Shown one piece after another: positions 1 to 64,000 of a stretch of 64,000 bases of DNA; positions within the stretch are counted from its first letter, which is position 1, and the number at the start of each line of letters is the position of its first letter. Made by a program: the position numbers and the translations under genes. Below the pieces are notes generated by a model that was given only the letters and a program-made list of their open reading frames with translations, was not told where the DNA came from and did not search any database. This DNA comes from Pseudobdellovibrionaceae bacterium (GTDB lineage: Bacteria > Bdellovibrionota > Bdellovibrionia > Bdellovibrionales > Bdellovibrionaceae), in assembly GCA_039810425.1 (NCBI GenBank), contig JBDHWW010000003.1, forward strand, positions 1 through 64,000, in the 5' to 3' direction.

Positions 1-86
1 CGCATCGCTATCTTGTTTTACTGTGGTAAACTGGAACTCTACCCTCTATAGGCACAAGAAAGTCGGAAGAACCAAAACTTATTTGA

Positions 87-611
87 CTAGTTGTTCAAAC
101 CTGTTTGAATTTCCTGGGCGCGAGATAAATGTTTTTCAACATGTGCCTTTGTGGCCTCGAGATATGTCTTTACGTCGGGACTTTGCGCCGCCGGTATCAG
201 TCTTGTGTTCAAATCATCCAGCAATTGCTGATGCATGCTGATTTGCTGATCTATATAAGCTTTGTCGAACTCTTTGCCTTTAAAGTTTTTGAGTTCTTTT
301 TCTTTTCTTTCAGCCATGCTCCTCAAATCTTTTGAAGCGGTGCTATCTTCAGGTTTTACGCTGGCCTTTTTGGCAACATCTTTAGACTCTTTTTCATTTT
401 TTTTGTGCTCATCAATCATCTGTTTCGCGAATTCTTTGACATCCTTATTTTCCGCTTTGGATTTTGCCATTTTAGCAAGATCTATTTCGCCGTCGTTGGC
501 CGTCCTCATCAGCTTCACGATTTTCGCATCAGTCATCGTTTCCTGTGCGACGGCTGCGGAAGCTCCACCCATCAACCCGGCGACTGCTAAAGTGAGTACC
601 AAATTTTTCAT
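87..611 (-). CDS. DUF4142 family secreted protein
   Basis: Signal peptide MKNLVLTLAVAG..AVAQ after an AAGGAG SD; motifs EIDLAKMA..KAENKDVKEFAKQMIDEH and FDKAYIDQQISMH. Start moved from 713 to 611. Confidence 0.85.
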   Translation of the reverse strand: MKNLVLTLAVAGLMGGASAAVAQETMTDAKIVKLMRTANDGEIDLAKMAKSKAENKDVKEFAKQMIDEHKKNEKESKDVAKKASVKPEDSTASKDLRSMAERKEKELKNFKGKEFDKAYIDQQISMHQQLLDDLNTRLIPAAQSPDVKTYLEATKAHVEKHLSRAQEIQTGLNN

Positions 612-735
612 ACCTATCTCCTTGCGTGCGTTGAAAAATATCAGCCAACACCTTAAACCGAACTCTTTCGCAAAAGACTCTTTTGATGTGAATTTTAAAA
701 GAAGAGTCCGCAAAATCTGTCGGATGACACGGCTC

Positions 736-1386
736 TTACACCAGGCTTAACTTCACAAAGTGGGTTCCGCGGATATCCCCGAGAAGTTCTACTTGCAAAT
801 TTCCCTGACAGACTTTCCGCGCTTCTTCGAGGATGTTCCGGCGATGCTCCGGCAAATCGCGGAGGAGCACGTACGCGGCCCCTTCACTACTTAAGCAATT
901 CGCGATTCCCAGCAATAGATTCTTTAAATCCGAATCAATAAAGAAACGGCAGCGATTTTTAAACTCCGACGTTGAAAGCTTTCCCTGCCCTTGCAAAAAG
1001 TACGGCGGATTGCACAGGATCAAATCGTACTTCCCCGCGAACTCCGGCCTCTGCAAGTCATCGTAGTTTCTCTGTAGGAAATGACAAGTTGTCGCCAGCT
1101 CTCCCAGACGCTTTAAGTTTTCCTGAAAGTGCGGCCAATAGACCGCTTGAACTTCGAGGAAGTCAAACTCCCTTGGCAGGCTTCCGCCCGCAGCCCGCCG
1201 GTGAAACAAAAAGTCCATACCGATAATCCCCGAGCCCGCGCAGAGATCAAGCGCATGCCGTGAACTGAAATCCCGCCCCCCGAGCAGCTCAAATGCCCGG
1301 CGCGCTAGAAAGACCGAATCGTGCGAGAAACGATACTCTGTCGGCTGGGAGTAATTAAATGTGTAATAGGGATTAACAGAGGACAT
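736..1386 (-). CDS. SAM-dependent N6-adenine methyltransferase (TrmN6/YfiC-like)
   Basis: YSQP..YRFSHDSVFLA, LDLCAGSG and YDLILCNPPYF motifs. Confidence 0.75.
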   Translation of the reverse strand: MSSVNPYYTFNYSQPTEYRFSHDSVFLARRAFELLGGRDFSSRHALDLCAGSGIIGMDFLFHRRAAGGSLPREFDFLEVQAVYWPHFQENLKRLGELATTCHFLQRNYDDLQRPEFAGKYDLILCNPPYFLQGQGKLSTSEFKNRCRFFIDSDLKNLLLGIANCLSSEGAAYVLLRDLPEHRRNILEEARKVCQGNLQVELLGDIRGTHFVKLSLV

Positions 1387-1477
1387 GACCCTTCCTACCC
1401 TATATCAGATCCTTAAACAATCGTGAAAAGACGTCCCCATGGGGGCCCTACTTCTTGAAACAACTCGGATGTCGCCA

Positions 1478-1492
1478 GTCTCATTCTGAGAC
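1478..1492. promoter_or_regulatory. Palindrome GTCTCA-N3-TGAGAC, candidate activator site
   Basis: Perfect 6-3-6 dyad about 100 bp upstream of a sigma54-type promoter. Confidence 0.45.
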
Positions 1493-1591
1493 GCACTCTC
1501 CAGTCGCGTGTAAAGCGCAAATCGTCGCACCGGTTTTCCACCCTCTGCAGGTTCCCATTTTAAAGCGTATAAGAACCCAAATAGCGGGCAC

Positions 1592-1607
1592 TGGCGTTGC
1601 AATTGCT
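1592..1607 (+). promoter_or_regulatory. sigma54 -24/-12 promoter
   Basis: TGGCGTTGCAATTGCT has GG-N10-GC spacing and lies 43 nt before the 1650 ORF. Confidence 0.65.
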
Positions 1608-1649
1608 GAGTAGAAATTCAAGGCCTCTTTAGACGCCTAAAGGATTATA

Positions 1650-2228
1650 TTGATGTTTAAGAAGTGGCTCTTAACCACCTTCTTAGCTATTTTTGCTATG
1701 CTTTTGGTTTTACCAACCTATGCAAGCAAAGCGGGCTGGACGGACATATTTAAGATGAAGGCCTCCCTTTGTGTCTATTGGGAATGCCCGCCAGTCTTTG
1801 TGAGGACGATGGGCCTTCACAAAGTCACTGAGCAAGAGGGCCGTATCGCCTCATTGCAATCCGTAACCCGCGCCCGCGTCGACGCGAAATTTTTTGCTTC
1901 GAAAGTTATCTTCACGGAGCCTGGCGATGAGCCCGATCAGCTCTACCGCATGATTCAGATTCGTGTGAATCCCGAAGACAAAGTTACGACCTCTACCGGC
2001 TATAAGGAAACTCCTGTTGAAACCGCCGGTCACCGTATCGTGAACATCGATAACTACCAGGCCCATACACTTAAAATTAACGGCCGTGCGCTGATCTCAA
2101 AAGAACTTTCGGTCACTCATCATGCCATTCAAAACTTGATCATCGAAGGAATCATTGCACCCCCAAACAACCAGTTTGGTTCAGCGACAAACGCTCGCCT
2201 ACTGAACAAGTACCTTCTTGAAAACTAG
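1650..2228 (+). CDS. Hypothetical exported protein
   Basis: 192-aa ORF with hydrophobic N-terminal signal and AAGGA SD. Confidence 0.7.
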   Translation: MMFKKWLLTTFLAIFAMLLVLPTYASKAGWTDIFKMKASLCVYWECPPVFVRTMGLHKVTEQEGRIASLQSVTRARVDAKFFASKVIFTEPGDEPDQLYRMIQIRVNPEDKVTTSTGYKETPVETAGHRIVNIDNYQAHTLKINGRALISKELSVTHHAIQNLIIEGIIAPPNNQFGSATNARLLNKYLLEN

Positions 2229-2275
2229 GATTAAAGTAAGAAGCAATTTTTAAGCTTTGCCCGAGCACTAAACGC

Positions 2276-3295
2276 TTAGACTTCCACCTGTCCGCAAAGC
2301 CAGGTTTCAAGCTCGATCAGCCCTGATGTCAAATCGGCATACTTTGGTTTAAGCACAGCAAAGACCTTACGGATCGTTTCACCGGAATAGGGCTGCCCAC
2401 GCAGGTTCGAGGTCAGATCCTCAATCAATTGCGGGTAAAGGCAGTCGGTGAATATCTGAAGGTCGGTCATCCGCGCTTCATCGACTTTAAAATGAAAATC
2501 AAAGAAACCTAAAGACAGGTACTCATCCATCTTTTGGTTGAACTCCAAAGTATTGCCATAGAGCCAATTCCAAGAACTTAAGCTTTCGTATTGCTCTTTA
2601 AGCTCTGGAATTTTTGGCAAACTCTCCAAATCCAGAGCTTCGACCACGGCTTGGGCGCCATAAAACTTCTCAAACGACCGGATCATCGCATCGACAATCT
2701 TGCCGTGCTCAATGTGCTCAGAAACTTCTTTCAGATTAGCCACGCGGGCACGAACGGATTCCTTACCCTTAGCTTGAAGTTTTTTGGGATTCGGCGTGAG
2801 GTATTGCCCCAAGCGGGCCAGATCGGCGTGCAAAAGCAAAGTCCCATGATGAAAAGCGCGGTCCTTCTTTTCGCGATAAGCGCTGCCAGAGAATTTGCGA
2901 GGGCCATCCGGAAAAGGAATCAGCAAATCGTTGCGGCCCGAAGCTTTACCTTCGATACCGAATTGCTTTAACGCCTGAAAGATCACCTGCACGTTATTTT
3001 CACGTTTGTAAGCTTCGCGTGGGGACAGAAAAGTGAAGTTCGTATTGCCAAGGTCATGAAAAACCGCGCCCCCGCCCGTCGTTCTGCGGGCCAAGTGGAC
3101 ATTGTCGGACTTCATTTTCGCGAGATTGCATTCCGACCAAGGATTCTGGTTGCGGCCGATCACCACAGTCTCTTCATTGCGCCATAGGAAAAGAACCTGC
3201 TGAGAAGGATCGAGGTTGTGGAAGATCCACTCTTCAGTGGCAAGATTGAGGTGGGGATTCAGGCTATCGGAAAGGAAGACCTTCAGTTTTTTCAT
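2276..3295 (-). CDS. lplA: Lipoate-protein ligase A
   Basis: NLATEEWIF, VVIGRNQNPWSECN, RRTTGGGAVFHDLGN, KFSGSAY, HHGTLL motifs. Confidence 0.95.
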   Translation of the reverse strand: MKKLKVFLSDSLNPHLNLATEEWIFHNLDPSQQVLFLWRNEETVVIGRNQNPWSECNLAKMKSDNVHLARRTTGGGAVFHDLGNTNFTFLSPREAYKRENNVQVIFQALKQFGIEGKASGRNDLLIPFPDGPRKFSGSAYREKKDRAFHHGTLLLHADLARLGQYLTPNPKKLQAKGKESVRARVANLKEVSEHIEHGKIVDAMIRSFEKFYGAQAVVEALDLESLPKIPELKEQYESLSSWNWLYGNTLEFNQKMDEYLSLGFFDFHFKVDEARMTDLQIFTDCLYPQLIEDLTSNLRGQPYSGETIRKVFAVLKPKYADLTSGLIELETWLCGQVEV

Positions 3296-3310
3296 GAGGT
3301 CTTTGTACTA

Positions 3311-4762
3311 TTACTTCTTGAGGAAAATCAAGGCTCCCTCATCCTTGTAAACTAAGTGCCAATCAGGGTGCTCCGTCAAAATCTTGAGAAGCCCCTCATT
3401 GCCTCTAAACCGGTCTAGAAAAAATGCCCCGATGTTAAATTTCTTCACCTGGACATCGAAACGTGCGCGGTCAACGCCAAACGCCAGGTATTGGTTTACA
3501 AAGAAATCCAGGTCCGTCACAAAGCCATGGTACAGAACCTTTCTACGCCCTTCCCATGCCCAGGCAAGATAGCTACCATAAAGATGTGAGTTATAAACGT
3601 TCGCTTGCAAACCTGATTGATCCAAGATTTTCGCCGCCCGCTCCGGAACTATGCGCGGATCCTTCCCGAGCCCAAAATCACGATGCCCTGAAACGCTATC
3701 ATAGCCCCAACCGACATTTTTCACTACCAAACCTAGCGCAAGCGCGGCAAGCCCCACGTTCAGGTACTTCAAAGGCCATTTGGGAGAATACGCCCCCTTC
3801 CGAGCCAGAGAGGCATTCAAAGTCACAATGGCAAAGCAGAACGAGGGTACAAAGCGAATCGCGTAAAACCCGTAGAAAATGAAAAATGCCGAAGCAATGG
3901 CTTCGAAGAACGGCTTTTGTTTGCGTGCGCGGACAAGCAAAAACAAGTTTAGAATCGCCAGCGCAAAAATAAAGTATGTCTGTGCGCCTTCCCGATAGAG
4001 TGGATGAAGCGTCGGCATCCACTCGAAATAGAAAATTCGGTAAACCTTGCCCTCGTTCTGCATGAAATTAAACGGATACAAGAACCCGTCCACGCCCCGA
4101 GGATTGATAAAACAAACTAAAACCGATGCGATGACCAAAGCCGCAAACTTACGATACTCCGTCTCGCGCCATTTCGGTAAGTTGATCATTAAGAAAGTTC
4201 CACAGAGGAACCAGCCGATAGGATACCCGGGATGCAGATTCACCCAAAAGAGAAAAATCATCGGCAGCACATACTTCCAGCGGCCCGGTTTGATGTGTTC
4301 AGCCATCAGGATGTTTAAAACAGCGACGACAAAGAAGTCCGAGAAGAAGGAGGTCCTCTCCATCATTCGGAAGCTCATCGCATAGACCGCTAGAACGACC
4401 GAAACCCCCCAAAACCATGTCGCCTGTGGAGACTTTCGGATTCGCCAGAGGGGAAAACAGTATACCAAAGTAATGAAGAACGATTTAACGACTATAATCA
4501 GATCAAAATCACCGAGCTGATAAAGACCGTAGAAAACAAAATAACCCAGCCACTGATGCAGAATTGTCCAATGAAAATTCGGGATTGAAAATAAGAAAGG
4601 ATCCGTCACCGGCAAAGAACCGGTCTTAAAATACTCACGAACAATCGCGAGATACATGAAGAGATCCTCTGACATCAGCGGAAAGCAGCTCATGCTAATC
4701 ACAAGCAAGGCAACAGAAAACCAGACCAGCCCTTTCGAGCTGGCGTCGAAATTCAACTTCAT
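3311..4762 (-). CDS. Multi-pass membrane protein, putative GT-C glycosyltransferase
   Basis: Many TM segments; D-x-F-x-Y-L..P..DPF..W..HQWL loop and WVNLHPGY motif. Confidence 0.6.
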   Translation of the reverse strand: MKLNFDASSKGLVWFSVALLVISMSCFPLMSEDLFMYLAIVREYFKTGSLPVTDPFLFSIPNFHWTILHQWLGYFVFYGLYQLGDFDLIIVVKSFFITLVYCFPLWRIRKSPQATWFWGVSVVLAVYAMSFRMMERTSFFSDFFVVAVLNILMAEHIKPGRWKYVLPMIFLFWVNLHPGYPIGWFLCGTFLMINLPKWRETEYRKFAALVIASVLVCFINPRGVDGFLYPFNFMQNEGKVYRIFYFEWMPTLHPLYREGAQTYFIFALAILNLFLLVRARKQKPFFEAIASAFFIFYGFYAIRFVPSFCFAIVTLNASLARKGAYSPKWPLKYLNVGLAALALGLVVKNVGWGYDSVSGHRDFGLGKDPRIVPERAAKILDQSGLQANVYNSHLYGSYLAWAWEGRRKVLYHGFVTDLDFFVNQYLAFGVDRARFDVQVKKFNIGAFFLDRFRGNEGLLKILTEHPDWHLVYKDEGALIFLKK

Positions 4763-4788
4763 CCCAAAAGTTTAAAGGAGTTTACAAC

Positions 4789-7356
4789 CTACTGCAACTC
4801 TTCCAGGGCCCGCATCCACGGACTCAAAACACGGCTCAATTGTGCCTGACTTGCTTGAGACAAAGACGGCTGCACCTCGACCAAAGCTCTTAGCGTTTGG
4901 ATTTTTTCAGGAAAGCTCAAACTAGACCCGTCGCCGTTCACGTAGAAGCGGTCTGTCTTACTGAAAGCGTTCTTGTTGAGGGCAAAATAAATCTCATGAG
5001 CTGTCCAAAGGTATGCGTTCATTCCCGTGATTTCCCATGCGGCGACTAAGGCCCGAATGGCCATCGCCTGATCTTCGATGCGATAGTTCGGATTCTTCAC
5101 CTTTTGCATTGTCTTCAACGAGTAAACCGATTGAACCATTGAGTTTTCATCCAAAAGCTGGCTGGAGATAAAATTTGCTAAAGCAATAGTCAAAAGCTTG
5201 AGATCCTTACGGCCCTCAATCAGCGCCTGCAAAGGAGTCGCTCCGGTTTCATCGCGTTCTAGCAAAATTGCCGAACGCGTCCGCTCGACACCGTCAGTGG
5301 CTTTTAAGAACTCTTGAATTGCCAGCAAGAACTTTGCAACGTCCTGGCCTTGAACTTGATTTGCCCTTTGGCCGTCTTTGATATCAACGAGCCCGGCCAT
5401 AATCGCGGTCTCTTCGCCGCCGGATTGATATTGATCAGCCCATATAGTTTTATTGTTCAAGGTGATCAAAAAAACCGGTGTCGATTTCTTCGTGATATTC
5501 TTTAGTAAAACCGCTGCATCCCCAATATTCAGCGCAAAGAGCATGTCTTTCGGGAATAACGGCCTTGCCAGCGCGGGATTTTGAATTTCACTCGTCAGTT
5601 CCTGCGCTTGAACTTTGCCAAGGCTTTCTTCAAAGCCAGTCTTTTTCCAATCGGCGGTGAAATTCAGCATTTGGCTGAGACCACGCAGCTGATCCGCATA
5701 GGCCGAGGCTGAGAAGTCTTTCGCGTAAGGCTCTTCAGAAGCCTGGAAAGAATCCGACATCTTGATTTTATCTGGAATACGATAAGAGTACGCCGACTTT
5801 GTAAATGTCATTAAGTCCAGTGAAGTCTTGGTCTTTTCGATCGGCATCATCAATGCCGGCACCAAACGCTTCTCGTCATCACGATAACCGCCCAGCGCAA
5901 TCAACTTATTGATCTGCGACAAGGCGATGCGCATTTTGAAATCATTCTGGTCCGGAGTATTTTGTAAAAACAAAGCATTCGCTGCCATTGAAGTGCCGGC
6001 CGCGTTTGCCTTTAAATCCAAAGAACTCCCTGCCGCTTCGACCGCCATTTTACTTTTTGTAGAAAATTGCAAGTTCACAGATGGAGCTTCAAATCCTGCA
6101 ACCTTTCCGTCAGTGCCAGGCAAGGTCTTGCCTGCCCACTTGCTGATGAGGTTCTTCAGGTAGCGCGGATAGTCCTTACGGATCGCCAAAAGCTCATCCG
6201 CTTTATCGACAAGACCCGCATCGATTTGCTTTGCGAATGTCTCTGGCATTGTCACGATGAAGGTCTGCGCGAACCGCTCGATAATGCCGATCATGTATTT
6301 CAAAGTCGCCTGGTTCAGTTTTGTATGAAGTTGCTCTATACCATATTGCTCAATCTTTGGCAGAATGAAAATCTTCTTGGCGACACCGTTGATAATACCA
6401 CCGCTGCAGCCCGGAAGGCGCAGGCAACTCAGGTCTTTCGCGTCTTGCTTTGCAAGAAAGTCATACAGAGACTGATTTTCTTTTTGGAAATAGTCAACCC
6501 GCTCTTGCGGAGTCAAAATACTCCAAATGTCGATCAAAACAGTCAAGCCCGCTTGCGGCGTTGTTAAACTGTCCAAGTCTTTTGCGATCACCCGGCCTTG
6601 CTGAATGCTCTTTTGGGTTTCTGCAGGCAACTGCATTTCAAATTGCGCAATCGCGCCTTCAACAAGGGCCAGTGCTTTTGAAAAGAGGGGCGTATTATAA
6701 AGCTGATTAGCCATATCGCGGAATTTCGCAAACAAAGTCGATGTTTGCTTCTGCAATTCCGCGTTGACTCCCTCAGAGATCACTTTTGGAATACCCAAAG
6801 CAGCGATTCTATTAGTCACGACCAAGGTAAAAGCCTCAGCGCTGACGATAATGCGATTCAAATCCGAACCCTGTTGTGGCCATGCATAGCTTTTACCGAG
6901 ATCAGCGATAGAGCTCTTAATAAGTTTACGTGAACGATCCAAATCAACCTGAACCTCGCCGAGAGACTTCTGAACTTGCTCCTCAGTTTGAGTTGTTGCC
7001 AAAGTTGCAAAAGGGCTGCGTGCAAAATCCGTATAAGAGCTCGTCCTTGAAGACTTATAGAATCGCTCGACCCACTGCAAACCTGCTTGAGTCAGTTGGG
7101 GGCGCTCTGTCTTTTGACCAAGCAGCATCAGGTTTTCCGCTTGCTGAAAGAAGCTCGCCGTCGAAACCGTGCCTTCCCATGCGAGATTGGCTTTGAAAAG
7201 TTCGCTCTCTTTAAGGCCGGCGCTCAAATCCGTATCTTGATTACGAGGACCGAATTCGCTGGTCGGTTGTGGGAACTGACGTTCTTGGGCTTTCGGCGCA
7301 CACGCATTGATGAGGAAGCTGGCGGCAATGGCAAGTTTGATAGTGTTTTTCATCAT
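4789..7356 (-). CDS. Large hypothetical lipoprotein
   Basis: 855-aa ORF with lipobox INAC. Confidence 0.75.
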   Translation of the reverse strand: MMKNTIKLAIAASFLINACAPKAQERQFPQPTSEFGPRNQDTDLSAGLKESELFKANLAWEGTVSTASFFQQAENLMLLGQKTERPQLTQAGLQWVERFYKSSRTSSYTDFARSPFATLATTQTEEQVQKSLGEVQVDLDRSRKLIKSSIADLGKSYAWPQQGSDLNRIIVSAEAFTLVVTNRIAALGIPKVISEGVNAELQKQTSTLFAKFRDMANQLYNTPLFSKALALVEGAIAQFEMQLPAETQKSIQQGRVIAKDLDSLTTPQAGLTVLIDIWSILTPQERVDYFQKENQSLYDFLAKQDAKDLSCLRLPGCSGGIINGVAKKIFILPKIEQYGIEQLHTKLNQATLKYMIGIIERFAQTFIVTMPETFAKQIDAGLVDKADELLAIRKDYPRYLKNLISKWAGKTLPGTDGKVAGFEAPSVNLQFSTKSKMAVEAAGSSLDLKANAAGTSMAANALFLQNTPDQNDFKMRIALSQINKLIALGGYRDDEKRLVPALMMPIEKTKTSLDLMTFTKSAYSYRIPDKIKMSDSFQASEEPYAKDFSASAYADQLRGLSQMLNFTADWKKTGFEESLGKVQAQELTSEIQNPALARPLFPKDMLFALNIGDAAVLLKNITKKSTPVFLITLNNKTIWADQYQSGGEETAIMAGLVDIKDGQRANQVQGQDVAKFLLAIQEFLKATDGVERTRSAILLERDETGATPLQALIEGRKDLKLLTIALANFISSQLLDENSMVQSVYSLKTMQKVKNPNYRIEDQAMAIRALVAAWEITGMNAYLWTAHEIYFALNKNAFSKTDRFYVNGDGSSLSFPEKIQTLRALVEVQPSLSQASQAQLSRVLSPWMRALEELQ

Positions 7357-7361
7357 TCCCC

Positions 7362-8579
7362 CTAAAAAAACAACATCAAGTTAAGTTCTTGAACAAGCTG
7401 TCTTTCAATGTTTGTTCCTGCGACCACATCAGAAACCTCCAGCGCAATGATCGCAGGGATCACAGCTGTTTTTCTGAAGTAGCTTTTAATGCTATTATAA
7501 GTGAGTTCCATCTTCGCGCGTTGTGCGTTCAGGACCGTCTTCGCGGACAATAGATCGTATCGGGCATCTTTGGATCCACGATAGGAGTCTTTTTCTTTTT
7601 GAGAAAGCTCATAACCAGCGCCAAGACTCCAACTATCGCTAAAATCATAGACAAGGCTCCCACCGAGAGTGGTTGTATTACCGATTGTTCTTTGAACTGT
7701 TTGCTTTGTTGACGCATCCGGAAGAGTGTCATCTTCATTTGTTGGAACACGTGCCGTGACTTCATCCGGCATGTTGAACAGGTAGCCCAAATAAGGAATC
7801 GCGGTGAAGCCCTTGCCGAGCTTGCGGGAGTATACAAATGAGTTGTTCAAAGTTGTGCGACCGAAAACATTAAGCTCCGCGAGGTCGTCAGGATTGTATT
7901 TCGGACCCGTCGGCAGACCGAGCTGTGCTTGATACACGAGGGCTTGGTCATTGTTACCGAAAAGGCGGTACATACTCACGAGCTGAACATCGCCGACAAA
8001 GGTTTCGTTCTTATCACTGAGTTGCTTGTAGCCTTTATCCGCCAGGGCTTGATTAGTCGCGGTGCTGAGATCGGTGTTCAGTGCCTGATCCAGCTCCGGA
8101 TCAAGCCCCGAGAATTGGCGGCGGTAAGCATCGATGTTGGAAAACTGGCTCGAAATCGAGATTCTATTTGTATAAGTTACAACTGGAAGACCGAAGCCCA
8201 CTGTCCAATCATTGGTCACTCCGCGGGCGTAGACGGGGGCGAAGTACTTTACGGTTGGCATTGTTTCGACCTTGAGGACTCCAAGGTTGAATTGATCTCC
8301 GAGGCCCTGGGCGCCAAAACGATTAAGGGCCGTAATGAGTTTTTTCGCGTCTGCATTAAATTTTGCCAAAGTCGGTGCATCAAAAATAACCGATTTGTAG
8401 TCTCCGAGTTTCATAAGGGTGCCGGTCTCGGTGTAGCGTTCATCGATACCTTGGATATTTCCCATGCGAATCGACGGGCTATGGACCCCTGCGGGCAGGA
8501 GCGAGGTCGACGGAAGAGCTTGGGCGCACTTTGTCCCCATTCCGATGGAGACTAAGACTAGTAAGGCAAGTAACTTCAT
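7362..8579 (-). CDS. Putative outer-membrane beta-barrel protein
   Basis: Signal peptide, alternating beta-strand pattern, C-terminal Phe (ELNLMLFF). Confidence 0.6.
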   Translation of the reverse strand: MKLLALLVLVSIGMGTKCAQALPSTSLLPAGVHSPSIRMGNIQGIDERYTETGTLMKLGDYKSVIFDAPTLAKFNADAKKLITALNRFGAQGLGDQFNLGVLKVETMPTVKYFAPVYARGVTNDWTVGFGLPVVTYTNRISISSQFSNIDAYRRQFSGLDPELDQALNTDLSTATNQALADKGYKQLSDKNETFVGDVQLVSMYRLFGNNDQALVYQAQLGLPTGPKYNPDDLAELNVFGRTTLNNSFVYSRKLGKGFTAIPYLGYLFNMPDEVTARVPTNEDDTLPDASTKQTVQRTIGNTTTLGGSLVYDFSDSWSLGAGYELSQKEKDSYRGSKDARYDLLSAKTVLNAQRAKMELTYNSIKSYFRKTAVIPAIIALEVSDVVAGTNIERQLVQELNLMLFF

Positions 8580-8626
8580 TGAGATCCCTTCCAATGACGC
8601 TTTAAAATCATCTATAAATTTTTCTA

Positions 8627-8642
8627 AGCGAACTTCGTGCCA
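8627..8642 (-). promoter_or_regulatory. sigma54 -24/-12 promoter
   Basis: TGGCACGAAGTTCGCT on the minus strand, GG-N10-GC, upstream of the 8579 start. Confidence 0.6.
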
Positions 8643-8889
8643 ACCTCAACCGCACCACACTGACAAACAACAACGAAAATGCCGCAGTCGGGTGTCGCAG
8701 TTCCGAATATTCAGAGTGTATTTTTCAATTCGAGAAATTTTCACGAGACTTCTTCGCGCCTAAATGCATGAGAAACTCTCACGAAAAATTATGTTTCTTT
8801 TTCTGAGGTTCGAGAAACCGCGAATTCGCATCTAAAATCTTCTAACGCAGATTCATTTCAAAAATTCAGACCGATCGACGACCCCTTGG

Positions 8890-10191
8890 CTAGTAGAGTG
8901 TGCGGCCTGAGGCGAGTTCGAGGTTGCCTAAGGCTTCGATTGCGTCGATTTGCGATTGCACGAGTTTGGCTTTGTTAAGGTCCAACTCAAGCTCGGAGTC
9001 TAAGAGGTCATTGACCGTGCGAGTGCCCGCCTTTTTGCCGGCAGTGGCTTGACGAACAGCCTCTTGAGCTTGCGAGATCGAGACGGATTTTGATTTATAT
9101 ACGGAGACACTGTAATTGTATTTGCGTTTCCAGAGGTCCAGCTCTTGTGGCAATTGAATCATCGCCGCACGAGTGGCCTCAGCCGCGATCTTTTCTTGAT
9201 TTGCCGCTTGATGCTGGCTTGCCCAGGACGCTCCACCATCGAAGACTTCCCAATTCAAGGTCACCCCCACGGAGTAGGCATCTTTGTATTTTGATGACTC
9301 CACCACGTCGCGATCGGCGAAGTTATAATAAGTCTTATCGGCATAGACATTCAACTTTGGCGACCACCAAGCTTTAGAAGCCGCCGCCAACCGGGCGGCC
9401 CCCTCTTCACGCAAGAGCTTTGCCTGAATATCATCACGGTTTTGAGCCTCTGCCTGCAGATCCGCAGGAATTACAATCTTATCAATCGAAGGAAAGTCCC
9501 CCGCCAGATTCTCAGGGATAGACTCAAGACCCATAACCTGCGCTAAACGGTTTTTCGCCAGTGTAATATTATCATCGGCTTGAAGCTTTTCAGTTTTTGC
9601 CTCAGCCAATTGCACTTCGATACGAAGGGCATCGTAGTTCGTCGTATAGCCATACTTCACATAGCGCTTGGCCTGATCCAAATGCTCGTCAAGATTCTTA
9701 ACACGCTGATTGGCCACCACGGCCAATGTCTGAGCTCCCAGCGCCTGATAAAAATGAGAACGGACGGTGCGCTCTAGTTGAAATTCCGCACGACGCAGTT
9801 CCAATTCAGAAGCGCGCTCCTGCAAAGCGGCGGCCTTGTAATTGTTCATACCACCGAAACCTTCAAACAAAGTATAAGCCGCGCGAATATTGAAGTCCGT
9901 GTAAGGGCTTTCAACCGGCATCTCAATATGAGCGCCGCCAAAGTCCACCGGCATCAACATGTATTTCTCGCCGAACCGATGCTCGCCGTTCACGCTCAAC
10001 TTCGGCATGAAAGTCGAAAAGGCTTTCTTTTTCTGCCATGTCGCGGAGTCGTGTCCTAAACGAAGCTGACGAATGCCCGGGTTATTGTCCTTTGCTTTTG
10101 CCAGCGCCTCTTGAAAGGTCAACGACTGAGCATGTGCCGCTCCACCGACGAATAGAACAAAACTGAAGAACAACTTTCCAACTTTTTTCAT
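8890..10191 (-). CDS. TolC family outer-membrane efflux protein
   Basis: Signal peptide, two OEP repeats (LTFQEAL..A..NNP, PKLSV/PKLNV); last gene of an efflux operon. Confidence 0.9.
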   Translation of the reverse strand: MKKVGKLFFSFVLFVGGAAHAQSLTFQEALAKAKDNNPGIRQLRLGHDSATWQKKKAFSTFMPKLSVNGEHRFGEKYMLMPVDFGGAHIEMPVESPYTDFNIRAAYTLFEGFGGMNNYKAAALQERASELELRRAEFQLERTVRSHFYQALGAQTLAVVANQRVKNLDEHLDQAKRYVKYGYTTNYDALRIEVQLAEAKTEKLQADDNITLAKNRLAQVMGLESIPENLAGDFPSIDKIVIPADLQAEAQNRDDIQAKLLREEGAARLAAASKAWWSPKLNVYADKTYYNFADRDVVESSKYKDAYSVGVTLNWEVFDGGASWASQHQAANQEKIAAEATRAAMIQLPQELDLWKRKYNYSVSVYKSKSVSISQAQEAVRQATAGKKAGTRTVNDLLDSELELDLNKAKLVQSQIDAIEALGNLELASGRTLY

Positions 10192-10192
10192 T

Positions 10193-11749
10193 TCACGACT
10201 CCATCGCTGCAACTTCTGGATCCACTTTGACTTTGCCTCGTGGCAGGAAGAAAGCAATGAGAACACAGCCACTGACAATACACGCTCCGACCAAGAAGGA
10301 ATCCTGGAACGAAAGCACCATCGATTTTATATTCAAATCCTGGATGAGCAAACCTTGCGAAACCGCCTGAGACTGCCCCCAAGTGTAACCCAAAGAATGC
10401 ACATGATCGCGTAGGATCACCGCCTGTCGGGCGAGGCCTTCGGTTTGGTTCGCAAGATTCTCGCCAACAACGCTGAGGTGATAATGCATACGGTGACTGA
10501 GCACCATCGACAGGATCGCGATCCCCAAAGAACCACCTATCTGTTGCATGATGTTCATCATCGAAGACGCCATCCCGGCTTTGTTTTTAGGAACGGAGTT
10601 CATCGCAAGCGCTGAGATCGGTGAAATCATCAGCGCCAAGCCTACACCGCGAATCAGTGTCGGATAAATAATTCCCCATTTCGAGGTATTGATGTCCAAG
10701 TCCTTATAAAGGAACATGAAAATACCCAACAACACCAGACCGGTGATCGTCAAAGTCCGCGCGCCCATTTTATCGCTGAGGCGCCCGCCCACGGGCATTA
10801 ACATCGCAAGAACCAAAGAGCCGGGCAGCATCAAAAGCCCGCTGTCCACTTCTTCCAAACCTTGAATCTGCTGCAAGAAGACCGGCAACAAGAATGTTCC
10901 GCCATACAAAGCCAGCGAGCGCACCATTGTCACCACCATCGCCATTGTAAAGGTGCTGTTTTTAAACAATGTGATGTCGATGATTCGGTTTTCCACTTGG
11001 GTTTCCACAAGCATGAAACCGGTAAAACCTAAGGTCGCGATAATTCCGCAGACAACAATGTAATTCGAAGTCCATCCTTCATGCTCGCCTTTTGAGACGC
11101 CTAGCAGAAAAGAAATAAGAAAAGCCGTTAAAAAGAAAAATCCCCACGTATCAAATGCTCTGCGGTGATGGGGATGCGGAACATCTTTACGCAGCATCTT
11201 CATCGCCATAATCAAACCGATAATACCGATCGGCAGATTTACAAGAAAGATCGACCTCCAACCAAACCACTCGGTCAAAAAGCCTCCCAGTGTTGGGCCG
11301 ATCGCAGGACCCGCGATCACTCCGACGCCCCAATAGCCAAGCGCTTTACCACGCTCATCAGGATCAAATACCTCGGTGATCATCGCCATACCCGTTGGCG
11401 TGATCGCCCCGCCGCCCAGGGCTTGAATCACGCGCGCTACGATCAGCGAAGGCAAATCCCACGCAAGCCCGCACAGCACCGAACCTAAGGTGAACACAAT
11501 AAGACTGACTGCATACAAGGATTTATGACCGATGCGATCGCGGAGCCACGCAGTCAGCGGCATCAGAGAGGCAAAGGCCAACATGTAGCCCGTGACAATC
11601 CATTCGATGTCATCAACGCCAACACCGAAGTCGGCCATGATATTTGGTACAGAGACATTGACGATACTGGAATCCAGGGCGGCCATCATCGTCCCAATCA
11701 TGACGATGATGAGCACCTCCCATTTATAACGCGAATTTTGCGTTTCCAT
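10193..11749 (-). CDS. DHA2 (EmrB/QacA) MFS efflux permease
   Basis: LDSSIVNVSVP, WIVTGYML, ARVIQALGGG, GPAIGPTLGG, WRSIFLVNLPIG. Confidence 0.95.
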   Translation of the reverse strand: METQNSRYKWEVLIIVMIGTMMAALDSSIVNVSVPNIMADFGVGVDDIEWIVTGYMLAFASLMPLTAWLRDRIGHKSLYAVSLIVFTLGSVLCGLAWDLPSLIVARVIQALGGGAITPTGMAMITEVFDPDERGKALGYWGVGVIAGPAIGPTLGGFLTEWFGWRSIFLVNLPIGIIGLIMAMKMLRKDVPHPHHRRAFDTWGFFFLTAFLISFLLGVSKGEHEGWTSNYIVVCGIIATLGFTGFMLVETQVENRIIDITLFKNSTFTMAMVVTMVRSLALYGGTFLLPVFLQQIQGLEEVDSGLLMLPGSLVLAMLMPVGGRLSDKMGARTLTITGLVLLGIFMFLYKDLDINTSKWGIIYPTLIRGVGLALMISPISALAMNSVPKNKAGMASSMMNIMQQIGGSLGIAILSMVLSHRMHYHLSVVGENLANQTEGLARQAVILRDHVHSLGYTWGQSQAVSQGLLIQDLNIKSMVLSFQDSFLVGACIVSGCVLIAFFLPRGKVKVDPEVAAMES

Positions 11750-11751
11750 AA

Positions 11752-12624
11752 TTATCTCACTTTAATTTTTACCGTCACTGATTGCCCTGATTTCAAAGTG
11801 TCTAAAGGATTGTCCAAAATAATTTTGATCGGAATGCGCTGAACCACTTTCACGAAGTTTCCCGAAGCATTGTCGCTCGGAATCAGAGCGAATTGTCCCG
11901 CAGTTGCCGCGCGCACTTCACTGACTTTGCCACTGAGCTTACCACCTTCATCAATAGAGATGGCCACGGGTTGGCCGGGTTTAATGTGTGTGATTTCAGT
12001 TTCTTCGATGTTTGCGTTCACCCATGCGTGGGCACGGTCGGCGACAGAAACCGCCGTCTGCCCATTCTCGAGAATATTTCCGACTTCGGCAAGCTTCTGA
12101 ACCACAATTCCATCAAATGGCGCCTTCAAGAAGGTATTTTCAAACGCCACTTGCGCGAGCGTGAGCTCTGCTTGCGCCAGAATAAAGTTAGAACGGGCGT
12201 TATCGAGGTCTCTTTGTGGAGCGCTGTTTTGACGAACCAAGCCTTCGAGGCGGCCGAGCTCTTTACGCGTCAAATCCAGTTTAGATTGCGCACGGTCGAC
12301 TTGCGCTTGACTGATACGGTGATCGAGCTCAACAAGCACGTCGTCTTTTTTAACGATCGAGCCCTCCTCCACGTTTACTTTTTCAATTCTCCCGCTCACC
12401 CCGCTCGGGGCGACGCGCACGATGGTCATGGCCACGCGGGCGTCATCCGTATTGATGTACGGATGGAAGAAGAAAAACCACGTAATTAACGCCAGGAGGG
12501 TAATACCAAGAGTGCTGACAAGCACTTTGCGGCTCAGCTCCGACTTGTACCAAACCTTTTTCGCTGAGACAGAGCCTGTTGGAGTTGCTCTTGAAATGCC
12601 GGTCGTGATTGTAGTCTCTGCCAT
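11752..12624 (-). CDS. EmrA/HlyD family membrane fusion protein
   Basis: TDDARV, KAPFDGIV, NASGNFVKVVQRIPIKI. Confidence 0.95.
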   Translation of the reverse strand: MAETTITTGISRATPTGSVSAKKVWYKSELSRKVLVSTLGITLLALITWFFFFHPYINTDDARVAMTIVRVAPSGVSGRIEKVNVEEGSIVKKDDVLVELDHRISQAQVDRAQSKLDLTRKELGRLEGLVRQNSAPQRDLDNARSNFILAQAELTLAQVAFENTFLKAPFDGIVVQKLAEVGNILENGQTAVSVADRAHAWVNANIEETEITHIKPGQPVAISIDEGGKLSGKVSEVRAATAGQFALIPSDNASGNFVKVVQRIPIKIILDNPLDTLKSGQSVTVKIKVR

Positions 12625-12636
12625 AAAGGCTCCTAT

Positions 12637-13074
12637 TTATTTGCCGTGTACTTTGTCAAAGTGTGCGTTTATTTTTGTTAACAAACTAAAAAGCTGTTCA
12701 TGTTCTTCCGGTGACAGGGACGCCACCAAAAGATCCGCAAGTTCGCCGTAAATTGAAAGAATAACCGGCATTTGCTTTTCGCCTTCCGCCGACATCTTGA
12801 CTGTCCATAGTCGGCCATCTTCGGGGCTTTGATTTTTCTCAACCCAACGCTGCTCCACCATCTGCGCGATGGAACGACTGACAGTTCCGGGGTCCGTACC
12901 GACACGCTCGGCAAGTTTTCCCAGGCTGATTTCGCCTTGTGTGTGGATTACTTTGAGCATCACCATCTGACGATGCCCGAAAGGCAGATGTTTAATTCTC
13001 TGAGAAATTTCTAAACTAATGTTTCTTCTCAAAGCGCCATATTGCTCGAGGGTCTTAATATTATTGCTTGCCAT
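12637..13074 (-). CDS. MarR family transcriptional regulator
   Basis: Winged HTH (LAERVGTDPGTVSRSI..DGR); start reassigned to 13074 from the promoter position. Confidence 0.9.
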   Translation of the reverse strand: MASNNIKTLEQYGALRRNISLEISQRIKHLPFGHRQMVMLKVIHTQGEISLGKLAERVGTDPGTVSRSIAQMVEQRWVEKNQSPEDGRLWTVKMSAEGEKQMPVILSIYGELADLLVASLSPEEHEQLFSLLTKINAHFDKVHGK

Positions 13075-13110
13075 GGCAACTAATATAACAGGTGTTATTT
13101 GCCATAGCAA
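13068..13110 (-). promoter_or_regulatory. sigma70 promoter with two MarR-type operators
   Basis: TTGCTA-N17-TATATT; palindromes TTGCCATGGCAA (13068-13079) and TTGCCATAGCAA (13099-13110). Confidence 0.75.
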
Positions 13111-13170
13111 GGAGTGTGGAACTCGCATTCCAAAATGAGACGTAAGATATTAGAATTATTATTCGACTTA

Positions 13171-13212
13171 GAAAAACAAAAAGCCATGGGCTTCAATCCA
13201 TGGCTTTGTTTT
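13171..13212. terminator. Intrinsic terminator, probably bidirectional
   Basis: AAAGCCATGG/CCATGGCTTT 10-bp stem with A- and T-rich flanks. Confidence 0.8.
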
Positions 13213-13232
13213 AAAAGAGTTTTATAGCTCTA

Positions 13233-13331
13233 CTATGGGGGTCCTGTCTCCTGGTGATGGACCAATTCACGAAGCTCCCTGTGAAGCATGAATTCGTGGC
13301 GAAGTGATTTGTTTATTCGTAACACTCGCAT
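13233..13331 (-). CDS. Small ORF not in the ORF track, MRVLRINKSLRHEFMLHRELRELVHHQETGPP (GTG at 13325 may be the start)
   Basis: GAGGAGG SD, sigma28-type promoter upstream, tandem TAG stops, terminator downstream. Confidence 0.6.
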   Translation of the reverse strand: MRVLRINKSLRHEFMLHRELRELVHHQETGPP

Positions 13332-13373
13332 CCTCCTCTAAGGCCATCACTACGATGAACCAACATGCAGTAC

Positions 13374-13400
13374 TTATCGGCTGGACCTTCGGCGGGTTGA
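13374..13400 (-). promoter_or_regulatory. sigma28 (FliA) promoter
   Basis: TCAA-N15-GCCGATAA. Confidence 0.7.
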
Positions 13401-13557
13401 GGTTTTTTTTAACCAGCACGTACGATTATCAGTGTGAAACGAGACTTGCTGTATTTAATTGCACAAATAAAAAAATTTGTTCCAACATCACCCTGGCTTA
13501 CAAAAGAACACTCGCATAAAAAAGCTGCTTGAGTCGCTACTCTTGAGGGGGCGCTTG

Positions 13558-14274
13558 ATGTATCATCAACTTGTGAGCCAGGATGGAACCGATATTTTTT
13601 CGAAAGTGACCGTCGAAGAACGCATGCGTCTTTTCAGAGACCTTGCGAACGTGCGCGGTGAAGTGACCTGCAAAGGTGACGACGACGATGTTTATCGTAT
13701 GATCGTTGAGCGTGCGACGGCCAAAGCCGAACTCCAATGTTCTATTCCTTTCGGTCTCCCATCCCCGGCTAAAGAAAAAGAGCTTTTAGGAAACTTCTTT
13801 TTAGGCGGTGAAAGATATTTCTTTAAAACACCGGTGAAGGTGGATAAAGACGTCGTCATTTTACGCATGGACTCCGATCTCTTTCACCTGCAGCGCCGCC
13901 AAAATTACCGCATTAAAATTCCAGAAAATTATCAGGCAACATTATTGATTTCCTCTCTGAACAAAGCCGCAGTAAAACTCACGGGCCAGCTTTATGATTT
14001 GAGCAGCGGCGGATGTCGCGTCGTTTTAGCTGCCAGTACGCCATTGCTTGAGCATGGCGATATTATTGAAGGGCATGTGGTGATCGGCAAAAGGGAATCA
14101 CTTGGAATAGAGGGCACCGTCCGACACCATAAAATCGAAAAGGGCGCCAATCTCACTAAACAAGTTTTCGGTATCGAATTTAAACCCCTTTCTTCTCTAT
14201 TAGAGGGAAGGTTGTTTGCAATTACAATGGATTTGCACCGGGAATTCTTCTCAAGATTAAACACCAAAAGCTAA
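13558..14274 (+). CDS. PilZ-domain c-di-GMP receptor (YcgR/flagellar brake-like)
   Basis: QRRQNYR (RxxxR) and DLSSGG (DxSxxG) motifs; GAGGGG SD. Confidence 0.85.
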   Translation: MYHQLVSQDGTDIFSKVTVEERMRLFRDLANVRGEVTCKGDDDDVYRMIVERATAKAELQCSIPFGLPSPAKEKELLGNFFLGGERYFFKTPVKVDKDVVILRMDSDLFHLQRRQNYRIKIPENYQATLLISSLNKAAVKLTGQLYDLSSGGCRVVLAASTPLLEHGDIIEGHVVIGKRESLGIEGTVRHHKIEKGANLTKQVFGIEFKPLSSLLEGRLFAITMDLHREFFSRLNTKS

Positions 14275-14346
14275 AGAATTCTTCAAAATTTTAATCGTGT
14301 CCAGAATAGAACCAGCCGATAAGTACTCTATGAAGGCAGGTGATTA

Positions 14347-14427
14347 ATGAAGTACGTACTTGGAATCATCATATTTTCGTTCATTCTAGGAGTCGGCGTC
14401 TGGTTTGAGCTGCTCATGAACGCTTGA
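14347..14427 (+). CDS. 26-aa hydrophobic small protein not in the ORF track, MKYVLGIIIFSFILGVGVWFELLMNA
   Basis: AGGTGA SD, GCCGATAA element at 14315-14322, single TM-like helix, fills the intergenic gap. Confidence 0.6.
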   Translation: MKYVLGIIIFSFILGVGVWFELLMNA

Positions 14428-14429
14428 TA

Positions 14430-15095
14430 TTAGTTCTTTAACTTGGCCGCGGCTTTGTTGGCCTCTTCAAATCGCTTCGTATAAGCACGAAGCTCCTGAT
14501 TGAATTCGCTACTTTTCTCTCGCGCATAGTCGTCGAAGTTCTTTCTTTTATCTCTCATGTCTGATTCGAACTCTTCTCGTCTATCACGTTCCGCGGAATA
14601 AAATTCTTTTCTTTTGGCATCGAGATCATCATAAAAATCCTTATTCTGATCACGTGTGCTTTTTCGTTTCTTAAAATCATTGCGCGCTTCCTCTTGCTGC
14701 TTGGTGAATTCGTCTTTGCGCTTTCTTTCTTCTTTCACATAAGCCTCGCGGGCCTTTGTCATGTCCTTCTGAAAGACCTCCCGCTTCTTACGTAAGAGCC
14801 CATCGAACTTTTCGCGGATGTTCGTTGGAGACTTTTTCCCGTCGGCGAAAAGCTGGTCCATGAATGCGAGCTCATCATTTTCTTTTTTCTTCTCTTCAGG
14901 AATATTCTTACGAAGCTCTTCGAACTGCTGGCGGTCCGCCGTCAAAGAGTACTTGTCGTCGACTAGTGGGGCATTCTCAGTTTGAGACAGAGCGCTTTCC
15001 GATTTTTTTGTAGAAACTTGGCAGGCAGAAATGAAAATCATGGATGCCACATAAAGCAGCGAAAGGTATTTTGTTTTCCCCGACCAATGTCCCAT
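14430..15095 (-). CDS. Highly charged coiled-coil lipoprotein
   Basis: Lipobox ISAC; K/E/R-rich helical body. Confidence 0.75.
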   Translation of the reverse strand: MGHWSGKTKYLSLLYVASMIFISACQVSTKKSESALSQTENAPLVDDKYSLTADRQQFEELRKNIPEEKKKENDELAFMDQLFADGKKSPTNIREKFDGLLRKKREVFQKDMTKAREAYVKEERKRKDEFTKQQEEARNDFKKRKSTRDQNKDFYDDLDAKRKEFYSAERDRREEFESDMRDKRKNFDDYAREKSSEFNQELRAYTKRFEEANKAAAKLKN

Positions 15096-15179
15096 GAACG
15101 GACCTCCCTGAGTCTAATTTGTCTCACTCTGAGAATAATTGGACTTCAAAGAAAGAGCAATCTGTCGATAAGTATATAT

Positions 15180-15908
15180 ATGTTGTACGGAAAACGAATC
15201 TACGAACCTCAGTCGCGCTTGTCGCACAATCGTTCCCAGAAGATGATTCTGAACAAGGCCTTCCAATACAAGTACACGGTCTTCTTGATGACCGCTGTCC
15301 TCGGTGGAGCGCTGTTATTCTTCGCGCCAGCGTACTACTTCATCAGTCAGAACTACACTCTCTTTACAAATCTTGCTTATGATACCCAACCAGCTCTTGT
15401 GACTCACCTCGAGCGCGAAGTGGTTTGGCTCGGTGTCGTTATGGTCCTTAGTCTGGTGATCATAGGTGGTTTCACCCTCGTCGCCGGTCTTCGCATGACC
15501 AAGAATCTTCTGGCCCCGTTGGTGCAAATGGAAAAGCACATGAAAGAGCTCATGTACGGTCACTGGCATATTCCTGATTACAAAATTACGAATGAAGACG
15601 ACTTCCGCGACTTGGCGATGACGTACGACTATTTCTATCGTTCATTGAAAGCCAACACCGAAGCCGAATTGAAGCTCATCGAAAAGCTTTCGATTGACCC
15701 TCAGAATCGTGAAGCCTACGCGGCTTGGAAGAATTTGATTACGATCAAACGCTCTCGCTTGGGCATGCAAGAGTTGCCGTTTGAAGAATTCACGGTGCAA
15801 CCGTTGTCACGCAACGGCCCTGATTTTGGCTCAGAAAAAACAAAGACGGCTGTTACCGGTCCCGACGTAGTGTCGATCGAAGCTGGGCGTCGGCGTCGCG
15901 TTTCTTAA
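15180..15908 (+). CDS. Two-TM HAMP-like membrane protein
   Basis: Two TM helices then APLVQMEKHMKEL..G..EDDFRDLAMTYD; GTCGATAA element just before ATG 15180. Confidence 0.7.
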   Translation: MLYGKRIYEPQSRLSHNRSQKMILNKAFQYKYTVFLMTAVLGGALLFFAPAYYFISQNYTLFTNLAYDTQPALVTHLEREVVWLGVVMVLSLVIIGGFTLVAGLRMTKNLLAPLVQMEKHMKELMYGHWHIPDYKITNEDDFRDLAMTYDYFYRSLKANTEAELKLIEKLSIDPQNREAYAAWKNLITIKRSRLGMQELPFEEFTVQPLSRNGPDFGSEKTKTAVTGPDVVSIEAGRRRRVS

Positions 15909-16305
15909 TGGCTTCGCGTTTATCGTGGGTTTTCTTCCCTTTAACTATGGCAATCTCAATTTTAGCGCGACCTTTTTTGAAGTAAATTTTCAAAGGCACG
16001 CAGCTATAACCCTTTTCACGAAGAGCATCGTAAATACGATCGAGCTCGATCCGATTCAGCAAAAGTTTACGCAATCTCTCAGGTTCATGATTGTTGTAAC
16101 TACTGGCTTTGTAGACCGCGATGTGGGCATTTTGCAGAAACGCTTCCGATCCACGGAAGCTCACATAGGAATCTTTGAGCTGAACATTCTTATCCCGCAA
16201 CGACTTGACCTCACTGCCTGTCAGCATAAGGCCTGCCTCAAAGGTATCAACGATCTCGTAGTTGAACCGGGCATTTTTGTTTTCTTGGATGATCAGAATG
16301 CTCAT
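15853..16305 (-). CDS. smpB: SsrA-binding protein
   Basis: NKNARFNYEI..EAGLMLTGSEVKSLR, RKLLL, KGKKTHDKRE. Confidence 0.97.
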   Translation of the reverse strand: MSILIIQENKNARFNYEIVDTFEAGLMLTGSEVKSLRDKNVQLKDSYVSFRGSEAFLQNAHIAVYKASSYNNHEPERLRKLLLNRIELDRIYDALREKGYSCVPLKIYFKKGRAKIEIAIVKGKKTHDKREAIKKRDADAQLRSTLRRDR

Positions 16306-16337
16306 TCCGAGGACCCTATCAGGGTCCTCGCGGGATG

Positions 16338-16705
16338 TCAAAACAGGGTTTGGGGCGGGATTGCATATCTAAGAAGATGGCTTAGCTCTCCGGAGGCCGC
16401 ACCCGTATGCCTAAAACCACACTTCTCGAGGACATGAATCGAGGCCCGGTTTTGTGGGTGTACGACAGCGGTCAGGGGCCTTTTAAGTTTTGATCGAGCT
16501 GCTAAATCAACAAGAGCCTTACAGGCCTCTGTTGCGAAGCCTTTGCCCGTATCGGGAAATGCATAAACGACATCGGGCTGGTTTCGAGCCCCTCCATAAG
16601 AAATTCTCTGACGTGTTCGTTTTTTGTGAGTGCATAGAAGTCATCGAAATCTTCTTCGGAAATGGGGCAGTAAAAAAGTCGCGGAGACATTGGCGTCAAT
16701 GACAT
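16338..16705 (-). pseudogene. Disrupted RimJ/RimL-type GNAT acetyltransferase
   Basis: N-terminal part SPRLFYCPISEEDFDDFYAL..NEHVREFL in one frame; C-terminal part GKGFATEAC..VVHPQNRASIHVLEKCGF in another frame; central strands missing. Confidence 0.75.
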
Positions 16706-16741
16706 CTATCCAAATTACAAGATTCTCTCTGCCATTAAAAG

Positions 16742-16774
16742 CACCTTCGCCGATGGTAGTGGGGCGTTATTTTG
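16742..16774 (+). repeat. 33-bp direct repeat, copy 1 (CACCTTCGCCGATGGTAGTGGGGCGTTATTTTG)
   Basis: Identical to 17843-17875. Confidence 0.95.
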
Positions 16775-16781
16775 CCGTAAG

Positions 16782-17762
16782 TTATAGGTCCTCGGGCCTT
16801 AACCCCAAATCCATGACCGCCACAAGAGAGACCAGATAGGCTACCTCTTCAATATGCCCTAAGACTTTTTGCATCTTAATTTCGGTAGGGCCTGGCATTT
16901 GATTCATACCAAAAACCTCTACCGTCTCCCCTCGAACCACAGCACCACCAATGCGACTAATTTGAGGCAACATTGCTGTGTTCTTAGAAAAGTAATATGT
17001 CTTACCTTTTCTTATAGTCTCATTGGCAGCGAACTCGACAACTGCGCGATCGTCCGCATTTAGTATCGTCGACATTTCTGGACCGACATCTTTATACAGC
17101 TGCAAATAACCTGAATGTATTTCTTTTGCTGAAGCACTGAGTTCTTTGATGACCACAACGTCTGGCGAGAGTTCGGCCACTTCTTTTTTATTAAGCAGAT
17201 GCTCTGGAATCACCACAATGTATGGTTTCGTATGAGGCAATAAACTGTGCCCATCCCACATGGTGACTGGAATGTTTTTACCTCCAGACGCTAAGTGCTT
17301 TTTAATATATTGGGCAGTTATTTCTAAACCACTCACCCCGCCAACAACGACAGAAATCTTTTCTAACTGACTCATGATAAATCTCCTCTCTTGTGGGCCC
17401 ATGCCCTGATTTTTACTATGCAAAGAGGATAGAATTTTATAAATCACCTGTTCAGCACTGTGGAGTCGTATCTGCTCTTTCTGAAGATGACTGAGTCTCT
17501 CTTTTAAAAGAACTTCCAGACGAGCTGGATTCATCGAGGTATCAACCTCGAGAAGTGACTTGATTTCATTCAACGTAAAACCAAATGATTTGAACTGTTT
17601 AATTCTTTGTACAACTTCCACTTGTTCTTCTGTGTAGTAGCGGTACTTATTCTCGCCACGAGTATGAGCGGCAATAAGCCCTGCGGCCTCATACACACGA
17701 AGCGTTCGTTGAGTGAGCGAAACTTTCTTTGAAAATTGTCCTATGGATAACCAGTTCTTCAT
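16782..17762 (-). CDS. MerR family regulator fused to a Mur-ligase-like C-terminal domain
   Basis: LSIGQFSKKVSLTQRTLRVYE..GLI..YRYY..GFTLNEIK; C-terminal SPDVVVI..ILNADD..YYFS. Confidence 0.85.
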   Translation of the reverse strand: MKNWLSIGQFSKKVSLTQRTLRVYEAAGLIAAHTRGENKYRYYTEEQVEVVQRIKQFKSFGFTLNEIKSLLEVDTSMNPARLEVLLKERLSHLQKEQIRLHSAEQVIYKILSSLHSKNQGMGPQERRFIMSQLEKISVVVGGVSGLEITAQYIKKHLASGGKNIPVTMWDGHSLLPHTKPYIVVIPEHLLNKKEVAELSPDVVVIKELSASAKEIHSGYLQLYKDVGPEMSTILNADDRAVVEFAANETIRKGKTYYFSKNTAMLPQISRIGGAVVRGETVEVFGMNQMPGPTEIKMQKVLGHIEEVAYLVSLVAVMDLGLRPEDL

Positions 17763-17778
17763 TCTTGCCTCTAGAAGA

Positions 17779-17809
17779 AGCCTAAAGTTTGACATTACGT
17801 CAAGGTCAA
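17779..17809 (-). promoter_or_regulatory. MerR-type promoter with 19-bp spacer and dyad operator
   Basis: TTGACC-N19-TAGGCT with TTGAC-GTAAT-GTCAA dyad in the spacer. Confidence 0.85.
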
Positions 17810-17842
17810 ATCAGTTTTGAGAAAATATCAAATGGCCCGGAT

Positions 17843-17875
17843 CACCTTCGCCGATGGTAGTGGGGCGTTATTTTG
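17843..17875 (+). repeat. 33-bp direct repeat, copy 2
   Basis: Identical to 16742-16774. Confidence 0.95.
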
Positions 17876-18130
17876 TGAATGAGGACTATTTTTTATCGGC
17901 GCAAATTAATTCTTGACGTGAGTTTGGGGTGATTTCCCTCTTTACGCCTGTAGAAACAAGAAGTGTTTTAATAAGCTAATACAATTCATCACAAGGCTTG
18001 CACGCTTTTAATTTTTCCAAAATGAGGCCGCTCTCATGCGACCTGAAATCATCTCTGGTGGCGGATTTTAAGGGCCAAAATGGAGCTTAAAAAACGCATG
18101 CTATACCTTTTCGCAGAGAAGGAATTAGCC

Positions 18131-19150
18131 ATGAAACATATCAACTATATGATTGATGAGAATATCAAAAAGCTTTCCGACAAAACTTTGCTCGCGCAAA
18201 CGGATCTCTTAGCGCTCGAACATCGCAAGAACTCAATTCTGCTTTTACGTCACCTTCGTGAAATTGAAGTGCGCCGTCTGTTTGTGGATCTTGGTTTTAC
18301 GTCTATGCATAAGTATTGCATTCAACAGCTTAAGTTTTCAGAAGGCGAAACGCAAAGACGCCTGACCTCGGCAAGACTATTAACGGAGCTTCCAGAGATT
18401 GAAGAGAAAATCGAAGCCGGCAGTTTGAGTGTTACAAACCTTTCTAAAATCCAGAGTTTTCTCAAACAGGAGAAAGCCGCTTCTCATACTTTGAGCAAAG
18501 AAGAGAAATTAGACTTGATTGAAGAAATGCAAAACAAATCCACCCGCGAAGTGGAAAAAGAGCTTATCAGCCTTTCTCATCAGCCAGCCCTTTTAGCTGA
18601 GAAGTTTCAAGGCGCTAAGGCGTCTATGCTTTTAAGCGAGGTCGGTCAAGACTACCAGAAATTTGAAACTCATCTTTCAGAAGAACACCAAGCACTTTTA
18701 ACAGAGTTTAAAAATCTCTATGCCCATGAACTTAACGGACACGGCAATGGCGATGTTCTTGTGTTTTTATTAGAAAAAGCAGTTCAACATAAAAAGAAAA
18801 AGATGGGTCTTATAGATAAGACGAAGCCTTTGCTCAAGAAAGTAAAATCTGCGAACAAAAGTGACGCCACCAATGCTGCGCCACCACCATCGGCGCCGAA
18901 GGTGAACATAACTCCGTACCGAAAATACATCAGCGTCCATACCAAAAAACATATTTGGCAGCGTGCCCAATCTTGTTGTGAACACCGAGACTCCGCAAGC
19001 CAAAAGCGCTGTGCCTCGAAGTTTGCACTGCAGATAGATCACGTTCAGTCACTAGCACTGGGTGGTTCAGATGAAATACCAAACTTACAATTGCTGTGTT
19101 GGGCGCATAATTCGCGACGGGCGATAAAGACTTTTCGTCAAAGGCATTAA
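18131..19150 (+). CDS. HNH endonuclease with DUF222/13E12-like N-terminal domain
   Basis: LREIEVRRLF..GFTSM..YC..L.FSEGET.RRL..ARLL..LPE...I..GSLS; C-terminal C-x10-C..QIDH..GG..NLQLLCWAHN; GAAGGA SD. Confidence 0.9.
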   Translation: MKHINYMIDENIKKLSDKTLLAQTDLLALEHRKNSILLLRHLREIEVRRLFVDLGFTSMHKYCIQQLKFSEGETQRRLTSARLLTELPEIEEKIEAGSLSVTNLSKIQSFLKQEKAASHTLSKEEKLDLIEEMQNKSTREVEKELISLSHQPALLAEKFQGAKASMLLSEVGQDYQKFETHLSEEHQALLTEFKNLYAHELNGHGNGDVLVFLLEKAVQHKKKKMGLIDKTKPLLKKVKSANKSDATNAAPPPSAPKVNITPYRKYISVHTKKHIWQRAQSCCEHRDSASQKRCASKFALQIDHVQSLALGGSDEIPNLQLLCWAHNSRRAIKTFRQRH

Positions 19151-19158
19151 CGCCAGCG

Positions 19159-19992
19159 CTATTCGAAGCCGAATTTCTTATAAAGCGCTACGAACTGCTC
19201 TGGGCTGAGTTCTTCGCCGCGGACGGTTTCTTTAAAACCCATTTCGGCGAGCCAACCCACGAGTTGGGCTTCGCTGATGTTTTTTTGCGAATAAAAAACC
19301 GATAGGTTTTTCTTTAGGAGCTTCCGGCGTTGAGCAAAGGCGGCCTTCACAAAACTTAAGAAAGACTTGGGCTGTGTCAACACGGGCGGCTTGCGAGTAA
19401 ATGCCAAAACCCGCGAAGCCACACGCGGAGCGGGATCGAAATCCCCCGGGCCAGCTTCCGTAATCTTTTCGGCTTTCCAGAATGTTTGTGCAATCACCGT
19501 CAACAAACCATAAGCATCGGTCTTTGCCGTCGCAGTAATTCTTTGCGCCACTTCTTTTTGGAACATCAGCACCATGTGATCCAAACCACCCTCACCGTCC
19601 AGGCAGCGATCAATCACAATACTTGAAGAAATCTGATACGGAAGATTACTGACCAAAACTTTTTTGCCCGCCGCTGAAGAATAAAACTGCTGCCAATCCA
19701 ATTGCAGGGCATCACCTTCGATCACCTCGAGCCCCTGAGAGCGCCAGAATTCGGCGAGCACGCGATCCAACTCAATCACGCGGAAATTCCCGCACATCTC
19801 GCGCAAGAAATAAGTCAAAGCCCCCGGCCCAGGCCCCACTTCGATCAAGGTTTCAGCAGAAAACTCGCGGGCTTTGTTGATGATTCTTTCAATCACCACA
19901 TCGCTGACCAGAAAGTTCTGCCCCAGCGACTTCTTGGCTTCAATACCCAGAGCCTCTTGTACGACTTTCAGGCGTTGCCGAGCGGTACTCAT
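19159..19992 (-). CDS. rsmA: 16S rRNA adenine dimethyltransferase
   Basis: KKSLGQNFL, EVGPGPGALT, SNLPYQIS, MFQKEVA. Confidence 0.97.
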   Translation of the reverse strand: MSTARQRLKVVQEALGIEAKKSLGQNFLVSDVVIERIINKAREFSAETLIEVGPGPGALTYFLREMCGNFRVIELDRVLAEFWRSQGLEVIEGDALQLDWQQFYSSAAGKKVLVSNLPYQISSSIVIDRCLDGEGGLDHMVLMFQKEVAQRITATAKTDAYGLLTVIAQTFWKAEKITEAGPGDFDPAPRVASRVLAFTRKPPVLTQPKSFLSFVKAAFAQRRKLLKKNLSVFYSQKNISEAQLVGWLAEMGFKETVRGEELSPEQFVALYKKFGFE

Positions 19993-21032
19993 TGTTGGTT
20001 ATTGAAATCTTGGGGAAGGCTCTGCGGAGAAGGCCCAAGATCCAATGTCGAAATTTCGCCTCTATTCAGGCGCAAAACACCCACGTAGCCGATCATCGCG
20101 GCATTGTCCGTGCAATACCTGAGAGGCGGAATCACCAATTTAAAACCTTTACGTTTTGCCCAGTCTTCAGCCCGCGCACGCAAGCGAGAGTTCGCACTCA
20201 CGCCACCAGTTAAGATCACACGCTTGGCTTTAAATGTTTTCGCGGCCTTTTCAAGCTTTGCAATCAGCACATCCACGATGGCCTCTTGGAAAGAAGCACA
20301 GAGATCTGGTAGATGTTTTTTCACTTCCTCAGGGCCCATTCGCTCTAGCAGGCGTTGACCTGCGGATTTTAAACCCGAAAAGCTCATATCAAAAGTATCG
20401 TCATGAAGCATACTACGAGGGAACTCGTAAGCCTGAGGATTTCCCTTTTGCGACTCACGATCTACACGCACTCCGCCCGGAAAACCCAGCCCCGCCATCT
20501 TGGCAAATTTATCAAAAGCCTCGCCAGCCGCATCGTCTTTGGTCGTCCCTAAAACTTCGTAATCCCCAATCCCCCGGATATGATAGAGGCTCGTGTGCCC
20601 GCCGCTGATGGCAAGACCCACATAGGGATAATCGAAATCTTCTGGTGGAGCATACTGAGCATCTTTCAAAAATGGGGCTAACAAATGCCCTTCAAGATGA
20701 TTCACGCCGATAAACGGGATTTTGCGAGACTGCGCAATACTTTTCGCGGTAACAAGCCCGACAATCAATGAGCCCACCAGTCCAGGGCGATTCGTCACTG
20801 CAATGGCCGGAATATCCTCCCAAGTCATATTGGCTTTTTTCAGAGCTTCTTCAATGAGCGGAATCAAGGCCCTCGAGTGATTGCGGCAGGCAATCTCTGG
20901 AACGATCCCCCCGTAAGGTTCATGTTCCAGGTCTTGGCTCGCGGAAACGACCGAGTGAACCCATCCCGTGCGTTCAACAACGGCCACAGAGGTATCATCA
21001 CAACTCGTTTCAATCGCGAGAACGCGGTCCAT
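19989..21032 (-). CDS. tsaD: tRNA t6A threonylcarbamoyltransferase
   Basis: LAIETSCDDT, GGIVPE, HLEGH, SGGHT, DDAAGEAFDK, CTDNAAMI. Confidence 0.97.
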   Translation of the reverse strand: MDRVLAIETSCDDTSVAVVERTGWVHSVVSASQDLEHEPYGGIVPEIACRNHSRALIPLIEEALKKANMTWEDIPAIAVTNRPGLVGSLIVGLVTAKSIAQSRKIPFIGVNHLEGHLLAPFLKDAQYAPPEDFDYPYVGLAISGGHTSLYHIRGIGDYEVLGTTKDDAAGEAFDKFAKMAGLGFPGGVRVDRESQKGNPQAYEFPRSMLHDDTFDMSFSGLKSAGQRLLERMGPEEVKKHLPDLCASFQEAIVDVLIAKLEKAAKTFKAKRVILTGGVSANSRLRARAEDWAKRKGFKLVIPPLRYCTDNAAMIGYVGVLRLNRGEISTLDLGPSPQSLPQDFNNQQ

Positions 21033-21042
21033 TTGGTACTCT

Positions 21043-21735
21043 TTATTTTTTATTAAGACCTTTTAAACGGATCTTAGCCTTTTTTGCTTCGTTAGAATCT
21101 GGAGATTTGGTAACGAGCTCATCATAGAATGTCTTGGCTTCATCTTTCATACTTAACTCTTGGAAAGACACGCCCATTTTGTATGTAGCCTCGTTGAACT
21201 TTTTGCCTTTGGGGTTTTCATCGCGATATTTCTGATAGTTCAAGATCGCTTTTTTCCAATCCTTTTGTTCGAAAGCCTCTTGGCCGAGCTCATAGGCACT
21301 TTTCTTGGCTTCTGTGGCGGCTTTCGCCTGGGCCGCAGACGCCTGAGCGAGGGCAGCGGCTTTTTCAGCCTTTAAAGCGTTTACTTCAGCACTTAATTGG
21401 AAAACTGTTTTTTCGAGATTGCTGAGACCATCTTGTAAAAGAAGAATCTTCTTGTTGGCGTCTGCTGAAGAATCAGCGGCGAACTTCTTCGCAGCTTCCG
21501 CTTCTTGCGAGCCTTGGCCTTTTTGGTGCTCAAGCACTTCTACACGGCCTCTCAAGCCACGCACGTCCTCTTCAATATCCGAGAAGCGGCTCGCAGAGTC
21601 CGCGGAAGCCCTTTGCATTTTTGTGACCTCTTGCTGAATCACTTGTTTTTGCTCGGTTTCGCGCACGTCTGTACGGGTTTTCAAACAGCCAGTGAGGCCG
21701 AGGCACAAAATACATGCAGGAAGTAACCACTTCAT
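21043..21735 (-). CDS. cpoB: Tol-Pal associated TPR lipoprotein (YbgF/CpoB-like)
   Basis: Lipobox LTGC, coiled coil plus TPRs, downstream of pal. Confidence 0.8.
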   Translation of the reverse strand: MKWLLPACILCLGLTGCLKTRTDVRETEQKQVIQQEVTKMQRASADSASRFSDIEEDVRGLRGRVEVLEHQKGQGSQEAEAAKKFAADSSADANKKILLLQDGLSNLEKTVFQLSAEVNALKAEKAAALAQASAAQAKAATEAKKSAYELGQEAFEQKDWKKAILNYQKYRDENPKGKKFNEATYKMGVSFQELSMKDEAKTFYDELVTKSPDSNEAKKAKIRLKGLNKK

Positions 21736-22040
21736 AAAACATCTCCTGTTTTTTGACGGATCAGGCGAGCTGAGTTTTCCGCTTTTTCAGCGGCCATCCT
21801 TGCTTTAATAAAAGCATCACGTGCCTGGATGTAATCTCTGTCTTTGTAGTACAACCGGCCTTGTCGGTAGGCCTCGTCAGCTTGGTGCCAGTAGCCTGGT
21901 GAGTGGCGGGGGGCTTGGACTGCCCGAGCGGCTTCAATCGCGGCGCGGGCCAGAGTATACTCTTCAATCGGTTGGGGGACCGTTTGGCAGCTCACTAAGA
22001 GAGCCAACATCGTCACTGCTAGAACAACAAATCCCCTCAC
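21732..22040 (-). CDS. DUF4398-like lipoprotein
   Basis: Lipobox LVSC; ARAAIEAARAVQA..A..AAEKAE helical pattern. Confidence 0.7.
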   Translation of the reverse strand: MRGFVVLAVTMLALLVSCQTVPQPIEEYTLARAAIEAARAVQAPRHSPGYWHQADEAYRQGRLYYKDRDYIQARDAFIKARMAAEKAENSARLIRQKTGDVL

Positions 22041-22059
22041 CCGAAAATTCCTTTAACTA

Positions 22060-22569
22060 TTATTGCTGAACTGGCAAGAAGTTCGCGCGACGGTTTTTTG
22101 CGTTCGCAGCTTCGCTCTCACCTGCTTCAACAGGTTTTTCTTTTCCGTAGCTGATCACAGACAAACGAGCCGCTGGAACACCCAAACTTACCAAGTAAGC
22201 TTTAACCGCGTTAGCGCGTCTTTCGCCCAATGCCAAGTTGTACTCGATAGTCCCACGCGCATCGCAGTGACCTTCGACTTGAACTTTGTAGCCACCGTTC
22301 TTTTTAATCCAATCCGCATTGCCTTGGAGGATCTTCTTATTCTCAGCATCGATGCTGGATTTGTCATATGCAAAATGCACCGTCTCAAGTCCAGGGATCT
22401 TACCGCTGTCACTGCCGGCAGTATCAAAACTCATTGGAGTTGATTCCACAGCCGTCTCAGACGTTGGAGTGGTGATAGGTGTTGATTCAACATCGGACTT
22501 CGTTTGTTTGCCTTTACAAGCAACTACCAAAGCGACTGCAGCAAAAGCGAACGTCAATTTACGTAACAT
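22060..22569 (-). CDS. pal: Peptidoglycan-associated lipoprotein
   Basis: Lipobox VVAC; VEGHCDARGTIEYNLALGERRA; SYGKEKP; KNRRA. Confidence 0.95.
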   Translation of the reverse strand: MLRKLTFAFAAVALVVACKGKQTKSDVESTPITTPTSETAVESTPMSFDTAGSDSGKIPGLETVHFAYDKSSIDAENKKILQGNADWIKKNGGYKVQVEGHCDARGTIEYNLALGERRANAVKAYLVSLGVPAARLSVISYGKEKPVEAGESEAANAKNRRANFLPVQQ

Positions 22570-22690
22570 CGTTACTCCTCCTTAAAGTTTTTGACCTTTA
22601 AAACTTTAAGCCATGATGGGTTATTGTCAAACCATATCAATTAGTTGTTTCGATATTGATGTTGCGTTGCCATGCGGTGATACTGAGCCC

Positions 22691-25627
22691 ATGAAATTGA
22701 AAAATCTGTTATTTTTTGCGGCAGTCTTAGTCACAGCATCCTTCTTTTCCGCTCCCAGCTTGGCTCTCGAATTCCCTCCGAGTTGGAAGGTCAAGAAAAT
22801 CACTACACCTCACTTTGAAGTGATTTATAATGCCGAGCAGCAAGAGCTGGGTGATCTTTACGCGCGCCAATTAGAGCGGGCCTACAGCGCGCTCTCTCCA
22901 ATTTTCGCCGCCCAGCCCGAGAAAACTCTCGTGATCATCAATGACAAAACAGATGCGACCAATGGTTATGCGACTCGCATCCCTTATCCACATATCATGA
23001 CGTATCCAGTTCTGCCTGGACCGCAGGAAAGCTTAAGCGAAGCCGGCGATTGGTCTTTGGAACTTCTTGCACACGAATACACGCACATTCTCACATTTGA
23101 ACCAGCGACCGGAGTTTTCCGTGTCCTGCGCGGAGTCCTCGGCAGCATTGCTTCGCCGAATATTCTTTTGCCGAACTGGTGGAAGGAAGGTCTCGCCGTT
23201 CAAGTAGAGTCCATGCTCGAACCTAAAGGTGGCCGCTTGAAATCCCTGTACCAAGATGCGGCGATCCGCGCGATGGCGGATGATAACAGTTTGCAAAGTT
23301 ATGACGTTGCACAAATCAACGAGTTCATCCCCTCATGGCCCGAAGGCATGCGTCCTTACATGTTTGGTTCGATTTTCTGGAGCCAAGCCGTCGAGGAAAA
23401 CGGCAAAGAGGTTATGAATAACCTCAACATGCGCCACTCTTCGCGTATACCTTACTTTATCGATGCGCCGGCCGAAGATTTACTGAAACTTGACTACGAA
23501 GATTTCTATCAAAAGGCCCTCAGCACGACGAACACGATGGCGCAAGAGCAATTAAAATCTCTGCGAGCCACACCCACCACGGAGATTCACAGGCTGCCGC
23601 TAAAAGCAAAATACTCTTCCTCACCGGCAATCAGCGATGACGGCAAGTACTTGGCACTGATTACTGTCGATTACAAAGCCGATCGTGTGATTGATATTTT
23701 CATTCGTGATCCAAAGACAAAAGTTATTAGCAAGAAACTGCAAGTCGAAATCAAAAAAGAAGATGAGCCTCTCACGCCGAAAGATAATAACGACGGCCCG
23801 CCTTCAGGCAGCATCCAAAAGATCGCATGGTTCCATAAGACGCCGAAATTGATTTACGATCAGCTTCGCTACCTGAACCGCATTGAACGCTACTCGGAAC
23901 TATACTCTTACGACCTCGACACCGGCAAAAGCAAACGTTTGACGACGGGCTTGCGCGGGCGCGAACCGTCCGTGTCCCCGGATGATGATAAAATCGTCTT
24001 CGTCCGTCTTGAAGGTGGACGCACCCGCCTTGCAGTTTACGATCTGGCGACCGGAAAAGCCGAGATCCTCTTTAGCCCCCCCCTGCAAGAGCGTATCTCT
24101 TCACCGGCCTACATGAATGCGGACACGATCATCTTTGCGCTTCGTAACAGCCAAGGCGAGGAAGGCCTGTGGACCTACTCGCTCAAAGACAAAACCACCG
24201 CGCAAGTTTTAACATCATTCACACAAGCGCGCTTTCCGAGTGTTACGAAAAACGGTTTGATGTTCACGGCGTCAAACAACGGCGTGCACAACCTTTATCT
24301 GGCAAATGCCGGGATGACTTCGGCAAAACCGGTGACTCATGTGGCAACCATGGTCAGCTCCTCAGCGTTGGACCCACAAACAGACAACCTCTATGCCACT
24401 TATATGTCATCCATGGGTCCGATGGTGGTCATGATCGCGGCCGATAGCTGGAAGAAAACTCCGGCGGCGCTGCCTCAAGTCGATGGGCTGTTTGCAAAAC
24501 GCTATCAGAGGACACTCGTGCCTGCTGAAATGCCGACGGCGGACGAAACAAAATTCGAAGTCAGCGATTATAGCCCCTGGGGCTACTTGTGGCCGCGCTA
24601 CTGGATTCCATATATTTGGACTTCACCTGAGGGCGGTATCGTCATTCAGGCACAGACCTCCGGCTTCGATCCGCTTCATCGCCATTCTTACGATGTCCTT
24701 GTCGACTGGAATACTTATCTTAAAGCCTTTGACTGGTCCGTAAGCTATTTGAACAACACCACGAACCTTCCAGTTCAAGTCACGAGCGCGCAAACACACT
24801 CTTACTTGGTGGAACGTGAAAATCTCGTGAAAGATACTTTGGCGCAAGTCTCTGCCTTACCGGACATCTGGAGCCTTAGCGAGAAACTCACTCTGGGGCT
24901 TGGCTGGCGTTATCTCGAGAGAACGGTGGTCAGCAGCCCGACGACAAAACGCACGGGCCCCTTTGGCTCATTGATCTACAAAAACTTCACTCAGGGAGGA
25001 GAACAGTTTACTCCGCAAGAAGGTGGTGGCGCTTATCTGATGGCCGTGGACTACATCGCGGGCAAAGGCCTGATGAATCATTCGCAGTTCCAAACAGGTG
25101 GCGTCTACTATTTTTCGACGTGGTTGCCGAAACTGCACTCAATAATGGCCCGAGCAAGCGTGCTTTACACGCCTGAGAAAATCGCCGCGATTTACGGAAC
25201 CCAGTCGGCCTCGATGGATTTTGACGGCTCGGATTTGATGTCCAAGTTCCTCGCCCGTGGCTACTCGACTGGTCAGTTCATTGGCCGCAACATGTACAAT
25301 GCGAGCCTCGAGTACCGCCTGCCGATTTGGGACATGTACAAAGGCAAAGGGACCTGGGCGTTCTTTGCCCGCCGCCTTTACGCCGCGTTGACTATGGATG
25401 CCCTTTCAACCGACGGCTTTGCTTATGAAATCGTTAATGGCACTTTTGCGGCTAATGCGGTGACGGCGCATGATATTTTCATGAGCTACGGCTTTGAAGG
25501 GCACTTGGAAACGTCGATTGGCTACGAATTCCCGCTGAACTTCGTTTTTGGTGTCTACCAAGGTTCCAATAAAAAGTACACGCCAGACCCGACAGCAGGC
25601 CTTGCCATCCAATTCGGAGGCTTTTAG
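22691..25627 (+). CDS. Zn-metallopeptidase / TolB-like propeller / Omp85-like barrel protein
   Basis: Signal peptide, HEYTH..WWKEGLA, PAISDDGK and PSVSPDD repeats, ARGY loop, C-terminal Phe. Confidence 0.75.
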   Translation: MKLKNLLFFAAVLVTASFFSAPSLALEFPPSWKVKKITTPHFEVIYNAEQQELGDLYARQLERAYSALSPIFAAQPEKTLVIINDKTDATNGYATRIPYPHIMTYPVLPGPQESLSEAGDWSLELLAHEYTHILTFEPATGVFRVLRGVLGSIASPNILLPNWWKEGLAVQVESMLEPKGGRLKSLYQDAAIRAMADDNSLQSYDVAQINEFIPSWPEGMRPYMFGSIFWSQAVEENGKEVMNNLNMRHSSRIPYFIDAPAEDLLKLDYEDFYQKALSTTNTMAQEQLKSLRATPTTEIHRLPLKAKYSSSPAISDDGKYLALITVDYKADRVIDIFIRDPKTKVISKKLQVEIKKEDEPLTPKDNNDGPPSGSIQKIAWFHKTPKLIYDQLRYLNRIERYSELYSYDLDTGKSKRLTTGLRGREPSVSPDDDKIVFVRLEGGRTRLAVYDLATGKAEILFSPPLQERISSPAYMNADTIIFALRNSQGEEGLWTYSLKDKTTAQVLTSFTQARFPSVTKNGLMFTASNNGVHNLYLANAGMTSAKPVTHVATMVSSSALDPQTDNLYATYMSSMGPMVVMIAADSWKKTPAALPQVDGLFAKRYQRTLVPAEMPTADETKFEVSDYSPWGYLWPRYWIPYIWTSPEGGIVIQAQTSGFDPLHRHSYDVLVDWNTYLKAFDWSVSYLNNTTNLPVQVTSAQTHSYLVERENLVKDTLAQVSALPDIWSLSEKLTLGLGWRYLERTVVSSPTTKRTGPFGSLIYKNFTQGGEQFTPQEGGGAYLMAVDYIAGKGLMNHSQFQTGGVYYFSTWLPKLHSIMARASVLYTPEKIAAIYGTQSASMDFDGSDLMSKFLARGYSTGQFIGRNMYNASLEYRLPIWDMYKGKGTWAFFARRLYAALTMDALSTDGFAYEIVNGTFAANAVTAHDIFMSYGFEGHLETSIGYEFPLNFVFGVYQGSNKKYTPDPTAGLAIQFGGF

Positions 25628-25710
25628 CGCTGCACGTTGTCGGCTCTCCACAAGGACCCCTTGACAATGATCCAGGTCGTCGAAAACACTGGAAATACCT
25701 GGAGGGGTGC

Positions 25711-26226
25711 ATGGAGAAAATCAGCTGGATTAAAGAACTTGTGAAAGCTGAACAACAAATGGAAGAGTCTGGTCTCGTGGACATGACTTTTGGGTTCGAC
25801 CCAGAACGCGTTCTCGTGACCGAAAGCATCCAATTTCTCATGAACCTCAAAACCGAGTTCGTGGATGCTTCCACCAATTTTAATGAGTTGAAACCTTCTG
25901 CTCTCGGACGCATCAAAATTTATGGGATCGCGAAGACTCACGCAGACTTCATGCTTTTCCGTAATGGCTATAAAATGATTTTCTCATTGAAAGCCCCAGG
26001 TCAGATCAGTGTTCGATTCAATTTCATCGGTACAAATTACATCCCCACTCCGGGAGCCCCAGAGAGCACTCCGGCGGCAAACGCGAACGTGATGGATGAA
26101 AATGTCGTTGAAGCAAAGTGGGCTGCTTTCGAAGAGCTCATCTGGACTTATCGTGGACAGACTGTGAAAATGGAATACATGGTTCGCCACTACCTCACTC
26201 AATTCATCCGCGAAAGCTCTAAATAG
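25711..26226 (+). CDS. Hypothetical protein
   Basis: 171-aa ORF, GGAGGG SD, TTGACA upstream. Confidence 0.8.
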   Translation: MEKISWIKELVKAEQQMEESGLVDMTFGFDPERVLVTESIQFLMNLKTEFVDASTNFNELKPSALGRIKIYGIAKTHADFMLFRNGYKMIFSLKAPGQISVRFNFIGTNYIPTPGAPESTPAANANVMDENVVEAKWAAFEELIWTYRGQTVKMEYMVRHYLTQFIRESSK

Positions 26227-26280
26227 TTTTAGAGTCCTGGACTTATAAATTGTCCGCAGTTCGCGGACAATAGAGCTAAG

Positions 26281-26796
26281 ATGAAATCAAAGCTTTGTAT
26301 TTATATCTTTGTTGGCCTGGGTTTTATCAATAGCGCTTTTGCTGCTGATATCTGTGCTAAAAACGGCAAAGACCTAGCTCTCTTGAAAGACTCTTTTCCT
26401 CGATTTTTTCAGTCACAAACAGAAATCCACTTCGCTCGCTCAGAAACTCCGGTGGCGTATCTCAGTGTGACAGTATCTCCGGATAAAATAGCCGGCGAAG
26501 CAAAGTACAAAATTCCGATCTTCGGGATCAAGCAAGAAAAAGGCTATGCGACGAGTCTATGCTACAACAAAGACAATGGCGAGCTAAAAATCGAACTCGA
26601 TAACGGCAAAGAATTCAAAGTGAAACTTATCAACGACAATCCGCCCGACGCCACTGTCACTATTAAAGGTTACGAGATGACTCGCAAACCAGCCGAGTAC
26701 AATAAAGCCATGGCGATCTTAAATAGCACAAGCTCAAGCTCTTCGTCTTCATCAGGCGGATCTAGCGACAATAACAATAATGGAGGTGCTCAATGA
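26281..26796 (+). CDS. Hypothetical secreted protein with Ser/Asn-rich tail
   Basis: Signal peptide ending AFA; overlaps next start (ATGA). Confidence 0.75.
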   Translation: MKSKLCIYIFVGLGFINSAFAADICAKNGKDLALLKDSFPRFFQSQTEIHFARSETPVAYLSVTVSPDKIAGEAKYKIPIFGIKQEKGYATSLCYNKDNGELKIELDNGKEFKVKLINDNPPDATVTIKGYEMTRKPAEYNKAMAILNSTSSSSSSSSGGSSDNNNNGGAQ

Positions 26797-27293
26797 TGTC
26801 TTTCGTAGTCAGCACACTTCTCAGTCTGTCCTTTGCAGCGACCACGCCAGTTCAATCCAAAGAAGAGATCAAGTTCATCTCTAAAACAGACAATAAACTC
26901 TTGGATACTTTTAAAACCGACGCTTACATCGGTACGATCGGCCGCATAGACGAGAAAGCTCATGATCTGAGCCTCGTCGATCTTTATGCTTTTAAGGATA
27001 ACGGCAAAATTTCGATGAACGAGAATCTTTGTAAGGATTATCTCAAGCAAGTCTATGGGCCGCTTGATAAAATCACTTTGAAAGTAAAGTACATCACAGT
27101 TTATAAATCGCACACGGGCAATACGTGCGAAGCCCAAGCGGATGATCCTGACCAAAAGAGTTCGATTCCTGAGCGTAGAATCATCATCGGCTTCTTGAAC
27201 GCGAAACCGTATGCGATCGAATTTAATCTTGCTAAGAAATCCACTCCAGACGTTCAAGAGAACATCCGCAAATTCTGGGACAGCCTACGCTAG
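26793..27293 (+). CDS. Hypothetical secreted protein
   Basis: GGAGG SD, signal peptide, Cys pair. Confidence 0.75.
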   Translation: MMSFVVSTLLSLSFAATTPVQSKEEIKFISKTDNKLLDTFKTDAYIGTIGRIDEKAHDLSLVDLYAFKDNGKISMNENLCKDYLKQVYGPLDKITLKVKYITVYKSHTGNTCEAQADDPDQKSSIPERRIIIGFLNAKPYAIEFNLAKKSTPDVQENIRKFWDSLR

Positions 27294-28591
27294 TGAGTTG
27301 TCGCCTCGGCCTGCTTCGTAAGAGCTTCGGGCTGAGGCAGAGGGCGCTTTGTCTGGTAAATATGTAAAGCTAAGTAGCCAAATACCAGCCAGTAAAACCG
27401 GTCGGCCATTCCGCCGAGTGATAAGTGCCAGTGATAAATAATCAGAATCGGAATCTGCACCGCCGCGTAGATTCCAAAGATGTGCATGACCGAGTTCTCG
27501 GACATCAAAACCTTGACCGACATCGCCACCAGTAACAGTAAAAATATCCCCGTCCAAACAATAAAGGGCCAACCACCGACGACACCGGCAGAGGCAAAAA
27601 TATTGTGCGGATCTTTGAATGAGTTGTAGCTTTCAACATTGAGATCGTCTTTACCCGAGAATTTCGACAGCAAGCCCTGCCCGATCCATGGACTCGTTTG
27701 GAAGTACTCCCAGCCGCGTTCGACCTCTTCCATGCGGCTAGCGACACCGTCTTGAGCTTCGCGATCGACGAGGCCTTTTTTGCCGGTGGCAATGTCACTC
27801 GCATATTCGGCCATCTGCGCACCAAAAAGCACCAAAGTGACAGTCATAATGAGTGCGGCTGAAAACTTAAAGAAGCGAAAGCCCGCGTGCTTCGTCGGAA
27901 CTCTTAAAAGCCATAAAACCCACGCCATCATCACAGCCGCTAACGCCGAACGAGTTCCCGTGAGGACCAATGCCACAACGCTGAGGAGAATGCCAATGAT
28001 CCACAATACTCTGACCCAAGACCTTTTTGTCTGTTGCAAACACGCCAGTGGAAAGACAGCTCCGACCGTCGCGCAGGTCACCATGTAAGGAATGTGCTTA
28101 AAGATGCCGATAAAGCGGCCGCCTTTGAAAGTCAGATCCGGGCGTACCGCAAGCAGCACCAATGAGAGAACAACGAAGATCACCGAACAGAAACTGAGGA
28201 ATCGTATTGCTTTCTTAGGATCCAGCATCGCGGGCAAGAAAACTCCAAACAAAACAACGATCCAGTACGTAGACGCCAGCGCTGCCCACCCATAGAGACC
28301 CTTATGGTTATCCATAAAGATAAATTGCAGAAGCGTTTCTAAAAAGAGCGTCAGCAGAAGCACAATCACAAGCGAGCGATAGACTTTGCCGAGTTTATTC
28401 AAACGGTCATGATGATGAAGAGTGTAGAAAACTAACGGCAGCCCCAGCAGAAAACTCAGAATGATGTTCATATACGGATGCAAACCGTGCTGAAAGATGA
28501 TGACAGAGACCTGCGAAGGAATCCCCATCCACGTCAGCGACAGTTTCGAGACGAACACCAAAAAGAGGAGTGCCAGAGCCCAGAAAGCCAT
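27290..28591 (-). CDS. O-antigen ligase/Wzy family membrane protein
   Basis: Multi-TM; GRFIGIF.H, LTGTRSAL, SPWIGQG, PHNIF. Confidence 0.85.
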   Translation of the reverse strand: MAFWALALLFLVFVSKLSLTWMGIPSQVSVIIFQHGLHPYMNIILSFLLGLPLVFYTLHHHDRLNKLGKVYRSLVIVLLLTLFLETLLQFIFMDNHKGLYGWAALASTYWIVVLFGVFLPAMLDPKKAIRFLSFCSVIFVVLSLVLLAVRPDLTFKGGRFIGIFKHIPYMVTCATVGAVFPLACLQQTKRSWVRVLWIIGILLSVVALVLTGTRSALAAVMMAWVLWLLRVPTKHAGFRFFKFSAALIMTVTLVLFGAQMAEYASDIATGKKGLVDREAQDGVASRMEEVERGWEYFQTSPWIGQGLLSKFSGKDDLNVESYNSFKDPHNIFASAGVVGGWPFIVWTGIFLLLLVAMSVKVLMSENSVMHIFGIYAAVQIPILIIYHWHLSLGGMADRFYWLVFGYLALHIYQTKRPLPQPEALTKQAEATTH

Positions 28592-29157
28592 TACTGTTTT
28601 TCGTTGCTGTATTTACTAATGAGAAGCCCCGTCAGGGCAATACTCATCACCACCGACACCAGTGTGATCGCTTTGCTGGCCTCGGGACTCACAAGCATTT
28701 CCCTTGGCGGAACGTAAATCAAATCTTCATGGTTCATTTTTAAGATATCGCCGCCCCCTTGTTTGATAAGTTCTTGGACATCGACCTCATAAGTCCCCCG
28801 ATGCTCATCCACGGCTTTGGAGTGAACGCCGGACCACCTCTCCGGCTCTTGTTTGCGAACCAAGACGTCAGAGATATCGCCCCCGTTCGTACTGCCGCCC
28901 GCAAGAGTCAGAACCTTCAATAGATCCGTGTTACTCGGCACATAGTAGACCCCGGGTTTTTGAACAGCGCCAAGTAACTGGACCGAGATCAAGGACTCTT
29001 TCGGCGAAGAGCGATACATATATTCCGACGCTTGCGCTGGCGTTTTAATATCGCCAATCGCGCCCAAATCCATCGTCGACGCCGCCGTAGAGACAGACGT
29101 CCAAAAAGTTAAGAAAACCATCAGGAATTTCAACAGCTTCTTCGCCACTATATTCAC
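28591..29157 (-). CDS. SLBB-domain polysaccharide export-related protein
   Basis: VQLLGAVQKPGVY..LLKVLTLAGG..DLIYVP. Confidence 0.8.
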   Translation of the reverse strand: MNIVAKKLLKFLMVFLTFWTSVSTAASTMDLGAIGDIKTPAQASEYMYRSSPKESLISVQLLGAVQKPGVYYVPSNTDLLKVLTLAGGSTNGGDISDVLVRKQEPERWSGVHSKAVDEHRGTYEVDVQELIKQGGGDILKMNHEDLIYVPPREMLVSPEASKAITLVSVVMSIALTGLLISKYSNEKQ

Positions 29158-29243
29158 GGTAAAATCCTCCCCGTTGCTCTTTCCTAGACCTGTTGGGATA
29201 CAAATATAATTGCCCGGACCTTCGCCGAGAAGTGAAGATTTAG

Positions 29244-30296
29244 GTGACGGATTCTAGCCCTCCGTTTAGCCTTATACCTATGACGAGTCCAGTACCAGAG
29301 CACGAAAAATTATTCGACGAAATCAGTAACAAACTCAATGAGCTCAGCCAGCGCTATCAGGATGGCCCTACAGCCGAAGAAGCACCGTCTCAACAGCAGA
29401 GATTGGAGCGGATGCAGGATCAGTTGAAGAAATTCAGAACTGATATGCAGGGCAACAATAATGAGATGATTGAGAAGATTAAAAGTCTTGAAAATGTGAA
29501 TTTTTCGCAAAACGAGATCACGGGGCAGCTGCGCCAAATCACGGAGCAACTGAACCATGAGCGCATGACGAACTCCAAACTCAGCGCAGACTTGGCAAAA
29601 TCCTTGGAACTCTGCTTGCAACTACAGCTTGAGATCCAAGGTTTAAAGGCCCGTTCAATGGCGATCCAAACTGAAGACAAAAAATTCTCAAACTCACTCA
29701 TCGAAAAAAACCGCGTTCTGCAGCGTGAGCTGGACCTCTCGCAAGCACTCAAAGGCGAAATGGCGATGGAAATGGCTAAAGCCAAGAGCGCGATGCAAAG
29801 AGAGCAACAAACTTGGGTTGAGACGAGCCAAGGCTTGCAAAGTCAAATCGCGGAACTGAATAAAGAAAAAGCGGAGATGCTGGCCTCCATTGAAGAACTC
29901 AATGGCATGATGGATGAGAAAGATCTGCAGATCGCTAACTTGAGCATGGATATCGAAAAAATCTCCACCTCCTTCAACGAAGTAGAATCTTCAGCAGTTC
30001 AACAAAGTGATGTTCTTAAAAACCTGATGGCCGTTGCTGAAACGAAGATCGTAGAAATGAAACTCGCTTTGGACAAAAAGCATAGCGAAGCCGCGGACTA
30101 CTACAGCCACTTGCAAAAGGCGCTGGCTCAAGTGAATGTTCTGGCTCAGGAGAACATGACTTTGAAAGACTATGTGAATAAGCTGAATTACTACCATCAG
30201 CAGACACAAGCCGTGCAACAGGCTCAAGCGCAGTTGCAACAGCAAGCCCAGCAAATGCAGCAACCGCCGCCTCAACAGCAGCTAAGCAGCCAGTAG
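29244..30296 (+). CDS. Long coiled-coil protein with poly-Q tail
   Basis: Heptad-rich 350-aa ORF; start may be 29280. Confidence 0.8.
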   Translation: MTDSSPPFSLIPMTSPVPEHEKLFDEISNKLNELSQRYQDGPTAEEAPSQQQRLERMQDQLKKFRTDMQGNNNEMIEKIKSLENVNFSQNEITGQLRQITEQLNHERMTNSKLSADLAKSLELCLQLQLEIQGLKARSMAIQTEDKKFSNSLIEKNRVLQRELDLSQALKGEMAMEMAKAKSAMQREQQTWVETSQGLQSQIAELNKEKAEMLASIEELNGMMDEKDLQIANLSMDIEKISTSFNEVESSAVQQSDVLKNLMAVAETKIVEMKLALDKKHSEAADYYSHLQKALAQVNVLAQENMTLKDYVNKLNYYHQQTQAVQQAQAQLQQQAQQMQQPPPQQQLSSQ

Positions 30297-30486
30297 CAAA
30301 ACCAGCACCAGCAGCACTTTAGTAAATCTTTGAATACCGAAAAGAAATTACCTTGGTTCTTTTCCTAGAGTGCGTTTCAGCTCCACTTTGGAACCGGGCT
30401 GACGGAAATCAGACATTTATTTCTGTTTACAAACCCGCGAGCGGTGTGAGAGTATGAGCTTAGTTCTATTGAAAGGAGGCTGCGAT

Positions 30487-30567
30487 ATGATTACACACAT
30501 TGACTACTCGACTACAGAATCCGGGATGAATTCTCAACTCCCCGTGGCCTTCCGAGTCGTCCGTTAG
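30487..30567 (+). CDS. 26-aa small ORF not in the ORF track, MITHIDYSTTESGMNSQLPVAFRVVR
   Basis: AAAGGAGG SD 7 nt before ATG within a ~480-bp intergenic region. Confidence 0.55.
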   Translation: MITHIDYSTTESGMNSQLPVAFRVVR

Positions 30568-30748
30568 GTTTTATCACTATCAGTTCAACCACATTTTAAT
30601 ACTTAAATAAAACTTTCAGAGCGGTCTGTTAACTACCGACCGTCCGGAATTTTAATTCAACTCTCGTCTGGAGTTTGCTTTATCGGCCATAAAGCGCTTT
30701 GGCGATGCTAACTTGACAGCGATTAGCCTTCAAGCTGATTGCAACGAC
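30568..30748 (+). ncRNA. Candidate structured RNA (series of hairpins) downstream of the small ORF
   Basis: Stems GTTTTAT/ATAAAAC, CGGTC/GACCG, AACTC/GAGTT, GCCATAAAG/CTTTGGC, GCTAA/TTAGC; no ORF. Confidence 0.35.
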
Positions 30749-30780
30749 GGGGCGGAGTCGCACAACTCCGCCCCTTTATA
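30749..30780 (+). terminator. Intrinsic terminator
   Basis: GGGGCGGAGT-N6-ACTCCGCCCC followed by TTTATA. Confidence 0.8.
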
Positions 30781-32607
30781 TTATTCAGAGAGATGAGACA
30801 GGAACTTTTCCGCGCGCGCGTGGATTTGATCTTGCTCCGCTTTGAGCTCTGGCGTGAACTTGAGCAGTTTTTCATATACTTCAAGATTCATGAACGGCGC
30901 TTGGATAGATGCCACCGAAACCGGACGAGGCTGAATCGGCGCTTGCTCCACTTCATCAAGGAGAACTTTTAAGCTATCCAAGTACAATCGATGCTCGCGT
31001 GCAATAAAATCCAAAGGCACCCGCGATGATGGGAGTTTTAATTCCAAGCCGCTGCCAATCGGCGTGACCTGCATATCCGGCATATTGAAAATGTTTAAAT
31101 CCCCGGGATACATCGCAAAAATTCGATAGCCCTTCGCCAGGGCACGGGCAAAAATATCCAGCATAATCGATTCGCGGGGTTTGCCGGCAAACAGATACGA
31201 CGGCTCGAGCAGGTGCTGCACCAAGCGCAACTCAGATTTACCTTGGAACTGGCCGGTAATGACCGTGGCGATGCTAAAAAAGTAACAGCGGTAATTCGTT
31301 TGGAACTCATTGTAATACCTGCCGCCAAAATGAAATGGATCCGACAAGCCAAATACCAGGCAGCGGTTATATTGCGGATCGACCTCCGTATCCGGCTGAG
31401 GCCCCATCGTGCGCTCAATCACGCGGTAAGTTTGCGCGATCTGAAAGTCCATCGTCGAATAGTGGCGATAGTTCAATCGGGTCAGCGAATAACTACCAGC
31501 CACCAGGGCCATGACGGCCGCTAGGACGTATACTTTCGTATCGCGCTTCTGGCTGAGTTTTTCGACGCCGAAAATCAGCGGATAAATTAACAGAAAGCCT
31601 GGAAACGTCAGGTAGCGAACGAAGGCATTTTTACCCTCGAGGCTCTCTACCGGAAAATTCGCCATAAGACAGAATGCCGCTACAAAAACCACTAACGTTA
31701 CCACAGATAAAACTGCTGTGGCCGACACTGGCTTACGTGCCCGCCAGAAAAATGGAATCGCCACCAAGCCCGCCAGCAGGCCGACCCCAAATGTGCTTTT
31801 AAAGAGCCCTTCGGCGATGAGTATAAAAATCTCCCAGGCCGGGACCCCATCGGCGGTTCCCGTCATTTGGAAAGTTCCATAGCCTTTGCGCAAAACCACG
31901 AACAATAAATCCTGCAAAGTGTTCACAGAGTAATAAGTATATGCCGGATCATGCGACGTCGCGATGAAGTAGTAAGCCATGGGTAAAAGGCCGAGCGCAA
32001 ACCCCGCAGCAAACAAAGAAAAGCCCTTAACCCAACGGCCTTTCATAAAGCCGCGGATCAACAAACAGCCCGACGCCGGAACCATCAAAGCCATCAAGTG
32101 ATGATGGCAAAGGCCCAAACCGTACACCAAACCGATCATAAAAACATATTGAAGCTCGTGCTTCTCGTCAAAGCACTGATGAAAATAAATCAACGCCGCG
32201 ACTAGAGTGAGGTTCAAAGTGAATACTTCTGGGATTAGAATGTATTGTTGAACTATTCCCTGCGCGAGGAAAATGAGAACTGCCACAAGCGCCGCATTTT
32301 TATTCGCCGCTAATGTCTTAAATAAAAAAAAGCAGGCGGCCCACGCGGCCAGAATATTCACCCAAAACTGGGCATCAAACGGGTTCTGGGTGAAAATAAA
32401 TAAGAGCTTTCCCAAAAGAACATACAGCGGATATCCCGGGGCATGCGGGATTCCCCAGCCTTGGATCGCTGTCGCAAAATCACTGGCATCAAAAAAAGAA
32501 AGCCCCTCGTGTCTTAAGTAAAAACTGACGAGAGTAAAAAGCAGAAAAACAAACTGACTGGCTAAGAACTGCTGGTTAAGGCTCGCCGCCTTTTTCAAGT
32601 ATGTCAT
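30781..32607 (-). CDS. DUF2723 (TMEM260-like) GT-C glycosyltransferase
   Basis: DASDF..GIPHAPGYPLY.LLGKLF, EVFTLN, GLGLCHH. Confidence 0.85.
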   Translation of the reverse strand: MTYLKKAASLNQQFLASQFVFLLFTLVSFYLRHEGLSFFDASDFATAIQGWGIPHAPGYPLYVLLGKLLFIFTQNPFDAQFWVNILAAWAACFFLFKTLAANKNAALVAVLIFLAQGIVQQYILIPEVFTLNLTLVAALIYFHQCFDEKHELQYVFMIGLVYGLGLCHHHLMALMVPASGCLLIRGFMKGRWVKGFSLFAAGFALGLLPMAYYFIATSHDPAYTYYSVNTLQDLLFVVLRKGYGTFQMTGTADGVPAWEIFILIAEGLFKSTFGVGLLAGLVAIPFFWRARKPVSATAVLSVVTLVVFVAAFCLMANFPVESLEGKNAFVRYLTFPGFLLIYPLIFGVEKLSQKRDTKVYVLAAVMALVAGSYSLTRLNYRHYSTMDFQIAQTYRVIERTMGPQPDTEVDPQYNRCLVFGLSDPFHFGGRYYNEFQTNYRCYFFSIATVITGQFQGKSELRLVQHLLEPSYLFAGKPRESIMLDIFARALAKGYRIFAMYPGDLNIFNMPDMQVTPIGSGLELKLPSSRVPLDFIAREHRLYLDSLKVLLDEVEQAPIQPRPVSVASIQAPFMNLEVYEKLLKFTPELKAEQDQIHARAEKFLSHLSE

Positions 32608-32645
32608 ATAAAGTCTTTCAGCCCGTCCAAATGTTCCAACGCCCG

Positions 32646-33956
32646 CTATTCCACGAAGTGCGTGAACATCTTTAGATAAAATCCTTCTGGGAATTGCAAG
32701 ATCGTCGGATGGTCCGCCGCGTGCCCACCACGAGTGAGGTTGCGGCCTTGCCAGTTATTACGCTGAATAGCTTTACGAATCGCCTCTTTAAAATCCTCTT
32801 CTTCAAGAAGTCCGGAACAAGAACACGACACCACAAAACGCTGCGCTTTAATCATACGGAAGGCTTGAGTGTTCAATTTTAAGTAAGCATGGCGCCCCGT
32901 GGGAATATCCTTCTTCGCTTTGATAAACGCCGGCGGATCCGCGATAATGATATCAAAGCTGCGGCTTTCAAACTTATCAAGACCTTCCAACACATCCACT
33001 TTATGGGCTGTGACTTGAGCACCTTCGCGTTCCGCATTCAACTTGGCAAATGCCAAGGCGGATTCAGACACATCACCGAGGTGCACTTCCACCTCAAAAT
33101 CCTGAGTCTTCAGCGCCCGCGAGATCTGTGTCGCCCAGTGACCGGCGTAGCAGCAAAGGTCCAAAATGCGGATCGGCTTTGCTTTCAATTCTGGATGCGC
33201 CTTCGCCCAGTTTTTAAAAAGCTGAACAGCTTGAAAAATATTTTGTGTCTGATCCAAGAAGAAGCCGGTTTTCTGACCCTCGGCAAGATCGCACTGCATG
33301 CGAATCACGCCTTCGTCACTCGCGGAATTCAAAAGAATATCCACTTTCGTGAGATCCATAGCCGGAATTCCTTTAATCGTTTTCGGAGCTTGAATCTCCA
33401 GACCTTCAAGCTTTCGCACGTTCACATCATTACGCAAAACCACGGCCGTTTCATCCCAACCCAGTGTTGTCAGATTCTGTTTCCGCGCCTCCTCTACGAG
33501 GAGCTTAAAAAAGCCCACCGCGTCTTGCAGGGCCTTATCCAAACCCGCCGTCACCAATTGAGACGCGAAGACTTGGCCATTCTTGCCGTTTTGCTCGACG
33601 AGGTAATAATCTAAAACCAATCCCGGCAGGAAATCGGCTTCACCAAAGCACAGACGGAAGCTGCCACGAAAACCCGCGTTCTTGCGAACCTGCCAGGCTT
33701 GCGTGAGTTTCTTAATCAGCGCCGGAAAGCCCAGCGGTTCGCGTTCTTCGGCGTTGAAGCTCACGGCGCGGAATGAAATCAAAGAATGTGGATTGCCATA
33801 ACCCCGCGCCAGAAAACCGCCCTTGCAATCTTGAAGCTCGACGAATGAACCCAGGCCAATCCCCTTTGGGCTGCTGGAGAGTTCATTAGAGAAAACCCAC
33901 GGGTGGCCGCCGCGAATGCGCTTGTCAGCGCCCTGACGTAATTTCCAGATCACCAT
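32646..33956 (-). CDS. RlmI-like class I SAM-dependent rRNA methyltransferase
   Basis: GHPWVFSNE, GQKTGFFLDQ, FDIIIADPPAF, SCSCS, DHP..PEGFYLK. Confidence 0.9.
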   Translation of the reverse strand: MVIWKLRQGADKRIRGGHPWVFSNELSSSPKGIGLGSFVELQDCKGGFLARGYGNPHSLISFRAVSFNAEEREPLGFPALIKKLTQAWQVRKNAGFRGSFRLCFGEADFLPGLVLDYYLVEQNGKNGQVFASQLVTAGLDKALQDAVGFFKLLVEEARKQNLTTLGWDETAVVLRNDVNVRKLEGLEIQAPKTIKGIPAMDLTKVDILLNSASDEGVIRMQCDLAEGQKTGFFLDQTQNIFQAVQLFKNWAKAHPELKAKPIRILDLCCYAGHWATQISRALKTQDFEVEVHLGDVSESALAFAKLNAEREGAQVTAHKVDVLEGLDKFESRSFDIIIADPPAFIKAKKDIPTGRHAYLKLNTQAFRMIKAQRFVVSCSCSGLLEEEDFKEAIRKAIQRNNWQGRNLTRGGHAADHPTILQFPEGFYLKMFTHFVE

Positions 33957-35044
33957 GACTCAACCTCTTTAACTGCAAATACCAACAACGTGGTTTTCTC
34001 TTTAGCGGAAAAATTATTATCACTCATGACCAGCAAACTCTTCCGTCCATCCGGCAGAACCGGCCCCCAGGCCAGGGCCTCAAAGTTTTCCAACGTCTGA
34101 TTTTTAAATAGTTCTTCAAAGTCGATGAGCTTTGTCTTCTTCATTGCCGTGGATTTACCATCCGCTAAGCTCTGCACGGCAGAAACTTCTTTGGCGCCTG
34201 AGGTTTCTGCCAAGTACAGACCACCGGAGTAGGCGATCCCCTTCTTGGTTAGGCGAACTCCACGCTCAAGAACGATAAACTTTCCTTCGCTGACGTATAG
34301 AATCTCGGAAATGCCGCGAAAGATCTCCGCACCCATGGGGCTCTTCGGCATCCGAGTCATCATATAAGGATACTCCGCCGATGCTTTGAAGCTGTCGTTG
34401 TCTTTTTTGAATTCCACCAGGCGCAACCAGAAGTGTAAATCGTCATCGCTTTGATCTGCGATAATTGGATACTCGTTCATGATGTAAAGACTCTGGCCAT
34501 TTGGGCTTGCCGTCATGCCTTCAAAGCCGTGGTTGTTCTCGATGCCTTTTTTCTGAAGCCCGGTGGGCTCCGGTAAAAACTTGTCCGGCAACGGAATCTC
34601 GGATTTATAGACTCCTGTTGCCGAAGTCACAAAGATGTGCGGCATCGCGCGGGGCTTTTTATTGTTATCACCTTCAGTGCTGATACCAAGATCACCCTTC
34701 GGCAGGCTGACGATGGCTTCATCGTCAAGCACCCAGTTCTTTGGTGTTTCTTTCAAGTGCCGTGCCTTCGTCACTCTGAGATCCACTTTGCCCACACTGA
34801 TTTTCATATCGAGTTCGTAAAAGCGGGGCGGACCGAATTTGCCACGATCATCGCTCACGGCGGTGAGAGCGCTACCGTCCCAGAACATTCCGGACAGTCC
34901 GCCGACAACTTCTCTGTCGAGCATCAATTTGGGTGCGAGGCTTGTTTGGGCATAGAGTTCAACCTGCAAGCTCTTGGCATTCGCCAGAGGGGCTTGGGCC
35001 AAGGCCGCCACGAATAGCAGAATTCTTAAAACTAGCTGCGCCAT
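33950..35044 (-). CDS. Esterase-like activity of phytase family protein
   Basis: GGLSG..VSDD, N.GFEGM, LER, NFEALAWGP..LLVMSDNNF. Confidence 0.85.
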   Translation of the reverse strand: MAQLVLRILLFVAALAQAPLANAKSLQVELYAQTSLAPKLMLDREVVGGLSGMFWDGSALTAVSDDRGKFGPPRFYELDMKISVGKVDLRVTKARHLKETPKNWVLDDEAIVSLPKGDLGISTEGDNNKKPRAMPHIFVTSATGVYKSEIPLPDKFLPEPTGLQKKGIENNHGFEGMTASPNGQSLYIMNEYPIIADQSDDDLHFWLRLVEFKKDNDSFKASAEYPYMMTRMPKSPMGAEIFRGISEILYVSEGKFIVLERGVRLTKKGIAYSGGLYLAETSGAKEVSAVQSLADGKSTAMKKTKLIDFEELFKNQTLENFEALAWGPVLPDGRKSLLVMSDNNFSAKEKTTLLVFAVKEVESW

Positions 35045-36072
35045 CTCAGGTCGGTCTCTTTCACCGGGTTGTGGAAATCCCGTTTTTCTTCCAGATGTTT
35101 TTCCCATTCCGTTTTTAAGGCATAGTACCACTTAGCCTGAGAGTCCGCATCTTTGATCAACATCAGGCTAGGATCATACCTGAGGCCGTCTTGTTGCTTG
35201 GAAACCGCATCCATATCCTGGTGCAAGAAAACCTTTGTAAATTTGTGAATGGCTGGCTTAATCAGACTCAGCCAGGGAATGTCCCAATAAGCCATCTGGT
35301 GAATCACGGTTTCTTTCTCATTCACCGGGGTCAGAGCCGTATAAGAATAGAAACTGCGCTCACCGACCTGAACGTGTTCTACCCGCACGCAGGGAAGACT
35401 GAAAGTGATTTCCGTCGTCGGCACGCCGCCGAGAATTTTATAAGCTTTCGAGTTTGAGGACGGCTGATGGCGCACCATCTGAAAACCATGTTCCACCGGC
35501 GCGAATTTTTTACGTTTTTCATGCATGGTTTTTTCTGAGCGCCAAAACCAGCTCTTATGAACATAAGGACCATGCGCCGGATCCATCAAACCGATCACCG
35601 CATGATCGATGTGGCATGGAAAAATACATTTTTCGAGAATCTTCGGCTGCACGTCCGCCGGCAGTCCCTTCATGTACGGAGGCTCTGGGGCCTGGGAAAT
35701 ATCAAAGTTCTTGTCACCTACGAAAACCCAAATCAGCCCTTGCTGCTCTTTCACCGGATAGTGGCGAACCTTAATTTTTGTGCAATCTAAATCCTGGCCC
35801 TCGCACAAAGACGGGATCTCAGTACAAGTGCCCTCGCCGTTGAACTTCCAACCATGGTATGGACACTCCACTTGGTCTTTCACGACGCGGCCATAGCTCA
35901 AAGGAATGCCCCGATGGGGGCAGATGTCACGAATGCCCGAGATTTTGTTTTGCGAATCACGGAAAAACACAATGGGATCACCCAAGATTACGCGCGACTG
36001 CATTTTGTTTGCTTTTAATTCGCTGCTCGGGAGAGCCACATACCATACGTTACGAAGAAAAGTTTGTTGCAT
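35032..36072 (-). CDS. Rieske non-heme iron oxygenase alpha subunit
   Basis: CPHRG..CPYHGW Rieske ligands; DPAHGPYVH..QD mononuclear Fe site. Confidence 0.9.
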   Translation of the reverse strand: MQQTFLRNVWYVALPSSELKANKMQSRVILGDPIVFFRDSQNKISGIRDICPHRGIPLSYGRVVKDQVECPYHGWKFNGEGTCTEIPSLCEGQDLDCTKIKVRHYPVKEQQGLIWVFVGDKNFDISQAPEPPYMKGLPADVQPKILEKCIFPCHIDHAVIGLMDPAHGPYVHKSWFWRSEKTMHEKRKKFAPVEHGFQMVRHQPSSNSKAYKILGGVPTTEITFSLPCVRVEHVQVGERSFYSYTALTPVNEKETVIHQMAYWDIPWLSLIKPAIHKFTKVFLHQDMDAVSKQQDGLRYDPSLMLIKDADSQAKWYYALKTEWEKHLEEKRDFHNPVKETDLRWRS

Positions 36073-36084
36073 TGAAAACCCTCC

Positions 36085-36945
36085 CTATGAGCGACGAAGG
36101 CCCGCACGAACCTCGGCGAGGAAAACAGTATTTTCTAAAAGAGAAGTAATGGTCATCGGGCCCACACCACCCGGCACCGGAGTAATTGCTGAAACGATAT
36201 CCGCAAGCTCTTCAAAACGCACGTCCCCACAGAGTTCTCCTCCGCCCGTGCCGTGCATGCCGACATCCACCACCACGGAACCTTGCTTGAAATCCTCGCG
36301 GCCCAAGAAGCGTTTTTGCCCTGCTGCTACAACGACGATATCTGCACGCGAAGTGTAGTCACGTACGCTACGGGTTTTTGAATGGCAGATCGTCACCGTC
36401 GCATTGGCTTCATTCAGAAGCATCGCCATCGGTTTGCCAACGATTTGACTGCGGCCGACAACAACTGCGTTCATCCCTCCAACGTCGACTTTGTAATGTT
36501 CAAGAATGTTCATGATTCCCATCGGAGTGCAGGGCTTCACAAACGGGCTCCCCAGGGCTAAGTAACCGGCATTCACATAAGTCAGACCATCGGCATCTTT
36601 CTCAGCCATGATGTTACGAAGAACCGGCTCGAGCCGAAGCTGTCTCGGAAGTGGCAACTGCACAAGGATGCCGTCGACTTTGGAATCCAAATTCAATCTC
36701 TCGATCCACTGATTGAGATCGTCCTGGGTCGCCGCCGCGGGTAGGGTGTAAATTGATGAATCCAATCCTGTCTTCTGACAAGCCCGGTGCTTACTTCGCA
36801 CATACACCTGGCTTGCGGGATCTTCTCCGACAAGAACAACTGAGAGCTGTGGCGCTCGGCCCGTAGCTCTCTTAAAGTTTTCAATTCTTGGTTTTAAAGC
36901 CTCTCTGCGGACCGCAGCGACGTTTTTTCCATCCAAGAGGATCAT
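36085..36945 (-). CDS. folD: Methylenetetrahydrofolate dehydrogenase/cyclohydrolase
   Basis: GILVQLPLP, PCTPMG, GRSQIVGKP, TPVPGGVGPMT. Confidence 0.97.
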   Translation of the reverse strand: MILLDGKNVAAVRREALKPRIENFKRATGRAPQLSVVLVGEDPASQVYVRSKHRACQKTGLDSSIYTLPAAATQDDLNQWIERLNLDSKVDGILVQLPLPRQLRLEPVLRNIMAEKDADGLTYVNAGYLALGSPFVKPCTPMGIMNILEHYKVDVGGMNAVVVGRSQIVGKPMAMLLNEANATVTICHSKTRSVRDYTSRADIVVVAAGQKRFLGREDFKQGSVVVDVGMHGTGGGELCGDVRFEELADIVSAITPVPGGVGPMTITSLLENTVFLAEVRAGLRRS

Positions 36946-37113
36946 CGAGTACCACCTTTGATATCTCAATTTGTTCTATTTCACTAAGAAATTCAATAAT
37001 TTATCACAAAAAATTATCGGCTAAATGCTCTGCAACCGGCCATGGGTGCTGTCTTGACCGCAACAGTGCCATAGTTTATTGTACAAATTCTTGAAACCAC
37101 GGAGGAATTTAAA

Positions 37114-37401
37114 ATGGCTGAAAAAGTGAAACTTTCCAAAGATGGAAGTTCGATCGACTTTGTTCAATCTGACAGCATCCCTACGTCCCTAAAAAAGTTC
37201 CGCCAAAGCCCGGAGATCGAAGGGTTCTACCGTTTCGTTTTCGAGAATGATTTGCAAAAAGAATCTTACGAAATCCTCGATCAAATCATTATTGCTCGCA
37301 AGACTAAAAAAGCGACAGCGGCGAAAGAAGCTAAGGCAGCAGCTAAAGAGGCTGAATCCGCCGCGAAAAACGCAAAAAACATCAAAGCTAAAAAGAAATA
37401 G
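37114..37401 (+). CDS. Small protein with Lys/Ala-rich C-terminal tail
   Basis: GGAGG SD, TTGACC-N17-TATTGT promoter, own terminator. Confidence 0.8.
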   Translation: MAEKVKLSKDGSSIDFVQSDSIPTSLKKFRQSPEIEGFYRFVFENDLQKESYEILDQIIIARKTKKATAAKEAKAAAKEAESAAKNAKNIKAKKK

Positions 37402-37430
37402 CTTTCTGCTTTAGAAACAAAAGTCCGACG

Positions 37431-37459
37431 AAAGGATCCGCAACCCGGATCCTTTTTTT
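37431..37459 (+). terminator. Intrinsic terminator
   Basis: AAAGGATCCG/CGGATCCTTT stem plus T7. Confidence 0.85.
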
Positions 37460-37488
37460 ATGTCCTCGGCTTAATCGGCCACCCGCCG

Positions 37489-37504
37489 TGGAATCCATTT
37501 TGCT
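37489..37504 (+). promoter_or_regulatory. sigma54 -24/-12 promoter of the Flp pilin operon
   Basis: TGGAATCCATTTTGCT, GG-N10-GC. Confidence 0.6.
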
Positions 37505-37527
37505 CTGCTGCTCCAGCAGGAGGGCCC

Positions 37528-37791
37528 ATGTCCCAAAGAATTCTGAAAAACAGCAAAGGCCAAAGCCTGATTGAATATCTGATTATCGTTGCCATCGTCG
37601 CAGTGGGAACACTGTCAATCGTGCGTGTGGTCGGTAAAAACGTCTCCGTGCAATTCGCCAACGTGGCGAAGGCCCTTGGCAGCGGTGATGACAGCCAGCT
37701 CAAAGCCGAAAAACTCGATTCTAAAATGTATAGCAAAAAAGACTTAGGGAACTTCCTGGATGGCGCGACTTCCGGTAGCTCTAAAAAATAG
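37528..37791 (+). CDS. Flp (Tad) pilin
   Basis: KG/QSLIEYLIIVAIVAV prepilin motif with E5-Y6. Confidence 0.85.
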   Translation: MSQRILKNSKGQSLIEYLIIVAIVAVGTLSIVRVVGKNVSVQFANVAKALGSGDDSQLKAEKLDSKMYSKKDLGNFLDGATSGSSKK

Positions 37792-38113
37792 TCGCGGTCA
37801 GGCCCTGATCGAAACTCTCGCACTAAGTTCGGCGCTCGTGGCGGCTCTCGGGGTTTTATTGGGAGTTCTCTATTTTGGTTTCGTGCATATCGGAGCGAAC
37901 TACTTAATGCATGAGCTTCTCGTCTGCCAGGCGACTGACGGCGAGCACGGTTGCGAAAAGCAGTTTCGTTCGCGTGCGGGGTCTTTTTTGTTTGCGGCCA
38001 AAGTCCTCAGCCTCGAAAGCCGACAGAACTTCGCAGGCTATGGAGCTCGCTTGATTTTGCAAATGCCGATGAGGCGGACTTTGACCCTGAAAAAAGAACT
38101 GCGGATTTACTGA
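37760..38113 (+). CDS. TadE-like minor pilin
   Basis: RG/QALIE plus hydrophobic helix. Confidence 0.7.
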   Translation: MARLPVALKNSRGQALIETLALSSALVAALGVLLGVLYFGFVHIGANYLMHELLVCQATDGEHGCEKQFRSRAGSFLFAAKVLSLESRQNFAGYGARLILQMPMRRTLTLKKELRIY

Positions 38114-38850
38114 TGAAATCTTCAGAAGGTTTCGCCACTATTTTATTTTTGTCTTTGCTACCGCTGATCTTAGCTGCGGGAATTGCGCTGTTTTTTGCAT
38201 TTGACCTTCTGAAGAGTGATCTAGCGATCTTAAATGTCTGCCGTGCGAAGGCGTTGGCAGTGCAAAACAAAGCAGGTCGGAATTTGACGAAGTTGTTGAA
38301 GCTGAATCCCCGCGCTGTCAGTTTGCGCGCGGAAGAGGCCCGGGCTGAAAAGATACTGGTTTCCGCCGTGGAAAGCGGGAACCCCGGAGCGATTGCGGCG
38401 GCCGAAGCCTACTTGTTGTCAGTGAAAATGCGGCGTCAAGATCTGCACATCCGTCAAAGAGCCTTGATCGACACGGCAGATGCTTGGCTCGCGGCTGGTG
38501 GCACGGAACTACCTCGGGAGTTACAGCGAGAATGGCTTCAGCATCACCGAGGGCTGTCTTCTTGGCTCGAGAGCCGCTTTCAAACCGGGCGAACGAGTCT
38601 TGCAAAGCTTGCGGTTATGGCGGATCTCCCCGAGGTCGCGCCTGTTTATTTGCTGCGACCTGATTTTGTTGAAGCCCAAGCCTGGAAGCAGACCTGGAGT
38701 TTTCGGCTGACAACAATAGGCTGGGCACGAAGATATCTAAATTTTAACGGAGGCTTTGAAAGATCATGCACGGTTTCGTTGTATGTCGACGGCGAAGAAT
38801 GGTTCGCCCGTCTGAAAAAGGACAAGTTCTCATCGAAGGGCTCTTTGTAA
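38113..38850 (+). CDS. Tad-associated pilin-like protein (TadG-like)
   Basis: EG/FATILFL prepilin-like start, TGATG coupling to the upstream gene. Confidence 0.55.
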   Translation: MKSSEGFATILFLSLLPLILAAGIALFFAFDLLKSDLAILNVCRAKALAVQNKAGRNLTKLLKLNPRAVSLRAEEARAEKILVSAVESGNPGAIAAAEAYLLSVKMRRQDLHIRQRALIDTADAWLAAGGTELPRELQREWLQHHRGLSSWLESRFQTGRTSLAKLAVMADLPEVAPVYLLRPDFVEAQAWKQTWSFRLTTIGWARRYLNFNGGFERSCTVSLYVDGEEWFARLKKDKFSSKGSL

Positions 38851-38960
38851 TGATTTTTTTCACCGGTATTTTACTGGTATTGATGAGTTTCGTTAGAAAC
38901 CAAAACGGAGTGATGAAAAACTATGAGCTACCTGCAAAAATTAAATATAAAAACCGATAA
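38799..38960 (+). CDS. Short TadE-like minor pilin
   Basis: KG/QVLIEGLFVMIFF motif. Confidence 0.6.
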   Translation: MVRPSEKGQVLIEGLFVMIFFTGILLVLMSFVRNQNGVMKNYELPAKIKYKNR

Positions 38961-39402
38961 AGCACTTCTTATTGCTTTCGTCGGCTTAGGTGGCGCGATT
39001 TTGCTCTTAAACTTACTCGCCTCGTCCTCGACTTCGAGCGAGACTGCGGCTTCCCACAAAGACGAAGGCTATGCCGTCGACACAATGATTCCCGCGGGGT
39101 ATCTCCTGATTCCCTTGGAGCTTAGCAATGCAGAATCACTGTCTTCTCTTTCAGGAAGCTTCTCGATTGTGGATCTGTATGTCACTGGTGATAAAGAAAA
39201 AAAGGGATTTAAAATCGCAGCCGCGGTCAAACTATTGCGAGCGCCACTAAACCCCCAGCAATTCGCAGTCTTGGTGCGTGAGGAGGACAGCGGAAAGATT
39301 GTCACACATGAAGGTCCCTTCTTCGCCGCGCTTAAAAACCCAAACGAAGTTTCCAAAGCCCGAACGACCAAGAATCCCCTCTTGATTCAATATGGAGAAT
39401 AA
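38923..39402 (+). CDS. CpaB/RcpC-like pilus assembly protein (divergent)
   Basis: N-terminal TM, IPAGY.LIPL..VDLY..ALKNP pattern, Tad context. Confidence 0.5.
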   Translation: MSYLQKLNIKTDKALLIAFVGLGGAILLLNLLASSSTSSETAASHKDEGYAVDTMIPAGYLLIPLELSNAESLSSLSGSFSIVDLYVTGDKEKKGFKIAAAVKLLRAPLNPQQFAVLVREEDSGKIVTHEGPFFAALKNPNEVSKARTTKNPLLIQYGE

Positions 39403-39407
39403 GTGTT

Positions 39408-40280
39408 ATGTTACAAAGATATGCTTTACTAGCCGTGCTGGTTTTTTTGAATTCCGCCCTGCCTTCGACTGCAAAAGCGATCTTGTTTCAGTCGCCGGGC
39501 TCAAACTCCGAAGAATTTCAAAACCATGCTCTTGGAAAAAATCAACTGACTTACACCCAGTGGGTTGAAAAAAATTTACAGGAGCCCGCGACAGAGCCCC
39601 ATCCGCAAGTTCTTGAGTTCTCTCAACGGGCGCTTCAAGAAAAATCCTCGAAGCAGCTTGCCGCCGATTGGAAACGGATTCGACTCAATATTGATTTGAA
39701 CCGGCTTGATCGCGAGATTTTGCTTTTACTTGCGGAAAAATTGCATGTGACTCAAGAACTCTGCCGCTATCTTCTTTTGGAGCCCGAAATGGCTGAACTC
39801 CTTAAGAATCCTGCTCCATCCGCCCTCTGCTCATCGCAGGCGGTTGCGCTGCCGGAGTCATTGCTCGCACACATTGATGCTCACGATCTGATTCTCATAG
39901 ATGGGAAAGGGTTTACGAAAAACCAACTGCCCCCTCGTCTTGTGAACGGCTCTTACCAGTGGAAATTTGTTTCGAATCGCTTTGAGGACCGCCGTTTCAC
40001 TGGGGATGCCAACGACTTGGCGGCGCTAAAAACCCCGCCACAGCCCTGGGTTCTAGGAGACTGCCAGAGTTACCGGTTTCCGAATTTAGATTTTTCTCTT
40101 CAGCTTCAATCGCAGGTCTATTTTAGCAACGCCTGCGTCCAACCAGGAATCCCCAAAGAGAAAACCTGGGGTGATTGGGCCTCAAATCACAAAACTCTGC
40201 TTTGGGTTGTCGGCATTGTTGCGACGGGTATAGCCGCCAGTCAATTGAAAGATAAAACTTTAGTGATCACGAAGCCTTGA
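39408..40280 (+). CDS. Hypothetical exported protein with C-terminal TM
   Basis: Signal peptide and C-terminal hydrophobic segment. Confidence 0.7.
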   Translation: MLQRYALLAVLVFLNSALPSTAKAILFQSPGSNSEEFQNHALGKNQLTYTQWVEKNLQEPATEPHPQVLEFSQRALQEKSSKQLAADWKRIRLNIDLNRLDREILLLLAEKLHVTQELCRYLLLEPEMAELLKNPAPSALCSSQAVALPESLLAHIDAHDLILIDGKGFTKNQLPPRLVNGSYQWKFVSNRFEDRRFTGDANDLAALKTPPQPWVLGDCQSYRFPNLDFSLQLQSQVYFSNACVQPGIPKEKTWGDWASNHKTLLWVVGIVATGIAASQLKDKTLVITKP

Positions 40281-41549
40281 TTATTTTTCAGGTGGGAACG
40301 TCACCAGCCGTCCATCAAACATAAGCTCGTGTAGTTTTTGCCCCGAAAAGACCGTGTATGTCTCGCCGAGAGCCGCTCCAGGAAATGAATGATAGTCCAG
40401 GATGTCGCCTTTGAGGGCAGGGATTTTTGCTTTCATGCTTTCCGTGAGGGCGCGCTGATTATCCCAGAAAGAAGTTTTCGCCACCGGTGAATCACTACCG
40501 AAATAAAGCGGAATTCCCGAGCGAGACAAAGTCCCCCACGGGAATGCGTGCTTGTAAAGATCACCAAGCTTTTCTTTGAGCCACGCTTTATCACTGAGCC
40601 AGTGACATGGCTGCATATGGCAACGCACATGAAGAGCTTTCATCATCAGAACAGTTTCAGGTCGCAAGACCTCAACATGCTCTAAGTTTAGCCAGCCTGT
40701 GTATTGGTTCGTCGCCATGACTTTTCTTGCCGCAAGTACGACTTGATGAGCCGCTTCATCGCCAATCGTGTGAACAGCGACCTCAAAGCCCTTCCCCCAG
40801 GCTTGCCGGAAAAGAGTCTCTAAATCTGAAGACGTCCATGAAAATTTATGATGAACGCAGTTGCACTGAGAAAGCCATGCGGTGTCTGAGCCCAAAGTGC
40901 CATCGAAGAAAATTTTAATTCCCTGCGCTTTTAGATGAGGTGTTTCTTGCCTCTTTGCCATCTCTAGCAGCTCTAAAACGCGATCAATGTCTTTCGGTTG
41001 CCCGCAGAGAAAGTTCTCTTGAACGTAAAGAGTCAGCTCGCCAGCCCTATCGAGCGCCAAAGCCACACGCCATTGCTGCTCATCGCAAGTCATATCACGA
41101 ATATGTGTGAAGCCGGCACGATTGAAAATCTCGCAGCCTTTTTTCAGTGATTGACGGATTTGCTGGTCAGAAAGTTTCGGTAAAGCGTAGTAAGCTTTAA
41201 AATGGTCTTCTTCGAGAAGAATTCCGGAGTGGCTGCACTCGAAACCCAGTTGATCTAGCGCAATTGAATTCAGCCAAGAACAATGACCATCCGCACGCTG
41301 AAGCATCACTGGAAAATCCGGGAAGACGCGATCGAGGAGCTCTTTAGCTGGAAGTTTTTTATCAGACCACTTATGATGATCCCAGCCAAAGCCGACGAGC
41401 CAATTGCCGCGGAAGAACTCCGGCTTTACCGCGATCGCAGAAACGTCTTCGGGCTTTTGCAGATCAAAGAGCGGCAACCCGACGGCGATCTGTCCGGTGC
41501 CGAGCCAATGAATATGGGAGTCATAAAGACGCGGAATCTTTAAAAGCAT
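40281..41549 (-). CDS. Amidohydrolase_3 (YtcJ-like)
   Basis: DSHIH, KIFFDGTLGS, HTIGD, LEH, FGSDSP. Confidence 0.9.
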   Translation of the reverse strand: MLLKIPRLYDSHIHWLGTGQIAVGLPLFDLQKPEDVSAIAVKPEFFRGNWLVGFGWDHHKWSDKKLPAKELLDRVFPDFPVMLQRADGHCSWLNSIALDQLGFECSHSGILLEEDHFKAYYALPKLSDQQIRQSLKKGCEIFNRAGFTHIRDMTCDEQQWRVALALDRAGELTLYVQENFLCGQPKDIDRVLELLEMAKRQETPHLKAQGIKIFFDGTLGSDTAWLSQCNCVHHKFSWTSSDLETLFRQAWGKGFEVAVHTIGDEAAHQVVLAARKVMATNQYTGWLNLEHVEVLRPETVLMMKALHVRCHMQPCHWLSDKAWLKEKLGDLYKHAFPWGTLSRSGIPLYFGSDSPVAKTSFWDNQRALTESMKAKIPALKGDILDYHSFPGAALGETYTVFSGQKLHELMFDGRLVTFPPEK

Positions 41550-41604
41550 AAGCCCCTCTGTTTTAGCAGAGAGGCTTCGTTTTTTTAAGCACTAATTTTG
41601 TAAA

Positions 41605-43332
41605 CTATCGGCTACCGGCTGGGATTACGACGCCACCGCCAGTTCCTGTGGCTGGAAGGACACCCGTTCCAGTGTTTACACCATTGCCCGGAGCCGGGAT
41701 TGGAATGTTCGGATTACCCGTGCCACCAATTGTGTTGAACCCGCCACCGATGTTGAAACCACCACTAACTCCAAGGCTTGTGCCGTAAGAGCCGTAACCG
41801 TATTGAACTTGTTGGATTCTGTACATCAAGTTGTAAAGCTCAGATTGTAATCCCGCCATTGTCTGCTGACGAGCCATCTGATTTTGCATTTGCTGTTGAT
41901 ATTGTTGCATGTAGAGCTGGGTTTGCTGCTGTTGCATTTGCATCATTGCTTGCTGCATTTGCATTGAGCCCAAGCTGCCATCCATTCCACCCATACCGTA
42001 TGGATTCATCATTCCACCCATACCGTACGGATTCATCATTCCACCCATACCGTACGGATTCATCATTCCACCCATACCGTATGGATTCATCATTCCACCC
42101 ATACCGTATGGATTCATCATTCCACCACCCATACCGTACGGATTCATCATTCCACCACCTAAGCCACCATAGATGCCGCCGCCGATGCCGCCGCCCCAAG
42201 GACCCATACCACCAGCGTACATGCCGCCGCCATAGGGCGCACCAAACATTCCAGATGGATATCCGAAAGCACCACCGCCCATACCGCCATAGATGCCACC
42301 GCCTATGTTAGCACCGCCGCAGCCAAATGCACCCCCGCCAATACCGCCACCCAAAGCTCCGTACAAGCCGTTCGCTAAAAATGGAAGGCCATAGCCCCAT
42401 GTAGGATAAGACTGGCTTTGCCAGCCAGCCGCTGAGTTGTATTGAGCCACCATTTTGTTTTGTTGGTAACCCATATACATTGCAAGCAAACCCGTACCCA
42501 CATTTGCCGCAACACCCGCCCAGTTTGGCGCTTGTCTTTCGCCGCGATAACCATTGCCGGCCGCGAGACAAGTCAAACAAATCTCACTTTCGGTGCCAGC
42601 CTGACGGTCTTCCTTGTAACGTTGTTTTGCATCACGCAAAAGCTCTGGCAACTGACTTTTGTAGTCAGCGATACTGCTCTCAGAACGCTTGATGTCAGTT
42701 TCTGTTCTCTCCAAATCTGCTGTGTCCTTACGATACGAATCTAAAGCATCCTTACAATTCTTCGGAGAAGATCCGCCGCGATCTGACGCTGCATAGCCCG
42801 GAGTTGTACAAACTGCCGCATTGATAACGCCTTTACCTGGCTGGCAAACCGCCTGCCATTGTTTCGGGGAAAAACCTGCCGGTGCTTTCATGAGGCTCTT
42901 TTGAGCCCCGCCATCAGCGGGTGGAAGATCATGACCATCCTCTTCAACTTGAATGCGAGTTTTTACCGGTCTAACATCACCAGTGTCATACTCTTCGCAC
43001 GTGCGAAGGTTATCGATATGCTCAGTGATAGCAGAAGTGTATTTCGAATCGATCGTTTTCTCGATCATTTGGCGTGACTTGTCGAGACTTTTTTTAAGAT
43101 TGCGACGCTTGCGATTCAGCTCGTTAAGTTTTGCTTTTTCTTCCGACTCAGCCTTCTTTACATCATTGTACTCATCGAGGTAGCTGGCAGCACCGTCACC
43201 TGCAGAGACATTGTAGGGGCATGATTGTTGACCCATGATGATCCCGGCTCCCCCCATCTGTGCATTTGCAGATACCGCAAATAACGTTACGGAAGACACC
43301 GCAAGTATCGCTAATCGCTTTCCGAATTTCAT
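41605..43332 (-). CDS. Secreted Cys-containing coiled-coil protein with Gly/Met/Tyr-rich repeats and Gln-rich segment
   Basis: Signal peptide ending ANA; MMNPYGMGG x6; AGGAG SD. Confidence 0.85.
   Translation of the reverse strand: MKFGKRLAILAVSSVTLFAVSANAQMGGAGIIMGQQSCPYNVSAGDGAASYLDEYNDVKKAESEEKAKLNELNRKRRNLKKSLDKSRQMIEKTIDSKYTSAITEHIDNLRTCEEYDTGDVRPVKTRIQVEEDGHDLPPADGGAQKSLMKAPAGFSPKQWQAVCQPGKGVINAAVCTTPGYAASDRGGSSPKNCKDALDSYRKDTADLERTETDIKRSESSIADYKSQLPELLRDAKQRYKEDRQAGTESEICLTCLAAGNGYRGERQAPNWAGVAANVGTGLLAMYMGYQQNKMVAQYNSAAGWQSQSYPTWGYGLPFLANGLYGALGGGIGGGAFGCGGANIGGGIYGGMGGGAFGYPSGMFGAPYGGGMYAGGMGPWGGGIGGGIYGGLGGGMMNPYGMGGGMMNPYGMGGMMNPYGMGGMMNPYGMGGMMNPYGMGGMMNPYGMGGMDGSLGSMQMQQAMMQMQQQQTQLYMQQYQQQMQNQMARQQTMAGLQSELYNLMYRIQQVQYGYGSYGTSLGVSGGFNIGGGFNTIGGTGNPNIPIPAPGNGVNTGTGVLPATGTGGGVVIPAGSR
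41983..42159 (-). repeat. Coding tandem repeat, 27-nt unit x6 (one unit is 30 nt)
   Basis: CATTCCACCCATACCGTAYGGATTCAT units. Confidence 0.95.
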
Positions 43333-43374
43333 ATTCGCTCTCCTGAAACAAAAATGTACACTACTTCATTCAAC

Positions 43375-43402
43375 GTATCGTCAGGAGAAGACCGAGACTT
43401 GA
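43375..43402 (-). promoter_or_regulatory. Probable sigma28 promoter
   Basis: TCAA-N16-GACGATAC upstream of the Gly-rich gene. Confidence 0.45.
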
Positions 43403-43506
43403 CTATCTTTTAGTCAAACTCGAGGAGGGTTTGTATAAACTGGACCTACATCCTTGTGAAGTCGTCATCCGTGACAAGCTTACTTTCCAATTCTACACTA
43501 AGTTTT

Positions 43507-44613
43507 ATGGCGAAGCATACAATTCTTTGCGTGGACGATGAACTAGACAATGTGGATGCGCTGGAGAGACTCTTTCGCAAGAACTATACAGTACTAAAGG
43601 CCACGTCTGGAGCACAGGGGTTGGAAGTCCTAGCCGAAAATCCAGGCGTTGCCCTGATAATCTCGGATCAAAGAATGCCGAGCATGACCGGCGTTGAGTT
43701 CCTTGAAAAGACCCAGCGCACCCATCCTGAAGCGCTCCGCATTCTCCTCACCGGTTATACGGACATCGAATCTGTGATTCAAGCCGTGAACCAGGGACAG
43801 ATTTACCGTTACCTTACGAAGCCGTGGGATTCGAATGACCTTCTGAACACCGTCGCAACAGCAACTCAGAAATATGAAATGGCGAAAGAGCTCAAAAAGA
43901 AAAACTTCGAGCTCGCTAAAGCCTTAAACGAATTGAAGAGCCTCGACAGGGCAAAAAGTAATTTCATGATTTTGATTAACCACGAGCTGAAAACTCCACT
44001 GACTTCGATCATCAGCTTTATCGGTCTTCTGAATGAAACACAGATGGATGACGAGCAGAAACTTTTCGTCAATCGCATCTCGCGCGGTGCTGATAAATTA
44101 AAATCCATCATCGATGACGTATTATTGATCGTGCGCGCTGAGACCAACCAATTAAAAGTGAGTTTGTCACCAGTGTCGTTTACAGGCGTACAAAACCTGC
44201 TAAATCCGGAAGTCAGCAATGTCCTTCAATACAAGCACCAGACGCTGATAGAAAAGAACCTGGCAGTGACAGCCGCAGCCGATAAGGATTTAATCCGCCA
44301 AGTTCTCAACAGACTCGTCCACAACGCCGCGAAGTTTGGCTCCGACAATAGCGAAATTTTTATTGAGGCATCCATGGCCGGCGACCGGCAAATTATTTAT
44401 TCAGTAACGAATACGGGACCGCAAATCGAAACGCCGATGATTGAGAAAATCCTGCGCCCGTTCTTCATTGATGAAGACGTCATGAATCATTCAACGGGCA
44501 TGGGTTTAGGGCTCAGTATTTGCCAATCCATCTTGGGGTTGCATCAATCGAAACTACGAATCGAAAACACAGACGAAGGTGTCCGTGTCTCTTTCAATCT
44601 ACCGGCTGCCTAG
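43507..44613 (+). CDS. Hybrid response regulator/histidine kinase (REC-HisKA-HATPase)
   Basis: VDDE, ISDQRMP, KPW, NHELKTPLT, HNAAKF, GMGLGLSIC. Confidence 0.95.
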   Translation: MAKHTILCVDDELDNVDALERLFRKNYTVLKATSGAQGLEVLAENPGVALIISDQRMPSMTGVEFLEKTQRTHPEALRILLTGYTDIESVIQAVNQGQIYRYLTKPWDSNDLLNTVATATQKYEMAKELKKKNFELAKALNELKSLDRAKSNFMILINHELKTPLTSIISFIGLLNETQMDDEQKLFVNRISRGADKLKSIIDDVLLIVRAETNQLKVSLSPVSFTGVQNLLNPEVSNVLQYKHQTLIEKNLAVTAAADKDLIRQVLNRLVHNAAKFGSDNSEIFIEASMAGDRQIIYSVTNTGPQIETPMIEKILRPFFIDEDVMNHSTGMGLGLSICQSILGLHQSKLRIENTDEGVRVSFNLPAA

Positions 44614-45494
44614 CGGCTGACTGCCTTCATTCTTAAATATCGTTCAGACTTCGGCACAAAAGGCTTTAGAGGTGTTGCCATGGACTTCGCCAGATTGATT
44701 CCGAGCTCCATGCCCGAGAAAGCTTGCTGTGCCGTTAAGAAATGCTTCTCCGCCCCGTAAAACGTAAAGGATGAGAAAGACGGGCCTGATTTGTAACCGG
44801 CACCTTCTTTCTTAATCTGATCTTGCAAAAATCCATTTGGTGTCAGCAATGCCAAGTCCCAACCGAGCGCCTGAGCCCAGCGCTTTTCTTCGTCACTAGA
44901 AACGGCGGTGAGCTCCACACCACGAAGGACTTGCTTACCACTCGCAGTCGTCATTTTTAAGAGGCCGTAAACTCCGTAATGAATTGCCGAGAGCATTTTA
45001 TTTTGTTCCCAAAAATCTTTTAGCAGGCGTTTTAGGTCTCCGTTTCCCGGCAGATCATACATTGCCGCCATACCGCCCGCGATCAGTATTGAGGAGTAAT
45101 CTTTGGCCTGAACCGCTGAAAGCTTTTTCGTGCTCGTCAGCTTTGCAACTGCATTTTCATCGCTCAGAAATCCCCGAGTGAGAGCATCATCAGCATTCAT
45201 TGCATTGAGATTACGTGGATCGCTTTTCTGTTCAATCGGTACGGCACCACCTTGCGGACTCGCGAAATCCACTTCATAGCCTGCGTTTAGCAATGCAAAG
45301 TATGGATGAACCGCGTCCGGCAGCCACACCCCCGTTTTGATCTGGCTGCTCCCCAGTTGCGCCCGGCTCGACAACACGATCAAGACTTTCCCTTTCGATA
45401 TGAGAAATGTATTACGAATCTCCGCATAGGCAGTCACGACCAGTACGGAAATACCAAGCACTGCAAGAATCGACTTTAGAATCAGGGGTTTCAT
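44610..45494 (-). CDS. DJ-1/PfpI (Hsp31-like) protein lacking the catalytic Cys
   Basis: KVLIVLSS, TGVW, HPY, GYEVDFASPQGG; SAIHYG in place of AxCHG. Confidence 0.8.
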   Translation of the reverse strand: MKPLILKSILAVLGISVLVVTAYAEIRNTFLISKGKVLIVLSSRAQLGSSQIKTGVWLPDAVHPYFALLNAGYEVDFASPQGGAVPIEQKSDPRNLNAMNADDALTRGFLSDENAVAKLTSTKKLSAVQAKDYSSILIAGGMAAMYDLPGNGDLKRLLKDFWEQNKMLSAIHYGVYGLLKMTTASGKQVLRGVELTAVSSDEEKRWAQALGWDLALLTPNGFLQDQIKKEGAGYKSGPSFSSFTFYGAEKHFLTAQQAFSGMELGINLAKSMATPLKPFVPKSERYLRMKAVSR

Positions 45495-45698
45495 CGGCGG
45501 CTCCTTTAAATGAGGCTCTAGGATCGCCAATATCCTGTTTGCTTGCGACCCAACAGTCTTCCGATTTTGTGAAATTACCTTCCAAGCACGGACCACCGGA
45601 TCTTAAAATCCGAATTTGGGATGCCGACGCCGCTAGAAGGACATTTGAGTCCAGCCCCGTTTTTGCTGAGAGCATTCTTTATGTCCAGCGAGGTGGTT

Positions 45699-47009
45699 AT
45701 GAGGAGCGGGGTCTTCGTCTTATTATGGATTTGTTTACAGGCTTCCACAGGCAATGCTGAGTCTTTGGTTTTAAAAATTGGCGAAGACTATCGTTTGCCC
45801 ATTCCTTCAAACCACCGGGTTTGGGTTCAAAACCGCAAGCTTCTGAGTATTTCTACCCAGGGTGGTTTCGTTATTTTAAACGGCCTGAACGAGGGCCAAA
45901 CCACCCTGCAAGTGGGAGGCAAAGGTTACCAAGTTCAAGTGATTCAACCGTTAAAAAGGAACTTGCTGCAAAACTTCGAGAAAGAACTGCGCAATGTCCT
46001 CGGCCTTAAAATTCAAATCAAAAAATACCAAGTCACGGTGACCGGCAAGATCTATCGCTGGGAAGACTGGCAGCTCCTCGCCAAAATCAGCGAAGACACC
46101 GGCGTCAGTTATGCGATGAGTGCTGAAATTCCACCGAGCCTGCAGGCAAAAGCGCTGGCTGCTTGGCAACAAGAGTTTGATCGCGCAGGCCTTGCAGCCC
46201 TGCCCGTGCATTTTGCTCGTCCTTTGCAAGCTCGAAGCGCCGTGGACCCGCAACTCTTTGCCAAATACTCAGATATCCTAGGGCCTTACGGCATTGTGCT
46301 TGAAAAAGATGCGCAGGCGTTGGATATGGCTCCCGTCGTAAAGGTTCAAATCACGGTGGCTGAAGTTCGCAGGGACTTTGCGCAGAAATATGGTCTTCAA
46401 TGGCCGGCCAGCTACTCCGCCAAGGTTTTGTCCAACGGGCAAACAGAGTTTGAAGATGTCATCTTCGCGGCCCAAGCGTTTGAACAACAAGGCCGCGGCA
46501 AAATCCTCGCAAGCCCGAATCTGATCTGTCGAAGCGGCAAAGAAGCGGAATTTCTCGCGGGCGGAGAGTTTCCGATCAAAATTTCCAACTATAAAACGCA
46601 GGATGTCGTTTGGAAAAAGTACGGGATCCTCTTAAAGGTGCGACCCAAGGCGGACTCTTCCGGGCGCATGAGCATTGGTATTGAAACCGAAGTATCCACC
46701 ATCGACAATAGCCGGACGGTTGAAGGCATTCCGGGGCTCTTGACGAACCGAATCTCTTCGCACTTTGATCTGAGCCGTTCGCAGACAATCGTCCTTTCAG
46801 GGCTGATTAAAAACGAAGAAGGCAAATCCACAGAGGGCCTTCCGGGCCTCAGCCGTATTCCCGTTTTGGGAGCGCTCTTTGGCAGCCGTGACTTCAAGGA
46901 AAATCGCACGGAATTAGTGATTCTTGTTCGCCCGTCGGTTGTGCGTGAAAATACCATGGCCGAAAGCGTGGATTCGTCTCAGCACCTTGGAGATATCAAA
47001 CATGATTGA
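45699..47009 (+). CDS. RcpA/CpaC-type pilus secretin
   Basis: ILASPNL..SGKEAEFLAGGEFPI, LPGLSRIPVLGALF, TELVILVRP. Confidence 0.92.
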   Translation: MRSGVFVLLWICLQASTGNAESLVLKIGEDYRLPIPSNHRVWVQNRKLLSISTQGGFVILNGLNEGQTTLQVGGKGYQVQVIQPLKRNLLQNFEKELRNVLGLKIQIKKYQVTVTGKIYRWEDWQLLAKISEDTGVSYAMSAEIPPSLQAKALAAWQQEFDRAGLAALPVHFARPLQARSAVDPQLFAKYSDILGPYGIVLEKDAQALDMAPVVKVQITVAEVRRDFAQKYGLQWPASYSAKVLSNGQTEFEDVIFAAQAFEQQGRGKILASPNLICRSGKEAEFLAGGEFPIKISNYKTQDVVWKKYGILLKVRPKADSSGRMSIGIETEVSTIDNSRTVEGIPGLLTNRISSHFDLSRSQTIVLSGLIKNEEGKSTEGLPGLSRIPVLGALFGSRDFKENRTELVILVRPSVVRENTMAESVDSSQHLGDIKHD

Positions 47010-48105
47010 GCAGTTCCGAGCGGCCTTCGCTAAAACCCAGCAGCACCTTCACGAAGCCGCCGACCGTGGCTACGGCCATGAGGAGTTTTGGCGCACACAA
47101 AACTCTGAAAAGTTCCGTGAGGCCCTCGAAGCCAGCCTGCACAATGAAGCTCCTGAAACACAAAAGCGGCTGACCGCTGAGTATTTTACCTATGGCCCAC
47201 TTGATCATTTATTTGCTGACGAAAACATCACAGAAATACTGGTGAACGGTCCTGAGTCGATCTGGTTTGAAAAAGACGGACGCCTACAGAGGCATCAGGA
47301 TCTTTTTCTCTCAGACTCTAGTTACAATAATGCCCTTCACCGTCTTTGTGAAAAATCTCAATGCCAAAGCACCGTGGAACACCCAGCAGCCACGGGATTC
47401 TTTGATGAGTTTAGACTCACTCTCGTTCGACAAGAACTCACCCGGAATCATCATCATTTGTCCCTACGACGACATCCGAAGAATCCTTGGACGTTGGAAC
47501 GGTTGCTGAGTTGCGGCTGGGCTTCAGAGTCTGAGATTCTAGTACTTCGCGATTTGATGAATCGTCAGCAGAACTTTCTCATTGTCGGCAGCACCGGCAG
47601 TGGTAAGACGTCGCTCATCAATGCTCTTCTACAGAGTATGCCCACAAATGAGCGGGCGATTGTCATCGAGGATACTCCGGAAATTGAGCTCCCGAACCCT
47701 GCGTGTATGAAGATGGTCACGCGCGAAGATCCTCAGGGCGTTTTGAAGAGTGTGACTCAAAGTGACCTCCTCAGGCACTCGCTGCGGCTTCGACCTGATC
47801 GCATTATAATGGGTGAAATCCGCGGCCCGGAAGCAAAAGATCTTCTGATGGCTTTAGCCACCGGTCACGGAGGGAGTTTCGGGACTTTGCACGCGAGTGA
47901 TCCTCGTCAGGCTCTGATTCGGCTCGAGATGCTGATTCAGATGGGTGCCCCGCAATGGAATCTGCAAGCCGTACGAAGGCTCATACATTTGAGCTTAAAC
48001 TGTATTTTAGTCGTAGAGAAAACGCCCGAAGGAAAAAGAAAATTCCAGGGAGCATATAAGATATGTTCCCTGGAAGAAAATGGCTTTTTAGTCGAAAAGA
48101 TTTAG
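47002..48105 (+). CDS. TadA/CpaF pilus ATPase
   Basis: GSTGSGKT, IEDTPE, LRLRPDRIIMGEIRG, TGHGGS.GTLHA. Confidence 0.93.
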   Translation: MIEQFRAAFAKTQQHLHEAADRGYGHEEFWRTQNSEKFREALEASLHNEAPETQKRLTAEYFTYGPLDHLFADENITEILVNGPESIWFEKDGRLQRHQDLFLSDSSYNNALHRLCEKSQCQSTVEHPAATGFFDEFRLTLVRQELTRNHHHLSLRRHPKNPWTLERLLSCGWASESEILVLRDLMNRQQNFLIVGSTGSGKTSLINALLQSMPTNERAIVIEDTPEIELPNPACMKMVTREDPQGVLKSVTQSDLLRHSLRLRPDRIIMGEIRGPEAKDLLMALATGHGGSFGTLHASDPRQALIRLEMLIQMGAPQWNLQAVRRLIHLSLNCILVVEKTPEGKRKFQGAYKICSLEENGFLVEKI

Positions 48106-48108
48106 ACA

Positions 48109-48468
48109 CTATCTCTCGGTTGGCACACTCTGGTAGTTCGAGTTTTGCTCGATATTTTTGAGAGTCTCTTCTGAGAAGGTACCTTCATCTTCTTGCACAG
48201 CGCTGCGTGGATTGAAGAACTTCTCTGCAATGTCTTCAACTGCTTTCGCGCGAGCGCTTTCTTTGCTTGCATTCTTGTATGTTGCTATCGGTTCCGGGGA
48301 GCGATTGTTCGCAAGCGAACTGAGACTCACGCGGTCCTGTACATCTAAAGAGCGGCTCTGAATAGGGCGGCCAAACTCCGGAGCCCCCGGACGCACCGGT
48401 TGATTGCTCCCGATGTCTACTGTCGTAACCCGTCTGCTGGGCGGAAGAATGCGGCTGATCTTTTCCAT
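48109..48468 (-). CDS. Small sigma28-linked hypothetical protein
   Basis: GGAGGTGA SD; DRVSLS motif. Confidence 0.75.
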   Translation of the reverse strand: MEKISRILPPSRRVTTVDIGSNQPVRPGAPEFGRPIQSRSLDVQDRVSLSSLANNRSPEPIATYKNASKESARAKAVEDIAEKFFNPRSAVQEDEGTFSEETLKNIEQNSNYQSVPTER

Positions 48469-48521
48469 CTCTCACCTCCGTGTGGAGACTGTTTCTATGA
48501 GCCATCCTAGCTCATAACTCC

Positions 48522-48548
48522 GTATCGGCTTGAGACGTTCAAACTTGA
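48522..48548 (-). promoter_or_regulatory. sigma28 (FliA) promoter
   Basis: TCAAGTTT-N11-GCCGATAC. Confidence 0.8.
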
Positions 48549-48583
48549 GACATATTCCGGAAAACTAGACCTTGTTCTAGAGG

Positions 48584-49693
48584 CTACCGCTTCGCACGGT
48601 CATACTGCACAGGCCACTTCAGGTCCACGCCGAGCTCTTTTGCCGCGTGCAATGGGAAATACGGGTCGCGGAGGAGTTCTCTGCCAATGAAAAGCGCGTC
48701 GGCCGCGCCCTCTTTCAAAATCATTTCGGCCTGCGCGCCCGAAGTAATGATGCCGACAGCGCCGGTAAAGATCTGCGCTTGATCGCGAATGGCTGCGGCA
48801 AAAGGAACTTGGTAACCTGGGCCCGCAGGTATTTTTGCTTGCGCCGTTGAGCCGCCAGAAGAGCAATCGATCAAATCAACGCCGACTTCTTTGAGCTGTT
48901 TTGCGAACACGATGCTTTGTGGAAGGTCCCAGCCGTCGTCAACCCAGTCCGTAGCAGAAATGCGCACAAACACCGGCCACTTCGCAGGCCAAATCTTACG
49001 AACACATTCTGCGACTTCCAAAGGAAGGCGCATACGGTTTTCCAGCGAACCGCCGTAATCATCGGCGCGGTGATTCGACAACGGCGATAAAAATGCATGC
49101 AGCAAGTATCCATGGGCCGCATGAATCTCGACGACTTCAAAGCCGGCGTCGAGAGCCCGCTGAGCCGCGGTTTCAAAATCCTGCACAACCGATTCGATGT
49201 CTTTTTTTGTCATCTCTCGTGGCACCACGTGGTCACTGCTGAATGCAATGGGACTTGGCCCCTCCGGCATCCACCCGCCTTGCTTGCCATCGACAGCCCC
49301 GCCTCCATGCCATGGAGAAGCGATTGAAGCTTTTCGTCCCGCATGCGCCAACTGAATCCCCGCAACAGCCCCATGCTCCTTCAAAAAAGCGACAATCGGT
49401 TTAAAGGCGTCCCGTTGGGTGTTGTTCCAAATTCCCAAATCCGCCGATGAAATACGACCCACGGGGTGAACAGCGGTGGCTTCGACCATCACAAGACCTG
49501 CTCCGCCGACCGCACGGCTGCCAAGATGAACCATGTGCCAATTGTTCGGCACGCCATCCATCGCCGAGTACTGGCACATCGGTGACATAAAAATGCGATT
49601 TTTAATATTCAACTCACGCAAACGAATCGGCGTAAAGAGTTTCGTTGCATGAGTTGTCAGCGGTGTGTGGGTTTGAACATCCATATGAGACAT
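48584..49693 (-). CDS. NADH:flavin oxidoreductase (old yellow enzyme, YqjM/NamA type)
   Basis: SPMCQYS, QLAHAGRKAS, HAAHGYL, GRELLRDPY, QYDRA. Confidence 0.95.
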   Translation of the reverse strand: MSHMDVQTHTPLTTHATKLFTPIRLRELNIKNRIFMSPMCQYSAMDGVPNNWHMVHLGSRAVGGAGLVMVEATAVHPVGRISSADLGIWNNTQRDAFKPIVAFLKEHGAVAGIQLAHAGRKASIASPWHGGGAVDGKQGGWMPEGPSPIAFSSDHVVPREMTKKDIESVVQDFETAAQRALDAGFEVVEIHAAHGYLLHAFLSPLSNHRADDYGGSLENRMRLPLEVAECVRKIWPAKWPVFVRISATDWVDDGWDLPQSIVFAKQLKEVGVDLIDCSSGGSTAQAKIPAGPGYQVPFAAAIRDQAQIFTGAVGIITSGAQAEMILKEGAADALFIGRELLRDPYFPLHAAKELGVDLKWPVQYDRAKR

Positions 49694-49784
49694 AAAAGCA
49701 AAATATCACTCTCCACTGTAGGTGTAAAGCTGTGGGTGTAAAGAAGGTGCCGTCACTATGTCGTTGGACACGGACCCTTCGGCC

Positions 49785-51626
49785 TTACATCTCTTTGTCA
49801 GAGCCATGTGAGCGGGCCTTGCGAGCTTCATCCACCGCCTTTTCAGCAAGCGGCGTGAGTTTCACGCCGACTTCTGTCAGTTGATCGCGATTTACTTCGC
49901 TCGGGCAATCGGCCATAAGATCCGTTGCTTTTGCTGTCTTAGGAAATGCGATCACTTCTCGGATCGCATCTGTTTCGCAGAGGAGCATCACCAAGCGATC
50001 CAAACCCCATGCGATACCACCATGCGGGGGAGTTCCATACTTCAAAGCTTCGAGGAAGAAACCGAACTTGTGTTCTTGCTCTTCTTTGCTCAAACCCAAG
50101 AGACGGAACATCGCCTGCTGCAATTCGCTGCGATAAATACGGATACTTCCGCCACCCATCTCGTAACCATTACAAACAAGATCATAAGCTTTCGCGAGCA
50201 TTTTACCGTAAGAAGCCTCGTTGCCCTCAATTAAATCCTGGGCGAATTCATCTTTTGGCGAAGTGAATGGATGGTGACGAGCGACCCAACGCTTATCATC
50301 CGGAGAGTATTCAAACGCCGGGAAGTCCACAACCCACAAGAATTTGTAAGTGCCAGGGCTTACAAGCTTCAGCTCTTTACCGAAGTGGATGCGAAGACTG
50401 GACAATGCCGCACAGGCCGTATCGAAATCATCCGCCACGATCAAAGCGCAGTCGCCATTTCCAGCGCCAACAGCCGTAAACATCTCGCCGAGCTTTTCCG
50501 GGCTAAAGAATTTAGAAACCGGAGAGGAATAAGTGCCGTCTGCTTCAGACTTGATCCACACCAGGCCTTTAGCGCCCGCGCGTTTTGCCATGTCCGTGAG
50601 TTTGTCAAATTGACCACGAGAGTAATCGCCGCCCTTAGGAACCGCAATACCACGAACGATTCCGCCGCGAGCAAGAACATCGTCAAACACTTTAAAACCC
50701 GAACCCGTGACAACGGATTTCAAATCTTTGATCTCCATGCCGTAACGCGTATCAGGCTTATCGATGCCATAACGATCCATTGCCTCTTGGTAGGTCATAC
50801 GTGGGATGTCGCCAACGTCGATGCCTTTGATCTCTTTCCAAACCGTGCGCAGCAAGCGCTCATTCATCGCCATGATATCCTCTTGGTCTATGAATGACAT
50901 TTCCATATCGATTTGCGAAAACTCCGGTTGGCGATCAGCACGCAAGTCTTCGTCCCGGAAGCAACGTGCGATTTGGAAGTAACGATCGTAGCCTGAAATC
51001 ATCAAGAGCTGCTTCAACGTCTGCGGAGACTGCGGAAGCGCGTAGAAAGTCCCTTGGTTCACACGCGAAGGAACAAGGTAATCCCGAGCCCCTTCCGGAG
51101 TGGATTTGTAAAGGATCGGAGTTTCTACTTCAAGAAAGCCATTGTCTGATAAGAAACGGCGAACGACTTGAGTTACTTTGTGGCGAGCGACGAGGTGATT
51201 CGTCAAACGCGGAGAGCGCAAATCAAGATAACGATATTTTAAGCGCAACATCTCGTTCACGTTCTCATCATCCACTTGGAATGGAGGAACCGCGGAGTCA
51301 TTCAAAATCTCGCAACGAGCCGCTTCGATTTCGATCCCACCCGTTTTGATTTTTGCGTTCTTCATGCCGTCGGGGCGTGCACGCACCGTCCCTTCGACAG
51401 CAAGAACGAATTCGCCACGTAAATTTTTTGCTGCGGAAGTTTCGGCTCTGTTTGGATCCAGCACCACTTGCACGATGCCTTCACGGTCGCGCAAATCGAT
51501 GAACACGAGGCTCCCGTGATCACGGCGAGTATCTACCCAGCCCATGATAACGACTTTTTTACCGACGTGTTGAGAGTTTAAGTTTCCGCAATATTCTGTT
51601 CTTTTGAGATCTTTGACGAATTTCAT
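49785..51626 (-). CDS. aspS: Aspartate-tRNA ligase
   Basis: [47 protein letters not shown]. Confidence 0.98.
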
Positions 51627-51702
51627 AGTGTTATGAGTCTGACACGTTGTCTTATTGCAGTCAAAAACCAAGTCAGGTAAATTGTCTAGACTGGAGTCAA
51701 CA

Positions 51703-52005
51703 ATGCCAAAATTTACGATCGAGCATAACAGCTCACACAGTGCGAAAGAGACCTTCGACAAAATCAAATCCTTTACCAATGACGAAGATCTACGACGCTT
51801 CGATCCTAAGATGCAGTGTCAATTCAATGATGGCGCGATGAATGGTTCCATTAAGGGCAGCCAGTTTAAGGCGGAACTGAATGTGCTAGCACAAGGAACA
51901 GGGAGTAAAATTGAGATCGTTGTCGATCTCCCTATGCTTTTGGCCCCGTTTAAGGGTAAAGTCCAGGAAACTCTCCAGAAGAAATTGTCTAAATATCTGG
52001 CATAA
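51703..52005 (+). CDS. Polyhydroxyalkanoic acid system (PHA_gran_rgn) family protein
   Basis: [25 protein letters not shown] pattern; GGAG SD. Confidence 0.7.
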
Positions 52006-52015
52006 TTGAAAACCT

Positions 52016-53143
52016 ATGAAAAAGAAAGTGGCGGCCAAAAAGCCGAAGGAAAAAGCAAGCTCGGCCAAGAAGCCTGGAACTAAACCTGTTACTCAGCCTG
52101 TTGCGAAGAAAGCAACTTTGGCGAAAAAACCGGTCAAAGCCAAAGCCGTCGTCGCAGAAATTGTGGACGATACCGGCACGCTTGCGCCTGAAGAAGCTGC
52201 CCCCGAGATCGGCAAGGCCTATGCAATACCCAACGAACGCGACATCGAGGAAGAGTTTGGCCTCAATGACGGGCCGACAAAAGGCTTGGTTCCTGCGGCA
52301 GATTCTAAGGCGATCACCTCAACTTCAGATCCGCTGGCGATTTACCTCGCCGATGTCCGCAAGTATCCGGTTCTGAGTAAAGAAGAAGAGCAAAAAATCG
52401 CTAAGAAATACTTCGAAACCAAAGATCCTGAAGCGGCACAGATTCTAGTGAAATCAAATCTTCGTTTTGTCGTGAAAGTTGCCGCTGAATATTCCAAATT
52501 CGGCGCAAAGATGATCGATCTTATTCAAGAAGGCAATGTGGGCCTGATGCACGCCGTGCGCGAATTCAATCCATACAAAGGCGCGCGTTTGATCACCTAC
52601 GCTGTTTGGTGGATTCGTGGTTACATTCAGGAATACTTGATGCGCCAATATTCGATGGTTCGTATCGGCACGACTCAAAACCAGCGAAAACTTTTCTATC
52701 AATTGCAGAAGGAAAAAGACGCACTCGATGCCATGGGGCAGTCCCCAGACATCGCGCTCTTAAGTTCTCGTCTCGGTATTCCTGAAGACGAAGTAGCGCA
52801 AATGGCGCAGCGGATGTCAGGCCGTGATGTGAGTCTTGACCGCCCCCTGGACGATGATTCTGGCGGCACGCTGATGGATTTTCAAAAATCCACGGCTGAC
52901 ATGAGTGTTGATGAGCGTATCGCGCACGAGGAAGAACTAGAGATCTTAAAAAAGAAACTCGAAGAAATCCGTCCCGAACTTTCTGAGCGCGAAAAAATTA
53001 TTCTTGATGAGCGCATTCTCAATGATGATCCGCTGACTCTGCAGGAAATCGGCGAAAAGCACGGTATCACTCGTGAAGCCGTCCGCCAAATGGAAGTCCG
53101 TGTGATGAAAAAAATCAAAGCCAAGATGGAAGAGCTGAAATAG
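52016..53143 (+). CDS. rpoH: RpoH-like sigma-70 family factor with Lys-rich N-terminal extension
   Basis: SNLRFVV, DLIQEGNVGL, TYAVWWIR, RpoH box GTTQNQRKLF, TLQEIG..ITREAVRQ. Confidence 0.85.
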   Translation: MKKKVAAKKPKEKASSAKKPGTKPVTQPVAKKATLAKKPVKAKAVVAEIVDDTGTLAPEEAAPEIGKAYAIPNERDIEEEFGLNDGPTKGLVPAADSKAITSTSDPLAIYLADVRKYPVLSKEEEQKIAKKYFETKDPEAAQILVKSNLRFVVKVAAEYSKFGAKMIDLIQEGNVGLMHAVREFNPYKGARLITYAVWWIRGYIQEYLMRQYSMVRIGTTQNQRKLFYQLQKEKDALDAMGQSPDIALLSSRLGIPEDEVAQMAQRMSGRDVSLDRPLDDDSGGTLMDFQKSTADMSVDERIAHEEELEILKKKLEEIRPELSEREKIILDERILNDDPLTLQEIGEKHGITREAVRQMEVRVMKKIKAKMEELK

Positions 53144-53168
53144 CTCCTCCAGAGCTTGGACATAGCGG

Positions 53169-53906
53169 TTAATTACAAGGTCCTACGGAACCAGAAACAT
53201 TACTATAGTTCAAAACCTTCGCCCCACCGTGCAAACAAATGCCACCAGCGTTGTTGCGAACCATTTTGATCACACCCCCATAAACGTGGATGACCCCGGC
53301 TGTATTCGAGATCTCGTCAATCTCTGCCGCGATGATTTTTGTACCACCGGCCGTGCCCGAGACTGTACCGATCTTCATGGCATGGATGCAAACTTTGCCG
53401 GCCAAATTTGAGACCGATGAAATCTCGTTGGCATTCGCTTGAACCCCGCCTGAGGCACCACTGATTCGCACAATCTTATCGGCAGCCCCGATCAGGATGT
53501 GGCCAGCAACCCCTTGTAAATCGACATTCTAGGCAAGATCAATATTAAGAGCACCCGCGTGACCCTTGAGAACCACATCTTGCGCGGAGCTTGGAATAGT
53601 CATAGGGATTTGCACACCGTTAAAGACGGAGCAGGCTCCAGAGTACGCAATGTTCGGATTATCCAAGCTCTCCTCCGAAGCAGATGGATTTCCACTACCA
53701 GAATTGTGATCGAACATTTGACCGCGGGCATTTTCATCTGTAAACGAAGTACCGTCTTGGAGCGGTTCCATTCCCGCCTCCCCAGCCTTTAAAGATGTCG
53801 CCCCAGCAACCGCAGTGAAGTTTGTTTTACCGCAGTTTTGAAATCCGATGATCAATAGCGTAAGAAGAGTACCGAACACAATTCTTTGTGGTTTTCTGAT
53901 GTACAT
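53169..53906 (-). pseudogene. FQNC-type lipoprotein with beta-solenoid-like repeats, interrupted by an in-frame TAG at 53529-53531
   Basis: The two listed ORFs share one frame and the intervening codons are open apart from one TAG. Confidence 0.75.
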
Positions 53907-53934
53907 TGTTTCCCCCGAGATAACTCCTTACTAA

Positions 53935-53950
53935 AGCAAGATAGCTGCCA
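53935..53950 (-). promoter_or_regulatory. sigma54 -24/-12 promoter
   Basis: TGGCAGCTATCTTGCT, GG-N10-GC. Confidence 0.65.
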
Positions 53951-54070
53951 AATATAAGCGGCCGTAATGAAGATAGGAGGGCCCTGGCTGCTCGGCTCTG
54001 CCAATTCCGTTTCCATCGTTTAAAAGATTTAAACAAAATCAAGGATTCACAATTGCATGAGTTCTCTGTT

Positions 54071-54925
54071 ATGTCCTATTTGGCTCGCATTACCCTATTC
54101 ATAGCGATTATAACTTCCCTTGGGACCGGATCGGCTTCTGCGGCCAATGCCTTTTTGGGGAATCTGTACAATGATTCGACACTCTCCTTTGGTAAACCGG
54201 TGCCAACATCCCCGTTGCCCCCGGACAAAATACGATTGTTCGTTTGGAATATTCATAAGGCTGAAGATCCAAGGCTTTCCCAAGACTTCGCTGACCTGAC
54301 TTTCGGTGCCGACCTCGCTCTTTTTCAAGAGGCCGTCAGCAGCCCTGGTTTTGTCCAGAGCTTAGTCGCCGCCAACACAGATTTCGAATGGACGATAGCC
54401 AAGTCTTTTCAGCTTTTTGATTTTAGCTTTACCGGTGTTGCCACCGCGTACCGCGTGAAACCCGTGGGTGAGACCGTGATTGTCTCTAAGGTGACAGAGC
54501 CCGTGACTGAAACGCCGAAGACGATCTTGCTTTCTCAGTTTTTAATCACCGGCAACTACGAGACACTTTTAGTCGCGAACGTACACGGCATTAACTTCGT
54601 TGGTCTTGAAGCTTATAAAACTCAAATGAATCAACTCGTGGAAAAGCTGCGCCAGCATAAGGGCCCCATGATCGTCGCCGGCGACTTTAATACTTGGGCT
54701 CCAGCACGCCTCGACTATATTAAAAGTCTCTTTGAGCCGCTCGGCTTAGTCCAAGTGAATACACCCGTCGCGGGAATGCTGGATTTAGATCACATTTTCC
54801 TGCGCGGCATGACAGCGAATTTCATTTTCGATTTTTCATATATTGATTCTTCTGACCATGCCCCCCTGATGGTTGATTTAATTTTTGAAAACAGCAAGGT
54901 GATGATGTATGAAGAACACAAGTAA
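54071..54925 (+). CDS. Exported endonuclease/exonuclease/phosphatase (YafD-like)
   Basis: WNIHK, FQEA, NVHGINF, AGDFNTW, LDHIF, SSDHAP. Confidence 0.9.
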   Translation: MSYLARITLFIAIITSLGTGSASAANAFLGNLYNDSTLSFGKPVPTSPLPPDKIRLFVWNIHKAEDPRLSQDFADLTFGADLALFQEAVSSPGFVQSLVAANTDFEWTIAKSFQLFDFSFTGVATAYRVKPVGETVIVSKVTEPVTETPKTILLSQFLITGNYETLLVANVHGINFVGLEAYKTQMNQLVEKLRQHKGPMIVAGDFNTWAPARLDYIKSLFEPLGLVQVNTPVAGMLDLDHIFLRGMTANFIFDFSYIDSSDHAPLMVDLIFENSKVMMYEEHK

Positions 54926-55967
54926 GAATCTTTTCGTACTGGCTGGTTTCGCTGTGGCCCTGAATGCCTGCGATATGAAACGCAATCTCGATGAGATGCA
55001 CGACCAAACCGCCGAGATGAATAGAACCACCCAGCAGATGAACGAAACAACAGGTGATATGAACAAACGCACCGAAGGCCTTGAGAACGCCACTGGTGAG
55101 CTCTACGATGCTCTTCGCCAGGGTGATACTTTGGCTGCCCGCCGCTCCGCTTTGGATAATATGCTGAAAGCAGAAGAGCCCGCGCGCAAGCTCTCGGAGG
55201 CAGCTAAATACTTCATGTCTTTTGAATTCCAGTTCTGGACAAATGCCCACGAAGATAAAGGTGAAGCAAAACGTATCGACCTTGCGACACTCGCCGCCCG
55301 CGAGTTTTTTAAAGATGTTTATCAGTTCATTCCGAACGGCGTAATGAAGACAGATCCGTTCGCCTATCAAATTATCTCTACGGATAAAGGCAATCTCATT
55401 GCTTGTTTGAATGCTCTGGCGGTAACAGCCCATTACTTGAATCCAAAGCAGGAAAAGCGCCTTAAAGAAAATCCTTCGCTGAAATCGATGTCAATGTACA
55501 AGATGATCGAGGAGTCCTTGCTTGCAAAAGCGCCGATTGAATCCGGTGAGAAAAAGATTTCTGACTATCCTGGTTATGTGTTCGAGATTCTTTCTAACGA
55601 GCCCGCGGCAGTTTATTTGATGCAAGCCCGGTACAACTACCTCAGCGTCTTGTTCCTGGGCCGGGCCACTCCGATAGCTCACAGCAAATGGGCTGGCGTT
55701 AAATTCTTTGCAAGAAAGTGGACGCTGGATTTGAATAAATTCAACGCGGCTCAAATCGAAGAGTTCAATATGTTTCTGGAAGGGGCTTTGAAAACCAAGA
55801 AGATCCTTCAACAAATCGGTGTAAAGCCAGAAATGGATTTTATGGCGCAGAGAATGATTAACAACATGACTCTAGTGGATATCACCCAGAACCCTAAGAT
55901 AACGGCCGAGAAAGCATCAAACTTCCGCGAAATCGCCGCCCGCTTGACCGAATTAATGAAATACTAA
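54909..55967 (+). CDS. Hypothetical lipoprotein with N-terminal heptad repeats
   Basis: Lipobox LNAC; M..TT..M repeats. Confidence 0.75.
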   Translation: MKNTSKNLFVLAGFAVALNACDMKRNLDEMHDQTAEMNRTTQQMNETTGDMNKRTEGLENATGELYDALRQGDTLAARRSALDNMLKAEEPARKLSEAAKYFMSFEFQFWTNAHEDKGEAKRIDLATLAAREFFKDVYQFIPNGVMKTDPFAYQIISTDKGNLIACLNALAVTAHYLNPKQEKRLKENPSLKSMSMYKMIEESLLAKAPIESGEKKISDYPGYVFEILSNEPAAVYLMQARYNYLSVLFLGRATPIAHSKWAGVKFFARKWTLDLNKFNAAQIEEFNMFLEGALKTKKILQQIGVKPEMDFMAQRMINNMTLVDITQNPKITAEKASNFREIAARLTELMKY

Positions 55968-55985
55968 GCGAAAGCGGGGCGCCGA

Positions 55986-56771
55986 TTAAGCAACCTCAAG
56001 TTCACCCACGCCAATGCTTTGCTGCAACTTCACGCGAAGCCTTGCCACCGCTTGGGCGTGGAGTTGAGAGACGCGGCTCTCTGTTACGCGCAGAACCTGA
56101 CCGATCTCTTTTAAATTCAGATCTTCAAAGTAATACAAAGAAAGCACCAAGCGCTGACGCTCCGGTAGTTCCTCGATGGCCTGCGCCACGACTTCTTTGA
56201 TGGATTTGATATTGAGCTGATTGAACGGATTGTTCAATTTTGAACCTTCCAAAAGGTTTAAGATCGACTTGTGGTCGTCGTTACTGAAGGATTGGCTGTT
56301 ATCAATGGAAAGCAGGCTCACCGGACGAACTTGGTTCACGAGATCATGAAACTCATCGACCGTGATATTGAGAGCTTTAGAAACTTCCTCATCTGTCGGC
56401 GCACGGCCGAGTTCATTTTCAAGATTTGCCATTGTCTTATCGAGAAGTTTTGCTTTATCACGAATAGAACGTGGCACCCAGTCTTGGGCGCGGAGTTCAT
56501 CGAGGATCGCGCCGCGGATGCGGAACTCGGCATAAGTTTTAAATTTATTGTCGCGAGTCGGATCGTATTTATCGATGGCGTCCATTAAACCGATCACACC
56601 TGCAGAGATCAAATCATCCAGTTCAATATTAGAAGGGAGGCGCACGGCGATCTTTTGTGCGACGAACTTAATCAGCGGAGCGTATTCCTTAATCAACTCA
56701 TCCTTTTGTTTCTGGGTGAGTTTCTTAGGCTCTTCTTTGTATTTTTTCAGCAATGCCACGTTTTTCGCCAT
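55986..56771 (-). CDS. fliA: Flagellar sigma factor sigma28
   Basis: DDLISAGVIGL, RIRGAILDELRAQDW, ESRVSQLH; follows flhG. Confidence 0.97.
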   Translation of the reverse strand: MAKNVALLKKYKEEPKKLTQKQKDELIKEYAPLIKFVAQKIAVRLPSNIELDDLISAGVIGLMDAIDKYDPTRDNKFKTYAEFRIRGAILDELRAQDWVPRSIRDKAKLLDKTMANLENELGRAPTDEEVSKALNITVDEFHDLVNQVRPVSLLSIDNSQSFSNDDHKSILNLLEGSKLNNPFNQLNIKSIKEVVAQAIEELPERQRLVLSLYYFEDLNLKEIGQVLRVTESRVSQLHAQAVARLRVKLQQSIGVGELEVA

Positions 56772-56831
56772 ACGTTCCCTCTGTAATTCCATGTTAGCAA
56801 ACGGATACCAGTTCTAAAAAGTCCAATTCCC

Positions 56832-57662
56832 TTAAGCTACACCGACGACCTGCTCCCAGAACATCTGGAGCCCGCCCTTAGTAAGGGTTTTCTGGCTAGA
56901 ATTCTCGATTTGCGAACAGAGATTCTTGATAGCTTTTGCGGACTCTGCGGTCGTATCATGTCTCATGATGAGACGATTGAGCTGCGTCGCCTTTCGAAGT
57001 ACGGGGTCCATAGGTACCGAACCCCAGTAATCAAGACCAATGCAGAGGAACTTGTTCACAACATCGTTGAAGCGTTGATAGAGGCCCGCGCCTTCAGCTT
57101 CGTCGCGAACATTGTTGCAGATAATTGAAAACTTATTTTCTTTGTACTTCTGATGAAGAACCTTAATCAGCGCATAGGAATCCGCGAGGCTTGCTGGATC
57201 CGGAGTGATGACAACCGAGATCGTTTGCGCGGCCGCATTCAGATATAAAACATTGTCCGCAATTCCCGGCGCGGTATCAATCAGCAAGTAATCAAAATCC
57301 TGTGGCAAAGTGCTCACCGCTTCGATCATCGTGCGCCGTTGAAAGCTATTGAGATTGTTAAACTCCAAGATACCGCTGCCGCCAGGAATCAAGAACACAT
57401 CTTTTGCCACCTCAATGAGGATTTCTTCAACAGTCTTATCACCCATAATAACATCATGGATATTTCCGCCGGCCTTGACGCCGTAGAGGATATCCACGTT
57501 TGCCATCCCCAAATCGCCGTCAAAGATCAAGACTTTGTTTCCCGTCTGTGATAATCGCAGTGCCAGGTTCGAAGTCAGAGTGGTTTTACCCACGCCGCCT
57601 TTGCCCGAGGTGATACTGATTGTACGTGTTCCATCGCTTTGGAAGAGTCCGTTGTATTTCAT
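56832..57662 (-). CDS. flhG: MinD-like flagellar number regulator
   Basis: TSGKGGVGKT, DGDLGMAN, DTAPGI; between flhF and fliA. Confidence 0.95.
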   Translation of the reverse strand: MKYNGLFQSDGTRTISITSGKGGVGKTTLTSNLALRLSQTGNKVLIFDGDLGMANVDILYGVKAGGNIHDVIMGDKTVEEILIEVAKDVFLIPGGSGILEFNNLNSFQRRTMIEAVSTLPQDFDYLLIDTAPGIADNVLYLNAAAQTISVVITPDPASLADSYALIKVLHQKYKENKFSIICNNVRDEAEGAGLYQRFNDVVNKFLCIGLDYWGSVPMDPVLRKATQLNRLIMRHDTTAESAKAIKNLCSQIENSSQKTLTKGGLQMFWEQVVGVA

Positions 57663-59026
57663 AGTGTCTGCTGTTCCTGTCTATTCGCTTGAGTGATTTT
57701 GAAAAGAAGGTCAAGTACGCGCTCTTTCGTCGCAAACTCGAAGTCTTCAGGGACGCGTGTACCGATACCAAAGGAGTGCAATGGCACGTCAAAGCGCTTC
57801 ATAAAGTTATAGATAGTCCCGTGCTGTACGGACTCATCAAGGCCGGTAAAGATCACGTCATGGTAGTCTAGTACTGAGTAACGACGGCCGAGCTCCGTCA
57901 CGTCTTGGTCTTTCGCCAATGTCGACAGCACCAAGTGCACGCGGGCCTTTAAAGTCGCCGGCGGCATCAAGCGCTTCAAGTTCATGCCTTCTTCAGCATT
58001 GCGCAGGCTCAATCCCGGATAGTCGACAAGAATATAGTCCACGCTATTCATGTAATTCATAATGTGGTACCAGTCGCTGGCATTGCGGATCACACTGAAC
58101 GGCACATTCAGGATCTGCGCATAAATACGCATCTGATCCGCCGCCCCCACCTTAAAAGTATCAGCGGAAAGAATCGCTACTTTTTTGTTTTCGCGAACCA
58201 CCAAATGGCTTGCCATCTTCACAAGGGCCGTTGTCTTACCAGAACCTGCAGCACCGACAAAAATGTGCACCTTGGCCTGCTTGCTTTCTTCCGGCGTACA
58301 AACCTTTGTTGTTTCAAGAATCTTTCTTGCAACCCAGCCTTCAACCAAAGCGCGGTTTTTAAGTTTTAATGACGGAAGGTCCTTTTGGGCGTGACTGCAA
58401 ATATCAGCCGAAATTTCAGGTGCGACACCCGCAGTCACGAGCTTTTCAAACACGAAGCTCAAATCATAAGGTAAACCGAATTCTGAACCCGGATGGCCTT
58501 GCACAAAATTCTGTGGAATGTTTTGGAACTGAGCCAAAACCTGCTTCAAATTAGCGATCTCCGTTTTCAAAGATTGCATTTCCAGCGACTCTACTTGCTT
58601 TGCCGTGGGTGTTGGCATGATGGGCATGACCACCGGAGCCGCCATAGAACCATAGCGGTTATCCTGCTGCTTCTGAACCTGCTCTTCATCGATATCAATG
58701 TACCGTTGTGAAGTAATAGGGCGTGGCAATTTGCTTCTTTCAAGATGCTTGTTGACCATCTTTTCGATCAGCTCTTTCTGCTGGCGAGCCGTACTTTGGC
58801 TGAATTTCGTACGCTCTTGCTCACGCAAACGGCCTTCTGCGAAACGCTTTTTTTGCAAAGTCTCTTCCGAAACCGCCGCTGTGATTTCGACACTACCGTC
58901 ACCCACGAGGCCGTAGCTCTTGTTATTATCCCGTGCAGAAAGAATGATCGCATCGGGACCAAGCTCTGCTTTGACCATCTCGAGGGCTTCCTTCATCGTG
59001 CGGGCTTCAAATTTCTTAACCTGCAT
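57659..59026 (-). CDS. flhF: Flagellar SRP-family GTPase
   Basis: MQVKKFEA..ELGPDAIILS, GSGKTT, DTFKVGA, TGLDES, VPED. Confidence 0.95.
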   Translation of the reverse strand: MQVKKFEARTMKEALEMVKAELGPDAIILSARDNNKSYGLVGDGSVEITAAVSEETLQKKRFAEGRLREQERTKFSQSTARQQKELIEKMVNKHLERSKLPRPITSQRYIDIDEEQVQKQQDNRYGSMAAPVVMPIMPTPTAKQVESLEMQSLKTEIANLKQVLAQFQNIPQNFVQGHPGSEFGLPYDLSFVFEKLVTAGVAPEISADICSHAQKDLPSLKLKNRALVEGWVARKILETTKVCTPEESKQAKVHIFVGAAGSGKTTALVKMASHLVVRENKKVAILSADTFKVGAADQMRIYAQILNVPFSVIRNASDWYHIMNYMNSVDYILVDYPGLSLRNAEEGMNLKRLMPPATLKARVHLVLSTLAKDQDVTELGRRYSVLDYHDVIFTGLDESVQHGTIYNFMKRFDVPLHSFGIGTRVPEDFEFATKERVLDLLFKITQANRQEQQTL

Positions 59027-61115
59027 TGTTTAACTCCACCAAAGCGACGGATTGTACATTTGCGTCGGATGTTAATTCGTTGTGAGACAAAATCACCAGT
59101 TGCGGGATGAATCTGTGAGTCAGCTTAAATAGGTGCCGCCGTGAAGTCGGGCTTGTTAACAAGATCGGCTGACCCGCGATTTCGGGATGCGTTTCGACTG
59201 TGCGAGCAATCTCGCCGATCAAACGGTGCGCCGTATTTGGATCCATCACCAACTGAACGCCCTGTTCTGTTTGCAACAGGGAATTCGCAATCAACTCTTC
59301 AATCACCGGATGCAACGTCATGACCGGAATATTGCCAAGTTCTGTCGTATATTTCGCCGTGATCGAGCGGGCCAAAGCACGACGAACATTCTCAGTAAGA
59401 ACTTCAGTGTCTTTATTGCGAGGAGCTTCATCCGCCAGTGTTTCAAAGATGGTCAGTAAGTCACGAATAGAAACCTGCTCCTTGAGCAAGCCCTGCAATA
59501 CACGCACAACAGCCCCCAAAGACATTTGATCCGGAATAAGCTCTTCGACCACTTTCGGATGGGACTTCTTGAAGTTCTCCACAAGGCTTGAAGCTTCCTG
59601 ACGGCCAAGAAGTTCGTGGGCATGCGTACGTACGATCTCCGTTAAGTGAGTCGCCATGACTGTCGGCAAATCCACTACGGTATAGCCAGCCATTTCGGCC
59701 TCTTCCTTACGATTTGGTGAAACCCAAAGGGCATCCAAACCAAACGCGGGCTCTTTCGTGGCAATCCCCTCAATGCGCTCCACCACATTACCGGGATCCA
59801 TCGCAAGCATAAATTCAGGACGAAGAGTACCGCCACCGACTCGGTTGCCTTTAATAAGCACGCGGTATTCACCCGGAGCCAGCTGCAAGTTGTCACGGAT
59901 ATGAATACTTGGCACCACAATCCCCAGATCAAGAGCAAACTGTTTACGGATACTGACGATCCGCTCGAGCAAATCACCGCTCTTGTCAGATTCAACGATG
60001 TTGATAAGACCGTAGCCAACCTCGAGTTCGACAAGATCCAAAGGCAACATCGTTTCGATATTTTCTTTCTTTGGCGCAGAAGCTACCACTTCAGCCGCTT
60101 TTTTCTCGTTCTCTTCTTTTTCAGCTTTGTAACGCTTGATGACCCAAGAAACCGTTCCAAGAACAATCGCCATGAACAAGAACGGAACTGTGGGAAGGCC
60201 GGGCACCAAGGCCAGCAAGCCGATTACCGCAGCAGATATACCCACAGCGCGTGGGTTTACCAAAAGTTGCCCCGCGACCTCGGCACCCATGTTTTCATCA
60301 GTACTGGAACTTCGGGTCACGATCATACCGGCTGCAGTCGAGATAATTAACGCCGGGATCTGTGCCAAAAGACCATCGCCGATTGTGAGCATGGTGTAAT
60401 ACTTGGCCGCTGTTGAAATATCGAGGCCCTTTTGAATCACCCCAATCAAAAGTCCACCGATAATATTAATCAAAGTAATGATGATGCCGGCAATCGCATC
60501 ACCACGTACGAACTTCGAGGCGCCGTCCATCGCACCGTAGAAGTCGGCTTCTTGTTCAATCTCTTTACGGCGTTTACGAGCGTCCGCCTCTGTGATCAAA
60601 CCGGCATTTAAGTCGGCATCGATTGCCATTTGCTTGCCTGGCATCGCATCCAAGGTGAAACGCGCCGCAACCTCAGCGACGCGTCCAGAACCCTTGGTGA
60701 TGACAATGAAGTTAATCACGATCAAGATCATAAAGACGATGATACCGATCACGTAGTTATTACCAACAACGAAGTTGCCGAAGGCCTCGATCACGTCGCC
60801 GGCGGCATGCGTACCTTCATGACCGTGAGTCAGAATCAAACGGGTTGTCGCCACGTTCATCGACAAACGGAACAAAGTCGTCATCAAGAGCAATGACGGG
60901 AACGACGTAAAATCGAGAGCACGCTTTACGTAGATAGAAACCACCAGGATCAACAAGCTTAAAGACAAAGAAAAACTCAGGGTCAAGTCGAGCATCAAAG
61001 GAGGAAGCGGGATAATCATAACCGCCAGGATCGCTAACAACCCGAAGGCAATGAATAGATCCGTATTCTTGGTGAATTTCTCGAATCTCTTGATGAATTG
61101 AAACAACGGTTCCAT
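59016..61115 (-). CDS. flhA: Flagellar export gate protein FlhA
   Basis: RVAEVAARFTLDAMPGKQM, FYGAMDGASKFVRGD. Confidence 0.98.
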   Translation of the reverse strand: MEPLFQFIKRFEKFTKNTDLFIAFGLLAILAVMIIPLPPLMLDLTLSFSLSLSLLILVVSIYVKRALDFTSFPSLLLMTTLFRLSMNVATTRLILTHGHEGTHAAGDVIEAFGNFVVGNNYVIGIIVFMILIVINFIVITKGSGRVAEVAARFTLDAMPGKQMAIDADLNAGLITEADARKRRKEIEQEADFYGAMDGASKFVRGDAIAGIIITLINIIGGLLIGVIQKGLDISTAAKYYTMLTIGDGLLAQIPALIISTAAGMIVTRSSSTDENMGAEVAGQLLVNPRAVGISAAVIGLLALVPGLPTVPFLFMAIVLGTVSWVIKRYKAEKEENEKKAAEVVASAPKKENIETMLPLDLVELEVGYGLINIVESDKSGDLLERIVSIRKQFALDLGIVVPSIHIRDNLQLAPGEYRVLIKGNRVGGGTLRPEFMLAMDPGNVVERIEGIATKEPAFGLDALWVSPNRKEEAEMAGYTVVDLPTVMATHLTEIVRTHAHELLGRQEASSLVENFKKSHPKVVEELIPDQMSLGAVVRVLQGLLKEQVSIRDLLTIFETLADEAPRNKDTEVLTENVRRALARSITAKYTTELGNIPVMTLHPVIEELIANSLLQTEQGVQLVMDPNTAHRLIGEIARTVETHPEIAGQPILLTSPTSRRHLFKLTHRFIPQLVILSHNELTSDANVQSVALVELNNAG

Positions 61116-62179
61116 TATCTTCTCACCTTTTTACGTAACTTATAAACATACGAAAGAACTTCTGCGACCGCGACGAACAGCTCACGAGGAATCACCTGGC
61201 CGATTTTGAGGGTTTTATAAATTGTGCGCGCCAGCGGTTTATTCTCCACAATCGGAATATTGTGCTCGCGTGCGACTTCTTTAATTTTCTCGGCCATGAA
61301 ATCAGCACCTTTGGCCACGATTTGTGGCGCCGGCAAATTCGCATCGTATTTCAATACCACCGCGATATGAGTCGGATTCGTGATGACGACGTCGGCTTTA
61401 GGAATGGCGTCCATCATACGCTTACTCGCACGCTCCCGTTGCAAGCGGCGTACGCGGGCCTTGATCATCGGATCCCCTTCGCGGGACTTGGCTTCTTCTT
61501 TCACCTCTTGCTTGGTCATCATCATTTCGCGCTCAAGTTTCCAGCGCTGAAAAAAATAGTCCGCAGCGGAAAGAACCAGCAACATCATGCCGATACCACC
61601 AAGCAGGCGAACGACAATACCACCGATGTATTGAAGAATGCCTTCGAGGGAGTAACCGATCAGATAAGGAATCTTCACCACTTCTGAACGAAGCAAGAAG
61701 TACAGAACCATGCCAATAAAAAGTAATTTTAAAAACGACTTCAAGCCCTCAACCAGAGCCCGCATACTGAAGACGCGTTTAAACCCTTCAATCGGATTCA
61801 ACTTGTTGAAGTCCGGGCTCATCGCGTCTTCGACTTGCATGAAACCGACTTGGGCGATTGACGAGATAGCGCTGATCAAAGCGGCAACCGCCATCACCGG
61901 CGCAATCAACACAAACATCTTCTGCGCACTGAACGCCATTGCCTCCGTAAAGTTGCCCGAGCGGATTGTGGCCACAAGCTGTGGACCAAACGAGTAGTTG
62001 AAAACTTCAAAAATGTTTTGAAAAAAGAAGCGACTGAGGGCAAAAATGCCCCCCGCAAATGTCAACAATAGCAGGCAGGACGCCAACTCTTTTGTTTGCG
62101 CCACCTGGCCACGTCTGCGGAAGTCTTCCCTCCGCGCATCCGTCGCCTGTTCCGTCTTCTCTTCTTGATCCTCTGCCAC
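61115..62179 (-). CDS. flhB: Flagellar export protein FlhB
   Basis: EKTEQAT, EGDP, NPTH cleavage motif. Confidence 0.98.
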   Translation of the reverse strand: MAEDQEEKTEQATDARREDFRRRGQVAQTKELASCLLLLTFAGGIFALSRFFFQNIFEVFNYSFGPQLVATIRSGNFTEAMAFSAQKMFVLIAPVMAVAALISAISSIAQVGFMQVEDAMSPDFNKLNPIEGFKRVFSMRALVEGLKSFLKLLFIGMVLYFLLRSEVVKIPYLIGYSLEGILQYIGGIVVRLLGGIGMMLLVLSAADYFFQRWKLEREMMMTKQEVKEEAKSREGDPMIKARVRRLQRERASKRMMDAIPKADVVITNPTHIAVVLKYDANLPAPQIVAKGADFMAEKIKEVAREHNIPIVENKPLARTIYKTLKIGQVIPRELFVAVAEVLSYVYKLRKKVRR

Positions 62180-62193
62180 CTAAATGTTCCTTC

Positions 62194-62973
62194 CTAGAAC
62201 GCTAAGGCTTTCATTACCAACAACATTTTCGTCTGTGTTAAATCCAAAATCCCGTTCATCTCCATGACGAGTAATGGAATGCAGATGAACATCAAAACAA
62301 AACCCAACATCAAAGTTACCGGCATACTGGTTACTAAAACATTGATTTGGGGCACCGCCCTGCCCAAGACTCCCATAGCGATGTTTGTAATCAAAATCGC
62401 GCCGATAACCGGAGCGCACATTTTGATCGCCATGACCATCATGTCTTGGACAAAACCCGCCATCTCGGCAAACGGTCCCACCGAAAATTTTAATTGCGCC
62501 AATGGGATCAGTTCGTAACTTTGGGCGATTCCCATCACCAGCATGTGATGGCCATTCACCGCAAAAAAAATCAACGTCGCGATCGTGTTGTAAAAATGCT
62601 CCACCGTATTGCTGTTCTGACCCAGCATCGGATTAAAAATCTGTGCTTGGCCCAAACCGATCGAAACTGAGATCAGCTCTCCCATCATACCCACCGCGAA
62701 GAAAAACAAACGGGTTAAGAAGCCTAAACTCAAGCCAACGGCCACTTCCCGGGCTGACAGCAAAACCAGGTCCTCCGTCAAACGAGCCACTTCACCGGCA
62801 GAGATTTGAATCGAAGGCATTACGACCATCGAAAACACCACGGCCAAAAGGATTTTGATCGGAACGCTGATATTGCCCGAGCCAAAAACCACAGAAGAAA
62901 CCACGAAGGAAATCATCCTCAAAAAGATGAGCCCGAACATGATGACTTGTGCTTCCGACATTGCGTAGAACAA
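62194..62973 (-). CDS. fliR: Flagellar export protein FliR
   Basis: Hydrophobic; NGHH, GRAVPQINV. Confidence 0.95.
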   Translation of the reverse strand: MFYAMSEAQVIMFGLIFLRMISFVVSSVVFGSGNISVPIKILLAVVFSMVVMPSIQISAGEVARLTEDLVLLSAREVAVGLSLGFLTRLFFFAVGMMGELISVSIGLGQAQIFNPMLGQNSNTVEHFYNTIATLIFFAVNGHHMLVMGIAQSYELIPLAQLKFSVGPFAEMAGFVQDMMVMAIKMCAPVIGAILITNIAMGVLGRAVPQINVLVTSMPVTLMLGFVLMFICIPLLVMEMNGILDLTQTKMLLVMKALAF

Positions 62974-62984
62974 ATGCGTCCCCT

Positions 62985-63257
62985 TTATTCCCGTACAATC
63001 GTGGCAATATTCTCAAACAAACTGACTGTGTAATTGCTCATCACGTCCATCATCCAGGGACCGGCGAGCACAAATACCAACGCAACTACGATCATCTTTG
63101 GAATGAACGTCAGCGTTGATTCATTGATCTGAGTCAAAGCTTGGAAGATGCTCACGGCCAATCCGATGACCAGCGTGCTCAACAGCATAGGGGCCGCCAA
63201 CATTGCTGTCGTGCGAAGGGCGTCTTGCCCTAACTTGATAATAATCTCTTCAGTCAT
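62985..63257 (-). CDS. fliQ: Flagellar export protein FliQ
   Basis: SIFQALTQINESTLTFIPK..GPWM. Confidence 0.97.
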   Translation of the reverse strand: MTEEIIIKLGQDALRTTAMLAAPMLLSTLVIGLAVSIFQALTQINESTLTFIPKMIVVALVFVLAGPWMMDVMSNYTVSLFENIATIVRE

Positions 63258-63266
63258 CGTCCACTC

Positions 63267-63989
63267 CTACCCAAAACTCTTCACCATCGAACCGATGAGA
63301 AGGCCCCAGCCGTCAACCAAAACAAAGAGCATAATTTTAAATGGCAGTGAAATTACTACCGGCGGCAACATCATCATACCCATTGCCATTAAGACACTTG
63401 AAGCGACGATATCGATCACTAAGAACGGTAAGAAAATGATAAATCCAATCTGGAATGCCGTTTTTAGCTCAGACACAACGAAAGCGGGAACCAAAACGAT
63501 CGTAGGAACGTCCGCACGAGTTTTGGGTGCTTCGATTTTCGCTAACTTCACGAACAACGCCAGATCTTGGTCACGGGTCTGATGGAACATGAACTTCCGA
63601 AGTGGCGCCAATGAGTTTTCCAGAGCCGCGTCTTGGGAAATTTTTCCCGCCAAATACGGCTGCACACCTGTTTCATTAATCTCTTTAAAGGCCGGCCCCA
63701 TCACGAAAAAGGTCAGGAATAAAGACAAGCCCACCAACAGTTGGTTTGGCGGCATTTGCTGAATACCCATCGCTTGCCTTAAAAAGGACAAAACAATAAT
63801 GATACGAGTAAAGCCCGTCATCAGAATCAAGATCGCCGGCGCTAAAGTCAGCACCGTCATGATCAGAACCAATTTAATGGCGTTGACCACTTCATTTGGG
63901 TTGTCCGTTGTTTTAAAACCCAAATTCACTGTTGGCAAAGTCACTTGTTGTGCCATCGCCCAGGAGCCGAAAAGAACGATACCCGCCAT
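63267..63989 (-). CDS. fliP: Flagellar export protein FliP (true start may lie beyond the window end)
   Basis: [36 protein letters not shown]. Confidence 0.97.
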
Positions 63990-64000
63990 CAGTAAGAGTT

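Follow-up and report, generated by a model that had tools for sequence, protein, structure and literature searches.

How does a regulator gene come to lie between two identical repeats right beside a nuclease gene, and what are these repeats? The question is raised by the window, by which we mean the whole 64,000-nucleotide stretch of Pseudobdellovibrionaceae DNA analysed here. The repeats (16742..16774 and 17843..17875, minus strand) are identical at 33/33 positions with an offset of 1101 bp. They enclose merR, which codes for a MerR-family regulator of 326 aa counted from its MKNWLS start (16782..17762, minus strand), together with merR's own putative promoter/operator dyad (17785..17811, minus strand). 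A DUF222-like/HNH gene of 339 aa with its HNH domain at the C-terminus follows (18131..19150, plus strand). The host flanks are rsmA (19159..19992, minus strand), with its stop codon 8 bp from that of the HNH gene, and smpB (15853..16305, minus strand). The first-pass annotation had described the repeats correctly, as well as the alignment of their core with 18878-18904 in the HNH gene (22/24 positions with a 3-nt gap) and a 20-bp palindrome at 18885-18904. It had placed one gene between the repeats, which stands; the islet holds in addition a second cargo outside the repeat pair, a frameshifted GNAT acetyltransferase gene (about 16341..16705, minus strand). The islet between smpB and rsmA is therefore made of the broken GNAT gene, merR and the HNH gene, with no tyrosine integrase among its ORFs. 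In 4/6 same-genus genomes rsmA and smpB are adjacent, and the remaining 2/6 carry different islets there.

The 3.54-Mb genome contains the 33-mer exactly twice, with 10 mismatches in the closest other sequences, and the pair is the contig's sole exact direct repeat of at least 25 bp with a separation of 0.2-5 kb. Genome-wide there are 20 such entries, 10 of them on contig C20. An assembly artefact had been named as an alternative. In sequencing run X1, possibly the source sample, the 33-mer unitig has a depth of 35.7, while its flanks stand at 16.1 and 16.0 and the merR piece at 17; these depths fit two real copies of the 33-mer and about one copy of merR per chromosome. Because the 33-mer stands at about twice the flanking depth and merR at single depth in X1 (again, possibly the source sample), the pair is no assembly artefact. 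Runs X2-X4 gave short pieces only.

The origin of the repeats can be judged from the closest homologue of merR, which lies in G115, a genome of another genus, and codes for a protein that is 80% identical. At the DNA level the two loci share 76% identity over 16792-17833, and homology stops about 10 bp inside each repeat. No repeat is found at merR in G115, the one close homologue compared. Since the G115 gene has no repeat and homology ends inside the repeats, merR was inserted at the element's site, with duplication of the whole site. The 33-bp repeats are not ends carried along by merR; they are the HNH gene's own upstream site, duplicated. This changes the earlier idea of att-like or REP-like cassette ends. 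The copy at 17843..17875 sits where the family usually has its site, 289-256 bp ahead of the likely start codon, and is inverted relative to the copy in the linker. The outer duplicate at 16742..16774, 33 bp long and lacking 3 nt in the middle of the palindrome, reads on its minus strand like the linker copy. With this 3-nt deletion, the site copies in the window may be dead.

What is repeated here is the signature site of a mobile family of HNH nuclease genes, which carry it upstream and, inverted, in their own linker codons. In the window the intragenic copy lies at 18871..18905 (plus strand) in the codons for NAAPPPSAPKV and contains the palindrome at 18885-18904. Across the family the site is clade-specific, 16-35 bp long and located some 270 bp ahead of the gene. 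In G005 the two close homologues (72-73%) each have one upstream site, inverted relative to their own linker copy, and the same holds for a remnant on C59. For a survey of the pair we used 104 non-identical full-length family genes, from which two with short upstream DNA were dropped (n=102). An inverted match to the linker at -360..-210 was found in 31/102 genes (score at least 28; related genes do not count as independent cases, and four are almost the same sequence) and in 0/102 genes for each of two control windows, while a direct match at -360..-210 was found in 5/102. In 23 of the 31 positive genes the gene's own upstream region ranks first of 31. The other 71/102 genes have no site pair at the threshold used. 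In a held-out set (n=56, mostly other families) matches lie at -400..-230 in 9/56 genes, at -210..-40 in 4/56 and further upstream in 0/55, and these are mostly 16-20-bp palindromes. The site differs from clade to clade and is not always palindromic; some pairs match over 31-36 bp, and in some families the pair is in direct orientation or forms tandem arrays.

In the window clade the serine codons of the site are TCG in 12/13 cases and the next codon ends in G in 16/17 (17/20 loci parsed; the comparison elsewhere in these genes is 78/393). From this bias we conclude that the constraint acts on the DNA, which bears out the earlier suggestion that the palindrome is tied to the nuclease family and conserved at the DNA level.

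The upstream site is followed by a control region of fixed length. A putative -35-like hexamer (17913..17918, plus strand; TTGAC-like in the family) and a putative extended -10-like motif (18098..18107, plus strand; about 30 bp before the start in the family) enclose a spacer of 179 bp (17919..18097, plus strand), of which the length is conserved across the family and the sequence is not. The site lies 20-45 bp before the -35-like motif. As a promoter motif overlaps the ATG at 18080, the start of the HNH gene is probably 18131. Both motifs are present in 117/156 genes, at a distance of 178-182 bp in 89 and of 160-164 bp in 26. After removal of near-duplicates 86/134 genes fall into one of three length classes, namely 159-164, 168-171 and 177-182, against no more than 7 in the controls. 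The held-out genes do so in 27/56 cases (controls at most 3), where the class 168-171 was added only after this set had been seen and the two earlier classes alone account for at least 13/56. In genome G000 the motif pair at 178-180 bp is found at three family genes only; a genome-wide promoter type with a long spacer was rejected, as G000 shows no peak. Inverted symmetry between the two promoter motifs was likewise rejected (own pairs 9.1, cross pairs 9.2). The spacer has a GC periodicity of 10-11 bp in the aligned set. An associated RNA had been proposed for this region; the spacer matches nothing in Rfam and gives no sign of folding (mean z -0.7 and -0.5). No RNA holder is listed for it either, which is uninformative as to expression. 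We infer that the spacer forms a protein-organised loop or wrap.

The window protein consists of a long N-terminal helix, a predicted KorB/ParB-like helical domain, a predicted second dimer region, the linker and the HNH domain. The earlier description as a DUF222-like HNH protein holds for the HNH domain; the match to DUF222 (PF02720) is 22.5 bits (E 8e-5), below the Pfam cut-off of 24.4. Among 45 homologues all contain the PF01844 HNH domain, with H321, N335, C340, H343 and N344 invariant, and 34 match DUF222 weakly at E<=0.05, with the HNH domain C-terminal to the match. In the Atlas neighbour cluster DUF222 is found on 12% of members. The structure model is confident for residues 30-180 and has one long helix at the N-terminus. 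The best fold matches of residues 47-167 include KorB 8qa8 (Z 5.7, rmsd 3.5, 99 aligned), ParB-parS 6s6h (Z 5.7, rmsd 5.8, 106 aligned), KorB 1r71 (Z 5.2, rmsd 3.3, 98 aligned) and Spo0J 1vz0 (Z 4.6, rmsd 3.0, 91 aligned). All of these scores are modest: below Z 8 the tool cautions that helical arrangements of this sort are common, and unrelated rows score equally. The KorB/ParB family makes up 4 of the top 27 rows, at Z 4.6-5.7. The modelled N-terminal part thus bears a modest resemblance to KorB/ParB DNA-binding domains, and the HNH protein may borrow a KorB-type DNA-binding domain. A CTPase domain has no Pfam match and is not evident in the model, where a missing fold match does not exclude one. 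Foldseek with the protein model returned nothing at E<=0.001, and a PDB sequence search and PADLOC returned nothing firm. The protein is predicted to be homodimeric and joined at both ends: for residues 28-245 the model places contacts in the first helix and in residues 191-242, with contact agreement of at least 84%, pLDDT of at least 81 and a score of 0.69 against 0.01 for the best control, on a scale whose mark is reached by 20/30 solved pairs and 1/23 single chains. The recognition helix was no better predictor of the site than other protein parts (partial r about 0.09, no peak). Viral contigs yielded no relative, and a weak match to guided_IscB from NCBIfam (21 bits, cut-off 175) is confined to the HNH region.

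Are these genes mobile? The HNH family is present in 84/182 family genomes and in 123/301 phylum genomes, counted at different thresholds. In paralog pairs homology sets in at the site or the promoter and runs to the stop codon or to at most about 100 bp before it, and the 3' ends are ragged. At the locus L065, between lipB and doxX, the element in G085 starts at the site, 8 bp past the host stop codon, and is followed by a GNAT gene; in G086 the same place holds a 36-bp terminator only, and in G074 just 12 bp of the site are left there, along with an HNH remnant and a cargo gene of another kind. Empty sites, a search for which had been proposed earlier, therefore exist in relatives, both in G086 and where rsmA abuts smpB in 4/6 genomes. 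These comparisons reveal true insertions that start at the site, without target duplication: there is none at the L065 junction and no excess in 102 loci, four copies in G004 excepted. These copies, 1352 bp long, are sharply bounded and for the most part flanked by 9-bp duplications. Autonomous transposition was considered for them and rejected; the HNH gene is a passenger in G004, because an identical right end flanks a 442-aa transposase in the same genome, which from its motifs we take to be ISL3-type. The clean-ended copies were accordingly excluded from the mobility evidence. Microsatellites lie directly outside the upstream site in 10/109 elements, after the stop codon in 2/109, in the spacer in 0/109 and further upstream in 1/108; ordinary gaps of G000, a different genome background, have them in 0/467.

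The association of the site with varying cargo, for which the first-pass annotation had suggested looking, is found in a sister clade. For the window clade, 182 genomes were searched with a pattern, which returned 14 matches, of which 12 are at family genes or remnants and the other two are unexamined; no second cargo pair or solo site of this clade was found among these genomes. An extra direct copy of the site accompanies just two of the 31 positive loci, the window and L019. For the sister clade, 44 genomes contain 73 pattern hits with up to one mismatch, 21 of them exact, against 35 control hits, so that about half of the 73 are chance. Twenty regions chosen from these hits for inspection contain solo sites downstream of host stop codons, pairs of sites that face each other on either side of cargo next to an HNH gene, and sites directly past an HNH stop codon; at several sister-clade loci the solo site has no nearby partner. 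One host gene was followed at 30 of 43 loci. In 8/10 of the closest species a solo site lies 8-87 bp past its stop codon, followed by convergent genes from five families, and the solo sites are near-perfect while both flanks change. In 20 genomes without the clade's site the neighbours of this host gene also vary (nine families), so the site is not required for variability there. In genome G080 one CHASE3-GAF gene is enclosed by two identical 28-bp direct copies 1474 bp apart, a twin of the window arrangement, and two further direct pairs of the sister clade have copies 93% and 89% alike.

The whole reading that we prefer, and to which we give about an even chance, is that a dimer binds the site and nicks or cuts beside it, and that host repair inserts the element or foreign genes. 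It comprises binding, autorepression via the two sites, cutting and repair capture, all of which we infer. The HNH protein dimer would bind its own clade's site and, once bound, repress its own gene via the upstream and the intragenic copy. Occasionally it would nick or cut the DNA beside the site, and host repair would join the element or foreign DNA at the break, leaving ragged junctions and slipped repeats and sometimes duplicating the site, as around merR. Points against this capture reading are the null result for the recognition helix, the fold scores below Z 8 with nothing from Foldseek, the 71/102 genes that lack a pair, the failure to find a solo site or second direct pair of the window clade in 182 genomes, the host locus that varies even where the site is missing, the share of chance among the pattern hits and the 3-nt deletion in the window copies. 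Rather unlikely, though the strongest of the rivals, is the explanation that the sites are operators only. On this view a repression loop between the upstream and the intragenic self-operator silences a toxic nuclease, the solo sites are what is left of former elements, and ordinary host recombination brings in the cargo at hot spots between genes. The KorB-like fold and the dimer, as far as the models predict them, would suit an operator, as does the position of the site just before the -35-like motif; in one clade the upstream copy is conserved better than the linker copy, KorB is described in PMC11790492 as repressing from distant operators, and the cargo hot spot is variable even without the site. 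An operator does not account well for duplications that stop at the site edges (33 bp in the window, 28 bp in G080), for microsatellites that cluster outside the site, for solo sites that stay near-perfect despite changing flanks, or for pairs whose match of 31-36 bp is longer than a single footprint.

It is improbable in our view that pairing of the two copies as nucleic acids, by a single-stranded fold-back or an RNA-DNA hybrid, guides copying or cutting, with the site read as a structure like REP or attC. Own pairs do score higher than cross pairs within a clade (37 vs 27; 10/13 above the median in the window clade), and 34/50 transition mismatches between the copies would be G-T wobbles on the bottom strand, counted over related, non-independent loci. 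Pairing is at odds with the direct or tandem arrangements of some families, with the partnerless solo sites and with the lack of an Rfam match or folding signal in the spacer. Very improbable is a one-off accident of illegitimate recombination, independent of any HNH protein activity, as the source of the window duplication: this would agree with its being the sole case in the window clade and with the deletion common to both copies, but the sister clade has an independent exact twin and two near-twins, and the repeat boundaries are the conserved site boundaries. We give next to no credence to an ON/OFF switch in which inversion would detach the HNH domain. The inverted sites do bracket the promoter and the N-terminal part; however, an opposite-strand HNH half lies upstream in 0/169 N-terminal genes (loci biased to full-length hits), and no strand-change joint was seen in four runs, whose contigs drop rare variants. 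Tandem copies of the HNH gene were also not found in 169 genes.

Going beyond the capture reading, we tentatively propose, as a possible though rather doubtful generalisation, a new class of element and gene capture. A clamp-like KorB/ParB-type dimer with HNH domains would read its self-site upstream and within its gene, would measure a control region of fixed length (162/170/179 bp), would cut beside the site and would spread without transposase, integrase or RNA guide. Solo sites would become cargo-exchange points in predator genomes, and the same logic may explain the DUF222/13E12 repeats.

How does the family relate to known systems? By its distribution and its empty sites it is a dispersed multi-copy insertion element, and its place is probably on a distant branch within the DUF222/13E12 elements. 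It shares with mycobacterial 13E12/REP13E12 (DUF222, PF02720) the weak DUF222 match followed by HNH and the many dispersed copies, and differs in that the window protein lies below the Pfam cut-off. According to PMC3381160, 13E12 genes are insertion elements that hold phage attachment sites, with LexA/DNA-damage control and an internal prophage attachment site. The parallel with phiRv1 drawn by the first-pass annotation is a loose analogy only, since this prophage integrates via its own serine integrase (PMC9317374). Compared by description, the available portions of PMC3381160, PMC13157036 and PMC9317374 give no self-site, fixed spacer or cargo capture for 13E12. The best match in the way of working is REP/REPIN-RAYT, which likewise combines a nuclease gene with short clade-specific sites as inverted pairs and extragenic copies (PMC3337134). 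The enzyme is a different one: RAYT is an HUH/Y1 tyrosine transposase, whereas the family has HNH and DUF222 only (Pfam, NCBIfam). REP copies number hundreds against few per genome here, and the HNH family has one site inside the coding sequence and, in some clades, sites that are not hairpins.

KorB-OB of RK2 and ParB-parS are alike in the best fold matches, the predicted dimer and the 16-20-bp palindromes of several clades; the HNH protein differs from them by a CTPase domain that is not evident in the model, the fused HNH domain and the lack of partition genes nearby. Integron cassette arrays are gene-plus-site units beside a divergent enzyme gene, work with a tyrosine integrase, and have cassettes that carry the site. 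Gene-plus-site units stacked beside a divergent enzyme gene are also seen in the window and the sister clade, but the window has no tyrosine integrase, merR of G115 has no site and the junctions are ragged. Classical insertion sequences have fixed terminal inverted repeats and a target-site duplication, unlike the HNH element with its ragged 3' ends and no excess of target duplications. IscB/HEARO are RNA-guided HNH nucleases with a structured RNA; the guided_IscB match in the HNH region is the likeness, while the full-length profile is unmatched and no structured RNA was found (Rfam, folding). In the literature searched, with subscription journals and supplements outside its scope, we found no account of the anatomy of self-site, control region and cargo.

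The interpretation given by the first-pass annotation is thus partly supported and extended for the HNH family. DUF222-like/HNH genes are abundant and annotated only as 'HNH endonuclease', and no mechanism for them was found in the literature examined. One large branch now gains defined cis parts, namely a clade-specific site, a control region of fixed length and mapped insertion junctions. A single protein and an oligonucleotide of 30 bp suffice for a direct test of how such elements spread. If the capture model were true, genes would be acquired without a transposase or integrase, and the family would offer a natural panel of compact nucleases (about 330 aa) with different long target sites.

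The control region of the HNH family, the mobile DUF222-like/HNH nuclease genes to which the window gene at 18131-19150 (forward strand) belongs, is characterized by a fixed distance between two promoter-like motifs. Among 156 family genes examined, 117 have both a -35-like hexamer and an extended -10-like motif, and the distance between the two is 178-182 bp in 89 of these 117 and 160-164 bp in 26. A third spacing class of 168-171 bp was found in other families. The sequence of the spacer itself shows no conservation across the family loci. In the window, the paired motifs of the HNH gene lie at 17913-18107. Another pair, spaced by 161 bp, is located near position 203 of contig C4 of the same genome, at the contig end, and possibly marks a fourth, unassembled family gene.

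The clade-specific site, whose typical pattern is one copy upstream of the HNH gene and a second, inverted copy in its linker codons, occurs in several other arrangements. Both sites are reversed relative to the usual layout at L427 (genome G070), where the HNH gene is intact, and at four loci (L414-L417) the second site closely follows the HNH stop codon instead of lying in the linker. Genome G029 has 29 matches to the family (L186-L213), and there a 10-bp linker motif is repeated upstream as tandem arrays, with both orientations occurring. Immediately beyond the outer edge of the upstream site, microsatellites with units of 4-15 bp are present at L007, L021, L022, L054, L079, L084, L090, L118, L121 and L181.

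A deleted HNH remnant of the window's clade (contig C59 of the window's genome, 10686-11025) retains both sites, and a divergent 258-aa gene begins at its upstream site. In G004 (L136-L165) the HNH gene is a passenger of a 1352-bp non-autonomous element with ends from another transposon, accompanied by numerous deletion derivatives of this element. The spot held by the window's clade in G085 is occupied in G086 by a family gene of another clade (L359). At 94 of 159 family loci, the gene that follows downstream has convergent orientation; GNAT and MerR genes turn up repeatedly as cargo.

Directly before the smpB start codon, the window contains a near-perfect 22-bp hairpin (16308-16329). In G001 and G005 (L262, L263) the rsmA|smpB junction is occupied by unrelated islets, roughly 6 and 2.4 kb long, and this junction is therefore a hot spot.
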